From positions 158,534,001 to 158,598,000 of the forward strand of contig NC_042997.1 of assembly GCF_006345805.1 (NCBI RefSeq): a stretch of 64,000 nucleotides of DNA, read 5' to 3'. The notes beneath the pieces were generated by a model that did no database searches, was not told the origin of the DNA, and worked only from the letters and a program-made list of their open reading frames with translations. This document shows, piece by piece, positions 1-64,000 of this stretch. The stretch's first letter is position 1, and each line of letters starts with the position of its first letter. This DNA is from Octopus sinensis. Taxonomy: Eukaryota. The position numbers were made by a program, and so were the translations under genes.

Positions 1-577
1 CTTTTCGGATGACCGCAATCTAATGACAGAAACAATTAAAAGGGAGAGAGAGAGAGAGAGATACACACAGACACACATATGTACTTGCAAATACACATAT
101 GCACAAATACACTCTTAGACATATGCTTGCAAATAACTATACATTCACACACACACGAAAGTGTGTGCCCATTCTCGACTCATTTTATATTCGTGTGTTT
201 AATAATCTCGAACTTAAAACAAACGAAATATCGAATGCAAAATTATCAATGAATGCATAAGTGAAAAAGGGTAAAAATGGCTGGATTAGAGTAAAAGCAT
301 GAATGTATGAATGAATGTTTGAAAGTTTTTCGGATGTACAAACAATCGAGCAAATGTATGCCACAGAACAGCGAAAGCTATATGTCATTGGACAAACGAG
401 TGAATATAAATAAGAAGAATGACAAATTGACAGTTGCGCTAGTGAACTGAATGAGTAAATGAACGGTTGCTTGAATGAATAGCATAACACAGTATGTACA
501 AAAAGAATGTAGTTAACCATCTGCTATAAAACCACAGGTTTACTATTAATGTGTGTAATATATATGCATACGTGAGT

Positions 578-962
578 GGAGGCGCAATGGCCCAGTGGTT
601 ATGGCAGCGGACTCGCGGTCGTAGGATCGCGGTTTCGATTCCCAGACCGGGCGTTGTGAGTGTTTATTGAGCGAAAACACCTAAAGCTCCACGAGGCTCC
701 GGCAGGGGATGGTGGTGATCCCTGCTGTACTCTTTCACCACAACTTTCTCTCATTCTTTCTTCCTGTTTCTGTTGTACCTGTATTTCAAAGGGCCGGCCT
801 TGTCACTCTCTGTGTCACGCTGAATATCCCCGAGAACTACGTTGAGGGTACACGTATCTGTGGAGTGCTCAGCCACTTACACGTTAATTTCACGAGCAGG
901 CTGTTCCGTTGGTCGGATCAACCGGAACCCACATCGTCGTAACCGACGGAGTGCTTCCATCC
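578..962 (+). mobile_element. tRNA-derived SINE, octopus OR-like, with a cephalopod-type 3' domain; near full length
   Basis: tRNA-like head with A box (TGGCCCAGTGG) and B box-like GGTTTCGATTCCC, then a body ending ...GTAACCGACGGAGTGCTTCCATCC. A degenerate antisense copy of the 3' domain lies at ~39570-39760. Family name is from recall. Confidence 0.8.
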
Positions 963-1605
963 ATATGCATAGGTGTGGACTTACAGATATTCAGCTTGTT
1001 GAACTTTGGTTAACTATTAATCATGGTTATTTGCTTATATTGTACACATACATTGAAACATGATCGTTATTGCACGCGCACACATAAACACTTAACACAC
1101 ATTTAAGCATGCACACACATAGACTTACCTACACATATACAGATTTTTTAGATATCTTTCAAAACATGTGATGTATGTTTTTGTTCTTTTTAAAAATAAT
1201 TGGCTCGTTTCCTTGCGTGCATTTGTTTATTAGTATGCTTCGTGTGTAAGATTTTAGGAGTGTAATCTTATGTGTAAGCATACGCTTTTGAAATTGACCA
1301 TTCTTAGGTTATAGATGTCTAAAATTAAAATATCTGTTTATATTTGCGTCGCTATTAATGACTACCTTGTATATTGCACACATGTAATTCTTCTGCTAAA
1401 TAAGTTGCATTTCCTGTTCGAGGCCCCGATGAAGCTATAGGATGTTATTCAGGCAATCAACTATGGGTGCACTAATGAATTTCATAACATAACCACCATT
1501 ATTCCTGTGTCATCTCCTTTTATTACCGCTCTATGCTTGTCTAACACTTTGTACTGAAACATACGCATATTGATTTCTATAGTAAGTTATTAGTCTCGAA
1601 TGCCT

Positions 1606-1790
1606 CAGTGTGGCTGACTGATAAGAAGCTGGCTTCCCTACCACATGGGTCAGGGTTCTCTCCCACTGCATGCCACCTTGGGCAAGTGCCTTCTACACTA
1701 TAGCCTGTGGCTGACCAAGGCTTTCTGGATAGAATTGGTAGACGAAAGTTGAAAGAAGCCCGCTGTATATATATATATATATATATATAT
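1606..1790 (+). mobile_element. OK-like tRNA-derived SINE, 5' half, degenerate, ending in (TA)n
   Basis: Aligns by eye to the intact copy at 21398 (CCACATGG..CCCACTGC..CCTTGGGCAAGTG.CTTCTAC..TGGTAGACG..GAAAGAAGCC). Confidence 0.8.
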
Positions 1791-2389
1791 CCCTAATTCG
1801 AATAAAGTACTTTCTAATTTACATTTACCGAACTTACTACTTCTTTATATTTTATTCACATCATTATCATTACACCTAAATGCCTTGCATGATCATACCC
1901 GTACTTCCTAGCAAAATTAGGACCTTAACAATCACATAAGCGAAGACAAATATCTTTAAAATTACTTCTTTAGACATGCATTTATTATAATTAGCTATCT
2001 CATTATTTGCTGGAGTTGATCTATGTATATACCTAATATAACACAGGTCTGCGAAATGCAACAATTTGAAAATCGTTTTGCCATTTGTATATTTATAGAC
2101 ATTTGTGGAGTTAATTCGGAATATCAAAATAGCTCTTTCCCATTACCTAAATCTTTCCTCAAAATTTAATAAAATATACCATAATTTGTAGGTAAATTCA
2201 CATATTTTAGGACAAAATAAAACTAATAAAAGTTATTTTGTTTCTTTATTTAAACAAAATTATATGGGGGAAATGCTATTAAAAGGCGAGAATTATTTTT
2301 ACAAGGGTTACCTTCATTTTTGAGGTTCAGCACCTCAAAATCCCTTCTTTTTCACTTGGTAACTATGCCTAGAACACTTTCACTTGTGA

Positions 2390-3700
2390 GCATTTGATGG
2401 ACATTCACGAGGCAACATACAGCAGGAGTTGTTGGCCATCATATTCACATTCCATATTCCCCGAAAAATTTGTTTCTGTTTCTCTCTAGCATCTCCCAGA
2501 TTTTCCAGAACGTAACTCATGTGAGCATGAAGGAAATTAACTTCAATGTTCATTTTACATCTTAAGGTTTCAAATTTTATGGAATTATTACCATATTGTC
2601 TCTGTAGTTTGAAGCCTAGTAGTTAACCAAGAAGTTTTTATTTTTCCACTTTTTAAAACTTATTCCATGAATTTTTTTTAAGAATCGTTGAGAGAGTTTT
2701 CAAACTTTTCATCCTTGACGAGTTTCCTTATATTTGACGTTAAAAATATACCCTCTTTAACCATGGCGTCTAATAGAGCAGAAAACTTGGTACGCAAATA
2801 TTTGAAACGGTCTCCATCATGTTGCAAATGTTTTACAAATTGTTTTATTTAGGCCAAGTTTTATATGTACAGGAGGGCAAAAAAACCTTATCGGATGAAC
2901 CAAACTTTTGTTCCTTACTCGGATATTCTTTTTATAGGCTAATAGACGTCTCATTGAAAAAAAAAACATTGTAACTTTGCGTAGCTGTCTGTTGCCTAAG
3001 CAACATGCAAATTATTTTTAAGTCGCTGTCAAATATCCAACTGTGACCTTTGAATTTAATCTTGTGCGAGAATGACAACAAATGTTCATGCTTCCTTCGC
3101 GATCAATGAGTTTTCAAGAGGGATAGAAGCACATTTATTACATTATACAGTAGAATAGTTTTAAGATGTTTCTTTGAAAAATCAGTAAAATGTCTTCATT
3201 CGTCAGGGTTGTAATTTTAATTTCTTTGCATGCTCTAAGCCGTTCACAAGATCTTTTGTATCAGACTGGTTGAAAAATTGAGATCCTTCACTTTCATTGT
3301 TCTTGAAGACTTCATCGTCATTGCTATTTTTGCCTTCTGATTCAGGACTCATGTGTATGTCTTCAATGTTTCCTGATGGTAATGGGACTGGAACGTCTGG
3401 ACCACGGGCAACAAGTCGCAATGCAGGTGGGAGATTTGGTTAAACAATATTTTCCCATTCTTCGAATTGTGTCCCTGCACATTACATGAGCAAAATTAGC
3501 AGTCATAACTGTGACTTTTAGGCTATCTCCATATCATTGGAACCTCAAAACGAAACGACGTCTTTGTACATATTTTCCGTTGTCTTAGTTCTTCAATACA
3601 AATTGAGCAGGCCTTATGAGTAGCTTATTTCTTAATTTCACATCAATGTAGGTATAGTAAGATTTTTGGACAAATTTGTTAATGTTGATAGGGCGTATTT
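2390..3700 (-). pseudogene. Decayed Chapaev3-like (CMC superfamily) DNA transposase
   Basis: Minus-strand fragments in the expected order: FRFEVPMIWR*PKSHSYDC*FC (Zn-binding region), RLVARGPDVPVP...FFNQSDTKDLV (ORF 3203..3421), KNFLVN, FETLRCKMNIEVNFLHAHMSYVLENLGDAREKQ (cf. LGCNMSIKVHFLHSHLDYFPENLGDVSEEQ) and GIWNVNMMA. Many stops and frameshifts; TIRs not identified. Confidence 0.7.
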
Positions 3701-5274
3701 TAATCGTAAACGCGCCATAAATATAACAAAAGTTACTCAGGCTTGCATCAAATGATATAGAGGCGTGTACCTTGCATCAAACGATGTAGAGGTGTGTACA
3801 GAAAGAGGAGGGGACATATTGAACGGCATATATTTAATTTGGCATCTAAATATATACATAATATCATTAAAGAAGCATTGAAGTGTTACATGATTCAATA
3901 AAACAATGTTTGTAGCATATATAGATTCAAAAAAAAAAAACAAGACGAAATAGATGAAATAAAAAAAAAGAAACGTTTTAATGTAAGCATCGCGACCCCG
4001 TAAAGCGAGTCTTTCTCCCTGAATTGCATATGGCTGATTGAAGCTACAGTAATGCGGGCACCTCTCTGTGTAGTTGAAGTGGCTTAAACGTTGCCAGATG
4101 TGATACTTATTTTCCAAATCACGCCCATTAGTGACACTGTCAATCTATATGAATATGGCAATTAATAGTAAATAAGACAATAGTCAAATTAGGACATAAA
4201 GGGTAAAATGTAATGATTGATCGTATGAAGAAACTGAATGCAATAAGATAATACATTTGTGATCTTTAAAATCAGTTGATCATCTTCACCAAACTTGTGA
4301 AACAAGTTTTGGTGAAAATCGTAATTTCTTTTCTTGAAATTTACTCAATAAAAAATAGGGCGTATTCCTATTCAAAGGAAAAATAAAGCAGTTATAATTT
4401 TCTCCTGAGAACTTTGCATTCTTAAACAAGCAATTAGAATATCTATTTTTTATACACAAACTTACATCTGTGTTAATTTTACTGTACATGTTCCTTAAGT
4501 ATTTAAGCGCGTCCGAAACGACTACCATCCAAACAAAGCATACTCTTTTATAGAAGGTTGTGACTCCAATGAGATTTAGCTGCTAGCTTCAGTAAATTGG
4601 CTACACAAAGAATAGTTCAAAGACTCGATACGACGCATTTTTATAAATATCGGAATAGATTTTAATTCATAACTCCGTCACAATTACCAATTTGTGTAGA
4701 AAAAGCCACCGAGACAGCAAGGGACTTACAGCGAAATCACTTAATCTTCATGATTAGTAGCTATTTCTCCCTCAAACTATCCCCCAAGAACATAAAAAAT
4801 ACATTCGACAATGTAACCCCGTAGTCCGAGCTGCGCTATTCTTGAGAAATAGATGGCTTCTTAATGACAGAACAATTTAATCAGAGTTCACTCTGGAAAC
4901 AAATTGGCTGTTGCAGCAACAACAACATATTCTATGAAGTTGATACCATCTAATCTCAAGTTATACGTAAAACACCAGTTACAATACTAAACCGTGTGTG
5001 CTTGTATTTTCCAGTGATTTTGTTGTTTACAGCGGTGAGCTATATCGGTTATGTGATTTATTCAGAGCAACTAGATGAATTGGACCATATTTATCTCAAA
5101 TGACTCCAACATCGGCATCCCTGAGGTATAAGTGGCTAGATACGGACATTTCACAGAGATGGTGACAGATAACGAACTGGCAACGTTTAACTCGCCGTCA
5201 GTAATAAACGACCATAGATTACAGGCATACATACATAAACATCGAGATTTACACTCATGTAAACATATATATAA

Positions 5275-5319
<45 letters not shown>

Positions 5320-6588
5320 AATATAGTTATATTCATATATATATATACGTATGTGAACACACATAAATACACATACGTGTGCGTATATGTGATAGTCCGA
5401 GCCTTTATATTTTTGTTTTCATTATTTATCCGTTATCAAGAGATCGTTTAACACTATTCTTTTTAAATGCGTGCCATTGTCATCAAAAATGCGTGTTCCA
5501 CGCTCCCGTTTTCTCGCTCATTGATGGCATTCGTGATAACAAACGCAGTTCGTTTATTTATCATTGCATTACTAATTTAAATCTAAAGTAAATAGAGCAA
5601 ATTCTCTATCACATATGAAATTAATTTGTTTAAATAACATGCTTAATATTTCTAAAACAGTCCTAACTAACTGCTTACTCACTTAGCTACAAAGAAAAGT
5701 CGAGTTGGTTGGTTCTTACATAAACAAATATTCTTATGCATTCGTGTTCCTGATAATTCTGCTCTTTAGTAAAAAAAATCTCTGCTTTCGTGAAGTTTTC
5801 TTATAAGTTTCTGTATAGTTGTACCTCGTCGAGAATCGGCTGCGTAATTTTCAATCAATGAAGACTTGCTTCATGTATGAATCATGCCAAATATCATAAG
5901 TTCACTAATACTTTTCAAACCAAATTTAAATGTGACATGAATAATTTTATGAGTCCCGAAAAACTTCAATTTTCTGATAAATCTAATAAAACAACGAAAT
6001 TATCTGTCACTATCTTTTATACAAATATTTTCCAAACATAAATGACAAACATAAATATTTAAAATAGTGTAAATTTTTAGTATAAAAATATGATTCAGAA
6101 AGTTACAGTCCATCTGAACTCGAAGCTTATCTTGCGCTTAATAACCATAAGGGACATTTTGCCTCAAATCCTGAGTGTAAATAAGTTGTGTACAAAATGG
6201 AGACAGGGTTAATAACGAAGAATATTTTACATAAAATTAATTATAATGTTAGGAAAACAACCAGCCTCTAGGAATGGAATAACAGCAAAACAATGATTAA
6301 TTCATACGATAGTATTAATATTCAATGCGGGTCTAGGATCATCCGAATTAACATTACTGAAACTTATTCTTGTAGGAATTTATTTCACTCATTACTGCCC
6401 GATATTTTGCTAGAGTACATAATACCATAGAAGGTAGTCACATAGTTTTCAATCTTCACCTAGGGAAGTTTCTGTCTGGTCTCGGTCCTGTGTTAACATA
6501 ACAAATCCCACGAGTTTCTTCTTTGTCATTACGGAGCCGTTCGATTATAGAGAGATATGTGATCTCATCGAACAATATATATATAAGG

Positions 6589-6894
6589 ATTAATAAATCT
6601 CTGAAAGAGATATAAACAGTAACCGCTCGACAACGTAAAGTGTACTAGCCATCTGAATGTGGCTAGCCACTGGGGGTGGGGTGTTACTGATGCTTTTAGC
6701 CCCAGGAGATCAACGTCACCAGCTGGCCTTAGACACAAAATTTCAGTGCCCTTGTGTTATTTGCAAAGGGAGGTCATCCTCCCTCGAAAACCTAAGTGAT
6801 ACATACGGACTATAGTTTCAAGGTAATTGTCTCTCGTCAACGCATGGTAAACACCGATTTTCGATGAAGGAGACCCTCTGCAAATAATAATAAT
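6589..6894 (+). mobile_element. 3' end of an R4/Dong-type non-LTR retrotransposon (ORF C-terminus, 3'UTR, (TAA)n tail)
   Basis: CGTAAAGT(GT)ACTAGCCATCTGA resembles the RKVLAI* ORF end. The 3'UTR ends CCCTCTGCAAATAATAATAAT. A homologous diverged copy lies at 8710-8960 (-). Confidence 0.65.
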
Positions 6895-6947
6895 TAACGT
6901 TTTTCACAGCAAGCACTGTCACTGATTTAGAAAAACTGTCTGAAAGC

Positions 6948-7245
6948 ATTAATAAATCTCTGAACGAGATATAAACAGTAACCGCTCGACAACGTAAAGT
7001 GTACTAGCCATCTGAATGTGGCTAGCCACTGGGGGTGGGGTGTTACTGATGCTTTTAGCCCCAGGAGATCAACGTCACCAGCTGGCTTTTCGAGGGAGGA
7101 TGACCTCCCTTTGCAAATAACACAAGGGCACTGAAATTTTGTGTCTAAGGCCAGCTGGTGACGTCGATCTCCTGGGGCTAAAAGCATCAGTAACACCCCA
7201 CCCCCAGTGGCTAGCCACATTCAGATGGCTAGTACACTTTACGTT
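6948..7245. repeat. Direct duplication (6948-7086 = 6589-6727) fused to an inverted duplication (7087-7245 = reverse complement of 6632-6790)
   Basis: Near-identical copies read directly, about 1 mismatch each. The result is a hairpin 6991-7086 / 7149-7245. Confidence 0.9.
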
Positions 7246-7336
7246 AATATATATATATTGATAGAAATGATAAGACAACAAAAGAATGAAAGAGACCTTG
7301 ATATTATGTAATAAGAGGAATTTATTTGTAAATGTA

Positions 7337-7546
7337 ATATGTGACAATTATTCGGCAGCCATGATAAAACTCCGAGTTTCGGATGTCGGGGTGGAAATCC
7401 ACGCCGCCATCTCTTCGGTTATCCGGCCATCGGAAAGAAATGCATTTTCCCCATGGCCGGATAACCGAAGAGATAGCGGCGTGGATTTCCACCCCGACAT
7501 CCGAAACTCGGAGTTTTATCATGGCTACCGAATAATTGTCACATAT
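7337..7546. mobile_element. 210-bp palindromic (fold-back) element with a hammerhead motif in each arm
   Basis: 94-bp arms (7337-7430 / 7453-7546) with 2 mismatches; centre AAATGCATTT; abuts a (TA)n array. Confidence 0.85.
7460..7520 (+). ncRNA. Type I hammerhead ribozyme motif (U4C core variant); mirror copy on - strand at ~7363-7423
   Basis: Stem I GATAA/TTATC; core CCGAAGA; stem II GAT..CGG.GTGGA/TCCAC.CCG..ATC(C); GAAA; near-palindromic stem III ACTC-G-GAGT; cleavage triplet GUU at 7513-7515. Confidence 0.65.
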
Positions 7547-7548
7547 AA

Positions 7549-7557
7549 AATATATAT

Positions 7558-7642
<85 letters not shown>
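7549..7642. repeat. (TA)n microsatellite
   Basis: Read directly. Confidence 0.95.
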
Positions 7643-7647
<5 letters not shown>

Positions 7648-8048
7648 GCCGTACTAAATTAGAAATAAATTTCATACACGCAAATGGTTTTATCTTTGAT
7701 AACTCACTATCTTCATTAACGAGAAGACTTTATTCACACCCATAAATATTTTTGTTTAAAAATAATTTAAAAATCAGAAATGCTTCAAATGTCACTAAAT
7801 TTAATCATACATAAATACGAATTTTAACTTAACTAAATGAAAAATTGACATGCATTAGTAATCCTACCTATTGTCTTAGTTTTCAAATACTCATCATTAA
7901 CAATATTAGGAGGATCCCCAGCTACTCATCAAATAAAAAAAAGTTGATAAAGAGATTCCTTTATACAATGCTTACAAGCTACATACATAAGACTCAACTC
8001 TACAAACTTTGCGAAATGTTATTTTTTGCAAAGAAAATATTTAAAAAT

Positions 8049-8233
8049 TCCCTTTGCAAGGCGATACGAATTTGAATTTTATCATACAGAATATGAGTGT
8101 TATTTGGTATAAAGAGGTACCCTATCATAGAAATTAGAGGAAATAAAGTAGACAATAGTGGAGTAGAATTTATGGATGATAGTGTTTTCAGGTAAATGGA
8201 CAGAAATCGATAAAGTAACTTGGTATTTTACAA
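8049..8233 (+). repeat. 185-bp inverted copy of 10582-10766 (inside the decayed Dong LINE)
   Basis: Reverse complement match with one visible mismatch. Confidence 0.9.
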
Positions 8234-8408
8234 ATATTTTTCAAATCTACATCATATCCGTAACTGTGAGTATAAATCTCCCAAGGGGCTTCGTCAAGTA
8301 TATCGTAATTTTCTCACACCTCCTCCACATAGCATTTTTTTATCATTGTTTGATCGTTCCCATAAAAGCTTAGTAAAATTGTATTGTATTATTGCAATAT
8401 TATTTCTC

Positions 8409-8464
<56 letters not shown>

Positions 8465-8709
8465 GTATTTGTCATGACTTGTATTGGTATTTTGTACCGT
8501 ATTCCACTTTCACTCACAACTCCACTTCTACCAAAAATAATATGTCTCCTGACCTACATCAACCAATCATAGCCTTCATTTATCACAGTTTCATAATATT
8601 ATGTTCCACCATATCACCTCAATCCTCTTCGATTTCAATTTCATCCATAACCTTTCATTATTTCATTTCAGCAAATTGTATTTGCTTGAAAATCTATATA
8701 TAAATATCC

Positions 8710-8960
8710 TGCAGAGTGAGTTGTTCGTCGAGGAAGCGGTGCCTACCATACGTTGATAATAGGCAAACACCTTGAAAACTAGGTCCGTGTGTGGTTTCCG
8801 CTTCATCGGGGAATTATCTCCCTTTGCAGGATAGAGGACGCCGTGATGGTGTCAAGCCTATCTGGCGACGTTGATGTTCGCCTGGGGCTAAATGCAACAG
8901 TAACACCCCCACCACCCTGCCCTGTCCCTAGTCATATTCAGATGGCTTTAGTCCCTTATG
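8710..8960 (-). mobile_element. Diverged R4/Dong 3'-end fragment
   Basis: Reverse complement GCCATCTGAAT..GGGGTGTTACTGTTGCATTTAGCCCCAGG..TGCAAAGGGAG..CTCTGCA matches 6648-6882. Confidence 0.7.
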
Positions 8961-9249
8961 TTATCATATTTTGTTTTTCATTTAATAAGTAAATTATTTA
9001 GCTTGTATTTATTTCCTAATGTCTAATAATTTATTTCCTTGTTTTTAATCTAACATCTAATTCTATTCTCTTATCTTAACAATTTCGTATCAACATGCTG
9101 TATAAAATATTACTAATTAAACATTTTTTTCGGAATTTCGTCTTATCCAGTTTCATTACATCCCACTACAAACATTTCTTGTTTTCCTAACTATAGATCT
9201 CACCCTCTTCTTTACCGGACATTAGCGCCACCCTCTCCCTTTTTTTTAT

Positions 9250-12200
9250 CGTATGCTCTCATCGAAAAGATAATAGTACCAGCAAATCATTGGGATCGAT
9301 GGCATCGACTGATTACTAACTCCCCAAATTCCTGGACTTTTGCCTAAACTAGAAATTACTCCTATAACTATTACTGAATAAAGAAATAGCGGTTCTCTCC
9401 AGTTTTGATGTTCTTCCGGATTCTTTATGCTATATCTCTGATCCTTCCTTAGAGAAAACATTTTCCTTAACGCATGCGATGTTTTGAGGACAGTCACCCC
9501 TTGTATACTTCCAATGATGTCAGGTAGTTCGAAATTTTAATTTCTTATAGATGGTTTCCAGTGCACTAACAACTATGCTCATCGCGCTAATTATTCAGGC
9601 TGTATGAATACGCTGTATTGTGAAAGCTAGGCCATGCTACTTACGGGTTTGTCATTCTCGTCTCTGTTCTCTTAGGGCGGTAACGCTATAAAAATGAAAA
9701 CCCATTCATTGGTCTCTTTTCATATGAGTGTGGTATTTGATAGATTTTACTGAAGTATCTTACCGGTGCAGTTTGTCACATCCCGAGTGATTTTCAACTT
9801 GCTCATTCTCTGTAACTGGAAAGAGTTGGTGTTCATGCCACTCATAGTTACACTCTAGCTCGTACTTTACCAACCGTGAAATGTTGTATCGTTTTCTATA
9901 CCCCTGGGCCGATTCTCAACATACACTAACTACAATCGTTTACAGATTAGTTTCCACACAATGGACACACATATATTGCTCATGTCTTATCAATGTTGTA
10001 CTTGATAGCATTAGTTAGCAAAACTTGTTTTTGAGCAGCAAGGAACAAACCTTTAGTCTCCTTTAAAAACCATATCTTAACCATATCCAGAATTCCTCAC
10101 CTCGATTCGATATTTGTTGGAAAAACTCTCCATGTAGTACTTTCTCTAGTTTTCTATATTACCCTTCATGAGTCTTCCTTTTAAATTCCTTAAGCTTCTG
10201 GTTATCATCCCTAGTCACCTCACACATTGTGACCCGAAACATCCATTTATCTATATTCTTAGTATGTGCATTCAATGATTTACCTTCTTTCCTATCACAC
10301 TTCTCTACTCCATGCAATCTTTCCCTCCGGCATTGTTTGGAAGATAGCCCTAGCTACATTACTTCTGGTATGAAAGTATTTGTGCTTATCTTTCTACTTC
10401 TTTCTATGCTGACCTGTTTCTCTTTTGTCAAATCTACAGGTTATTATATCAGCCCATGCTTACAATCTAAGTGTTAATGCCATGCCATTTGTCATATTGA
10501 TTCATTTAGCTTGAATCTACACGATTTAGATTTCTTCTTCTAATCTGCTATGATCATCTTGATTTCAGTCATCTGGTTTCATTGTAAAATACCAAGTTAC
10601 TTTATCGATTTCTGTCCATTTACCTGAAAACACTATCATCCATAAATTCTACTCCACTATTGTCTACTTTATTTCCTCTAATTTCTATGATAGGGTACCT
10701 CTTTATACCAAATAACACTCATATTCCGTATGATAAAATTCAAATTCGTATCGCCTTGCAAAGGGAGACAATTTAATCCCTTCTAGCCTCGTTAAACGTC
10801 AGATTATCCATCAATAGTGGGAAGTGGTTGTTATGTTTTTCAACAGACTCGATCTTCAATCTATAACCAGATTTTATTTTCAAAACCAAAGTCAATGGTA
10901 ACAATAAAAACAAACAACTGTGGCAAAGGTCCTCAACCTGCTGTCAAACTTGTCTTTGAATTCCTAGTACTGTAGCTTACTCAAGATATAGTTTGAGCTG
11001 CCCCGATCATCTCCCGGCATTTCCTAATCTACGAGTGACATATCATGCCTTTAGCATTTGATGCACTGTTCCTTTAGATCCCTCCCCCGATTCTTTTATT
11101 CATCAGCTATTAATGGCTTTCTTTCCAAGAGTTCATACTGTATTTCTCCCACTATTCCATATCACGAGAAACCAGACTATCACTTGGTAGTTAATAACAT
11201 AAGCTCCAGCTTTTGTTGAGACCGGGTAAATTTGCCTCTTCTCGTTTTTCTCCATCTACAATTTCGAACAACAGGGTCTGGTTAGTTCTAAACAGTCTAT
11301 TTTGTTTGAACTGTAGGCATCTTTCCTCATATCATCTGATCTTTATTCCACCAGCTTTGATCTTTTTGAATCAAACAATGTTCCATTTTCTTACGGGTGT
11401 TATATCACTTTGTCAAGTCACTTATTTCTTCACCTTACCTCTTCAATCTAACTCAAATTATTTTTTTAATTATCCATATTACCTCCGATTCCGTTTTACG
11501 AAAATTGTATATTGCTTCTCTTTCTTTTCTCTTCCTTCAACATATACTCATTCTTTCCGTAGTGACATGTGCAGCGCCATACATGAACACGATTCCTCTT
11601 TGTGATAGTTTTAGTTTGAATTTTCAGAACCTTTTCTTTAACTTCCCCATCCTCCGATATCAGCTTTGAAGACGAACGAAATACTGCTAAGTATTTTGAC
11701 TGGCGTGGTAACAATTCTGCCAGCTTACCGCCTCTGAAGTTCCTCAATGACGGCAATCCTTTCTTCTCTACAAAAAACATCACCTGTAGAAGTTCTGTCA
11801 TGCGAATCTGTGCTGATCTCTCCTCGTGACTTTTCAGCTAAAGGGTTATATTGTGGTTCTCTACAGCTGGCATATTTCCCTCTTCCATATCCGAGCTATG
11901 CTGATTCCCTTATACAACGGGTATTTCTTCCGGGACTGCATTTCATTTCTCATTGCCTCTGTGCTTTTATCTTGTACCACATTTTCTAATCAAAACTTCA
12001 TATTGATTTGAGTCGCTTCTTTTCATTGACAACCTTCAGCTCATCTTGGTGGTAAAATTTTCTCCAGGGATGTGATCATTTATTTTATAGTCTTGTTTTT
12101 CTAGCTGACTCCTGATGTAACTTGCAAAGAACATTTTATTGTCCTCTTTTGACCTTTTTAATTTCATTTGTTGTTCGTCAACTGCAACTTGATTATGATC

Positions 12201-12300
12201 GGGCCTACGAGATAGTTTACTGGACACCTGCTTGACGAGACACCTTCCCTAAAAACTTCAGTCCTTTTAACAACGTTACATTTAAATCCAGTTCTTGACG
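9250..12300 (-). mobile_element. Decayed R4/Dong LINE (RT + restriction-like endonuclease), internally deleted
   Basis: Minus-strand fragments: N-terminal KRSKEDNKMFFASYIRS, LPSLRN, YEERCLQFKQNRLFRTNQ, and C-terminal VLKTSHALRKMFSL and VIVIGVISSLG. Many stops. Confidence 0.7.
11665..11735 (-). mobile_element. OR1-like SINE 5' fragment inserted in the Dong LINE
   Basis: Reverse complement AGGCGGTAAGCTGGCAGAATTGTTA..AAATACTTAGCAGTATTTCG matches the SINE head at 12574. Confidence 0.7.
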
Positions 12301-12573
12301 TTTTTCTAACACATTAGGTATATGTGGTAAGTTTTCTCAATCAGTAGATTTCAACAATTCAAGTGGTCATCCAAGATTCTTAGAGGCCCGTTTGTTCACA
12401 TTTAAGCTGGTTACTTTGTGCTTGTCGCAACAAATAGTATTTAACTGTGCATCAAGTAAATATAAAAGAAATAAGATAAGGGAGACAAGAGAAGGAATAA
12501 AATTGATTGAAGAACAGATCTTTATTTTAGAGGTTATTAACTCCTAGATGACTTTTCTTTTTAAGAAATTCAG

Positions 12574-12795
12574 AGGCGGCAAGCTGGCAGAATTGTTAGC
12601 GCAACAGGCAAAAGACTTAGCAGTATTTCGTCCGTCTTTACGCTCTGAGTTCAAATTTCACCGATTCTCAATTTGCTTTTCATCCTTTTGGGGGCGATAA
12701 ATTAAGTGCAGTGAAACATTGTGGGTTAATATAATCGACTAGTCTCTCCCCGCAAAATTTCAGCCTTTGTTTCTTAGTAGAAAGCATTATTATTA
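12574..12795 (+). mobile_element. OR1-like tRNA-derived SINE
   Basis: AGGCGGCAAGCTGGCAGAA..GAGTTCAAATT..TTTGCTTTTCATCCTTT.GGGGGCGATAAA..AATCGACT, with an (ATT)n tail. Family recurs throughout the window. Confidence 0.8.
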
Positions 12796-13247
12796 CTATA
12801 CATTAATATCATGCTTACATTATTTATTCACACACATGAGGCTTTGTGCTATGCGAATATATTTCAACTGCAATTATGTGCATGAAATACATATTGCGTA
12901 ATCAATGAAGAACTATCAAAAGCATAAATATACACATAATGGCCTCCACTAATGCATCAGGCAGGTTTATAATTAATTTATATACTAGCAGATGGGTGCC
13001 CTCAGCTGGGGAGAGAATCCTATTATGATATTCTAGGGAGAGATTACCAAACTGAGGAGATGTTTGTTGGGTTACGCCTCTCTTTTTCCTTGTATAAGAA
13101 GCATCGAAAAAACATATTTACTTTCGTATTTTCCCCACATCGACTTCTCGTAATAAATGCATACATATATATATATATGTATGTGTATGGAAGTGTACAT
13201 ACACATCTATCTATCTATCTACCTATCTATCTAGCTATCTATCTATC

Positions 13248-13283
<36 letters not shown>

Positions 13284-13410
13284 ATATATATATAGATGCA
13301 AAGGAATATGGTACTTAAGTTAGATTCACTAGAATTTTGTATGGTGTTATCCATATAAATCCATGGGGTGATTATAATCAAAATAAGCAAAAAGAACATC
13401 TTCGGTAATT

Positions 13411-13494
13411 TGGTACGATCGTTTCACGCTACATCATTTTATTAAACATTGTAAGTATTACAACAGTTTTAAAATGTTGAGCAATCATCAGCCA
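13411..13494 (-). ncRNA. Type I hammerhead ribozyme with canonical CUGAUGA core and long stem II
   Basis: Reverse complement: TGG-CTGATGA-[TTGCT..CATTTTA..TTGTAA TAC TTACAA..TAAAATG..AGCGT]-GAA-ACGATCGT-A-CCA. Stem III ACGATCGT is palindromic; cleavage triplet GUA. Confidence 0.75.
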
Positions 13495-13603
13495 TTTATA
13501 GATGTTTTCCATTAATACATATTTTCAAATTAATTGATAACAGCCCTCTCTATAATGTTATCAATTAATATGAAAATATGTATTAATGGAAAACCTCTAT
13601 AAA

Positions 13604-13687
13604 TGGCCGATGATTGCTCAGCATTTTAAAACTGTTGTAATACTTACAATGTTTAATAAAATGATGTTGCGTGAAACGATCGTACCA
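13604..13687 (+). ncRNA. Type I hammerhead ribozyme, mirror copy (core CCGAUGA)
   Basis: TGG CCGATGA (13607-13613), long stem II, GAAA at 13673, ACGATCGT, GUA at 13682-13684, CCA. Confidence 0.65.
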
Positions 13688-14549
13688 AATTACCGAAGAT
13701 ATTCTTGTTGCTTATTTTGAGTGCGGATTCAGAATGTTTGTATACTCTGCTAGCTTTCCTTGCATGATCAGTGAAGCTATTAGGAAGCTGAAACTCATCA
13801 ATGGATTATTTTATCCGAGCGTATTTCGGATCTTACGTAACTGTGAGAAATGAATACTATGAAAATTTCATATCTCATTACTAACATTTCATTAAATTTT
13901 ATTCAAGCATACATCCATTATGTCCATTTTGCTCAATACAAAGAAAACAAAAATTATATATTAGTGTGAATGACTTCAATGTTTCTTCTTTTCTCACCTG
14001 TTAAATGATATACATTTTTTTTATATATATTCGAGATCACTTAGTTAACTTACTTTATCTTATAGAATTTGCTTTAGGCTGAAACAAATGATGTAATCTT
14101 CGTTATTTACGCACTTGTTCATCATCGACAACGCCAGTACGATGAGTGAAGTAGATAATCGGTGTTTACTTGGAATATATATCATTTAAGTAAATTAACC
14201 TCGACATATTTCCCTCCCCTGCTTTGTTTTCTTTTCTTCATGCGATCACCCAGAGAACGTTCTCGATGTCTAGGATATCATTGTATAATGCCTAATGACT
14301 GCGAATCGATTAATGGCTTTCATCATCTACTTTATTTCAAAATTAATTTAAAAGCAAAATTGAGAAAAATACATTATGCAAAATGATATATATGCATATA
14401 TACGTACGTACATGCGCACATATATACATAAAAGCATATACACATACATACGTGTTTATGTGTGTATGTACGTATCTATGTATATATGTACTTTGTAAGT
14501 ACAATATATATATATTGGCTAAACTGGCAATATGACCATTCCGAAATAT

Positions 14550-14690
<141 letters not shown>

Positions 14691-15639
14691 AAATATAAGC
14701 TGTCAAAGTGCTATACGCACATACTGTTATACATATAAAATGGTGTGTAAACTTACTTCTATTTAATAGAAAATGAACGGAAGATTAAGTTATAAAAATG
14801 CTTTAAAAGGAATATAATATTTGAAGAGCATGAGTTGGATTTAGCTAAAGAGTGTGACACAACTTAGTATGCATTTTTGACATTACCATCCAACAATGGT
14901 ACTGCAATATTTGGTACGAAGGGGAAGCAACAGGCAATAACATGAACCGTGCGAGATTTTGACCACTCTGTACCAATATTTCTATTGGACTGTTCTAAGT
15001 AATTTAATTACTATCGGTTCTTTAACGTTTGTTACTTATTTTCAATTTCACGTTCCATGTTTTCTAATGAAAGCAGTTCTGTAAGAAGAATATGATTATA
15101 AACTTGCTTCATCCTCTTGAAGATTGCAAGAGATCTGTATTTTGCACAAGTCTTTTATATTTCTAAATTACATTTTTTAAAGAAAGTAGCTAGATATTTC
15201 ATTCAAGGTTTTAATTTTCGTTTAAAAGGAATTCGAAATAGTCCCCACCCCCATCCATTAACTTACCTCATATCTCTGCAGAACTCTTCACATTCAATGA
15301 TATATTTAATCGTGTCGAATGAGCTTAATTATCAGAAAATAAAAGAGGATACAATAAGAACCTGATTTCAACAGCAAATAGAAAGCAACGGTATTCATTT
15401 TGCTCAATAAAATATTACGTATTAAAACAGCACAAAAACCATACGATTATAACGGAGTGTAGCGCTGAATGAAAATACTAGTATTGATCTCAATTTAACA
15501 GTTATGAAACACAAATATGCTGTAGGTGGGATCTGAAGAAACGGCCATCAATAGACTTAAGTATGTGAGTCATATTATTCTGCAATCTGCTGATTCTGCT
15601 ATTCGTCCTTATAAAATAGTGAATTCTAACACAGTCTAA

Positions 15640-15772
15640 TGTTACAAATCTTGGGGGTGAATGCAGTGAATTATAGCGACCCTATTACTTGCAAGATACA
15701 TTATTTTATCCACTCCAGAAAGATTAAAGGCAAATTCAACTGTCAAAGATTTTGAACTCAAGATGTGAAGAA
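15640..15772 (-). mobile_element. Degenerate OR1-like SINE fragment
   Basis: TTATTTTATCCACTCCAGAAAGATTAAAGGCAAATTCAAC..TTTGAACTCA is the reverse complement of the SINE body. Confidence 0.6.
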
Positions 15773-15789
15773 CCTTTAATTAAAAAAAA

Positions 15790-18200
15790 AAAATTCGTGA
15801 GACACTTTGGTAAGAATACCTTCATTGGATTTCTCTGATGAATTAATATTGATACATAAAACAGACACGTAGCGAAAAACATTTCTATAAATAGTCGGTA
15901 TAATTGCTCTGAAATTCCTTAGTATTTGATTGGTATTTATTTTATTAACACTGATTATATCAAAGAGAAACTTCACTGTGACTGGATTCGACCACAAGAC
16001 ATAAAATGGCTTCATGGAACATACAAGATTGTAATGGATCACTTTTGCGTCCGTTATTTTAGAAATTTTGCCTTTATGAGGGTCATTTTTAGTCATTTCG
16101 GTTGTTTGTGGGTTTTAAGGATCTTAAGTGTGTGTAAAATGTCCTTTAATTTGGAATCCTTATGCAACATTGGTAAATTTTAGGTGACAATGGGGAAGGT
16201 TTCTTTGTTTCTGGGGTTGTATGTGGATATGTACGACAGTATTTTCGGGGAAGGTGTGTTGCTGTGTTGAACTTTTCTTAAGGTTTCTATGTCGATATGT
16301 GTTGCAAGTCTGATTCCATCCTCTATGAGATGAACTGGACAGTGGTTGTTAATCGGGGTGTTTTTGAGATCTTACAGTGTAAAGTCTCTGTTATTTTGTC
16401 TGACACTATTGGTCATATCCTTCTTGCAAGGTTCAAGGGGATGTTTGTTTTGGTGCCTTGGGTGGCAGGAATTAATAGTAGATATTGTTTAGCGTCTATG
16501 GTTTTGTAAAATATCTCTGTTTCTATTTTTAGGTTTATTTTATAATTAATATATCCAAGAATCGGAGTTCCTTGTGGTGGTATTCCGTTGTAAACTGTAT
16601 CTTTGGGCTGACGCTGTTCAATAGTCTTTTGAATTTTAGGAGTTAGCCTGTGTTTTCATTCCAGAGAATGAATCAGTCATCTAGGAGTCTTTTCCAATTT
16701 TCTTTTATGTATTGGGAAAGGGGGTTTCCAAAGGTAGATAACGATTTCTGGTAATTATTATTTCCAGATAGCCCATTGTTAGATTCTCAATGACCAGGGC
16801 GACCCTAGTGCCCATGTTATTTCCAGATTTGTGTTGATAAAGCATATTGTCAAACATAAAGTGGTTGTTTCGTAGGATGAATTCAACCGATTCAATTATG
16901 AATTCTTTGCTGATCCTTTCCGGTATTTCTTCCGGATATTGGTTCAGCCAGAACTGAATTGCCTCTAGCCCATAATTATGAGGTATACTGGTATATAAAT
17001 TAATCACATCAAATGAAACCATGATTATTTCTTCCTTGACTTCTTTGGAGGTGATTTAACATGTCCAAGTCATCTCTAATATAGTTATTGATGTGTTTAA
17101 GAAAGGGTTTCAGGAGGATGTTCATAAATAGACTTAGTCTGTGTGCTTCACAGGCTGGGCCAGTTATAATGGGTGGTAATTGTAGGTCCGCTGGGTTTGT
17201 TGCATGTATATACGTCTTCGGTGATTTTTTATGTTTTCATTTATAATCTGACTTTTGTTGAATTTTGGTAGACTGTAGAAAAGGTTAGGTTTGCATTTAA
17301 AGTTTGTTAAATAGTTAATTTCTTTGGTTGTTAGTTCTTTTCCATGGGTTTTAATTAGTGAGGACAAGATTTTCATTATTTTTTGCGGGGTGTGTTTAGT
17401 GATTCTTTCGTAATGTTGACTGTCATTCAGCATAGGGATTAATAGATTTCTATAGTATAATGTGTCTATTACTACCACTGCACTTCCTTTATCTGCTTTC
17501 TTAATCGTTATATCATCTTTATTTTGAAGTTCTGTTAGTTCCTTCCATTGTGTAGTGCTAAACCTTTCCCTAATAGCCCGCTGTCTGTCAGGTTAATTTA
17601 GTATTATTTTGATCTGGAATTTGCGTGGAAGAATAATTGGTGTTGATTTCATCCATCTCTCGTAGATATCTGCTCTGTTGGAATTTTTTATCATATTCCA
17701 GAAAGCTAGTTTTCTATTATGGAAGTTTGTATTCCAGATGTTCTCTACTTTTCTTTTTGTTAGATTGACTTGTAAGTATGACGTCCTGGTGTGTTTCATT
17801 TGATGTGCGTTGGTTGTTCTTCGGTTTGTTTGTGAAGACCGACTTTAGTGTGGTGCATAGAGTGTTTAAATCTTTACTAATCTGTTCCTGTTTTAAACTG
17901 AATTCATTGTAAGTGTCGTGGAGAGAGAGTTGTTCATTGTTGGGTTTGTTAATAAACATTGAGTTGAGAGTTGTGCATAAAAGTTGTAAGCCATTACTAA
18001 CCTGATCTGTGAGATGAGTTGTTTCTTCAATGTTTTTCCTCTCCCGGGCGAGTTGGTTTGAGTTCTCGATTTTGTTATTTATGATAATGAGGTGCGATTT
18101 AATATTTTTGAGTTCTTTAAGTATGTCCTAGTTTGTAATTTTATCTGATGTATTGGTCTTCTGTGGCATTTTCGGTTCCACGTGTTTTAGCATATGGTTG
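15790..18200 (-). pseudogene. Decayed Penelope-like (Neptune-type) ORF: N-terminal domain + RT, 3'-truncated before the GIY-YIG domain
   Basis: ORF fragments VSFDVINLYTSIPHNYGLEAIQFWL..GTRVALVIENLTMGYLE, KKADKGSAVVVIDT and FKCKPNLFYSLPK. Clearly homologous to the young element at 23492-27655. Stops and frameshifts present. Confidence 0.9.
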
Positions 18201-18269
18201 AGGGAGTTGGTATGTGAAAGAACGTCGTTGAATGTACAATAGACAAAAATTAGGTGAAAAAAATTTAAA

Positions 18270-19036
18270 AAGACGTGTTATATGGTTAAAGAATATATTT
18301 AAATTGTTATGCTAGAAAAATGTTATAAAATTTTGTGTATAGTAACATTGTTTTTGGAGAAATAACCGTCATATTTTCTTCTCAAATTTCTCAAATATCT
18401 TTGCCAATACTGTGTCATCTCTTTGCTAGATATCACAGTACGAGAGTTCCAGACAGGGGAAGGTAATCGCTCAGGCGAAGATGCACTCTGCACCGACAGC
18501 AGATTGCATTCCTAGAATACAGAATGATACCCTTTAGTGAACACATTCAGAAATGCGCAAAGCAACTGCTACCACAATTTGTAATCTTTACATTATATCA
18601 ATGTGCCATTGGAACGCCAACACAAGTTCAATTAAATAAGGAAACCTATTTCATTGGAAAATATAAGCCAAAACGTGACCATTTCTAGCATTTTTAAATA
18701 AGGAAACTTACCTCACAGTATAAAAATATAAAGCAAAACCTAGCATTCAATTCTTTCTAAATCAAAACATGTTAAATTAATAAAAGCTAATCATTCCCAA
18801 CATTTTTGATTATCTCTTTTATACCGAAAATATCCCTGATTATCTTACCCTGTCTGGAACTCTCATACTTCATAGCAAAAAGATGACGCAATATCGGTAA
18901 AGAAATTTGAGAAATTTGCAAAGAAAATACGAAACCGAAATTTCTCCAAAAACAATTTTACTATACACAAAATTTTATAACGTTTTTCTAACATAACGAT
19001 TTAAATATATTCTTTAAAACCATATAACACGTCTTC
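18270..19036. mobile_element. Penelope pseudo-LTR (18270-18468, -) plus inverted 3' fragment (GIY-YIG C-terminus 18469-18690 and pLTR 18838-19036, +)
   Basis: 18270-18468 and 18838-19036 are diverged inverted repeats. The intervening + strand encodes LRRRCTLHRQQIAFLEYRMIPFSEHIQKCAKQLLPQF. Both repeats carry degenerate GAGAAAT-TTG(A/C)(G/A)AA..ATTTCTC hammerhead motifs. Confidence 0.85.
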
Positions 19037-19045
19037 TGTAGTTTT

Positions 19046-19400
19046 CACAGGCTTGGCTGTGTGATAAAAAGCTTGCTTCCGAAACACATGATTCCGGGTT
19101 CAGTCCCACTGCGTGGTACCTTGGTTGTGTGTTTCTACTGTAGCCTCTGGTCAACCAAAACCTTGTGAGAGAATTTGATAGACGGAATCTGAAAGAACCC
19201 CATCGAATATGTGTGTGCACGTGCGCGTGTGAGTGCAACTTTGTGTCTTTGTCTCTCACCGCCGTTTGACAATTAATGTTGATGTGTTTACGTTCTCTCA
19301 ACGTAGCGGTTCGGTAAAAGGGTCCATAGAATATGTACTACATTTAGCAAAAATCCTGTAGTTGATCTGTTCGACTTTAAGGCGGTACTCTGAAACGATT
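19046..19400 (+). mobile_element. OK-like SINE, near full length, diverged
   Basis: Matches 21398-21808 along its length. Confidence 0.85.
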
Positions 19401-19441
19401 AAAATATAAAAGAAAAGATTATATACATATATATATATATA

Positions 19442-20290
19442 CAGGGTGCGTAAGTTGTTTGAAGACATATTTATGTTTATAAAAAATACAGATATACAAT
19501 AACAGATAACATTATATATTTTAAAAATGCTGTGAGGATAAAAGTAAAACTTCTTTTCTATAATTTTATTCAATAAAGCTACTTTCAGCATCCGCTTCTA
19601 TATGAGATCTAAATCATCAATATGCTTGAATCAAGTTGTCTCGGTTCATTTTGGACATTACTTTCACTATGACAGCTTTCAAAGAATCTTTGGTGCTATG
19701 GGCGTGTTTATTGAGCTCTCTCTCTGAACAACGCTCCACATGTAATAGTCCAATTGAATGATATCTGGGGAATTAGGAGGCCGAATTTTAGGGGCTATGT
19801 AATCGTGAAAATTTTCAGCCATCCATTCCTCTGTTAATAGAGGCATGTGTGATAGTGCAGAGTCTTACTGAAACACATATATCCTTCCATTACATACACT
19901 GTCTATCCAGGGCTTTACAAGTGTTTCAAGTACCTCAATGTAGGTGAAAAAGTTGACTCGAAGGCCTTGTGGAAAGAAGTAAGGAGGCATCACATGTCCT
20001 TCATTGCTGACAAACCCTAAAACCATGACAGTTGCAGGAAATTTTGTATGCATAGCGCTTGGAACTTCAGAAAGGTCTGCACATAACCATCTGTCATTTC
20101 TTCTGTTAAATATTTGACCTTGGTCGAAGTTTTTCGCGTTTGGAAAAAAACAAATCAAATCTTCCTCTGCAAGATTTTTCAGATTTTTTAAGTACCTTTT
20201 AGATCTGTTGTAGTAATTTTACTTTTGCTTTTTCGGACAAATTGACTTTTCCTCATCATATCAGACTTACATCTGATGTCTTGTGTATAT
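19442..20290 (-). mobile_element. Tc1/mariner (probably DD37D/maT-like) transposon, 3' part with one TIR; transposase pseudogene
   Basis: ORF 19865..20158: NRRNDRWL..KFPATVMVLGFVSNEGHVMPPYFF..VKPWI..YVFQ, followed by PPNSPD-like sequence at ~19760. TA-CAGGGTG terminus at 19440-19448. Confidence 0.8.
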
Positions 20291-20353
20291 CCCACATGGG
20301 TTTTATTTACATGCATTTTTATGTATATTTAGATATATATTTATACTTTTTAA

Positions 20354-20598
20354 TTACGGAGAAGTACTTGCATAGCAATTGATTTGATCTGAGATCGTGT
20401 GCTGAAACGAAAACAATTGCAGCGTGGAAGGTGTTTGTAAGCCATTTAAGAAACACACAAAAGCCGTTCGATTCACTTCAACATTTAAGTTTAATTTGTC
20501 AAAATATTTTCGTCGCTTTAAGACCGCGACCTGTTCACTGCCAAAACTCGGATTTTTGTCAGTGAACAGGTCGCAGTCTTAAAGCGACGAAAATATTT
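20354..20598 (-). mobile_element. Short pLTR-like element with terminal fold-back (hairpin 20502-20598) and G3-C8 hammerhead motif
   Basis: ~45-bp arms with 2 mismatches, spacer CTCGGAT. Motif TTTG(T/G)CA-GTGAACA-G-GTCGC..GCGAC-GAA-AATATT-T-TGACAAA. Confidence 0.7.
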
Positions 20599-20957
20599 AT
20601 GCCGATGTTTATTAATATCTATATACGCATTTTAAGTCGAATTTATGACTGTACAGTATGTTTAAAATGTTGATTGCCTAATTTGAGTTTACATGTTAAT
20701 CCTTATCTTTTGTCTCGTGTTAAACCCGAGTACTTCTTAGGCAGCTCTATATATTTCGTAAGAAAGAGCAATAATATTATATATCTATGTGTGTGTGTGT
20801 GTATACATGTATGTATATAGTGTAACTGTGCGTGTATTTGTGTCTATTATTGTGAATAGTTTAACAGTTTTCACACAAGTATATTTACGATACAAGAAAC
20901 ATTTGAAAACTTGATAAAAATAAACAAAGCATTTTCATTTTTTTTCATCAAAATACG

Positions 20958-21330
20958 ATACGGGTTTCAAACGCCTAAAAGGACAATTTAGTTATGAAGA
21001 TATATAATAGGAAAAATAAATTGAAATAAATTATTTTTTTCATTTGAGTTCTGAGGATCACATGTTTTTTCTATTCAAGAATGACATGGTATTCGTATGT
21101 CGTTTCCCTCTCACTGTAGCTGGTTCGTGGACACACTTCCACTGCTACCTCTACTATCCACCAATAATCAGATGAAACGAAACACCAACATCATATGATT
21201 TTGTAAGAAAAACATGTGATCTTCCAGAACTGATATAATGGAAGTTTACATTAATTTAGGTTTTTTTCATTTTATATATTCTCTTACATCTCTTTGACTA
21301 AATCTTCCTTTTAGGCGATTCAAACCCGTT
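20958..21330. repeat. Old diverged palindrome (~370 bp)
   Basis: ACGGGTTT.AA.CGCCTAAAAGGA..ATTTAGT at 20960 versus its reverse complement at ~21296-21328. AGTTCTG.A.GATCACATGTTTTT at 21047 versus its reverse complement at 21206-21231. Confidence 0.75.
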
Positions 21331-21354
21331 ACATATCTCAATTCATTATTTTTG

Positions 21355-21397
<43 letters not shown>

Positions 21398-21399
<2 letters not shown>

Positions 21400-21808
21400 C
21401 GCAGGAGTGGCTGTATGGTAAGTAGCTTGCTAACCAACCACATGGTTCCGGGTTCAGTCCCACTGCGTGGCATCTTGGGCAAGTGTCTTCTACTATAGCC
21501 CTGGGCCGACCAATGCCTTGTGAGTGGATTTGGTAGACGGAAACTGAAAGAAGCCTGTCGTATATATGTATATATATATATATAAGTGTGTATGTGTTTG
21601 TATGTCTGTGTTTGTCCCCCTAGCATTGCTTGACAACCGATGCTGGTGTGTTTACGTCCCCGTCACTTAGCGGTTCGGCAAAAAGAGACCGATAGAATAA
21701 GTACTGGACTTACAAAGAATAAGTCCCGGGGTTGATTTGCTCGACTAAAGGCGGTGCTCCAGCATGGCCGCAGTCAAATGACTGAAACAAGTAAAAGAGT
21801 AAAGAGTA
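21398..21808 (+). mobile_element. OK-like tRNA-derived SINE, full length, young
   Basis: GGCGCAGGAGTGGCTGTATGGTAAG (A box), GGTTCAGTCCC (B box), CORE-like CTTGGGCAAGTG, internal TA/TG repeats, tail GAAACAAGTAAAAGAGTAAAGAGTA; flanked by (TA)n. Confidence 0.9.
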
Positions 21809-21916
21809 TATATATATTTAAGTACCTTATATATATATATGAGGACAATTAAAAAGGCTAACAGGTGATCAGGCCGAAACTTCGAAGTCACTGTCAACAA
21901 CATTCTTTATAAATAT

Positions 21917-21950
<34 letters not shown>

Positions 21951-22112
21951 GGGAAAGTTTACGAAAAAAACAAAAGACGGAGACAGGTGGTGTACAAAAC
22001 AAACAGCTGTATTAGTATAAGGCTCAGGAATAGAAAAAGTCTTTTACGTTTCGAGCCTACGCTCTTCTACAGAAAGGTACACAGAAACAACAAGGAGAGA
22101 AACAATGAGAGA
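21951..22112 (-). mobile_element. Solo Penelope pLTR-like fragment with minimal hammerhead-like motif (22041-22076)
   Basis: Reverse complement CTTT-CTGTAGA-A-GAGC GTAG GCTC-GAA-ACGT-A-AAAG, followed by a pyrimidine-rich tail ending at (TA)n. Confidence 0.6.
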
Positions 22113-23094
22113 TGTATGTATGTATATATATAGCTACGTGAATGTGTCTTCCTCTTTAGAATAGTGAGATGCGAGTTCAAAAAATATTGACAGCTATAAT
22201 TTGCAGGTAAAGCAATGAATCACAAAAAGGATTGCTTATTGGCTCAAGTAATATGCTTTCATGAATGAATAATAAAATGATCGTGTTTGTTTAAATGTCT
22301 TGTTTTTTTAAACACAATATTTTGTAATTATTGAGGCTTTCTGCATTGCATGCGCTTCTCCAGCTGCAATCCCCTATCCTTTTTCTTGTTTATTATTTCA
22401 ACCTGAAATTCTTATTTTTACCATGTAAATAAGGTGAGATTTGAAGGAGATTCATTTTTACTATACGTACAATAATAAAGAAAACAATAGAATGTGATAC
22501 GAGGGAAATTTAGCAGTTATATCAAGCAAAAAGAGAGACGATGTTGAGGTTCAACATTGCTTACCAGCAGACTGAAAAGAGAGAAACAGTGGATGAACGG
22601 TACCTGATGCAATGACCTAAATATTCGAAAGCTCAGCCTTCACTTACATGGTCAACTATATGAACGATGAAAATTTTCTTTTGCAATCAATTAGACTCCG
22701 AAATCGATCACACCGTGCAGTAATTTGGTCGAAGCGTTTTAACATAACATGTAATACTCTGTGCCCTAAGATAAGCCATGTGAACAAACTACGATAAAAT
22801 ACATTCCAACTATTACTCTCCCTTCTTTTATAATGCACACTGAGCTCGACAGTATATCTTGGTTTCTAGAACTGCATCACATGATAAGAAGGCAGTATTT
22901 CAGCTATTTCTAGGATGAGAGATGATGCTGATATACCTTTGTCTGCTAGTACGGAAATGGTTAAATGGAAGACGTGACAGCCCATCGATGTAATGAATCG
23001 AGGATATAACAGCCCATTCTTGGGCTTCATGTATAGATCCATCCATATGCCCCGGTTTTCGAAAAACTCTGCTCGCGAATAAATCGTGCTATAT

Positions 23095-23137
<43 letters not shown>

Positions 23138-23417
23138 TCACGTAATCTGTGCATGTATCAATATGTGTATCTAAAGGAGTGATTAATAAACCTGCTGCTA
23201 GAACAGCATAAACAAACAAATATTAGCAAAAACCATTGATTCCCACAGGGCGTGTTCGCGTGTTTCTGATGGCTTATGGGTTTTCTCTTTTGTTTGATGA
23301 TTTATGCTTCATATTCACATATACGTACAACATACATACAAGTGTGTGTGTGTGTGTGTGTGTACCTACCTACCTGTCTGCCTGTCTGCCTACCTACCTA
23401 CCTACCTACCTACCTAA

Positions 23418-23458
<41 letters not shown>

Positions 23459-23632
23459 TAAGAAAGTTTGTTTGGTAAAGCACGTGGGTGAATATATAAG
23501 AAAATAGTAAAGTGTGAAAAAACGACAGAAGGCTTAAATGTTAAAAAATATATATATTTGTGTCAAAATGTCTGGAGAATATTGGAAAAATTTTTTTCCT
23601 TTCCTTAAAATGACATAATTTTAAAATTTTTA

Positions 23633-23672
23633 AAGAAATTACCGGTTTCGCGTGTAGCTTTTCAAATTTCTT
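23633..23672 (-). ncRNA. Minimal type I hammerhead (U3-A8 variant), left arm
   Basis: Exact mirror of 27475-27514. Confidence 0.75.
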
Positions 23673-23809
23673 GTGACGTTATGTTTATATTGCATGGAAT
23701 TATCGTTGTTTTTATTTCCAGGAGATTTCTAAATAAGGGGAGGTAGTGAGTGATTTTTTCCGGTGTAGGGGAGATAATCGCTTAAAAAATTTTTTTTCCA
23801 TTTCCTTGT

Positions 23810-24740
23810 TAATTTCTCTGTGTCAGTATGTTCGGATGGTTGAGTCTGGGTTTGTACTTTTCAATGAAGAATGTTTCCTTGTTCAGTCTCATTTGTGTTG
23901 ATGATCCGAAAGCACATTGGTAAAATGGGAAGATTAAAATTGTGGCAGTAGTTGCTTTGCGCATTTCTCAATGTGCTCACTAAAAGGTATCATTCTATAT
24001 TCTGGGAATGCAATCTGTTGTCGATGCAGTGTGCATCTGCGCCTGAGTGATAGTCCCGTGGAACCCACGTAGTCTTGGTGGCAGCCCGAGCATTTAATAA
24101 CATAAATTATGTTTTCAGAGGCACAAGTAAAGTTAGATTTGATCTTAAATTTCTGTCCCTCTTTAAAGAAGAATTCTGATCCTTCCAATAGGTTAGGACA
24201 TGTTGCACAGTTCGATCTACCACATTTTTTTACTTTTGCATCCGTAATTTTAGAAGACAATTTTGCCTTTGTGAGAATCTTTTTAAGTGATTTAGGCTGT
24301 TTGTAGCTTTTAATGATTTGGTGTATGTTTAGAATTTCCTTTAATTTTGGGTTTTTATGAAGTATTGGTAAATTCTGGGTGATGATGGTGAAGGCTTCTT
24401 TGTTTCTGGGGTTGTATGTAGATATGTAAGGTAGTATTTTCGGGGAAGGTGTGTTGTTGTGTTGAACTTTTCTTAAAGTTTCTATGTTGATTTCTGTTGC
24501 ACGTCTGATCCCATCCTCTATGAGTTGAGCTGGGTAATGTCTGTCAATTAGGGTGTTTTTGAGTTCTTGCAGTCTAAAGTTCCTGGTATTTTGTTCTGAC
24601 ACTATTGTGCATATCCTTCTTGCAAGGTTGAAGGGGATGTTTGTTTTAGTGTGTCTTGGGTGGCATGAATTAAAAAGAAGGTATTGTTTGGCGTCTGTGG
24701 CTTTGTAAAAAATGTCTGTTTCTATTTAAGGTTAATTTTT
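23810..24740 (-). CDS. PLE thumb/linker + GIY-YIG endonuclease (left arm; 1-nt frameshift near 23935)
   Basis: ORF 23934..24602 with CGRSNCATC linker and NIIYVIKCSGCHQDYVGST (GIY-YIG). Confidence 0.85.
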
Positions 24741-25582
24741 TAATTAGTATATCCAAGAACGGGAGCTCCTTTTGGTTGTATTCCATTGTGAACTGTATAT
24801 TTGGGTTTATGCTGTTCAATAGGTTTTTAAATTTTAGGAGTTTATCTATGTTTTCATTCCAGAGAATGAAACAATCGTCTAGGAATCGTTTCCAATTCTC
24901 TTTTATGTATTGAGAGAGGGAGTTTCCAAAGATTGATAGAGATTCCTGGTAAATGATTATTTCCATGTATCCCATTGTTAAGTTCGCAATGACTGGTGCT
25001 GCCCTTGTACCCATAGCAATTCCGGATTTTTGACGGTAAAATGTATTGTCAAACATGAAGTGGTTATTGTGTAGGATGAATTCAATTGATTTAGTAATGA
25101 ATTCTTTACTGATCCTTTTTGGTATTTCTTCCGGAAATTGGTCTAACCAGAATTGTATTGCCTCCAGTCCATAATTATGAGGTATACTGGTATACAAGTT
25201 GACTACATCAAATGAAACCAGGATTGTTTCTTCCTTGGTTTTTTTTGGAAGGTGGTTTAACATATCTAAGTCATCTCTGATATGGCTATCGATATGTTTA
25301 AGGAAGGGTTTCAAGAGGATGTCCATAAGTAGACTTAGTCTGTGTGTTTCACAGGTTGGGCCAGCTACAATGGGTCGTAGTTTTAGGTCCCCCGGATTAG
25401 GTGTGTGTATGTATGTCTTTGGTGATTTTTTAATGGTTTCATTTATAATTTGACTTTTATGAATTTTTGGCAGACCATAGAAAAGGCTAGGTTTGCATTT
25501 AAAGTTTGTTAGGAAATCAATCTCTTTGGTTGTCAGTTCCTTTTCATGGGTTTTAATTAGTGAAGATAGAGTTTTCATTATT
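24670..25582 (-). CDS. PLE reverse transcriptase (left arm, 5'-truncated)
   Basis: FYGLPKIHK, LRPIVAG, SFDVVNLYTSIP, QKSGIAMGTRAAP, WKRFLDDCF, LPFLDILI. The N-terminal ~24 aa of the listed ORF are read-through across the palindrome centre. Confidence 0.9.
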
Positions 25583-26424
25583 TCACTAATTAAAACCCAT
25601 GAAAAGGAACTGACAACCAAAGAGATTGATTTCCTAACAAACTTTAAATGCAAACCTAGCCTTTTCTATGGTCTGCCAAAAATTCATAAAAGTCAAATTA
25701 TAAATGAAACCATTAAAAATCACCAAAGACATACATACACACACCTAATCCGGGGGACCTAAAACTACGACCCATTGTAGCTGGCCCAACCTGTGAAACA
25801 CACAGACTAAGTCTACTTATGGACATCCTCTTGAAACCCTTCCTTAAACATATCGATAGCCATATCAGAGATGACTTAGATATGTTAAACCACCTTCCAA
25901 AAAAAACCAAGGAAGAAACAATCCTGGTTTCATTTGATGTAGTCAACTTGTATACCAGTATACCTCATAATTATGGACTGGAGGCAATACAATTCTGGTT
26001 AGACCAATTTCCGGAAGAAATACCAAAAAGGATCAGTAAAGAATTCATTACTAAATCAATTGAATTCATCCTACACAATAACCACTTCATGTTTGACAAT
26101 ACATTTTACCGTCAAAAATCCGGAATTGCTATGGGTACAAGGGCAGCACCAGTCATTGCGAACTTAACAATGGGATACATGGAAATAATCATTTACCAGG
26201 AATCTCTATCAATCTTTGGAAACTCCCTCTCTCAATACATAAAAGAGAATTGGAAACGATTCCTAGACGATTGTTTCATTCTCTGGAATGAAAACATAGA
26301 TAAACTCCTAAAATTTAAAAACCTATTGAACAGCATAAACCCAAATATACAGTTCACAATGGAATACAACCAAAAGGAGCTCCCGTTCTTGGATATACTA
26401 ATTAAAAAATTAACCTTAAAATAG
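25582..26424 (+). CDS. PLE reverse transcriptase (right arm, 5'-truncated; frameshifts at A-runs near 25715 and 26405)
   Basis: ORFs 25493..25762 (3' part) and 25819..26424 carry the same RT motifs. Confidence 0.9.
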
Positions 26425-27338
26425 AAACAGACATTTTTTACAAAGCCACAGACGCCAAACAATACCTTCTTTTTAATTCATGCCACCCAAGACACACTAA
26501 AACAAACATCCCCTTCAACCTTGCAAGAAGGATATGCACAATAGTGTCAGAACAAAATACCAGGAACTTTAGACTGCAAGAACTCAAAAACACCCTAATT
26601 GACAGACATTACCCAGCTCAACTCATAGAGGATGGGATCAGACGTGCAACAGAAATCAACATAGAAACTTTAAGAAAAGTTCAACACAACAACACACCTT
26701 CCCCGAAAATACTACCTTACATATCTACATACAACCCCAGAAACAAAGAAGCCTTCACCATCATCACCCAGAATTTACCAATACTTCATAAAAACCCAAA
26801 ATTAAAGGAAATTCTAAACATACACCAAATCATTAAAAGCTACAAACAGCCTAAATCACTTAAAAAGATTCTCACAAAGGCAAAATTGTCTTCTAAAATT
26901 ACGGATGCAAAAGTAAAAAAATGTGGTAGATCGAACTGTGCAACATGTCCTAACCTATTGGAAGGATCAGAATTCTTCTTTAAAGAGGGACAGAAATTTA
27001 AGATCAAATCTAACTTTACTTGTGCCTCTGAAAACATAATTTATGTTATTAAATGCTCGGGCTGCCACCAAGACTACGTGGGTTCCACGGGACTATCACT
27101 CAGGCGCAGATGCACACTGCATCGACAACAGATTGCATTCCCAGAATATAGAATGATACCTTTTAGTGAGCACATTGAGAAATGCGCAAAGCAACTACTG
27201 CCACAATTTTTAATCTTCCCATTTTACCAATGTGCTTTCGGATCATCAACACAAATGAGACTGAACAAGGAAACATTCTTCATTGAAAAGTACAAACCCA
27301 GACTCAACCATCCGAACATACTGACACAGAGAAATTAA
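26420..27338 (+). CDS. PLE thumb/linker + GIY-YIG endonuclease (right arm)
   Basis: IETDIFYKATDAKQYL..SCHPRH, Cys-rich linker CGRSNCATC (Neptune hallmark), NIIYVIKC..YVGST..RRR..H, and E..FI..Y.P.LN. Confidence 0.9.
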
Positions 27339-27474
27339 CAAGGAAATGGAAAAAAAATTTTTTAAGCGATTATCTCCCCTACACCGGAAAAAATCACTCA
27401 CTACCTCCCCTTATTTAGAAATCTCCTGGAAATAAAAACAACGATAATTCCATGCAATATAAACATAACGTCAC

Positions 27475-27514
27475 AAGAAATTTGAAAAGCTACACGCGAA
27501 ACCGGTAATTTCTT
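27475..27514 (+). ncRNA. Minimal type I hammerhead ribozyme (U3-A8 variant) in the PLE 3' pLTR
   Basis: Stem I AAGAAAT/ATTTCTT; core TTGAAAA; stem II GC-TACAC-GC; GAA; palindromic stem III ACCGGT; GUA at 27505-27507. Confidence 0.75.
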
Positions 27515-27684
27515 TAAAAATTTTAAAATTATGTCATTTTAAGGAAAGGAAAAAAATTTTTCCAATATTCTCCAGACATTTTGACACAAATATATATATT
27601 TTTTAACATTTAAGCCTTCTGTCGTTTTTTCACACTTTACTATTTTCTTATATATATATATATATATACACCTACCTACCTACC

Positions 27685-27731
<47 letters not shown>

Positions 27732-29799
27732 AAATAAAGAGTGAGTTACAAATGCCGCGTGCAGTAGAGTAAACAACATTTTATTATCTTTATAGTAACA
27801 GTAGATTGCTTGTTAGTAGTATAAGTGTGCATGTGCACGAGTGTGTACCGTAGTGTGTACTGACGTTCATGTGACTTTTAAATTGCTAATTCTCTTTCAT
27901 TTCGGCTTTCCTGCTTCATAAATCTATCCATATTTTTTGAGATAAATATTGCATTGTATTGCTTCACAATTAGTTCTCATATGAATGTTCTGTACTAAAA
28001 AGCCTTATATTGTGATATTAATTTTTCGCTCTCTTTCAGTCTCCTCTGCTAATCACGACTTTATATTTATCGACTAATGTGCTTCGTGCTACAATATTAA
28101 AGTGCATTCTACTAGTATGTTTACAGTGTACTTTAAAATGTTTCTATGAACTCTGAAATGCTGTCTATTAATTGCTTATTTAGGTACCTATTGTATCATG
28201 AGTCCTTCATTTGTACATGAATAATTTTCACGATATTGATTTATATTTTGTTTTGATTAATTTTGCTTTTATCTTTCGTTTACGTTTTAGCTAATTTTCT
28301 TTGCGTGTTGTTGATTAAATTTCAAAGCGTAAAATCACAGTGTGGGGAGAGATGTGGGAGGAAGAGGTGAACTTCAATTTCGATTCATCAACGATGTAAA
28401 TTTAATAAGTATCCTTAAGCATTTTTATTTCTTACTTTCTTAATATTTTTTATCAAATTAATTTTCATGTTTTAATGCTTTATTAACAATTAACTGATAC
28501 TGCCATCCACACATTTGTTGATTTCCTTTTACAATTCCGGGACAAAAGCTAAATCTGTTATCTTTTATCTCGAGCGATTGCTATTCTATTTCTTTACTGA
28601 TTTTAGTATTACTTTTGCGGTTCATATAAGTGATCATTAATTTAAAAAATAATTTATGAGAGGAAATGCACACGATTAGTTTTAAATAATAGTAATTAAA
28701 TATTTTATCCATACAAATATAACTATTTCTTGAAATAAAATTACAGAATATATACTGTAATAATGAGAATCTTACGTTTTTTAAAAGTGTCCGGTCACGG
28801 AATAAGATTTAGTCTTCATATTAACATTTTTCATGGGGTCTGGTGTATGATGTACTCAATACTCTAAAAGGAAATTTTTTATGTTTTTTTTGTTTTTTCT
28901 GACAAGTATTTCAAAATTATCATGATTACTAGATATATATATGGCTCAATTAATAAGAGGTGATATCTGTAACTGTCAAAATGCTGGTGTCAGGAATCAT
29001 GTCAGTCGAACACAGATTCTCGCGAATCTTAATAAAAATACTATGCGCGTTACAAATGCTTGTATAAATCCTGGATAGATTAATATGTACCTTAAATATT
29101 TGTCTGTAAGATAGAGGTAAAGTCTAAGACACAGTAACTTCTAGTAAACTATATAGAATAAAAAAAGAAAGAAAATTTTCACATTATAAAGTATGTCTCC
29201 CCTAGCTTTACAAACCTGAATAAGTCAATCGGACTATGATTGCTCCCCAAAATAGAGGTGCTTAATGAATTAATCAGAATAGCTTGGTTGTATATACCTA
29301 GCATACCAACACCCACAGTGCTACGTTATAAAATGCCAAGTTGCAAACATATTTCAACAACATTCAACAATCGACCACTTCATGCATTTTGAACGTTGAA
29401 ACGTGAAACGAAAAGCAAAATTGCTAGTCTTCGTCTGTAACAATTTATTCAACTTTTCGAATCAAATTATTGCATTTAAAACGAGTGAGTATACAATAGA
29501 AAACATATGATAAAGAGAGCTATTATTTTTCAAATGCTGGATAGCCAATACAAATTATGTTTATATATCGCTTCTGGTATCATAATGTAGATCTTAATGC
29601 ATGGAGACAGTAAGTAGACATATTGAGATGGCAATTTCACAGAATTTCATACAATTTCCAAATAAATATTGCATAATTTATTTTTTCTACAAATTCAATA
29701 ACTTACTGTTTCTGAAAACACAGCGTAGGTGGTATGGACAATTTTGATACATCCCTCGAATAAGAACTGTAAGGTATATACATTACAAAAATATAAAAT

Positions 29800-29925
29800 T
29801 TTGTCATTAATATCTGTTTCAAATTTTGGTACAAGGCCATCAATTTCGAGGGAGAGCATCAGTTGATTATATCGACCCCAGCATTTAACTAGTTCAGAGT
29901 TCAAGGTCAATCTGTGCCAAGCGGC
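29800..29925 (-). mobile_element. Degenerate OR1-like SINE fragment
   Basis: TTTCAAATTTTGGTACAAGGCCATCAATTTCGAGGG..GATTATATCGACCCCAG is the reverse complement of the SINE 3' part. Confidence 0.6.
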
Positions 29926-30009
29926 TTTATCCTGCGTGCGTTAGCTTTGTTACTATAGCAACAGTCTAGATACTTATTGATCGCACCACACACACACACA
30001 TATAATATA

Positions 30010-30393
30010 TATATATAATAAACGCGAAATTCTGTCTGTCCGGTCATTCAGGACGACTGTATCTCTTACATAGACATATAATACCTTTTGAGAATCGAGA
30101 TGATTCCGGGATAGAAAAGACGCCCTTCCTTTGGTTCTTGAACATCCACCATTGGGTTCAAGTCTGCTCGAGGATTTGTGATATACAGTCGAAAATTCAA
30201 ACTTTAAAAGAACTCCAAAAATTTGTGAACTTACAAGTATTTCATTTAAACTGAATTTAAAGTAGTACCATATTGGTATGGTACCAAAAATCCTTTATTA
30301 TTATTGTTCTCTTCAGTTTTAGGCCTCAAGCCAAATTTTCCCTCCGGAGGAGCTACCCTAAAAGTTTTCACAAGGTGAAGCTTTTAAGCTAAT
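30010..30393 (+). mobile_element. Possible non-autonomous Helitron-like element
   Basis: 5' TATATAATAAACGCGAAATTCTGTCTGTCC and 3' GGTGAAGC..GCTAAT (degenerate CTAGT) resemble short invertebrate Helitron ends. No coding sequence. Confidence 0.4.
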
Positions 30394-33300
30394 ATATACA
30401 TATCTATATGCGTGTGTGTGTATGTATAATGTGTGTGTATGTATATAATGTGTGTGTGCATGTGTGCGTGTGTGGGTGTGTGTGTGTGTGTTGCGCGTGT
30501 GAATTTGCCATTACCTTGTTAAAAACATACTATCACATTAAGAATAAACAGTTAAATATTCTGGCCTGAAGCAGGGAATTTATGAGATACTCAAGTGCAT
30601 ATTTCTGGAAGTGCAGTCTCTATGAAGACATCAAGTATCCAACTGCTGTACTCTTCATCAAATGAAAAATTATGTGTTGAGGTTGAGGTCAGTCTTATTT
30701 GGTATTTTGATATTTGTACTTTTCATTTCTCAATGACTATAATTACATTATTCTGCTTAGTTAATACCATTAGTGTAGCCTTAATTCAATACGCAAATTT
30801 TAATATATAAAAATTCAATACGCTAATTTAAATGCATAAAAGAGGATTCCTGACCTTGATCTAGAAACAACGACGGTATACCTAACCAACTGTAAACTGA
30901 CAGGTATAGTTAGCCGTTAACTGTGATACAATTGAACGTTCTCCTGATATAGTCAGACTAAAATAGAATTAATGCAATGAATGATTGAATAAGTGAACGA
31001 CTGGATAAATCAATCGATCAATCAATCATGTTCAATTATGCTATTTTTGTTTTGTTTTAGCGTTTACGAACATTCGGCTTTATAAAAAAACGTATGAAAG
31101 CCAAGATATTGTAAATAAAATATATATTTCAAAGTCAAGGGGAAATAAAATGCTGTTCAATAATCTAAAGCCGAATGTTTTCATGTTAAATTCATGTTTC
31201 TGCAGATTGTTACATACATAACATTTTTCACAAAACATATTTTACACTGTTGTGGCTGACTGTTAAAACATATTAAACAATGAATATAAAGCATCAGTAA
31301 TTCATGAAAGTTTATGTACTTTAATACACACACACACACACAAATATATATATATATATATATATATATGATCGATAAAAGCGATATTGACTACATGGAT
31401 AATTAATATCTATTGTTTTAGGTCTTAAAAAACTCTATTATCAGACCAACCCGATTACATATACACACATACAGACAGGCACACGTACATGATCACAGAA
31501 AACACTAAAACCTTTTGTAATCATTTGATTGGGAAACTTTCGCCCCCACCAACACAAAGAACCTCAATGTTGAAAACTAAGTATACAATATTGATTTCAT
31601 CCTTTTATTTTATAACATACAAACTTTTACGCCTATCAAAAGCTCGCCTCAGCGAAAAGAGAGACTACATACATACACATACTCACACCTATACTGCACT
31701 TTAGTTTTAAACTCCGATGAAGATATAGAGTGATACACAATCACTCAACTATGAGTGCATTGCATATTAAAGAAGGAACACTTGTAAGCTAATGAAATTC
31801 AGGACACAATTTCTTATTCTCTTGCTTATCTAATTTAATATTACTCTGTATTCGACTGAAGTTTTGCTCTAAAGCGCATGTATATTAAGTTCTAACAACA
31901 GATTATTATCATTAGCCTACGCAAAATAATAAAATTCAATATGTGGGTGTGTATATATGCGTGTGTATGTTGGAGCATAATTTAACATCGTGCACTTGTT
32001 TTATCTGTCACCTGTTTTTATAAGAAATCAAGTATAATAGCTGGTAGAAAATTCTACGTACTGTCATTTTGGTTCTGGTTTCGACTTATTATTTATTAAA
32101 TTATCTACATTCTGATGATGGTATTGAGTACTTGTTTCCTGTTGGTTACACACATGCACACACACACACACACACATGAATTTATAATACAAATATATGA
32201 AAGTTACAGAATACCATGTAAGCTTGCTTGACCTAGCATTTACGTTTATAGTGCTGTGTAGCAGTCATCAGGATGTTTGGAAACGGTTACCTACAATTAT
32301 ATTATTCTGTGGTAATTATAGAACAATTCATCTTATTTCAACGATTTTGCAGCAGTATCTTCTATCAAATGTATCGCGTATATTTGCGTATTCAGAATTA
32401 TATTTTTCATTGTTTGCGCTCATTAAATACTGTTTATACGTTAATAGTTTATTAAAGTTTTAATAATAATATCTGATTATCAAAGAAAACTGTTTCACGT
32501 TTCGTTGAAAATACTTTTGTCGTTTAGAAGTTGTTCGATGCCGCAAGCACATTACCATACAGTTGATATCCTGGTTCACGTTACTATGTCGGTAGATATA
32601 TATATTTGCAACTGACGTTCTTTTGATTCGTGAAGATAAGTACTGATGGTTGAGGGATATCTAATCATATATCTCTTGTTTTCTTGGCACTAAAAGTAAG
32701 ACCAAATTACTTTTCACTCCAACACTTAAACTAATCAGATATTGCAAGTGTCAAATGTTGTCTGTCAGAGCGACAAAAATAAAAAAATAAAAGGGAGATT
32801 AGTTTAAAATCATGCAAAACACAGATCGTTACTTCTAAGCGTAGTTCCTGATTAATCACATCAGCAAAAAGGAAAAGAATATAACGTTCTTCACACTGAA
32901 GTAACCTGAGGTTGATAAAGAAATGAAAATGGTGTTTGAGATTCATGTTTTTTCTAAACACATCTGCAATGTAAATAAAAGTTCCTGAACTGGAAAATGA
33001 GTCGATCTAACCTTTTTTGTCACACAAGGAATACATTGAGTAGTTCATATTTAATCAATTTAACTTAGAAGTAGAAACGAATATCTAATGTTTAATTGGT
33101 GAAGCTATTTCGTTTGTCCATTTACTTATTTTATTATATTATTTCAACCCTGGATTCATACATCAACAACTACGTTTTGCTATCAGTTTGAAAGCTTAAG
33201 GACGTGAAAAGATGAAGTAAAATTAGGACACAGAAATAGGCAAATGTGTCAATATTTGTTCAGTAAATTCCCTGCAAGAATCCATTGCAATGGTATTGTT

Positions 33301-34117
33301 CTGAAGCACGTCTGCAAAAGTCAGAATGCACTTGAAATACGCTTGCTAACACTTGAAAAGCCACTATCTACTCAATAAGACTTAACTTTCTTTCGGTTCT
33401 TTCTTTGCTCTAAGTGTATTTATTCTCTGCATTATTATTTAGCTTTATAATTAAAGGTCTTTATATTCCAATATTGATATGCGACTTGAAAATGTTAAAT
33501 CGATATAGCATAAACATCATCAAAATATAGTGATATCTAGTTAACTACCTACTGCAGTAAAGTGAATATGTGGTGCATTTGGATGATTAATTAATAAGTT
33601 ATCAGAGAACATATGATAGCGTGTAGAAATAAGGAGTTCAGCTTTTAAACAAAATTACCCTACTGTGAATAGTAAGGAGCAACGATATCAGCAGACATAT
33701 ATTCTCACCTTGCTTATTTCCGGTGGTGTTTTATAGTATGATTACAATAAAGAACTATTCTAACTCATGCCACTTTCTGTAAGCTTATTATGTATAAATT
33801 TTATAGATACTAATTAGCACAATATTTCGATCTTACAGTGTTGTAAGATTTAAACTGCATGAGTATTTCATTAGTCAGCTGTGCTGTGATTATACCACAC
33901 TTCTTGGAATGCAAACTGCAAACAATACAATGACATATGACCTGCAACAATCCGGAAAGAATAAATGCTTTTCTGGGAAATGGCAGAAAATCATACACCA
34001 GCAAAAGTTTCCAATGTGATTAGTGAAGACACACACCACACACACACACACACACTCACTCACTCACTCACTAACACAGACGCACTCACGCACACACACA
34101 CATGTGAGAGTACGTGG

Positions 34118-34121
34118 ATAT

Positions 34122-34184
<63 letters not shown>

Positions 34185-34208
34185 TATATATAATATATAT
34201 ATATATAT
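34118..34208. repeat. (TA)n microsatellite
   Basis: Read directly. Confidence 0.95.
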
Positions 34209-34897
34209 GAGAGCTTTATTTCGCTGGTGATCTAAGCGAATTGGTACGCTGTGTAAATGCTATAATTTGTTATATATATATATATATATATATATCTTGT
34301 GCATACAGTGAGATGTACGACTGCTACTAAAGATTTTAGAGCTTGATGTAGAGTATTTATCCAGTGACACTTGCAACATACACTGCAGTGGTGCGGTAGA
34401 TGAAAATGGTTTTGAATGGAGGTGTTGTGTCGAAGCGTCTAGTATTTTAGAACCCGTTGAAGTGAGATAGTTGTTTTTCATTAACGTTTTAGTTTCAAGA
34501 ATAACAATATGTTTCGTACCATTTACAGACCACATCAGACTGAGTTGATATTTGCAGTTACTTAAATTAAACCTCTGCAGACTGACGCGTGATGAATACA
34601 TGTGAGGAGGAAGAGAGCATCCAGACGCTGGTTAAATGTTTCAGCCAACTATTTAGAGGTTAGGCACAGTAGAGTTGGTGTAAGTGAATAACATGAACTT
34701 GTATAATGTGGTACAACGTGAACTTGTTCAGAGAAGCAAATGCTGTAGCCATGGATGTCGATAGGAAAACAATATGCTAATGGACTATCGGTTACAGACT
34801 CCCATAAGTAAAGTTATGCTAATCAGGAAACTTTACTTGTTTTATCATTGAGCATTTAAAATAAATGTCACTGCTGCAGCACTGCTTATATACATAC

Positions 34898-35020
34898 AGC
34901 AGGTGTGGATGTGTGATTAGAAGCTTGCTTCTCAACTACATGGTTCCGGATTCAGTCCACTGCGTAGCACCTTGGGCAAGTGTCTTCTACTATAGCTTCG
35001 GGCCGACCAAAGCGTTGTGA
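34898..35020 (+). mobile_element. OK-like SINE 5' fragment
   Basis: GCAGGTGTGG..CATGGTTCCGGATTCAGTCC.ACTGCG..CTTGGGCAAGTGTCTTCTACTATAGC. Confidence 0.8.
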
Positions 35021-38000
35021 TCTTGAGGAAGTCTCATCTCCCTCCTCTCTCGAGACTCCATTTGATGTGCTGCATCATGCCTTTGCTGATCTTGAGAAAG
35101 TCTCATCTCCTTTCTCTCTTCTGGAGAGATTACGTCTTTTCTTTGGTGGCATATGTTTCCAACATTATATACCAACAATTATGGATATAGAAGAAATTAT
35201 ATTGTAATCTCTAATAAGGTAAGCAGCCGTATGTATGTAGCTTGTCTTTATTATTGTATGCAGTATGAATTAATCAAATATAAGCAAATTAACCAAATAG
35301 AGGTACATGTATGAACTACTAATTTGACGGTAACTTTGCAACTGCTGAGATAATTATTAACTGGTAATTGAATGGTAAATGTGTATTTTTATATATATTG
35401 GCCCTGTCACCTCATTGCTCTTTGTCAAAAGTTTCACCTCCACCCGTTCGTTATGTCAGTCAACACACATTGTCACACCATTTCACTCTCGTGACCGTAA
35501 AGACGGAAATTTACCGATGTGTAATATTGTTCACATTAGGATATAATACGAATTAAAAGTGTAAGACTAAAAGCGAAACAGTATTATAGTCTTATCAATT
35601 AGAATTAAAATTAAAAGAATAAAAGCGAAACAGTATTATATCACATTGCAATATAGGTGTTATTTTTCACTTTTGATATGAAATACCTAACCAGTACCAA
35701 TGCTGTATTATTTTAATCCAAATATAAATAATTACATGTTGACAAGCATGTCGATACTCTTACCATGTAGAATTTGATTTGATTTGATTTGGTTGAGACG
35801 TTTGAGAATGCATTGGAAACGGACAAAGAGAAAGAGAACTATATATATATATATATATATATATTTACGCGCGCACACACACAAAATCATTAATCAAGTG
35901 TTATGCGTAATTTTACTTGTAATCTATTTTGTTAAGCAGCTTTTCGGAACTGAAGTAGTTTATGCCACTGAAGAGAACAAAATGCAGTGAATCCTAATAT
36001 ATTTAGTTTACTGCATTTTGTGTGAAACATTTCTACAGTTTCCTCAGGTTTACCAAAGCTTTTGGGATTGAAGTTGATAGACGGACATTCTGTGGAAGTC
36101 AATCGAAGGAGTTTCAACTCTTTTTTTTTTATTCTAAACTTAACTTATTGTCGTGTTTTAACCGCCACCTAGTTTTCGGTTGCCATTAGCAAGGTTTACT
36201 CTCTTGCAAGCAATTCAACTATGTTTCTTGCTTTTTGACCTTCAAAATACTTAATCTTGAGACGAGTCATATGCACTGCCATTACACCTGTAAGCTGTCA
36301 AGAAATTGGATCACAGCAATTCACGAACGTTTCCATGTATTTCTTTGCTACAATAAAAAAAAATGGGTCACAGAAATTCAAGAATGTTTCCACGGATTGC
36401 TTTACTAAAATCAAAAGCCCCAGTATTGATTACACTAGTATGACGAAAACTTCATTGAAGAAGCAGAAGCAGCCTCACCATTTATCAACGCCAGGAATGA
36501 ATTGCCAACTTCGACTGTACCAACTCGTGGATTTGTACTTGATTCTGAACGTATCTGCATGTGATCTGTGGTGTTTAATTGATTGTCTCACGTTATTTTC
36601 ACCACACAAGTAACGACAACCAATTGGATAATATGTTTGATGGTAAATAATTCGATGGTGGTGATATATTTATTAGCACTTTCTTATTGCTGAAGTCTGT
36701 TCCATATAGCTTATTAATGAATTCCATTAATTCTCTTCCCGCATTCATTTAATTCTAATCAAGCTTAGTTTGGCAGTGTAAAAATTAGTTTACATATTCT
36801 TTTTCTACTAGAACATGAAAAACATTGCAAATGCATGACGCCAATAATTCCAACTAACCGAAATTGTAGATAATTAAATAAACGTGAAAGAGAGAAGGTG
36901 AGAGAGAGGAGGGGAAGAAAGAAAAGAGAAAAGTGCAATTAATCTTCTTTAATGACTTTATAAAGTTCTAATTAGGAATTAGTGCTGGAATTTGCGGTGA
37001 AGTATATATTGATTGGCAAAGGCAGACTCAGAATAATTACTTACGTTAAATCTAAATTTCTTGACCATAGGTACAACGCACAAGAATGAAACTAAAGATA
37101 ACTTTTCACGCAAGCTTTTGATATATTTACAATATATTATTCAGCACTTCTTTATTTTTATTTATCCTTACATATACAGGCTTCCCCTTTAAGCTCTTGT
37201 CTCTCACATTGCCCTGGTGTCATTTCTTTCCTGTTGTTTCATTTTTATTTTATTTTATTCTTAAAATTGATATAATTTGTTTACGATTAAACTATCTTAA
37301 AATCTTCGTTTCTATGTGTACATGTATATATTTATATATCCTAGTGTCATTGTCGCTATTCTTAACCGTACATGTTTTACTGTTTTGTGTTTTCTCTTGT
37401 CACATTTGCTAAGAAACTGTTTATCGTGCTTAAAACTTCAACCATCTCTCTCATTCTCTCTCTCTTTCTCTCCCTCTTTCTTCCATTCTCGCACACACAC
37501 ACGCACTTACACACACACACATATTTCCCAACTTTATTCCTTCTAATATAGTAGCGCCAATATGTTCTTCATCCCTTCAAATATTTCAGCACAATTATGG
37601 TTCTAAACCATACTTCTACAAAACAAAAATTTTCTTCGATATTCAACAAAATATTCACATGCAATGTAGACGCAACATGCAACATAAATATCATACGTAA
37701 TCCTGAATCACACAATAGTATAGACACCACCGAGGGAAACCATCCGCGGAACCATGCCCTTGGTGTCTCTTCCAACTGCAAAGCGTCTCTGTTACTGCAT
37801 ATATCAAGAAACCACCATCGCGCCACATGGAGTCTAACATGAGCGGTATTTAATAGGAGTTTTCCAAATGCTAGACCTCACTACAGCCAATAGTATCCCC
37901 TGGATACGAAAATAACCTAAATAGGCTCGCATCACAAAGCTTGGAACTTCTCTTCATGAAAATATTTTAGGCCCAACAAATTACTGACTCACTATAATGC

Positions 38001-38454
38001 ATAAATAAACTACACACAAGAGTATTGTTTCCATATCAGGAACATTACTGCATCCTAAACAACATCGACGAAAGAGACAGTTTAAATCATTAATATTAAA
38101 TCACTCTCAGCTACGCTCCAGCCTCTGGCTTCCTTTTGCGCAGTTTTCTTTATCTTTTCCATCGCTACTATAATAGCCTTCGTAACTTATTTTTATTATT
38201 ACTGCAACTGCCACCCCCATCTTACTCTTCCCACTGTACACAGTTTATCTTCCTCAAGATCTCAGCAATCTCCTCCTTACACATGTATTTTTTACAGGGA
38301 TTGACTTGCTACAATTTAAACGAAACATTAACAGCATCAGTTTCTCTAGCCTCGAATTGTGTGTTGTTATCGTGGGCAATGCCCCTTCACTTAGTATTGC
38401 AAGTTGTACAGCATCTATGGTAGTTAGGTTTTGCATATATATATAAGTAATATA

Positions 38455-38498
<44 letters not shown>

Positions 38499-39569
38499 TA
38501 TATATATATGTGTGTGTGTATATATATGTGTGTATATAGATAGATAGATAGATACATTACTTTACATTTTTTATTGACGACCAAATATTTTATTGATATT
38601 TTCCATATTATTCATCAGAGCTAATATGTATATTTAATGTGTGAGTGTAAGTGTATTTATATTATACATAGTATAATACGTGTATGTGAGTCTGTATTTT
38701 GTGCTTTTATATAACTCGAATTCAATAACATTCAACGTAGATGTTTATTAATATTTATAAATATATGTTTGCATCTTTAGATTTTGAGTCAGTCTGAAAT
38801 GGTGTATTCGTATGTGTATTTCAGTAAAATAGTGATTTATTTTGTGATGGAAATAATAAAACAACATTTGTTGTGAATAAAATTTATATAAACTATAAAA
38901 CATTCATAAATATTCGGATGTGAATTATCATCAGATACACAACAATAGAAAAACACAAAGTTTCGATATGATTAAGAATAGATTCTTAGCTCTACCTTCA
39001 GGCGAAATCAACATCTTTCAGGTCTATTAGAGAAGTGTGATAGGTTACACTTGAGATATGAATATAAGAGGATGATGGTGATGGTGGGGGGGGGCGGTGC
39101 GCAGGGTACTTCAGTGTTTTATTTTTTTCCTTCTCTTGAAATTATTCCGAAATCAAATTGGAGTTTGATAGTCGTTGCCTGTAAATAAATTAATAGATCT
39201 ATCTACATCTATACACATTCACTTCTATACTGTCGTGACATTTACTAAATGGCAAAGTAACGTATATATATTTTTTATATTTTTTAAGCTCTTTTGTATC
39301 GCATTTTGGTAAAATATCAGCGTTTTGCAGTTTAATGGAATTTTAAAAGCATGTTACATTTTTATTCTAATCTGTTCATGTATATGCATATATGCACACA
39401 CACACACACACACACACACATTCATATATTCTTATATAAAAAAAAACACTCATAAGTACACATATTTTTTGTATATATGAATATGTTGTGTATAATATAT
39501 ATGTACATACACATTTATGTATACATGTTACACACACAAAAACACATTTATAATCACGTATACAGAGAT

Positions 39570-40170
39570 GGAACATCGTCGCACGACGATGACGATTCAG
39601 TTACTCGATAAACTGAAATAACTGCTTCTGAATTCACGGAAGCGGTTGCGCATCCTACAAACATGTGTGAACTTAATGTAATTCGCAGGAAAAACTAGCG
39701 TTACCCGATGTGTAATACACTGTACCTTTAGAATAAGAGGTACAATCACCTAAACATCTTTGAAGTTTTCGTCAATCCAAGGTATGGCTGGACATGAGGC
39801 TATAGTAAATGTCATTTCCCCAAGATGTCGTTGAGGGGAATAGTCCCGGGGAACTCATGTTTGTGAAGACAATTTCTCAACTATTCGACCAAAGTATGCT
39901 TACAAATTCTAGCCGTCATATGCAAGCGTGTATGACCTGGTTTTTGTATCGCACATTCATTAACAGATTTTGATGCTTATGTAGATACATGCAGGCAGAG
40001 AGGGATACTATGTTAGTTCTTTCACTATTGACAACAGTGGGTTATGGAAGATATGACTCTTGGAGGGAGAGTAAGCTGCGCCAGTAACTGATCTAATGTT
40101 GAATAGACAAAGCAACATGAAATGAAGTGCCTTGTTCAAGGACACGATACTCTGCAACGTTAAGGAACTG
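39570..40170 (-). mobile_element. Cluster of degenerate antisense SINE fragments (OR/OK-like)
   Basis: 39570-39760 resembles the reverse complement of 790-960. 40110-40150 GCAACATGAAATGAAGTGCCTTGTTCAAGGACAC is the reverse complement of a CORE-like domain. Confidence 0.55.
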
Positions 40171-40957
40171 GGAATCCATTAATATGTATGCACATGTCCG
40201 GGCATGTATTAAGGGGTTCTATACGCCGATCCAATTCCCATTTGGCACCTAGGTACTTTAAACCGTTGTTTACCGAAAAGGAGAGTATATTTTAGATTGC
40301 AAAAGAAGATTATCTTAATCTTGAAAAATGAAAGAAGTATTAAAAACGCGGCATAAAGCATGTTATCCTATAGAATTCCATAAGGAAATGAAAGAGATGG
40401 AAAGATGTGATGGGAAGAAAAGTAGAATGCTAAGACAAACTAGGACCTGAAGTAAATGATGATGCCGGAAGTGAAGAAAAACACGACTGATCAAGACAGT
40501 GGTCAAGTAGAGAGAGTATGGGATGAAAAGTATTGGATGCCAAAAGTGAGGGGTTTAAACGAAACAACGAGAGAAAACTAATAATAAAGGGTAAAGAAAA
40601 AGGCAGAGAATGAAGGGGCGAAGGGTCGTAAAAAGGAAGGAAGAGTAGGGATATGCGAAAGGTGAGGAATGGTAGAGAAGGTTAGAGAAAAAACGAGAAG
40701 ATAAGAGTGTGGAGAGAGAGGGGCAAAAGACAATCAGTATATAGTCGCATATACACACCACTGCTCTATTAGAATGTCCACATATTCGATTCGAATCCCT
40801 TTGTTTTATCTCGTTTCATTTTGTCAAATCCCTACAATGCGATAATTACAACGTCACATACAATAAACGAGAATTTTAAATATTGTGATTGTCGTCTAAC
40901 GAACAAAACAATGTTCTTTGAGCCAGATACTTAAACTTGAATACTTAAATACACGTG

Positions 40958-41026
<69 letters not shown>

Positions 41027-41917
41027 CATGTGTTCAAAGAACAGAAGAGCATGTTGTTGTAGATACTATGAAATTTAATAGCCCTGATGGTTATGTCCTC
41101 ACATCAGTTAATGGACTTCTTTATAATAAATCAATCTAAAATAGTCCATAAATTAGTTACATTGTTGAAAGATATCGGTCAATGCCTTCTCCGGTTAACA
41201 ACACTTCATGTTATTAATAAGACTTTCAGCTGCCGTCGTTTATGCGATGAAAATCCACAACTTTACTATCAACAAATTATCACCGCCTGCTTTAAACAAT
41301 TTAACATTAACAGCCATTTTACTGTATTGTTTTGATTTATTGTATCGCTTGTTTATTAAGAAATGGATGTATTCTGAAATTATCCAGGAAATTAATGTTT
41401 TCCACTGTAATGAGGAATGTTCTGTTCTAGCGATTAATTGGTGTATTGATATCATTGGTTCAATAAAGAAAGAAGGCTCAGTATATTTGTAACTACGAAA
41501 CAATTCAATGTTGTTCGTAAGGCTGATAAATCACATCACACTGCAATGCAGTATTATGTTCTTAGTAGAATCCTCAGTTATTTTGCCCTAGATTTTTCAT
41601 GGTATAAACTGAAAGGATTTCATATAGCTATACTCCAAATATTAATTTAATCAATCGATTGTATATGATTATACAAATACTAACTACATTACATTTATAT
41701 ATATTTGGTGTATAGTAGTTTATTGTGAATGATGCTGATTTCTTTATTTCCATATGATTCGGTGATGCACTATACTAATTCACCAATTACTCGTACTTTG
41801 TTATGAAAGCACTTTTAGTCTAATAAGATATATCACCATGCTAGAAGAACCTGTCTCTACTGGCTTTTAAGCTAAATATATAGAAATTAGATTTTTAACT
41901 TTCAACTGTTGACATAA

Positions 41918-42133
41918 CCCTTTAACACTTAAACAGACCGTATCTGGCCCAAATATTTTACGTGTTTTATTAACAAACTGGGTATCTCTGGCCTTTCATA
42001 CTTACTCTTACAATGTCATTCTAAAAACAAAGTCACACATCAAAATCCTGAATCTATACGATGATGTATGATTAATTGAAACAATGTGAATTAACAAGCT
42101 TTACATGTGGCAGAGTATTTTGTATGAAAGGGG
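41918..42133. mobile_element. piggyBac-like MITE
   Basis: ATAA-CCCTTT ... AAAGGGG-TTAA: CCC/GGG termini with a (near) TTAA target duplication. Confidence 0.6.
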
Positions 42134-42237
42134 TTAAATATTGTCCGTAATCTATTAAAAGAATTTGAACTCATATGTACTGGAAATCCTAATATAACGT
42201 ATAATACCTCCTTGCTTATAGTGTTAAATTGGACATT

Positions 42238-42513
42238 CCATTTGCATATATTTACAACAAACTAAATTAGCAAGCAAAGGATATAAGCACATTTTATGGC
42301 AACGACAGATTATAATGGAGTTTTAGAAGTATTACGATTCCCACACCAACCCACGCGTTTTGTTGTATTAAATTATACATTTGCATATATTTACACCTAG
42401 CTAAATTAAGCTATCAAGAGATATAAGAACAATTTACAGGACTGCCGGAATGCAACGTGTGGATATTTGATATTATTACAACTCCCACGCACACCCACAC
42501 GTTTTCGCTATTT
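42238..42513 (+). repeat. Diverged ~140-bp tandem duplication
   Basis: CATTTGCATATATTTACA..CTAAATTA..GATATAAG.ACA..TATTAC.A.TCCCAC...ACCCAC.CGTTTT occurs at 42239 and 42378. Confidence 0.75.
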
Positions 42514-45500
42514 ACTTCTCTTCTATAAAAACACGTTTCGGCTAAATTACACTAATTTTCCTTTTATATGTGATAATAGAGTGTCCCCTTAATGCTTGCA
42601 CAGCACGACACAATGGTTTAAGCATTAATGTGCTAGCTACACCCTTTACAAGCAAACTGAATTAACAAAGTCCACATTAAGTACAGTCCTTCATCAAATA
42701 TGACGTATATTGCAACACAATTCTAGCTGCCACTAATTACATGCAAAACAAATGTTTGTCTCTGCTCAAACTACCTGCCAATCATTCGAACACTCTCACA
42801 CATTAAGAAATACGAGTAAAATATAGTCATCAACTATAAATAATTCATGCTTCAGCATAATGCATACATCAATATAAAATAATTAGAGAACCCCCAAAGA
42901 AACATATTTCGGCAAAAAAAACAAAATTGCTATTACAAACAAACTGATACGCTACCAAGAAGCTAGAAAAGATTACTCAAAAAGAAAGAAAAAAAAACAG
43001 AATAAAATCACACCTCATAAATATATACGAAGAAGAAACATGAAGAAAAACAAACAAGGATATAACTTATGTTTATGCAGTCGAAATGATAAACCAAACA
43101 ATAAATTCCTATGTATAATAAATTTGACATCATCATCATATCTGCACGACTTCCTCATAGCAATGAAAAAAAGTGAATACCGTTATTAAGTACAATAGTG
43201 AAATTACCCAGATAAAGACTAAAAAAGAAAGAATGAAAACTAGAAAATACCATAAGTGTAATTTCCATTTAAAGCAGTCTTTATTCTTAAAGTATCATCC
43301 ACTTTCTTAATCAGTATTCACCAATAAGCATGGTAGCTATTCCTCTGCTGGCCCGAAACATCAGAATTTCTAGTCTCCTCGTGGTATACGAGTGTGTACA
43401 TGAACAAATGATTGTTTGTCGATGCTGTTCATTACTAGTGCCCTAAACCCCTTTTTGGTTTTGCTCCTTGCATATAACATACATCTTTCCACCTATCTCT
43501 GTTGGTTTCTTTCTTTCTTTCTCTCTCCCTCTCTCTCTCTCTCTCTCTTTCTGGTAAAATGCATATAATTTTCAGGGAATTTTCGCAATTAACAGTAATA
43601 AACAGTATAGCACGGAGTGACAAGTTTGATATTTTTAATTACATACACGCTCTGTACTGATTTTGTCAACGCTAATTCACACACAAGCTTCAGTCGACCC
43701 ACGAAATTATTGCAGAGTCATTTGCCCAAGATGCGATACAGTGTTACAATCCATGTTACACATCTTTTAAGGGGATTAGGTTGCTACTTCTAGCAGATTA
43801 AGCGACTACTTTGAGACCCTATTATTTGTATCATTAACTTATAATGACTTCAGTTATCAAGGGTATTGTGTAGAATACGTAAACTGATATAAATTGTTTT
43901 ATGGTTGATATGATTGAGGAATAGTGTATTAACTGTTCGGTCTTAGTGACAACCGAGAACATTATACTATCAATCATTATATATATATATATATATATAT
44001 ATATGGGGAATTTACTCCAATACTACTTATACCAGTCAATTGAAATGTAGTACATGAAGAGAGTTGATAACCTAGAACAGCAGATATTCTAGACATCTAC
44101 TGTCTTACGCTGCAAAATCTAAAAACATTTTGTTTCAAAACAAACCAGATCTACAAGCAATTATCTGTCATTTTTACAGTACGTTGGTTTTTCCAGAAGC
44201 GACAAAGAATCGTTACTCTATAGGGTATCCAGGGAGATGAATATTTGAATTTTTTGAGAACTTTTCTTCGTTCTTTATGGATGTGAGAGACTAAATCTGT
44301 GTAAGTGTGTGTGTGTGTGTTTGTGTGACACCCGCCTACCTATGTGCGTTTGTTTCGCCAAAATACACCCTGTGATTAATCGACCAACCCGAAATAGCAG
44401 TGAAGTTTTCCATAAACCTTACTTTGAAGAAAAAAAAGTAAAAGTATATATGCAGACAGTCACATGTGTGCGTGTGTGTGTGTGTTTCTGTGGGTGTATT
44501 TATATATTTGTATTACTGCTTGCAATATATCCCCTACCATTTCGCTTTATTTACAAAAGTATGTCTACGTATGTTTAGTTTTATTTTATTTCCAAATGTG
44601 TACATACAATTAACCTTACATGTTTTGTGTACATCACAGTCTGTAGGTTTATGTGTTAGTATTCAGTTGTGAGAGTAATGTGCAAATATGCATGTAGACC
44701 TGTGACGTTATATATGTGTATCTATTCAAATGCAACAGAATAACGAATCAGTGAAAATTTCTTCAGAATGATGTTTCATTCAAATAAAACGACCAGATAA
44801 TCGCAGTTTCAACAGGTGAATGTTACACTCTTGTAAAGAATACGTGAATAGTACACTTTCAGCTTATAATAGAAAGAAATTCAATTTCCCGTATGGTGTT
44901 CATGTAATTGTTTTGTGTTGTAGCTGTTGCTGTTACTGCAATATTTATTGTTTGGTAAAAGAGTTTCACAAACAAAGGTAGATAAATTAGTGAGCATGAC
45001 AGGTTTGTGATTTTCATTTAGTGTTAATGTTCTGAAGTATAATACCTTAGCGTAGATGTAGTTCGGTAACACAATATTAGAGTGTTGCTGAGTACTCTTT
45101 GAAGTCTGTTCTAATATGTCATCTATCATGTTGGTGCTAATCTATTTTGCAAGGATGCAACTAAATTTCTATATTAACTATTTGATTTGTTACTTTAAAA
45201 GCAATTATGTGATTTCGTCTGACAGTGAATGGACGTTGGAACATTGATCAAAATGTTACTGAAGAGACTCGATTTACTCTAACACTTTACATCTCTAAAT
45301 CCAGAATAGGCTAAAAGGCAATCGGATGCAAAATTACTAAAACACGATTTGCATGAAAATCAAAACCCAAGTTGGAATGTTCAAAGTATGGCACATTCAT
45401 CAAAAATCCAGCATGAAATAATGCAGTGAAGAAAATTGATAATAGCCAAAGAATGATATATTACTTCTATAAGTTCAGGACACAAAACCAAACGTGGTTC

Positions 45501-46551
45501 AATCTTATTCTGATCTCATTAACGAAGAGTAAACTTCTGAGATCTGTCGGAATAATGATATTACAATCATTAAATAAAGATATTAGAATGCATATTAGAT
45601 TTAGAAACTGGTCGGCATACATAACTGAACACATTGCACTAACTTTGTGGGCATCAAACATCAGAAATACTCAGCCTTTTATTATTGTTACTCATTCTTC
45701 TGACAAATGGATAATTCTCCATAGTGCTTTAATGTTTAAATGAAAAAAACACTTCTCCAAGAATCAATTTTTTGCACTTATTCTCTCGTTGAAGAAAAAT
45801 TTCTTTATTGTTCTTGTTATTGCTTTTGCTGTAAATTTTATGCTGCATTATTTTATGACTTATTGTACAGCATGAACACTTGAACCTTTTCTCAAATACT
45901 AACAGAAATACCAGGCGTTTCCTAAATAACGGTAGAAAGTAGTTTGCTTTAAGAACAAGCATCAAAGAAACAATTTAGCTGTAAACTTTACATACTACTT
46001 TGAATGCGTGCATGAAGTTCCTTCATGGGCGATATTAGCAGTAAATGGTGTCATTTTGGATGCATATAGACACAGAGGATTTAATGTTTTAAAGAGCATA
46101 CTTGGACTCAATAGGTGAGCTTGTTAGCAGTATGCTTAAAGGTTCTTGTCTCTCTGGAAACATTCCTTCATGAAGAGCTATTTCCCGAATTGAAAGAGAC
46201 TAATATATAAAAACTAATAACACAGTATTCGGTGCTTTAACAAGGCATCCATGTTAAGTTGGATATAAAAACTACTTGTTGGTAATTCGTTTCTTTAAAT
46301 GCGTGGTGCGTAAATATGTCACCCCAGCAAAATATGAAGAAGCTACTGAGAATACTTGCCTTTTATATATACAAAGAGGAGGGAGATGATTTTCTGAAAT
46401 CGTGTTCTGAAATTGTTGTAGTGTTTTTAACGCATTTACAAAAAGACATTTGCTTAGCTGACATATTCTTGGTATGATAGTTAACGTTTGTAAAGACAAC
46501 ATTTTTCTCAAAGTCAAATATGCTGTAGGTATTACTTATTGTACCAATATG

Positions 46552-46640
46552 TACGATGGTGGGCTGAAATGTTCATAGGCTGGCTATGGATGAGTGACGC
46601 CAAATCTGTGAAACTTGTGTGCCTAATTTGTACTTTTATT
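46552..46640 (+). mobile_element. Mariner-like terminal fragment
   Basis: TA-CGATGGTGGGCTGAAATGTTCATAGGCTG resembles mariner TIRs; no partner end found. Confidence 0.4.
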
Positions 46641-48509
46641 CATAACTGCCGCATTTTTTTCGTTTCTCTTTTGCTGGTCCTTTTATTCTTCTTTTATAAT
46701 TTCAATGCATCTGGGATGATTATAGAAATGTAAATTGAACCACAGGGAACATGTCACAGAAAATAATACAAGAAAAATAATTAAAATATGCTTAAAGCAT
46801 TGTTTTATTTTAGTCACTGAATAAATTATGATATCTTTACATTCAACTCACATACGTTGACTTGTCATTCTATACAAGCCATACATTATCAATTATTAAG
46901 AAATAGAAAAAATGTCGTTTGTTAAATCTCTTAATCTATAATTTATGTTATTTAAATGAAATTTGACAAATGTTTCATGTGTTTGGTTCTGAGTAAAGAT
47001 TGTTCCATTTCTCTTGTGATATTTTTGTTCACCTACAAATCGACTCCAGTACTTCACTATTACATTTATTTATCAGCTTCGAAAGAAGGGAATGTAAAAT
47101 CGAGATTGCTGAGAATTAAACTTAGAAGATAAGGGAATGTAAATCGCGGGAAACATTTTATCTGATGTTCCAATGAAAATTTGAGCCGATCTACAACAAA
47201 ATTTATTCCAACCATGGCAGTTCGAAGTTATTTTTTTCTTTTCTTTTCATCGGGCATACTGAAAACTGGACATTATTCAATATATCTTCGATATAAAAAA
47301 AATATATACATATAATTTGAAGAAAGATTTGAATGCTACTTCAGACAGAGAGATCACTTGAACCATCCAACTGATAAGAGCTTTTCTCTTCGAATCGTCG
47401 GTTGTACTGCATAGATTTTAGTTACAGGGGGGATTGATTATAAAACAATCGTTTCTAAATTTATCTGAAACAAAGCCTACTGTTACTTATCGAAGTCCAG
47501 AATATCTATGATAGTCGATTTCCTTCAAGAAGTCTGGCCTGGTCATTCAGTGTTGACCAAAGCAAAATAATTACAAGAACCATCACAACGCCATCCGAAT
47601 CCTCTGATTTAAGGCTCAGTTTTTTCAGTGTTAACAGGCAAGAAGATTTATTTACGTAACGCCCAATCATTTACAATCAGATTCCTTTTACGTAAAAAGT
47701 TGTAAAGAGACCCATTTATGCTATGAACTGCTACGAAATCTCACACATATTACACTCTAATTCCATAAGAAAGGCAGTATAGGTTTAGTTCTAACAAAAT
47801 GGCAGCATGTTCATCGCTATAACACCTTGAGAAAATCTTCCGATCAAGGGTTAAACAACAAGAAATTTGAAAAACTTTACAATGAAGCACATTTACCATT
47901 GCAATATTATAAATATATATGCACCTATTATTTTGTATCCTCGAATAAAGAGTTTGACATTGACATTTTTCTGTGTAGTTTTAATATTTTTCCTGTATAA
48001 AATTCTGGAAGCTGCACTATGGATAAATACTAATTCACTACACTCTGGATATAAATGAAGATGTTTTTCTTTATTTCATTCGCTGTTCGCTACTCAAAAA
48101 GTTCGCAAATTCTACTAACTACATAGAAATGTTTCAAGTTAAATCGTAAGGGAAAGGCAGTGTACCTAATCATCATATCCTTTGAATCCCACATTCCTTT
48201 AAGATACTGAGTTCTGCTTTTCTCCAATTAGAGATTGCTACATTGCAGAACACAACATCAGTGAAGCAATGTGTAAACTATAAGAAATAATGTTGCTAAA
48301 TTTTTGTTCCGCATCGAATTACTCATAGCTCAGATAGTAAAAAACTAATATACAGCGAAGTGGGATGGGAAACTTGTTAAACAGAAGTACGTGATATTCA
48401 CTCTTAAGGTTGGAAACGACACTCAAGTTTATAGTCCAATGTTAAAACATCTGTGAAATATATGAGATGTTAAAATGCGCGCGTGCGCGCACACACAGAC
48501 ACACACACA

Positions 48510-48562
<53 letters not shown>

Positions 48563-50966
48563 AGGACTATCGACACAAAGGGTGGTAGAAGACAACATGA
48601 GACGAACAAATTTTAGCAAATGCTCTATTGCCTAAATGCTTAAAAAGAAGGGTAAGAGTAATTACGTTTAGGACATTAGACTTTCATCTGAAGATTTTAT
48701 AGGAAGGCAAGTTAAGGTAGGAAAGTGAATGAGATGTTTTCCGTGAAATGGAGGAAGGCTGAGGTGTGTGTACAGATTGGAGTTTGTCCGTGTATTGATA
48801 TGAACATAGGGGGAATATGTATATGAGTAGGGGTGTGCAAGAGTCGTAGAGTGGTGGTGTGGAATATTAGGAGCGTGGATGGTGAAAGTATAGAAGTAAT
48901 CGTGTTGTGTATGAAGTGAGTTGACAGCAGGTGCGAGTGTGAGGTAAAAGAGGGGACAAGAAAATGTGAATGGTATAGTAGAAGGAATGTGTGTGTGGGG
49001 GGATGTAATGGTATGGATATGACATGCTATTGCTAGAGATATCAGTGGAGAAAATAGAGAAAGAAAATAGAGAAGAAAATAGAGATAGAGGAGAAAATAG
49101 AGAAAGGAAAAAAGAAAGCCATCGAAAGAAGAAATTATTTTTGTTCATCTTACATCCATTTCTCAATTTTAACATTTTAATTGCCTTTTATTTTCTACAT
49201 TCCAACGATGTAGGAGGTAGCATTATTCCTTCGCAAGGAACCAACACCGTCCTTGCAGGAAGATTTCAAGCAATTAAAAATAGATGAGAGCACACACACG
49301 TATAGAAATTAATATCTTAAACGGTAGAAGTAAGAGAGTGACACAAGAGCCGAAACTTCTGCAAATGTTGCTTATCAACATATATATAGAGAGAGATTGA
49401 ATTCTAATTAAAATCATCTCTGGATTATTCGTGAAAAATTGGAATAGGAGAATCATGTGAGAAATGCATATTTTCCAAATACTCTGCCCCTTAATCAATT
49501 AAAGACATAAATTTACCAAAAACGCATTCATTTATTCTTTCAGTCAAGTATAGACATACTCATATAAGGACAAGTAACAGATCACCCTCAATTTCGATGA
49601 GAAGTAATCAATTATTCTAAACAAAGATTATTCATCATTGAACGAGTATATAAAGGCTAACGTTCCACAGACAATGATACTCGTAAAATAATTTGAGCCA
49701 AACTAGCAAGATACATTAATAATAACGGAATATTTTAGCAAAACAAATTTTCAGACAGTTTCTGCTGATCCAATTTCACAAAGTTTGTGTCGAGCCTCAG
49801 TTTTGGTAACGACATTTACAAACCTTCTACGCAGTGGTATACATCAGAAGATATCGTAATTGCGATATTTGGTCATATGTCATAATGTATAAATGAAGCT
49901 CAATACTTATAGGTAAAGTATACATTAGCTTTTCCAAGAAGAAATTCTGACAATTACTTAGAATTTCGACTTGCTCATCTTCGTCGGACTGAGCTATACA
50001 CGGGTTATTCTTGCCATCATATAGACATAATGCGATTATAGTTACCAGGATATTGTCAACCATGAAACATACATACATACATAAACTATGCTCTTAGTTC
50101 TTCTTACTATATGAGCATCCCTAGCCCGAAATGTATGCATCGCATACAGCTGGATAGGTATTTGATATATTCACCTATCTGAAAAGATATATGGAGATAT
50201 ATTTGTTACATACCTCTGTTTAAAAGAGCACGTATACAAGAAACTTTATTGCTGAGGTAGGAAAAGAGAATATTTAGGCACACATTTTCTGAAGATATTA
50301 TATTTTGTAACTGTAGAACTTTAGGAAATTGTAACAGAGTTTGTGACTGATATGATATATTGTATATTGTTTGTATTGGAAGAGCAGCGAGAATGATGAG
50401 AGATTACTGTGTTTTCAGCGCGAAAAAGTTATCTTTGAAATGTCGTAGAACTTAGAAGAAACTGAGTTTGCAAGTAGAGACAAACTCAGAGTTACAATTC
50501 AACATTTGGATCTAATACAAAAGCAGCCTTTGTTAAATTTAAAGGTAGAGAGATGGAAGGGCGTGTTTCTGCTTTGTATGGTTCTGTACGGAGCAATATT
50601 TTCTAATTAATGTTAAATGACTAAGTGTAAATGATATGTATGTATGCATCATAATACATAAGTATATCACGCCATTCGCCTCATCAAAGCCACGTGACAT
50701 TATACTGCTGAATACAATACCATATTAATGCTCATACGAAGGTCACTGGACAAAAGGGGCCAATCCTAAGGACATAATCATAAAGGGTTTAAGTGTCAGT
50801 ATTGTTCTATTTGTTTAATTTCAATCCATGATATTCATTCCGGTTTTTGTTCTCGTATTTGAGACCAGTTGTGGGACCTTCAGGTCACCAATAGCAAAGA
50901 GCCTGAGCTATCATATTCATTTGGAGTCATGCCCGAAGATATTGATTTTCCTCTCAATTTCATAAG

Positions 50967-51011
<45 letters not shown>

Positions 51012-52124
51012 CTATAAATATTCTTAGGTACACTTTTTGATTTTGTCGTATACACATCGTGCGATTTCGGTGCAATACCCATACCACTTGGCCACACGTT
51101 TTCCCACAGTCACACGCGCGCGTGTGTCTGCTTTAAACTAAATTATCTAAATTCCCATTAAAATACATTTATTATACGCACAATGAATTTGTTAATCTGT
51201 TGTCTAATTTTCTTAATTATACATCGGGCTTCCATATTCCATATATATGTGTCTCTTTATTTCTCGCTATCTATTTTCATGTATCTGTATATATTTGTGT
51301 GTGTGTATGTGTGTGTGAATATATGTCGTAAGAATTTATGTATACATAACTGATATTCAATTTATTAATGAAAGCAACGACATAATGGTTAGCTAGAGAT
51401 TAGATATTGATTATAATTTTAGTATCTGATACTGGGGAAAATGAAGTAAAACTCTCGAGCACAACTAATATAGGGGACGGCTCTCAAAACCTATATACGA
51501 AACTCATCACTAGTGGGGACATAACGAAAAATCTACACATTTTCTCGACCAACGTAAAAGTAGTGATGGATGTAGCCCTAGATTTACAACAAAATATGGG
51601 CTGGTCATCATTCGAAATTGTCTCATCATGAATATATTGTATCATGTGTTACTTAGTGTTAAACAATAGTAACAATTCACTACCAATCAACAGAGTAAAT
51701 AATAGTTAACGGCTTGAAACATTAACCATAAAACTACCACATGTAATCCCGTTCGATCCAATTTAGAAATATTATGTCTAAAGAAAAGGTTGAATGGTTT
51801 GAGCTTACTTAAAATGCGTTTAATTACAGGTCTGTCTAAACAAGAACAACAACTGAATGCTAATTGCATCATTTTCAGGCAAATATCTAAATTGTAGGGA
51901 AAAGAGGAAGTTGAAAACCTAAAAGATGTTCATTGGTATGAGAGACGTAAGCGAAATGACAAAAGGTTAAATAGATAGTACAGCCTTCCTCTAATATGAA
52001 TTCGCCTGGTATTGCTTTAGTAACAACGAAATAAATTTAGCATCAGAGCGTAAAGTGTCATTATTAAATACATCCAGACAATTTGTCCGTATTCTATCAA
52101 TTCAGTCTCATAGAAATATTGATT

Positions 52125-52375
52125 TCAAGCACTAGAATAAGGCCTCGAATTTAAAGGCTATGAATAATCGATTAAACTAATCTGCTATCCCAATCACACT
52201 CCCCAGCATCAGTACTTTACTGCTATTTTATTTTATCGACCCCAGAAAGATACTGGGTAAATTTGACCTCGGCGAGAATTTGGACTCTGGACAACATAAA
52301 CGGTTGTAATTAAATATCGCGAGACGTTCAGTCCGCTGCCAAACTAGTGCCATATTGATTCAATCGGCTGGCATT
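52125..52375 (-). mobile_element. Degenerate OR1-like SINE
   Basis: TATTTTATCGACCCCAGAAAGAT..AAATTTGACCTCGGCGAGAATTTGGACTC is the reverse complement of the SINE body. Confidence 0.65.
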
Positions 52376-52459
52376 CAAAGATGTTAATGGAAAAATAATA
52401 GAAGATTTTATATCTACTCCATATTAAATTGGCCATTCCCGTAGACCACACCATTCTCG

Positions 52460-52680
52460 ATTTTATCATCATCGTCATTGTCGTATCTTTGTCACCGTTT
52501 TAGTAGACGCCTTCCGAAGCATTATCTTTAAAACCATCATGTTTATCACTGACGCCGCCATCATCATCATCATCGTCGTGGTCGTGGTCATCATCATCAT
52601 CATCGTCACCATCGTCATTATCGTCATCAACATCATCATAATCATTCACTTTTCTTCCTCTTCCTACTTCATCATCGTTG
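52460..52680. repeat. (CAT/CGT)n trinucleotide low-complexity tract
   Basis: Read directly; explains the poly-D ORF 52500..52730. Confidence 0.85.
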
Positions 52681-53469
52681 TATTTATTTAACATGTGCTT
52701 CTGAAATGTTATCAAATATTTTAATATCATTACATTTCCGATAATCTCCTTTCATTGATTATTTTTCTATATTTCTTGCAAATTATTCGGATGTTAGGTT
52801 TCATAATCTATTAATAAGTTGTTTCCCTTTAATCTGTACAGTTACTATGAGAAGTTGTATTTGTCAGAATTGTTTGAGTAGAATTCACTTACTTTCTCGT
52901 ACGTTCCGGTTTCAAATCAAGCCGGAAGTTGACCTTAACTTTCTTCTCTCGACATTTGATGAAATAAACTTAAGTGAAAAATTTGAATGTCTCTATAGTC
53001 GAATCTATTCTTATTCCACAAATTATATTAAGATATTTAGGTGAAAACAACGTCTATTACGATACCTTGAACTATTTAATTGTAGAATTCTTAACTTCCA
53101 TGCTATGGACGCATCTTATTTTAAATATGTATGCGTGCACCCGTGCTCACACACACACACACAGCCGTTCAAGAATTTAGACCAGGAGATCTCCATTTCC
53201 AGCGACTTCGAGGGCCACTTCCCAGTGGTGTCGGGCGTCAAACAAAGATCCCTCGACTACGACAAGACGACCAAAGTTTTTTTATTCTTTTTTCCAAGGT
53301 CTAGGGGTCTCCCGCCCCTAAGCCCTAGACCATCACCTAATCACCCTTACCCGTCTTGTTGCTTAACAACAACAACAACAAACACACACACACGCACACA
53401 CACATACACAAACACACACACATACACATATTTATATATCAGTTGGCAATAACAAGCAGTAGAATGCGG

Positions 53470-53690
53470 TGATCTTGCAGGGGGAAATGTTTAGCGTCAT
53501 TTCGTCCGTCTTTACTTTCGACGTTCAAATTTCGCCAACGTCCATGGAATTTGAACTGCTAGTTATTTTATCGGACCCCCTTTGGAGTCAATAAAATTAG
53601 CACAAGTTGATCATTGGGTTTCACATACACGACTTAACACTTCCCGTGGAACTTGCTGGCGTTGTGTCAAAATTACAAACCAGTAATAAA
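53470..53690 (+). mobile_element. Degenerate OR1-like SINE
   Basis: GAAATGTTTAGCGTCATTTCGTCCGTCTTTAC..GTTCAAATTTCGCC..CTTGCTGGCGTTGTGTCAAAATTACAAACC. Confidence 0.65.
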
Positions 53691-53957
53691 CGGGAGAAAC
53701 ATAAAATAGAAAAGTAGGCTGCAATTGATTATTTAGGGTTATTCGTTGGTCTTTTACTTTGGAGTTATCTCGGCATATACTCGATTCCTACAACTGGCAA
53801 CTGCAGATTAACAGGCCAGCATTTCGGCCTAAATAAATAATACATGACCGTGTCTCTTTGTATATACTGAAAAATAGCTTTTAATTTCACAGAAATAGAT
53901 TTATATAAAGAAAAGAAAGGGTGAACATGCACTTGAGGATCGGTTTTTCATTTTCTG

Positions 53958-54165
53958 TCTTTTACTTGTTTCTGGCATTAGGTTGCTACCATAGTGGGGC
54001 ACCGCCCTGATGAATCCTTAATCGAATGAATCCTTAATCGACTCCAGTGCATATTTTATTTAACTTATTACTTATACTATCGGTCTCCCCAGCGAAACCG
54101 CTCACTTTCGTGAACATAAATACATTAACTGGTGTTATCAAGCGACCGTGGAGCAAACACACACA
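53958..54165 (-). mobile_element. OK-like SINE 3' half
   Basis: TCTTTTACTTGTTTC..GCACCGCC..TATCGGTCTC..GCGAAACCGCT is the reverse complement of 21620-21800. Confidence 0.7.
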
Positions 54166-54179
54166 CGTATGACCGCGTG

Positions 54180-54358
54180 TGTACCGTTGGCGATTTTTTT
54201 TACCTCTGTCTTCCCTTCTCCTATGTTTCCGACGAAAGTCCGCTCGAAACATTAAACCCACCTTCTTTCCTTCTTTCCTGAGCGTCCAATAATACTATAT
54301 TTGTTCCACGTCCTCGCGTTGTTGTGTTTTTTTGTGCTTTCTTGTTTGGATTAACTTT
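54180..54358 (+). mobile_element. Solo pLTR-like fragment with degenerate minimal hammerhead (54225-54257)
   Basis: GTTT-CCGACGA-AAG TCC GCTC-GAAAC-ATT-AAAC, then TTCCTGAGCG..TAATAC..TTTGTT, related to 21951-22112; ends at (TA)n. Confidence 0.55.
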
Positions 54359-54382
54359 ATATATATATATATATATATATAT

Positions 54383-54548
54383 TTCGCAGGAAGGGCTAGT
54401 TCGACGTGTCGTGTCTGTCCTTACCTTAGAAACACGCATGGAGTCGAACTAGGGACAGCTGATGAAGGGGAATTTTCCTTGTATTGTTTGTCTTTACGTT
54501 TTCGTTTCTCGTTGAGTTCTACGTCTATTTGTGGTGTCCTGCACTCAC
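54383..54548 (+). mobile_element. Short pLTR-like repeat between (TA)n arrays containing hammerhead core pieces
   Basis: CTAGTTCGAC/GTCGAACTAG inverted repeat, GAAACACG, CTGATGA, and a pyrimidine-rich tail. Confidence 0.45.
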
Positions 54549-54761
54549 ATATATATATATTTATATATGCATACATATATACATGTAGATGTAGGTACGT
54601 ACATATATGTATGTATGTATGCATATATTTTATTTATTAATTTATTACATGACTGAATGCCCTCGCGTCGTTTCGTTTCTTTTCTGTTCTCCAAGAAAGT
54701 TTATATATGTATATATATATACGTATGTATGTATGTATGTATGTATATGTATACACACACG

Positions 54762-54925
54762 CGACGAGCTTCTTTCAGTTTCTGTCCATTAATATCGATT
54801 TACCATGATTTGGTCGACATGAGGTTATGATAGAAAATACTTGTCCAAGGTGCCACGCAATAGGAATGAACCCAGAATCAAGTGGTTGGTAAGCAAGCTT
54901 CTTACCCTATCGTCATGCCTGCACC
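54762..54925 (-). mobile_element. OK-like SINE 5' half
   Basis: CTTCTTTCAGTTTCTGTC..ACTTGTCCAAGGTGCCACGCAATAGGAATGAACCCAGAA..GGTTGGTAAGCAAGCTTCTTACC..CCTGCACCT. Confidence 0.8.
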
Positions 54926-54948
54926 TTTATATATATATGTATATGTAT

Positions 54949-54982
<34 letters not shown>

Positions 54983-54999
54983 AGTACGGTTCACGATCA

Positions 55000-57300
55000 C
55001 ACACAAGTAACCGGATCATACTCGCAATGAAAGCATTCATAAATAAAAGCTAGCAGCATGAAACAATTTAATATGACTAATAGAAACATGTCCTAACTCA
55101 CCACGTCAGCCCCAATTTATTCTGCGAAACTACAAGTGCCTTATACACCAAAAACTATCGCCATTGATGGAGATTTCAATGGAAATAGCTTTTCTTGGTA
55201 ATGATAACAAAATAGATAACACATGGGCCAAGAACGATGTCATAACTGAAACCCCTTTACATTACAAACAAACCTCAGTAGTATACCTATATGCATAACG
55301 AAGTTAACTAAGATACCATTTCTACAGATATATTTTTCTCACACATCTATTTGCCATTGCCCTATGGTAATCAGCCGTCGAATTCATCTCCGATCTCTCC
55401 ATGTCATCATCGCAACATATATGAATGAACAATATAAAATCACTTTTAGAAACTTAAACAAAATGTTGAACTAGCTCCAAGAAGAAGCAGAGTTAATGTC
55501 CGCCACACAACCAATTAATACAATTACGAACGTAGATACTGCAGCGCATTCATTCGACAATATAATTATTGGAATTTCTGAAAAATAATATTCTTACAAT
55601 CAGTATGACATATAACCTCTGTCAACACAACCAAAATAGCCTAACAGATAAACAGCAAGGATAACCCCCAAACGCTGTATCAATGCCACATACAAAGCAG
55701 AAATACAATTGTGTATCAAGAAACAAAACAAACTACTGTTAATAACCATCAAACTCAGAAAAGTATTTAATATTTGTATCCAACAATAATCGCAGATAAG
55801 CAGTAAAACCGTATAAAGCAATTATCAGCGTGAACAAACCTAACAATGCCTACTGACAGCAATAACAATTTCAGAAAACATTCCTGCACTGACACAATAA
55901 GAATACGCTCTTGCTAAATATACTCCATAGAACCTAAGCTGTACAGAGGCCATGACTTCGACACTTTCGTTTCACTAAACACCATAAAACCAGAAGAAAA
56001 GTCTGCAAGCTCAAAAGTTTTAAATCCTGCTAAAATGAAGAAAAATAGTGATAATTGCGTTAGATCTGAAGTATTCACTACACTGCTTAACATTTACTAA
56101 CATTCGTATTAACACTGATAAATCCCATGGTTCTGGCAGCTGGCCAAAAATCATTACCATTTCCTATTCAAACGAAATCCAGAGTAAATAGTCTCTTATA
56201 GTTAAGCTTTAAAATGATCTTAGTCGTTTTAGCTGAAAGTAACGAAATAACTATGCCAGCTTTTGCGGACTTTAGGATGACACATACTTGTTATCGCTGA
56301 TGTCAGACCTACTAGTTATAGTAAACAGCACTTTCTCAATATTAGCTTCACTATCTAAACCAGGGGCAACCAAATTTTTTTCACAGCGGGTCGGATAAAT
56401 GAGACAATTACGACCGCGAGCCGTAATTGTATTGTTCAATACAATACAGTGAATACACAAAAGCTAAAAACAACCAACATATTCATTTACCAAAATGCTA
56501 TCAAAGATAGTTATATCACAACTAATGCGCACATGTCCGACTCTCACAAAATAGGCATCAAAGAAGGTAGTCAGATTTGTGAAACTGGTTTGTAGCTTTT
56601 AAGATATCATCAATATTTGCTTTGGAATTTCTGCATCCAACCAAGAGAATTGCTTTCAAATGTTCAACACTCAACCTCGCTCGATGTGCTGACTTCTCAT
56701 ACTTCATTTTTGAAAAATGTTTGCTCACAGACATAAGTTGTTCCAAACACTGATATCATACCAGAGGCAAAACTACTCTCATTGCAGGTACTTACACAGA
56801 AGTTAAAAGATACAGTATGGCGGTGGGCCGGATGAACTGACCTCGCGGGCTGGAACCGGCCCGTAGTTTCGTGACTCCTGATCTTAACGATTAGTCAGAT
56901 AAATTGAATAACTCAGTCCAAGATATAATATGCTAGAAACGAGTTGAATGGTTACCAATGAACTTCTGTAGGAAAATAACTCATAGCTGCTGAACAAGAG
57001 GTTGCTTTTCTTCTAAGCATTGACGAACACAGAACACCCAACTGGAATACGCAGAATCAGTAATTTATGCAAAGAATCAACAGCTGTGATGTTCTGACAA
57101 TTCACATTGTCTTTCGGGAGTAGATCCACTAACAATATCAGGGCCAACGAGCGACTGCGTCAACGCTGTCACTCGATATGCGGGAAAGAGCAGTCAAATC
57201 TCTTTAAAATCAACCACTATCTTACAGTCTTTGGAACTTTGGTAAGGAAACATCCTTGGGAGTGTACAGTCCTGCATACCCATAAGTAGACGGGATTTTA
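55000..57300 (+). mobile_element. Highly decayed APE-type LINE (Jockey/I-like), interrupted by a hAT element
   Basis: IDGDFNGNSFSW (cf. APE GDFNAH..W) at ~55165; LLNIY..IP.FWQLAKI.. (RT domain 0-like) at ~56085-56160; FGKET..VY at ~57235. Confidence 0.45.
56361..56880 (-). mobile_element. hAT (Charlie-type) internally deleted transposon
   Basis: TIRs CAGGGGCAACCAAA / TTTCGTGACTCCTG; 8-bp TSD ATCTAAAC vs ATCTTAAC; subterminal GCGGGCCGG-type motifs; C-terminal dimerisation fragment FSKMKYEKSAHRARLSVEHLKAIL. Confidence 0.85.
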
Positions 57301-60300
57301 CGGCTGGAATGTTTTACTAACATACATCTAGGATGACAGGGTGTTAAGGAATAAACACTCGCACATGCAGAATGAAATGGAAAATACAGAGTTTGCTCGG
57401 ATTATACGACATACTATTATCGCTGAATCTCCGAAGGTGATCTGTGAGTTGAAACCGATTATTTGTACAGCAAAGTATTGTGGATCTAGTTGCTCAAGGT
57501 TTGTCTGCAATAGATACCGTCTATGAGTTTGATGATCCATATAAATCACATTATTCCTACTTCCTGCTTCATTTAAATAAAACTGCAACAAATATTTTAT
57601 TTGCACCCCTCTATTTCCAATATTTTCTTAATGATTGCAATATAAAATAGTATAACTCCAAAATCTAATTGTGTTTAATATTATTGCAATCATTGCTCTT
57701 CTCGTATAACTAATATTTTTTGTTTAATTGAAACCCTATAATTGTGCTCATTGCATAGAAGAAAGCTTTCTACTTTATTATTTGATTTAGTATCATCTCC
57801 TAGTAAATTTATTTGAAAATTAACATCAAATTTACACTGAAATTGTACAAAATAATAGACTTGTAAAATACAGGGTGACTGTTATTTCCATAAATTTTCC
57901 TTCCTTCCACGTAGGTGTTAGCAAATGTCTGCAAATATAGATATCTTTCTGGAGATTTTGTGTTTGAAATGCTCGATCTCTATAGATACAGTTTGTGTCG
58001 TTATTAATAAACAACTTTCATGAATCCGTATCAATAATATTTCCATCTTAAGTAGCCTTTTTTATATTGATTTAACCAAACTCTACAACGTAACATTTTA
58101 TAATTGTGGTTAAACATTTAACGTGACCTTATCTCGTTTTTGATGTAATGGAACCATCAAACTCAACCTATTAAGTTAACGTGTAATAAATTAACCAATG
58201 TTGTAAATGTCAGTTAACAGGAGTTATTCGTCCTATTTCATCTATGCTTATTGTGTTTATTCATTATAGAAATATATTTAGTAACATTAAATGTGTGTTT
58301 GCACACGAAAACGTTTTAAATAAATGTAGATATGGTGGTTATTCTGAAGGATTGAAGCGAAGACCTACAGAAAACATATATATCCTATCAATACCTAGTT
58401 TTTTACATTATCTTACCTAATAATTTTTAGATTCGTTTATGTTCTACAATAAATCGGCGCAGTTAAAGAAAGGGGTATGTTACAGCTAATGCAACAGCCC
58501 TTCTATATTACAAACTAAATCATTTAGAAATTTCTGAACAAGAGACAGATCATGATAATAGTACATTAAGAAGATTACGGAAGAAGAGTTAGTAATTACT
58601 GAGCAAAAGATATTGTTAGTTTAAATAGAAAATATTGAATTAAATAAACTCTCTTAAAGCCAGCCGTGAATTCGGTCGTCGTTCTTTATTGGAAACTATA
58701 TAGAAACTGTCAAAATTTCAATGTCAAAATTTCAAATCGGATAATTTCAAGAAATCAAATGATACACAGTCATAGCAACACAATTAAGAATTATTGTTTA
58801 TATAGTGTATATCGGAAATGTATTCAATAATATCATAGCCTAAAAAATTATCCAACAATTTTACACTGCCGCTCTGTTTACACTAGTGTGATTGTCCCAC
58901 TAGCTGGGACACTTATCGGACAGATTGTAGGACTTGCACCCTGATATTGCCCTGTGCAATATCAGTGATCAAGGACACGTTACTGTTCGTTTGATATTAT
59001 GCTCGGGTGTATTTCTCCTTAAGCTATTAACCATATGATCTAGATTAAAGTTGAAAAATAATTGATCCAGAATTCAAATTCCATTATATATTAATAATCT
59101 AGAACACGGGCATCCCGAATACATATTTCTTTCCAGACAAATATTATACGTGGCAGTTGTTACGTTACTAGTAAACGCGACTTACTGTACAAACATATTC
59201 AAATTGAATGGAGGCGTGCATCTGAGAAGCCGAGTTTACATTCTAGATTTCATTTTCATAATTTCTCTTCATAGACGTTAAAAGATATGCTTGAATATTT
59301 CCTATTCATTTTTGGAACCTCATTCAATGAAACTATTACTGGTTATCTTTCTTTAGCTAGCACAGTGATTTAGTTTTAAATGCCGTTTTGGTATTTTCTT
59401 ACTCCTGCAACTTCACCTTTCATCTAGAAAACATCAAATCAGTAAGAGAAATCAGTGAGGAACTGCAAACCACAAAACTATCTCGACAATTGTTGGAAAA
59501 TGAAGCGATTCGATCATTTAAAACAAGACACTAATACTTTCCCTCTATAGAAATATATAGTAATATAGGAATACATGTACAAATCCCCGATAACGGTGTA
59601 CGCTCACCACGAAGATGATGATGATAAGATGAAAGTGGAGGAAAACATAATGCTCGCAGATGACTGACACAAATAGGAGTGATGTGGCTCTTTTTGCATA
59701 ACAACGGCCACCCAAGGCTTGGGATTCTGCTTGATTAATAATTAACACATTTAACACTATTTTGCTAACTGCGTTTGGCAGCGTTGTAGAAATTTCCTGC
59801 TGGCAAACTGAAAACGCGAGGTAGTTTTCATTCGTTTATTGAAGCCATTTCATTCATTGCTATAAAACTTGGGAGAGTCATTATTATCACAATATAATGT
59901 TTATGCTCCCTGAAAACTATACAGCCTTGTCTCTAGTCACAAGGAACTAATATTTATGTTTAAAGGAGATTATATTATTAAATGAACTGCTGGGTAATTA
60001 AAAACAAATGTAATATTTGTTCAGGTAAAAGTAAAATAAAAAAGAGAATATATCAATATATGACAATCTTAATTTAATATATATAAATAATTTTTATTAC
60101 ACTCTTTCTTAATATTAATATCAGAAAGCATTATATTAATGCCTTCTCTTTATTTCTCTATATATTTCTATATGTTGTTCACTATTATCCTGTATATCCA
60201 TCTGACTATCTCCCTTTTATTCACCACCTCATTTATTTTATCTTTCTATTTCTTTCTCCCTAATATTTCAAAATTTCACCTTCTCTCTATTTTTTGCCTT

Positions 60301-61204
60301 TTATTTCCTTCTGTTTTGATTTCTTCTTTTTATCATTCTCTCTCTTTGTATTTATTTTCTCTCTGTTATTCTATCTTTTTATCGCTTTGTTTCTATAATT
60401 ATGTATCTTTCCATCCCCCCTCCCCCACTCTCTGTCTGTCTCATTGTCTATCTGTACAACTATTTCTTCTTTCCCTCTCGCTCGCTCTATTATTTGCTCA
60501 CCATTTTGTAATTAACTTTTCTCAGATACATTACTTTTATCTGAAAATTTCCTAAATTATATGTAAAATAATATTAAATGTTCTTTAACGAAATGTGACA
60601 TAACTTGTGACAATACCATGTTTTATAGAGTTTTAACCGCAAAATAGACATTTATTAGTTGAAGATAAATGTGAATGGAAAGAGATAATGAACACTTAGA
60701 GTGTGTTGAATTTGAAGAAAATAAATAGTTTAACAGCAAGAATTTATTTAACAACAACAAAAACAAAATAAAACAATAATATTTCGAAGCTGTTGACAAA
60801 AATAATTTCTGCATAAATGAAGTAACTTTAGGTAATTGTAAAGAAATTTCATCTTTTATTTCATTAATTACAGTGTAAGACTTAAATAAATTCTGACAGT
60901 TCGAAATAATTGTAAAATATTCCGCAGCAGCGAAAACTATTTAACGATGGTCTCAATTAAAATTTTGTTGTTATCTGTAGTAAATTATTCAAATTTTGCA
61001 GCATTATTGAAATAACATTTTCTTTTTACCATCGTTACAAGGTCTAAAATTGAAAATATCTCAAAGTATTATGAAATACATTTTTCCCAGGCATTAAACG
61101 AATCCGTCAACCCACCGTCCATAATAATTGTTTAAAACATCAGCACGTGGTCTTACGTGGTTACGTCGGTCCAAAAATTTGACCAATATTATATTTTATC
61201 AACC

Positions 61205-61630
61205 TTAGAAGGATGAATGGCAGAATTGACTTCCGTGTAATTTGAATTCATAATGTAAAGAGGCAAAACATTTACTGCACAGCATTTGTTTTACTTCTGA
61301 CGATTCGGCTAACCCATCGCCTTTAAAGACTGTTTGCAAGGCAGGAAGTGGATTAATCGATCCCAGTACTTTACTGATCGACCACGACTCGTTCAAGGGC
61401 AAAGTTGAACTCGGCAGGATTTAAACTTAGAATGTAAATATTTACAACAAATATCATTGTAGTTTTCCGACGTCCTAATGATCCTGCCAATCCACTGCCC
61501 TCAATAATTGTTTCTGAAATAAACACGAATTTTGAATAAGAGGAAATTGTTGATTGTGTAGATCGCAGTACTTGGCCCCGGAGGAATGAAATACAAGTTT
61601 GACTACGGTGAGATTTGAACTTAAATCCAC
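61205..61630 (-). mobile_element. Three tandem degenerate OR1-like SINE fragments
   Basis: Repeated GGATGAA.GGCA.A.TTGAC..CGG..GATTTGAACT motifs. Confidence 0.6.
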
Positions 61631-62781
61631 AAGTGTCGAACTATTCGAACTAACAAGGGAACCGCAATGTTATCTTTACTAGAAATAATCTCCAAATCGT
61701 TCTCAAATTACTCTCTACTTCTTTAAATCAGAAAAGGACATATTAGATAATGCAATCCAACATTATTCTAAAAAGATTAAATGATCACTACTGGACCGTC
61801 TTTGAATAATAAGTACGCTCAATGTTTAAAATAAGTTATAATCGGTAGAGTAACGTTTTCTACTATAAATATGATCATTTTGAAATGCATAAGTATTGTT
61901 AGCTATCGTCTATGCTGGAGATTTCTGGTTAGCTGTAACCGGGTAAGTCGATGGGCATTCTCATGCCATTCATATATTCACAAACCCACAAGCATATTGA
62001 CTAACGTGTTATTTTTACAGAGGCAGAAAGTGATTTCAGGTTGACATTTTGCGCAGGCTCATTGGCTCTTGTTTATAGATGCATTCATTACAAGCAAAAT
62101 GATATCAGGTTTGTTTTGCTATTTTCATTTTTACTTTTAGCAAATAGAGTAACCTATAAACACAGTAACCGATATGACCTCCTTTAGAAAGTGGCATGCT
62201 GCGGCCTGAGAGACATCTGGCAGCTATTTCTACCTGCCGAGCGATTTATGATGCTATAATGAGAATCTCCTTATTGGTTAGGTTCACTATTATTTTGCAC
62301 ATATGTATGGTTGTATCATAGATGATCAGTGATATAAAGACCTGTTCATTCCCTTGCATACGACCAGGAGAGGCTTGCACATAAAAAATGTTCACTCATC
62401 CAAATGCATATATGTATACATACAATTATCTATATCTCAAGAGTCATTTCTCAAATTTTTGACCACTTCAATTGCGTAGAATTATTAAGTTTATCAGTTA
62501 ATGAAACCTTTCAGGATTGTCTGAGTTTATTTGTTGCCACCAATATTAAATATGTATCGATTTTTTGATCACCCACTTAAACATTTAGGTACCCTTCATA
62601 CAAACTTATGCATTTATTTTCTTACTCAGCCACAAGGCATCCCCCACAAAACATAACAACGGTCCCACTCACATACACAGTCTACAATAATCGCCGGAGG
62701 AAGGAACTAAGGGTACAGACACAGAACGCATCTACTGAATAAATTTGTTTAATATGCTTCTTAATATATATTTATTCTTTA

Positions 62782-63210
62782 AGGCGGCAAGCAAGTTGAA
62801 CCGTTAACACGTCGGATAAAATGCTTAGCGGCATTTTGTCCTGCAATACGTGCTGGGTTTGAATTCCGCTTAGGCCGACTTTGCATTTTCACTATTTCTA
62901 GGTTTATAAAATAAATACCAGTTCAACACTAGGGCCAATTTAATCGACGTATCTACTCTCGCGAATTTGCTAGCCTTGTGCTAATATTTCGAACCGTTGT
63001 GTATTTGTTAAGATTTAAAGCTACCAACTGGCAGAATCCTTTGAATGTTGGAGAAAAGGTTTAGCAGCATTTCGCCTGTCATTACTTTATGAGTTCAGAT
63101 TCCGCTGAGATCGACATTGCTTCTGATACTACGGATTCGATAAAATACATACCAATCTTTCAATACGGTCGATGTAATCGACTACTCTCCCCCTGACAAA
63201 TTATTGTCTT
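62782..63210 (+). mobile_element. Two tandem OR1-like SINEs
   Basis: AGGCGGCAAGCAAGTTGAACCGTTAAC..ATGCTTAGCGGCATTT..TTTGAATTCCGC; second copy from ~63020. Confidence 0.75.
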
Positions 63211-63309
63211 CTCTTCGTCATATTAATTCCAATATTCAGTTATTGAGCTGTCCCTCAATACAAGCTCTTTAATTGTTGTATATTTACATATACGTGTGTC
63301 TAAGCATAT

Positions 63310-63370
63310 TGATTATATATATATATTTATATGTGTGTGTGTGTTTGTGTGCGTGTATGCATGTATGAGC

Positions 63371-63437
<67 letters not shown>

Positions 63438-63568
63438 GTATATGTATTTGCATTTGTATGTATTTATACATATACGTATGTATATATGCATATACACACA
63501 GACATATATATATATATATATGTGTGTGTATACGTATATATATATATGCACTTGCATACACACATATA

Positions 63569-63649
<81 letters not shown>

Positions 63650-63675
63650 TCGCACACACACATATATATTTATAT
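63310..63675. repeat. Compound (TA)n/(TG)n/(GA)n microsatellite
   Basis: Read directly. Confidence 0.95.
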
Positions 63676-64000
63676 ATGCATGTATGAAAGTATACATGCA
63701 TGAAATTATACATATTTATGTGATGCGCATGTGCGTATTTAGGTATTTGCGCCGTGCGTGCATTTAGGATTTTCTTAGTAAAAATTCGTGTCAACGTATG
63801 AATGAAAATATCTGGAAAAAAGAATATATATATATATATATATATATGTAAAAGAAATATACACGCAATGCGTTTTATGAAGAGAGGTATGCTTATGCAT
63901 ATGCAGTAGGCTTTGTAGGTTATGTTGAAAACATGACTAATCATGAGATTACACAATACAATTTCGTTTTTATGAAAATCATTTCAATACAGCTTTCACT

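What the first reader, a model, noticed from the sequence alone, without database searches (positions are those of the whole stretch)
7337..7546. GC-rich 210-bp palindrome with two outward-facing hammerheads (CCGAAGA core, GUU site)
The 94-bp arms have only 2 mismatches. Each folds as stem I GATAA/TTATC, core CCGAAGA (U4C), a ~30-nt stem II hairpin, GAAA and ACTC-G-GAGT. The last cannot close as a 4-bp monomer stem and suggests dimeric folding, as in PLE/satellite hammerheads. There is no coding capacity and no obvious TSD; it ends at (TA)n.
Basis: partly seen in the sequence, partly recalled or inferred. Interest (0 to 1): 0.7.

Follow-up and report, generated by a model that had tools for sequence, protein, structure and literature searches.

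The report
Penelope retrotransposon stub with hammerhead motifs
This 210-base DNA palindrome carries one hammerhead self-cleaving-RNA motif on each strand and is likely a dead, mirror-image stub of a Penelope-like retrotransposon, an ordinary kind of animal-genome debris whose ribozymes are predicted to be nearly silent.

Summary
The outer arms match at 92 of 94 bp. Each arm carries a type I hammerhead motif with a U4C core and a GUU site; 7 of 50,000 arm shuffles give such a match. The same descriptor finds five more motifs in the window, all in inverted-repeat elements, two of them at the 3' ends of a head-to-head RT + GIY-YIG Penelope-like element. The finding looks like a miniature of that layout: two very short 3' ends joined head-to-head, a one-sided 79-nt G-poor extension, and (TA)n tracts on both sides (likely span about 7258-7546).

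One correction matters: the two motifs lie on opposite strands, so they cannot dimerise in cis. A read-through RNA is predicted to fold into a 94-bp hairpin. U4C also strengthens a competing helix.

The parent family, copy number and activity stayed unchecked, because no animal genome collection was available. A Ginger2-like MITE remains a minor rival (TGTGA ends, imperfect TSD). Verdict: new member of a known kind, interest 0.3.

The parts
7453..7546 (+). Right arm: short copy of a putative pLTR 3' end, ending directly at the TA-rich tract
   Evidence: 92 of 94 identical to the reverse complement of the left arm; junction shown
7337..7430 (-). Left arm: inverted copy, continuing into a one-sided extension
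7431..7452 (.). Head-to-head junction, itself an imperfect palindrome centred on ATGCAT (7440-7445) with a 2-nt indel
   Evidence: gapped self-alignment
7455..7526 (+). Type I hammerhead-like motif: stem I 10 bp with one bulge, core CCGAAGA 7465-7471 (U4C), stem II 7472-7502 (10 bp, unpaired C before G12), stem III ACTCGGAGT 7506-7514, predicted cut 3' of 7515 (GUU)
   Evidence: chance 7 of 50,000
7357..7428 (-). Mirror hammerhead-like motif: C3 at 7418, predicted cut 3' of 7368; stem II 11 bp because G at 7408 pairs where the right arm has A
7258..7336 (-). One-sided 79-nt extension, G 0.05 / T 0.47 on the hammerhead-sense strand; inferred longer 3' tail of the left copy
   Evidence: composition; 176 of 11,222 sampled 79-nt windows are as G-poor, 50 as G-poor and T-rich; no significant relative in the window, best E 0.14
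7247..7258 (.). (AT)6 tract, inferred left target site, shared with the end of the neighbouring element 6585-7245
7550..7647 (.). (AT)50 tract, inferred right target site

Best explanation
The palindrome carries one hammerhead-type motif on each strand, facing outward, between two (TA)n tracts, and is likely a dead insertion made of two very short, head-to-head copies of the 3' end (pseudo-LTR) of a Penelope-like retrotransposon, whose ribozymes are predicted to be nearly silent here. Shown: the palindrome, the motifs and their non-random match, the TA tracts, the one-sided extension, and the same layout in three other elements of the window. Inferred steps: (1) the GIY-YIG endonuclease of a parent element elsewhere in the genome nicked a (TA)n tract; (2) its reverse transcriptase copied uncleaved RNA, since both arms run 31 nt past the intact GUU site; (3) copying began at two sites about 79 nt apart, giving the one-sided tail, and stopped after roughly 100-190 nt; (4) the inverted copy arose by fold-back self-priming or by priming on both strands, joined at ATGCAT; (5) the insertion has no ORF or tandem partner and has since drifted by a few substitutions. 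In the parent the motif would cut tandem transcripts as a dimer through the near-palindromic stem III. At this locus a read-through RNA would form a 94-bp double-stranded hairpin instead, so its likely output, if any, is dsRNA and not cleavage.
For: Motif not chance: 7 of 50,000 arm shuffles; strict cut met in 1 of 500 shuffled windows. Class is real in this genome: 7 relaxed hits in the window against a mean of 0.46 and a maximum of 4 in 500 shuffles; all 7 lie in inverted-repeat elements at four loci. Two of them lie about 150 nt after the stop codon of an RT (Pfam RVT_1, E 2.6e-08) plus GIY-YIG frame (homologues carry PF01541) in a 4.3-kb head-to-head palindrome that ends in (TA)n on both sides. 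All four loci have an extension on one side only that reaches a TA tract (41, 47, 79 and 83 nt). The finding's extension has the same G-poor make-up (G 0.05) as the 3' end of the coding element (G 0.05). In the finding and in the coding element the short arm stops at an ATAT/ATATAT of the long arm. Literature: dual minimal hammerheads 100-700 bp apart on opposite strands, and most motifs widespread as remnants of truncated PLEs (PMC4209133). Head-to-head inverted pLTRs with palindromic junctions and an optional tail (PMC3846280; PMC8557442). Microsatellite bias. Both-strand nicking at AT-rich DNA, two RT start sites that define the tail, and uncleaved RNA as the main template (PMC11167929). 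Near-silence: full-length fold -183.8 / -196.2 kcal/mol; even an RNA starting at 7453 folds with the core CCGA paired to the stem III UCGG, 5.9 kcal/mol below the hammerhead fold.
Against: No sequence link to an autonomous element. The arm shows no convincing similarity to the other 3' ends in the window (the three scores reached by only 5-7 of 300 shuffles come from TA runs or a single gapped 26-nt patch), no PLE protein maps near 7337-7546 (tblastn of 89 homologues), and there is one copy in 64 kb. The core departs from the PLE consensus: U4C and no unpaired base between A9 and G10.1; none of the 56 representative PLE motifs in Fig. S3 of PMC4209133 has C4. The 79-nt extension is longer than the usual 30-40-nt tail and its assignment rests on composition only. 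The ends 7340-7543 fit the Ginger TGTNR pattern. Rfam gives no hammerhead hit. Energy models ignore tertiary contacts and protein help, so 'nearly silent' is a prediction.
Confidence: 0.8

Rival explanations
1. A non-autonomous DNA transposon (Ginger2-like or Tc1/mariner-like MITE) of 204 bp, 7340-7543, moved by a DDE transposase; the hammerhead match is a coincidence or a passenger.
For: Ends read TGTGA...TCACA, which fits TGTNR; Ginger2 prefers RTATAY with a 4-bp duplication (PMC2836005). The right flank is TATA. TA is repeated on both sides. Other short palindromes without hammerheads occur in the window (20502-20598, 20960-21329).
Against: The left 4-mer is AATA, not TATA, and the base after the right TATA is A, not Y. 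TGTNR occurs at 1.0% of positions, so a few per cent by chance given free choice of the boundary, against 0.014% for the hammerhead match. It does not explain the G-poor one-sided extension or the parallels with three other hammerhead palindromes.
Confidence: 0.1
2. A functional pair of ribozymes at this locus: a bidirectional start in the centre yields two short RNAs that cleave as trans-dimers, as a non-autonomous unit or a host-adopted processing signal.
For: Both arms keep the whole motif, and stem I begins about 12 nt from the centre. RNAs starting at or after about 7430 escape the long hairpin. A natural U4C viroid variant keeps enough activity in vivo (PMC3088659). One PLE hammerhead is protein-assisted (PMC11167929).
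Against: No evidence of transcription or of a promoter in the 22-nt centre. The dimer fold is 6.2 kcal/mol above the alternative. Arm identity is explained by recent origin. Two complementary RNAs made from one locus would anneal to each other.
Confidence: 0.06
3. A local fold-back duplication of ordinary DNA (repair or assembly artefact) that happens to resemble a hammerhead.
For: Single copy in the window; no Rfam hit; descriptor tuned after seeing the sequence.
Against: 7 of 50,000 shuffles match under the same descriptor. The arms differ at 2 of 94 positions plus an indel, unlike a sequencing fold-back. GC 49% is foreign to the surroundings.
Confidence: 0.04

Closest known systems
Minimal type I hammerheads in pLTRs of Penelope-like elements (Cervera and de la Pena 2014, PMC4209133; read: parts 1-2 of 4 of the main text, parts 1-2 of 3 of supplement 2)
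   Same: Type I layout, long helix II, short near-palindromic helix III, dispersed remnants, and pairs on opposite strands 100-700 bp apart. The Hydra entry in Fig. S3 has a 3-nt-loop helix III and one extra base next to GAAA (machine-read text, side uncertain).
   Different: C4 in place of U4 (0 of 56 representatives), no unpaired base between A9 and G10.1, an unpaired C before G12, a longer stem I (10 bp), and no ORF attached here.
Head-to-head inverted pLTR structures of EN+ Penelope-like elements (PMC3846280, passages; PMC8557442, passages)
   Same: Inverted 5'-truncated copy, palindromic junction, extension on one end only, insertion at microsatellites.
   Different: Both copies are cut down to about 100-190 nt; the extension is 79 nt against the usual 30-40; the parent family is not identified.
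The coding element at window 23434-27707 (C-terminal GIY-YIG with a CX4CX2C linker, the motif described for Neptune/Nematis in PMC8557442)
   Same: Same window, same head-to-head layout, outward hammerheads, one-sided G-poor extension, (TA)n on both sides.
   Different: No nucleotide homology to the finding; its motif has a U3-A8 core and a 2-bp stem II, so it is a different family.
Non-LTR retrozymes (PMC7229834, passages; bioRxiv 10.64898/2026.07.22.740005, part 1 of 5 and passages)
   Same: Short, non-coding, type I hammerhead, PLE ancestry proposed.
   Different: Retrozymes are direct tandem repeats that give circular RNAs; this is one inverted pair with one sense motif per strand.
Ginger2 non-autonomous DNA transposons (PMC2836005, passages)
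   Same: TGTNR ends, AT-rich target, similar size (252 bp for Ginger2-1N1_NV).
   Different: The 4-bp duplication is imperfect; hammerheads are not mentioned in the passages read.

Membership tests
PLE-derived inverted pLTR remnant (filed here, as likely) | Head-to-head inverted 3' ends with a palindromic junction | tested here: met
PLE-derived inverted pLTR remnant (filed here, as likely) | Type I hammerhead-type motif near the outward end of each copy | tested here: met
   (variant core)
PLE-derived inverted pLTR remnant (filed here, as likely) | Insertion at AT-rich or (TA)n target | tested here: met
   TA tracts at 7247-7258 and 7550-7647
PLE-derived inverted pLTR remnant (filed here, as likely) | Optional tail on one end only | tested here: inconclusive
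   79-nt G-poor extension; longer than 30-40 nt and assigned by composition only
PLE-derived inverted pLTR remnant (filed here, as likely) | Homology to the pLTR of an RT + GIY-YIG element | not testable with these tools
   No match to the window's own PLE family; no animal genome collection to search
Canonical type I hammerhead | Core C3 U4 G5 A6 N7 G8 A9 | tested here: not met
   CCGAAGA, U4C in both arms
Canonical type I hammerhead | G12 A13 A14, A15.1-U16.1 pair, H17 | tested here: met
   7503-7506, U7514, U7515
Canonical type I hammerhead | Stems I, II and III can form around the core | tested here: met
   10, 10-11 and 3 bp; the fold is 5.9 kcal/mol above the minimum
Canonical type I hammerhead | G10.1-C11.1 pair directly next to the core | tested here: inconclusive
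   G-C present but with one extra C before G12 or as a bulge
Canonical type I hammerhead | Rfam hammerhead family score | tested here: not met
   the control motif at 27482-27507 is missed too
Canonical type I hammerhead | Self-cleavage | not testable with these tools
   needs in vitro transcription
Canonical type I hammerhead | Tertiary contact between stem I bulge and loop II | not tested
   no 3D RNA model run
PLE minimal hammerhead consensus (PMC4209133) | Short palindromic helix III and long helix II | tested here: met
   ACTCGGAGT, 8 of 9 positions self-complementary
PLE minimal hammerhead consensus (PMC4209133) | CUGANGA plus an unpaired H between A9 and G10.1 | tested here: not met
Non-LTR retrozyme | Direct tandem units each with a hammerhead | tested here: not met
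   no tandem repeat, one sense motif per strand
Ginger2 MITE | TGTNR termini | tested here: met
   7340-7344 TGTGA and mirror
Ginger2 MITE | 4-bp target duplication within RTATAY | tested here: not met
   left AATA, right TATA then A
Ginger2 MITE | Many copies with fixed ends | not testable with these tools
   one copy in the window

The most novel reading that the evidence does not exclude
The palindrome is a mobile unit of its own: a Penelope-derived fold-back whose TGTGA ends let a Ginger2-type transposase spread it as a 204-bp MITE with hammerhead arms, and the CCGA core (also seen in one arm of the unrelated palindrome at 13378-13720) is a conserved, lineage-wide functional hammerhead variant that standard descriptors miss.
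Probability: 0.08. Interest if true: 0.65.

Novelty: new member of a known kind. Interest (0 to 1): 0.3.

Why it matters
As it most likely stands, this is a small, clear example of known retroelement debris. It adds one unlisted family and one variant motif. Two points have some value. First, four hammerhead-bearing inverted loci lie in 64 kb and Rfam reports none of them, so such genomes probably hold many unannotated motifs; 6 of the 7 hits have non-consensus cores. Second, the series from 0.2 kb to 4.3 kb, each with a near-zero spacer and a one-sided extension, is good material for testing how Penelope-like elements make inverted copies (self-priming against two-strand priming), which the papers read here leave open. 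If C4 proved conserved and active across a family, the accepted hammerhead core for these elements would need widening.

Tried and rejected
Rfam scans of the whole window (gathering), of 6400-9100 and of the single arm: only generic hairpin matches below gathering scores; the control motif was missed as well. Search for further copies: none in the window; none in GTDB genomes by a three-motif pattern; none in phage or plasmid records by blastn. These collections are prokaryotic, so the blanks say nothing about copy number in the host. A scan of GTDB for stray contigs with the neighbouring PLE protein found 25 pattern matches and none confirmed. Nucleotide homology of the arm to five other terminal regions of the window: nothing convincing. 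The AAACTCGGA 21-nt match at 20541-20561 (E 0.44) lies in a palindrome with no hammerhead hit and was rejected as chance. miRNA precursor (mir-BART10, 49.6 bits against 70 required): rejected as a generic hairpin score. Coding role: the 127- and 135-aa stop-to-stop frames come from the TA tract; the longest ATG frame in the left arm is 20 codons. An RNA-editing footprint in the two A/G arm differences was considered; two events are too few, and the other palindromes show no such bias. Supplements of PMC8557442 (1 file held) and PMC4209133 (file 1 not searchable) gave no match to the arm's motifs. Lunse, Weinberg and Breaker 2017 (RNA Biol) is not held; it is cited only through the review PMC6765202 (passages) and may list C4 variants that I could not see.

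Full report
Setting. The window is AT-rich (29-38% GC per 2 kb), full of microsatellites and has no long host ORF. It holds an RT + GIY-YIG retroelement whose named homologues are mostly from molluscs: Mytilus, Saccostrea and Octopus bimaculoides, besides one entry labelled as a bacterial MAG protein. I infer an animal, probably a mollusc. That the dispersed repeat at 21356-21759 is octopus-like is recalled and comes from no call.

The observation. The outer arms 7337-7430 and 7453-7546 match at 92 of 94 positions. With a 2-nt indel the symmetry runs to ATGCAT at 7440-7445. GC is 48.6%. Each arm, read outward, gives a type I hammerhead layout at the stated places, with the predicted cut 3' of 7515 on + and 7368 on -. 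Stem I is longer than first reported: 10 bp with one bulged A. Two features depart from consensus: C at core position 4, and an unpaired C between stem II and G12.

Chance. A first descriptor found only the two arms in the window and nothing in 12 shuffles. A relaxed descriptor found 7 hits, against a mean of 0.46 and a maximum of 4 in 500 block-wise dinucleotide shuffles; 1 of 500 shuffles met the strict cut that both arms meet. Shuffling the arm alone gave 7 matches in 50,000. The two arms count as one event. Rfam shows no hammerhead, but it also misses the motif at the 3' end of the coding element.

Context. All 7 hits fall in inverted-repeat elements at four loci. (a) The finding. (b) 13378-13720, a palindrome with outward motifs, CTGATGA in one arm and CCGATGA in the other. 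(c) 23434-27707, two 5'-truncated copies of an RT (Pfam RVT_1) + GIY-YIG element joined head-to-head, each with a U3-A8 motif about 150 nt after the stop codon, and (TA)n at both ends. (d) 6585-7245, next to the finding, with a motif at -6840..6808 and a diverged relative near 8730-8790. An older copy of family (c) at 16041-19035 has a decayed motif at its 5' pLTR and an inverted truncated copy beside it. Each of the four loci has an extension on one side only that runs to a TA tract: 79, 83, 41 and 47 nt. The finding's extension, 7258-7336, has G 0.05 and T 0.47 on the sense strand, like the 3' end of element (c); 176 of 11,222 sampled windows are as G-poor. So the insertion probably spans about 7258-7546, between (AT)6 and (AT)50. 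This boundary is inferred.

What is known. PMC4209133 (parts 1-2 of 4, and supplement 2 parts 1-2 of 3) describes minimal hammerheads in pLTRs, mostly as dispersed remnants, and pairs 100-700 bp apart on opposite strands; activity was low even in dimers. PMC3846280 (passages) and PMC8557442 (passages) describe head-to-head inverted pLTRs with palindromic junctions, an optional 30-40-nt tail and microsatellite bias. PMC11167929 (parts 1-2 of 4) shows a PLE protein nicking and extending both strands at AT-rich DNA, two RT start sites that define the tail, uncleaved RNA as the main template, and protein-assisted cleavage. PMC3088659 (passages) notes that a natural U4C variant is much slower in vitro but supports a viroid in vivo. 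PMC6962438 (passages) lists 235 Rfam hammerhead-1 loci and Penelope elements in giant squid, so hammerheads in cephalopods are in print. None of the 56 representative PLE motifs has C4. Nine literature searches showed no description of this family. Lunse et al. 2017 is not held and could contain such variants.

Mechanism. Inferred: a parent PLE's endonuclease nicked a TA tract, and its RT copied uncleaved RNA from two start sites, because both arms extend 31 nt beyond an intact GUU site and one arm extends 79 nt further. Copying stopped early, and an inverted copy was made by fold-back or two-strand priming and joined at ATGCAT. In the finding and in element (c) the short arm stops at an ATAT/ATATAT of the long arm, which fits priming on the TA target; element (d) shows no such overlap and element (b) has no TA tract at its short end. 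The product has no ORF and no tandem partner.

Predicted activity. The two motifs are on opposite strands, so no single RNA carries two sense copies. A read-through RNA folds into one long hairpin (-183.8 on +, -196.2 kcal/mol on -). An RNA starting near the centre escapes this, but its best fold pairs the core CCGA with UCGG of stem III. The hammerhead fold lies 5.9 kcal/mol higher as a monomer and 6.2 as a trans-dimer. For the other three families the monomer gaps are similar (4.9-7.1) but the dimer gaps are 1.0-3.2, and with the consensus U4 the finding's dimer gap falls to 2.4. This suggests that C4 is a weakening change inherited from the parent copy, though these models ignore tertiary contacts and proteins. 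The right arm has also lost one stem II pair that the left arm keeps.

Against this reading. No homology ties the arm to any coding element, and there is only one copy in the window. The core fails both the canonical and the PLE minimal consensus, so I do not file it as a canonical hammerhead; it works like one by layout, with activity untested. The ends 7340-7543 fit the Ginger TGTNR pattern, and Ginger2 targets RTATAY (PMC2836005, passages). The 4-bp duplication is imperfect (AATA against TATA) and TGTNR occurs at 1.0% of positions, so this rival gets about 0.1. Searches of GTDB, phage and plasmid collections found nothing, as expected for an animal repeat.

Verdict. The dimer idea applies to the parent element, not to this locus. 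New member of a known kind; interest 0.3. The most novel reading not excluded is a self-standing ribozyme-armed MITE with a conserved functional CCGA core (probability 0.08, interest 0.65).

Noticed in passing
window 23434-27707: 4.3-kb head-to-head palindrome of two 5'-truncated RT + GIY-YIG Penelope-like copies with a CX4CX2C linker. The aligned arms show 2,066 matches, 3 gap columns and no substitution, so it is very young, homogenised or an assembly effect. U3-A8 hammerhead motifs at 27482-27507 (+) and 23665-23640 (-); 41-nt tail on the left only.
   Followed up: partly
window 13378-13720: Second non-coding palindrome with two outward hammerhead motifs, a 59-nt stem II and a palindromic ACGATCGT stem III; core CTGATGA in the left arm, CCGATGA in the right; 83-nt extension to a TA tract on the left.
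   Followed up: partly
window 6585-7245 and 8682-8947: Compound direct/inverted element between TA tracts with a TTGACGA-core motif at -6840..6808; the diverged relative near 8730-8790 has TTGATAA and keeps stem I pairing. It shares the TA tract at 7247-7258 with the finding.
   Followed up: partly
window 16041-19035: Older, broken copy of the same coding family on the minus strand (83% identity), with its N-terminal region, a 5' pLTR at 18270-18468 and an inverted truncated copy at 18466-19035; both ends carry decayed hammerhead motifs.
   Followed up: partly
window 8049-8233 and 10582-10766: 185-bp inverted repeats, 99.5% identical, enclosing 2.3 kb with no long ORF and no clear target duplication; possibly a young non-autonomous DNA transposon.
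   Followed up: no
window 20502-20598, 20960-21329, 11669-12638: Three further inverted-repeat elements with no hammerhead hit; MITE-like.
   Followed up: no
window 1608-1789, 19048-19390, 21356-21759, 34887-35020, 54740-54967: Dispersed SINE-like repeat next to TA tracts, 71-83% identical between copies; its resemblance to a common octopus repeat is recalled, not tested.
   Followed up: no
window 7410-7348 (-): The left arm has an ATG at the start of stem II opening a 20-codon frame; in the Anolis element PAc the ORF also starts at stem II. The right arm lacks this ATG.
   Followed up: no
window 7356/7527 and 7408/7475: Both arm differences are A (right) against G (left) on the hammerhead-sense strand and outside CpG; too few to infer editing.
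   Followed up: partly

Follow-up and report, generated by a model that had tools for sequence, protein, structure and literature searches.

What is a palindrome that presents a hammerhead ribozyme motif on either strand, each with a very long stem II: a device in its own right, or the remnant of a mobile element? The question is raised by positions 13378..13720 of the window (the whole 64,000-nt stretch of Octopus sinensis DNA analyzed here), which consists of AT-rich animal DNA with microsatellites. In our reading, the palindrome is very probably the severely 5′-truncated 3′ end (pLTR) of a Penelope-like element (PLE), inserted head-to-head with an inverted copy and now dead.

Anatomy and authenticity of the palindrome

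The palindrome is formed by two arms of 165 nt each, 96% complementary, around a 13-nt spacer at the head-to-head junction (13543..13555). The left arm (13378..13542, − strand) would represent the truncated pLTR part of the element, oriented leftward, and the right arm (13556..13720, + strand) is its inverted copy, oriented rightward and ending 36 nt past the predicted ribozyme cut. These arms are longer than any found in 8 block-shuffled windows, where the longest short-spacer inverted arms reached 12–17 nt, and the 343-bp palindrome described in an earlier note on this DNA is thus borne out. The note's count of about 7 differences between the arms proves exact: there are 7 substitutions and no indels.

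These differences also bear on whether the sequence is real. The assembly seems to contain homopolymer indels typical of long reads, which would suit a fold-back artefact of sequencing or assembly. However, a young palindrome of 4.2 kb nearby (23434-27707) carries 0 substitutions and 3 homopolymer indels over ~2066 nt of arm. Substitution noise in the assembly is therefore low, and the 7 differences in 165 nt therefore represent real post-insertion divergence. Moreover, the flanks of the focal palindrome are not mirror-imaged and its spacer is non-palindromic. The focal palindrome is genuine genomic sequence, an artefact being scarcely credible; the earlier argument from arm divergence is strengthened by the substitution-free 4.2-kb palindrome and the unmirrored flanks.

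Hammerhead motifs in the two arms

Each arm contains one outward-facing type I hammerhead motif, located by descriptor search. The left motif (13411..13494, − strand) has a 3-bp stem I, the core CUGAUGA at 13491-13485 and a predicted cut after 13414; the right one (13604..13687, + strand) has the core CCGAUGA at 13607-13613, with C at position 4, and a predicted cut after 13684. The stem II region spans 59 nt in both arms, as the earlier note had it. Folding predicts 23 pairs, −14.4 kcal/mol and a U.U at the base for the left region (13426..13484; 25% GC), and 22 pairs and −12.3 kcal/mol for the right (13614..13672). Stem III (13415..13422 on the left, 13676..13683 on the right) is the octamer ACGAUCGU, located 3′ of GAA; it is self-complementary, that is, perfectly palindromic as had been claimed. 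In a monomer it amounts to 2 bp with a tetraloop and is weak, and in a dimer it forms an 8-bp inter-molecular helix (−10 kcal/mol). Thus, all three helices are present, with stem I open and limited to 3 contiguous pairs against the 22–23 of stem II.

The core residues C3-U4-G5-A6-N7-G8-A9, G12-A13-A14, A15.1-U16.1 and H17 are complete in the left arm, and the right arm has C4. The earlier description of the left motif as canonical is too strong, given the 3-pair stem I and the U.U base of stem II, where the G10.1-C11.1 closing pair is absent. U.U at this position is a known natural exception (PMC3088659, PMC7229834), and C4 is a natural hammerhead variant, reported to be less active yet functional (PMC3088659, PMC9608096). 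A change from U to C in the right arm had been proposed; the difference at position 4 is real, but its direction could equally be C to U at a CpG. The two near-identical arms, the only copies compared, show no compensatory change. In this one family, the halves of the long stem II (13426-13484) are set apart more by bulges than by mismatches, a pattern that slippage when the stem arose, or selection to keep it paired, could explain.

The hammerhead motif exceeds chance. In 2301 dinucleotide-preserving shuffles of the whole window, with descriptors composed after the motif was known, CUGANGA combined with a palindromic stem III of 6 or more occurs at 0.0056 per window (observed, 1), and a palindromic stem III combined with a stem II region of ≤−10 kcal/mol at 0.0078 per window (observed, 4: both focal arms and both arms of the palindrome at 7320-7563). 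A relaxed descriptor gave 10 matches in the window versus 3.2 expected; 7 of them lie in inverted elements, and the remaining 3 are at chance level.

Folding and covariance models, proposed earlier as a check, gave a divided answer. The left stem II hairpin is more stable than its shuffles (z −4.3, 0/200, for a tested window off the exact region by one base), and the right one is weaker and marginal (z −2.4, 4/200), but the stability of the whole 143-nt arms is not unusual in shuffle folding (z −0.7 and −0.3), and Rfam reports no hammerhead, either at gathering threshold in the whole window or at E≤10 in 13200-13900. A strict hammerhead descriptor likewise gave 0 matches in the whole window. 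Because the hammerheads beside the window's own PLE ORF are also missed by Rfam and by the strict descriptor, the Rfam test is insensitive. The Rfam miRNA matches in 13200-13900 score far under their gathering thresholds and are due to the palindrome and the TA run. Stem II was also considered as a pre-miRNA and rejected, since a hairpin with 25% GC and −14 kcal/mol is weak for such a precursor.

Predicted energies point to cleavage in dimers. In a monomer, the hammerhead fold lies 4.9 (left) and 6.5 (right) kcal/mol above the free minimum, whereas for the double-hammerhead fold the gap is 1.6 kcal/mol on the left and 2.5 on the right, with comparators at 1.4, 4.3 and 6.2; the dimers were folded with an artificial linker, and these are secondary-structure energies only. 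The predicted probability of the monomer ribozyme fold is 8e-5 and 3e-6 in the two arms, and 3e-6, 2e-5, 0.025 and 0.66 by the same calculation in hammerheads beside PLE ORFs. The ribozyme thus appears shaped for cleavage as a dimer, in which tandem copies in the parent element would pair via the palindromic stem III, and the prospects that the isolated left arm would be active as a dimer seem about even.

At this locus, the models indicate that the ribozyme is almost certainly silent. The antisense arm is always transcribed first; therefore, read-through RNA folds as a hairpin of −234 or −237.5 kcal/mol, with the hammerhead fold more than 110 kcal/mol above. Because the two motifs lie on opposite strands and this hairpin buries both, the ribozymes cannot cooperate. 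The special "twin hammerhead" device seen in the earlier note does not survive this analysis: the pairing of motifs is a by-product of inverted insertion. The 165-bp read-through hairpin is a likelier source of small RNA than of cleavage; small-RNA production is documented in rotifer PLEs (PMC3846280). As to the long stem II, its sequence suggests loop II expanded into an AU-rich hairpin, which is probably tolerated and not needed.

Parentage, rival origins and insertion

Within the PLEs, a parent of the Hydra clade is likely. Because the fragment has no ORF with the protein marks of that clade (RWK, DKT, a CxCX5C linker and no CCHH; PMC8557442), the assignment is made from the ribozyme only, by comparison with the 25 Hydra-clade families given in File S2 of Craig et al. 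2021 (PMC8557442; counted by eye), examples of the clade being Penelope-1/2/3/4/8_HM, Hydra-1_Ajap and Hydra-1_Obim. In 6 of the 25, a run of 15 consecutive letters that starts in stem I, crosses the core and enters stem II is identical to the left arm, half of this match being the conserved core itself. U.U is found at the stem II base in 14/25 families, as in the focal arms; a short stem I and a near-palindromic stem III are likewise shared, and a (TA)n target probably so. Penelope-13_HM includes an inverted 5′-truncated copy with a hammerhead on either strand, as in the focal palindrome.

The end geometry agrees as well. From the predicted cut there are 36 nt to the end of the focal arm and 119 nt to the TA run (31 and 109 in element 7320-7563). 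Among 24 of the 25 consensuses in that file (Penelope-18, with its motif at the 5′ end, was excluded, and the antisense row of Penelope-13 was dropped), the cut-to-end distance is 30–48 nt in 10 and 88–135 nt in 9, the rest being 63, 70, 150, 153 and 355. A hammerhead in sense orientation, outward in both arms and 36 nt from the arm end, fits the placement in PLE pLTRs.

The fragment carries no coding sequence, as expected for a short 3′ end. Self-BLAST found neither a second copy nor a parent element in the window, nor any sequence link between the focal arm and the window's PLE; the six arm translations gave chance-level matches only. An exact 24-mer of the arm has 0 occurrences in GTDB contigs, and a distant-mode search of a phage collection with the arm gave no match. 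With 120 PLE proteins as queries, tblastn matched the window only at 16099-18691 and 23937-27311; a six-frame scan of the window for six Hydra-type protein motifs gave one isolated, chance-like match, at 19842; and a 44-codon open frame entering the putative tail had 0 matches in 1.84 billion proteins.

The window contains 7 inverted structures with a short spacer, the focal palindrome among them (8 listed rows, two of which are one locus): 4 match the hammerhead descriptor, 2 have a motif by eye only and 1 has none, and every hammerhead motif in them faces outward. In 4 of the 6 that were measured, the left side has 38–83 nt extra, followed by (TA)n, and the right arm abuts (TA)n in 3 of these 4 tailed elements, but not in the focal palindrome. 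The structure at 23434-27707 is a young head-to-head palindrome of a 5′-truncated PLE with a reverse transcriptase (RT) and a GIY-YIG-type end, located in (TA)n, with a 17-nt spacer; its left arm alone is extended, by 38 nt. It has a Pfam RVT_1 match, a GIY-YIG-type end recognized by eye, as was the zinc-finger-like linker (CX4CxxC, as in Neptune/Nematis), and U3-A8 mini-hammerheads at 27482-27507 (+) and 23665-23640 (−); its frameshifts sit in homopolymers and may be assembly errors. Relatives of this RT carry RVT_1 and often GIY-YIG, the named ones being mostly from bivalve molluscs, alongside contigs filed under symbionts. An older, ~83% identical relative of this PLE occupies 16041-19035 (− strand); an inverted 3′ copy, 570 nt long, lies at 18466-19035. 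By eye, both of its pLTR copies hold decayed hammerheads of the 23434-27707 type.

The palindrome at 7320-7563 has the core CCGAAGA, and thus C4, in both arms, a GC-rich stem II region of 31 nt, a 78-nt left extension and a right arm at (TA)n. That it (7337-7546 in the earlier note) is unrelated to the focal palindrome in sequence yet of the same design is correct on both counts: self-BLAST and alignment give no homologous register, and both arms of each carry a hammerhead with a palindromic stem III and a stable stem II. Its core context and 3′ end resemble, by eye, those of Hydra-1_Obim as listed. A small element at 6585-7245 consists of direct repeats 359 nt apart and an inverted copy, with a 46-nt tail, and has a hammerhead with a U3.G8 core at 6840-6808 (−). 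A 70%-identical relative, with a U3-A8 core by eye, is seen at 8682-8947; the two are possibly a retrozyme-like non-autonomous PLE. A 97-nt palindrome at 20502-20598 is hammerhead-like (core G3-C8), and its right arm ends precisely at the predicted cut; this likeness is doubtful, and the palindrome may belong to an adjacent Tc1/mariner remnant. A Tc1/mariner transposase fragment (~70% identity, with DDE_3-bearing relatives) lies at 19865-20218, and a decayed palindrome (68%) without clear hammerhead at 20960-21329. Two inverted pairs, 8049-8233 / 10582-10766 (185 nt, 99%, 2348 nt apart) and 11669-11742 / 12565-12638 (74 nt, 88%), are possibly terminal repeats of non-autonomous DNA transposons, and a dispersed SINE-like family (71–83% identity) is found at 1608-1789, 19048-19390, 21356-21759, 34887-35020 and 54740-54967; a SINE-like frame gave no matches.

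These neighbors help to weigh other origins of the focal palindrome. Its parent could be a non-autonomous non-LTR retrozyme, of which it would be a truncated and inverted copy, instead of an ORF-bearing PLE; such retrozymes are tandem units of 150–400 nt that contain a type I hammerhead and depend on a PLE enzyme for movement. The axolotl HHR_Amex2 has U.U at the helix II base and a helix III of 2 bp closed by a tetraloop, as do the focal motifs (PMC7229834); retrozymes have been argued to stem from PLE pLTRs (preprint 10.64898/2026.07.22.740005); the small unit with direct repeats at 6585-7245 lies in the same window; and no ORF is attached to the focal fragment. However, the window holds no direct or tandem copy of the focal arm, and the detailed match to the Hydra-clade pLTR hammerheads of File S2, together with the end geometry, points to a PLE. 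Retrozymes described in PMC7229834 are direct tandem 150–400-nt units with contacts between loops 1 and 2, whereas the focal structure is one inverted pair, whose loop 2 appears too far out for such contacts. A retrozyme parent is, in our opinion, distinctly unlikely; it implies the same insertion mechanism, and only the parent differs.

If the palindrome were a selected bidirectional device, transcription would start in its AT-rich center and give two short self-cleaving RNAs, one from each strand, or a hairpin RNA would be kept by the host. The ribozyme could fold only in RNA started near the center, and pLTR promoters acting in both directions have been proposed (PMC3846280). Both arms keep a nearly intact core; of the three arm differences in stem II, one preserves pairing (A-U to G.U). 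Nevertheless, the 7 differences are evenly spread, fall in the core too and disrupt one stem II pair, as in neutral decay, and the layout is common to many unrelated families in the window, which makes such a device very unlikely. A foldback DNA element (MITE), or a template-switch palindrome of replication, with a chance hammerhead-like motif is comparably improbable. Tc1/mariner remnants and terminal-inverted-repeat pairs do occur in the window, Rfam reports no hammerhead, and the monomer fold probability is low; but two of the hammerheads adjacent to PLE ORFs score as low (3e-6 and 2e-5, the two others 0.025 and 0.66), chance would supply the motif in only 0.006–0.008 cases per window, and a flanking target duplication is absent.

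A dead, inverted PLE end is therefore retained as the preferred reading, with a tail probably on the left. This would be the 83 nt at 13295..13377 (− strand) between the left arm and the microsatellite, although that segment could be host DNA; beyond it lies a (TA)n run (13236..13294), a probable insertion target in view of the (TA)n preference of Hydra-clade PLEs. The putative tail is long compared with the 38–78 nt of the three other tailed elements and with the usual 30–40 nt of the one-sided tails of PLEs, which are also known for inverted 5′-truncated copies (PMC8557442). Between the right arm and the nearest (TA)4 lie 301 nt, as against 0–3 nt in the three other tailed elements. For comparison, 10% of random window positions have a (TA)4 run no more than 90 nt away. 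No target-site duplication was found at the arm ends, and none of at least 4 nt under either tail model.

Both arms span an intact cut site; therefore, the template was RNA uncleaved at that site. Since both also share the long stem II, the insert was already present in this RNA. We envisage a parent RNA carrying a single type I hammerhead close to the 3′ end, and an RT-endonuclease, encoded elsewhere, that would have cut at the edge of the (TA)n run. cDNA synthesis would have begun ~119 nt downstream of the ribozyme cut, at the tail end, and copied ~250–260 nt; an inverted second copy would then have been joined via the 13-nt loop and ended at the tail-less boundary 36 nt past the cut, after which the arms would have drifted at 7 sites. 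Two routes to the inversion are conceivable: the cDNA folded back on the newly made strand, or the other DNA end primed a second synthesis. Near-equal arms (with spacers of 10, 13 and 17 nt in three elements) favor local fold-back, and the spacer of 23434-27707, in frame with the tail-bearing arm, fits it; joining of two cDNAs primed from both DNA ends is a possible alternative. Self-priming on an antisense template has been proposed (PMC3846280). In agreement with an uncleaved template, uncleaved RNA is reported to be the substrate of an anole PLE in vitro, both target strands are cut and extended, and two RT start sites define the tail (PMC11167929). Palindromes with one tail, of several families and ages in one window, offer material for understanding how PLE inversions form.

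Stem II beside known hammerheads

As a locus, the decaying end of a retroelement carries little weight. The only unusual feature is a stem II more than twice the usual length; the arrangement itself is known. In the window, other stem II regions measure 9, 14 and 31 nt. In GTDB contigs, hammerheads beside PLE ORFs were found in three of four examined (L001, L003 and L004), with stem II regions of 14, 18 and 13 nt, and none was found in L002. These hammerheads were placed at 1852-1882 in L001, at 48-80 and 3545-3577 in L003, where two direct pLTR copies lie 3.5 kb apart, and at 1924-1897 in L004; the contigs come from bacterial bins and are probably eukaryotic DNA. In the 25 Hydra-clade families the stem II region is 12–26 nt, against 59 nt here, and stem III has 3–4 bp with 1–3 loop bases in 25/25, whereas the focal stem III lacks an unpaired base at its center.

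No animal PLE hammerhead with a stem II of 59 nt was found in the literature, though supplements or large variant sets could hold one, and the publications on long or extended helix II in connection with PLEs gave, as far as their available text goes, only viral 6-bp helices (PMC13725137). By our own count in File S2 of PMC8557442, 54 and 48 nt separate the core halves in two spike moss elements, PLE-X1_sMoe and PLE-X1_sTam, whose hammerheads are flagged there as deviating from the canonical form. These are plant elements, endonuclease-less and rDNA-targeted, with other stems than the focal motif, and a common origin of the expansion is unsupported.

The published search for PLE hammerheads allowed 7–17 nt between the core halves (PMC8557442). 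Long-stem forms lie outside these limits. Rfam and short-spacer descriptors miss the focal motif, and hammerhead counts in such genomes are therefore underestimates. The motif is a ready test case of whether a PLE ribozyme needs or tolerates a 50-nt insert in loop II. That selection turned loop II into a large hairpin module in one lineage of animal PLE hammerheads, with 59 nt in the focal motif and 31 nt in the unrelated element at 7320-7563, seems unlikely. If this were the case, it would constitute a natural aptazyme-like platform, bound by the element's protein, which would switch cleavage on or place reverse transcription, and some PLE families recorded as having no hammerhead or a half core would be long-stem families.

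Other features of the locus are already in print, namely opposite-strand pairs, inverted truncated copies with tails, U.U bases and C4 cores. Thus, pairs of minimal hammerheads on opposite strands, 100–700 bp apart, were described by Cervera and De la Pena 2014 (PMC4209133), and head-to-head palindromes are known in PLEs (PMC3846280). The minimal metazoan PLE hammerheads of the former study share with the focal motifs the type I topology, a short helix I, a larger helix II and a palindromic helix III that implies dimers. Their helix II, however, is given as 6–8 bp with a conserved G10.1-C11.1, whereas the focal stem II has 22–23 predicted pairs on a U.U base.
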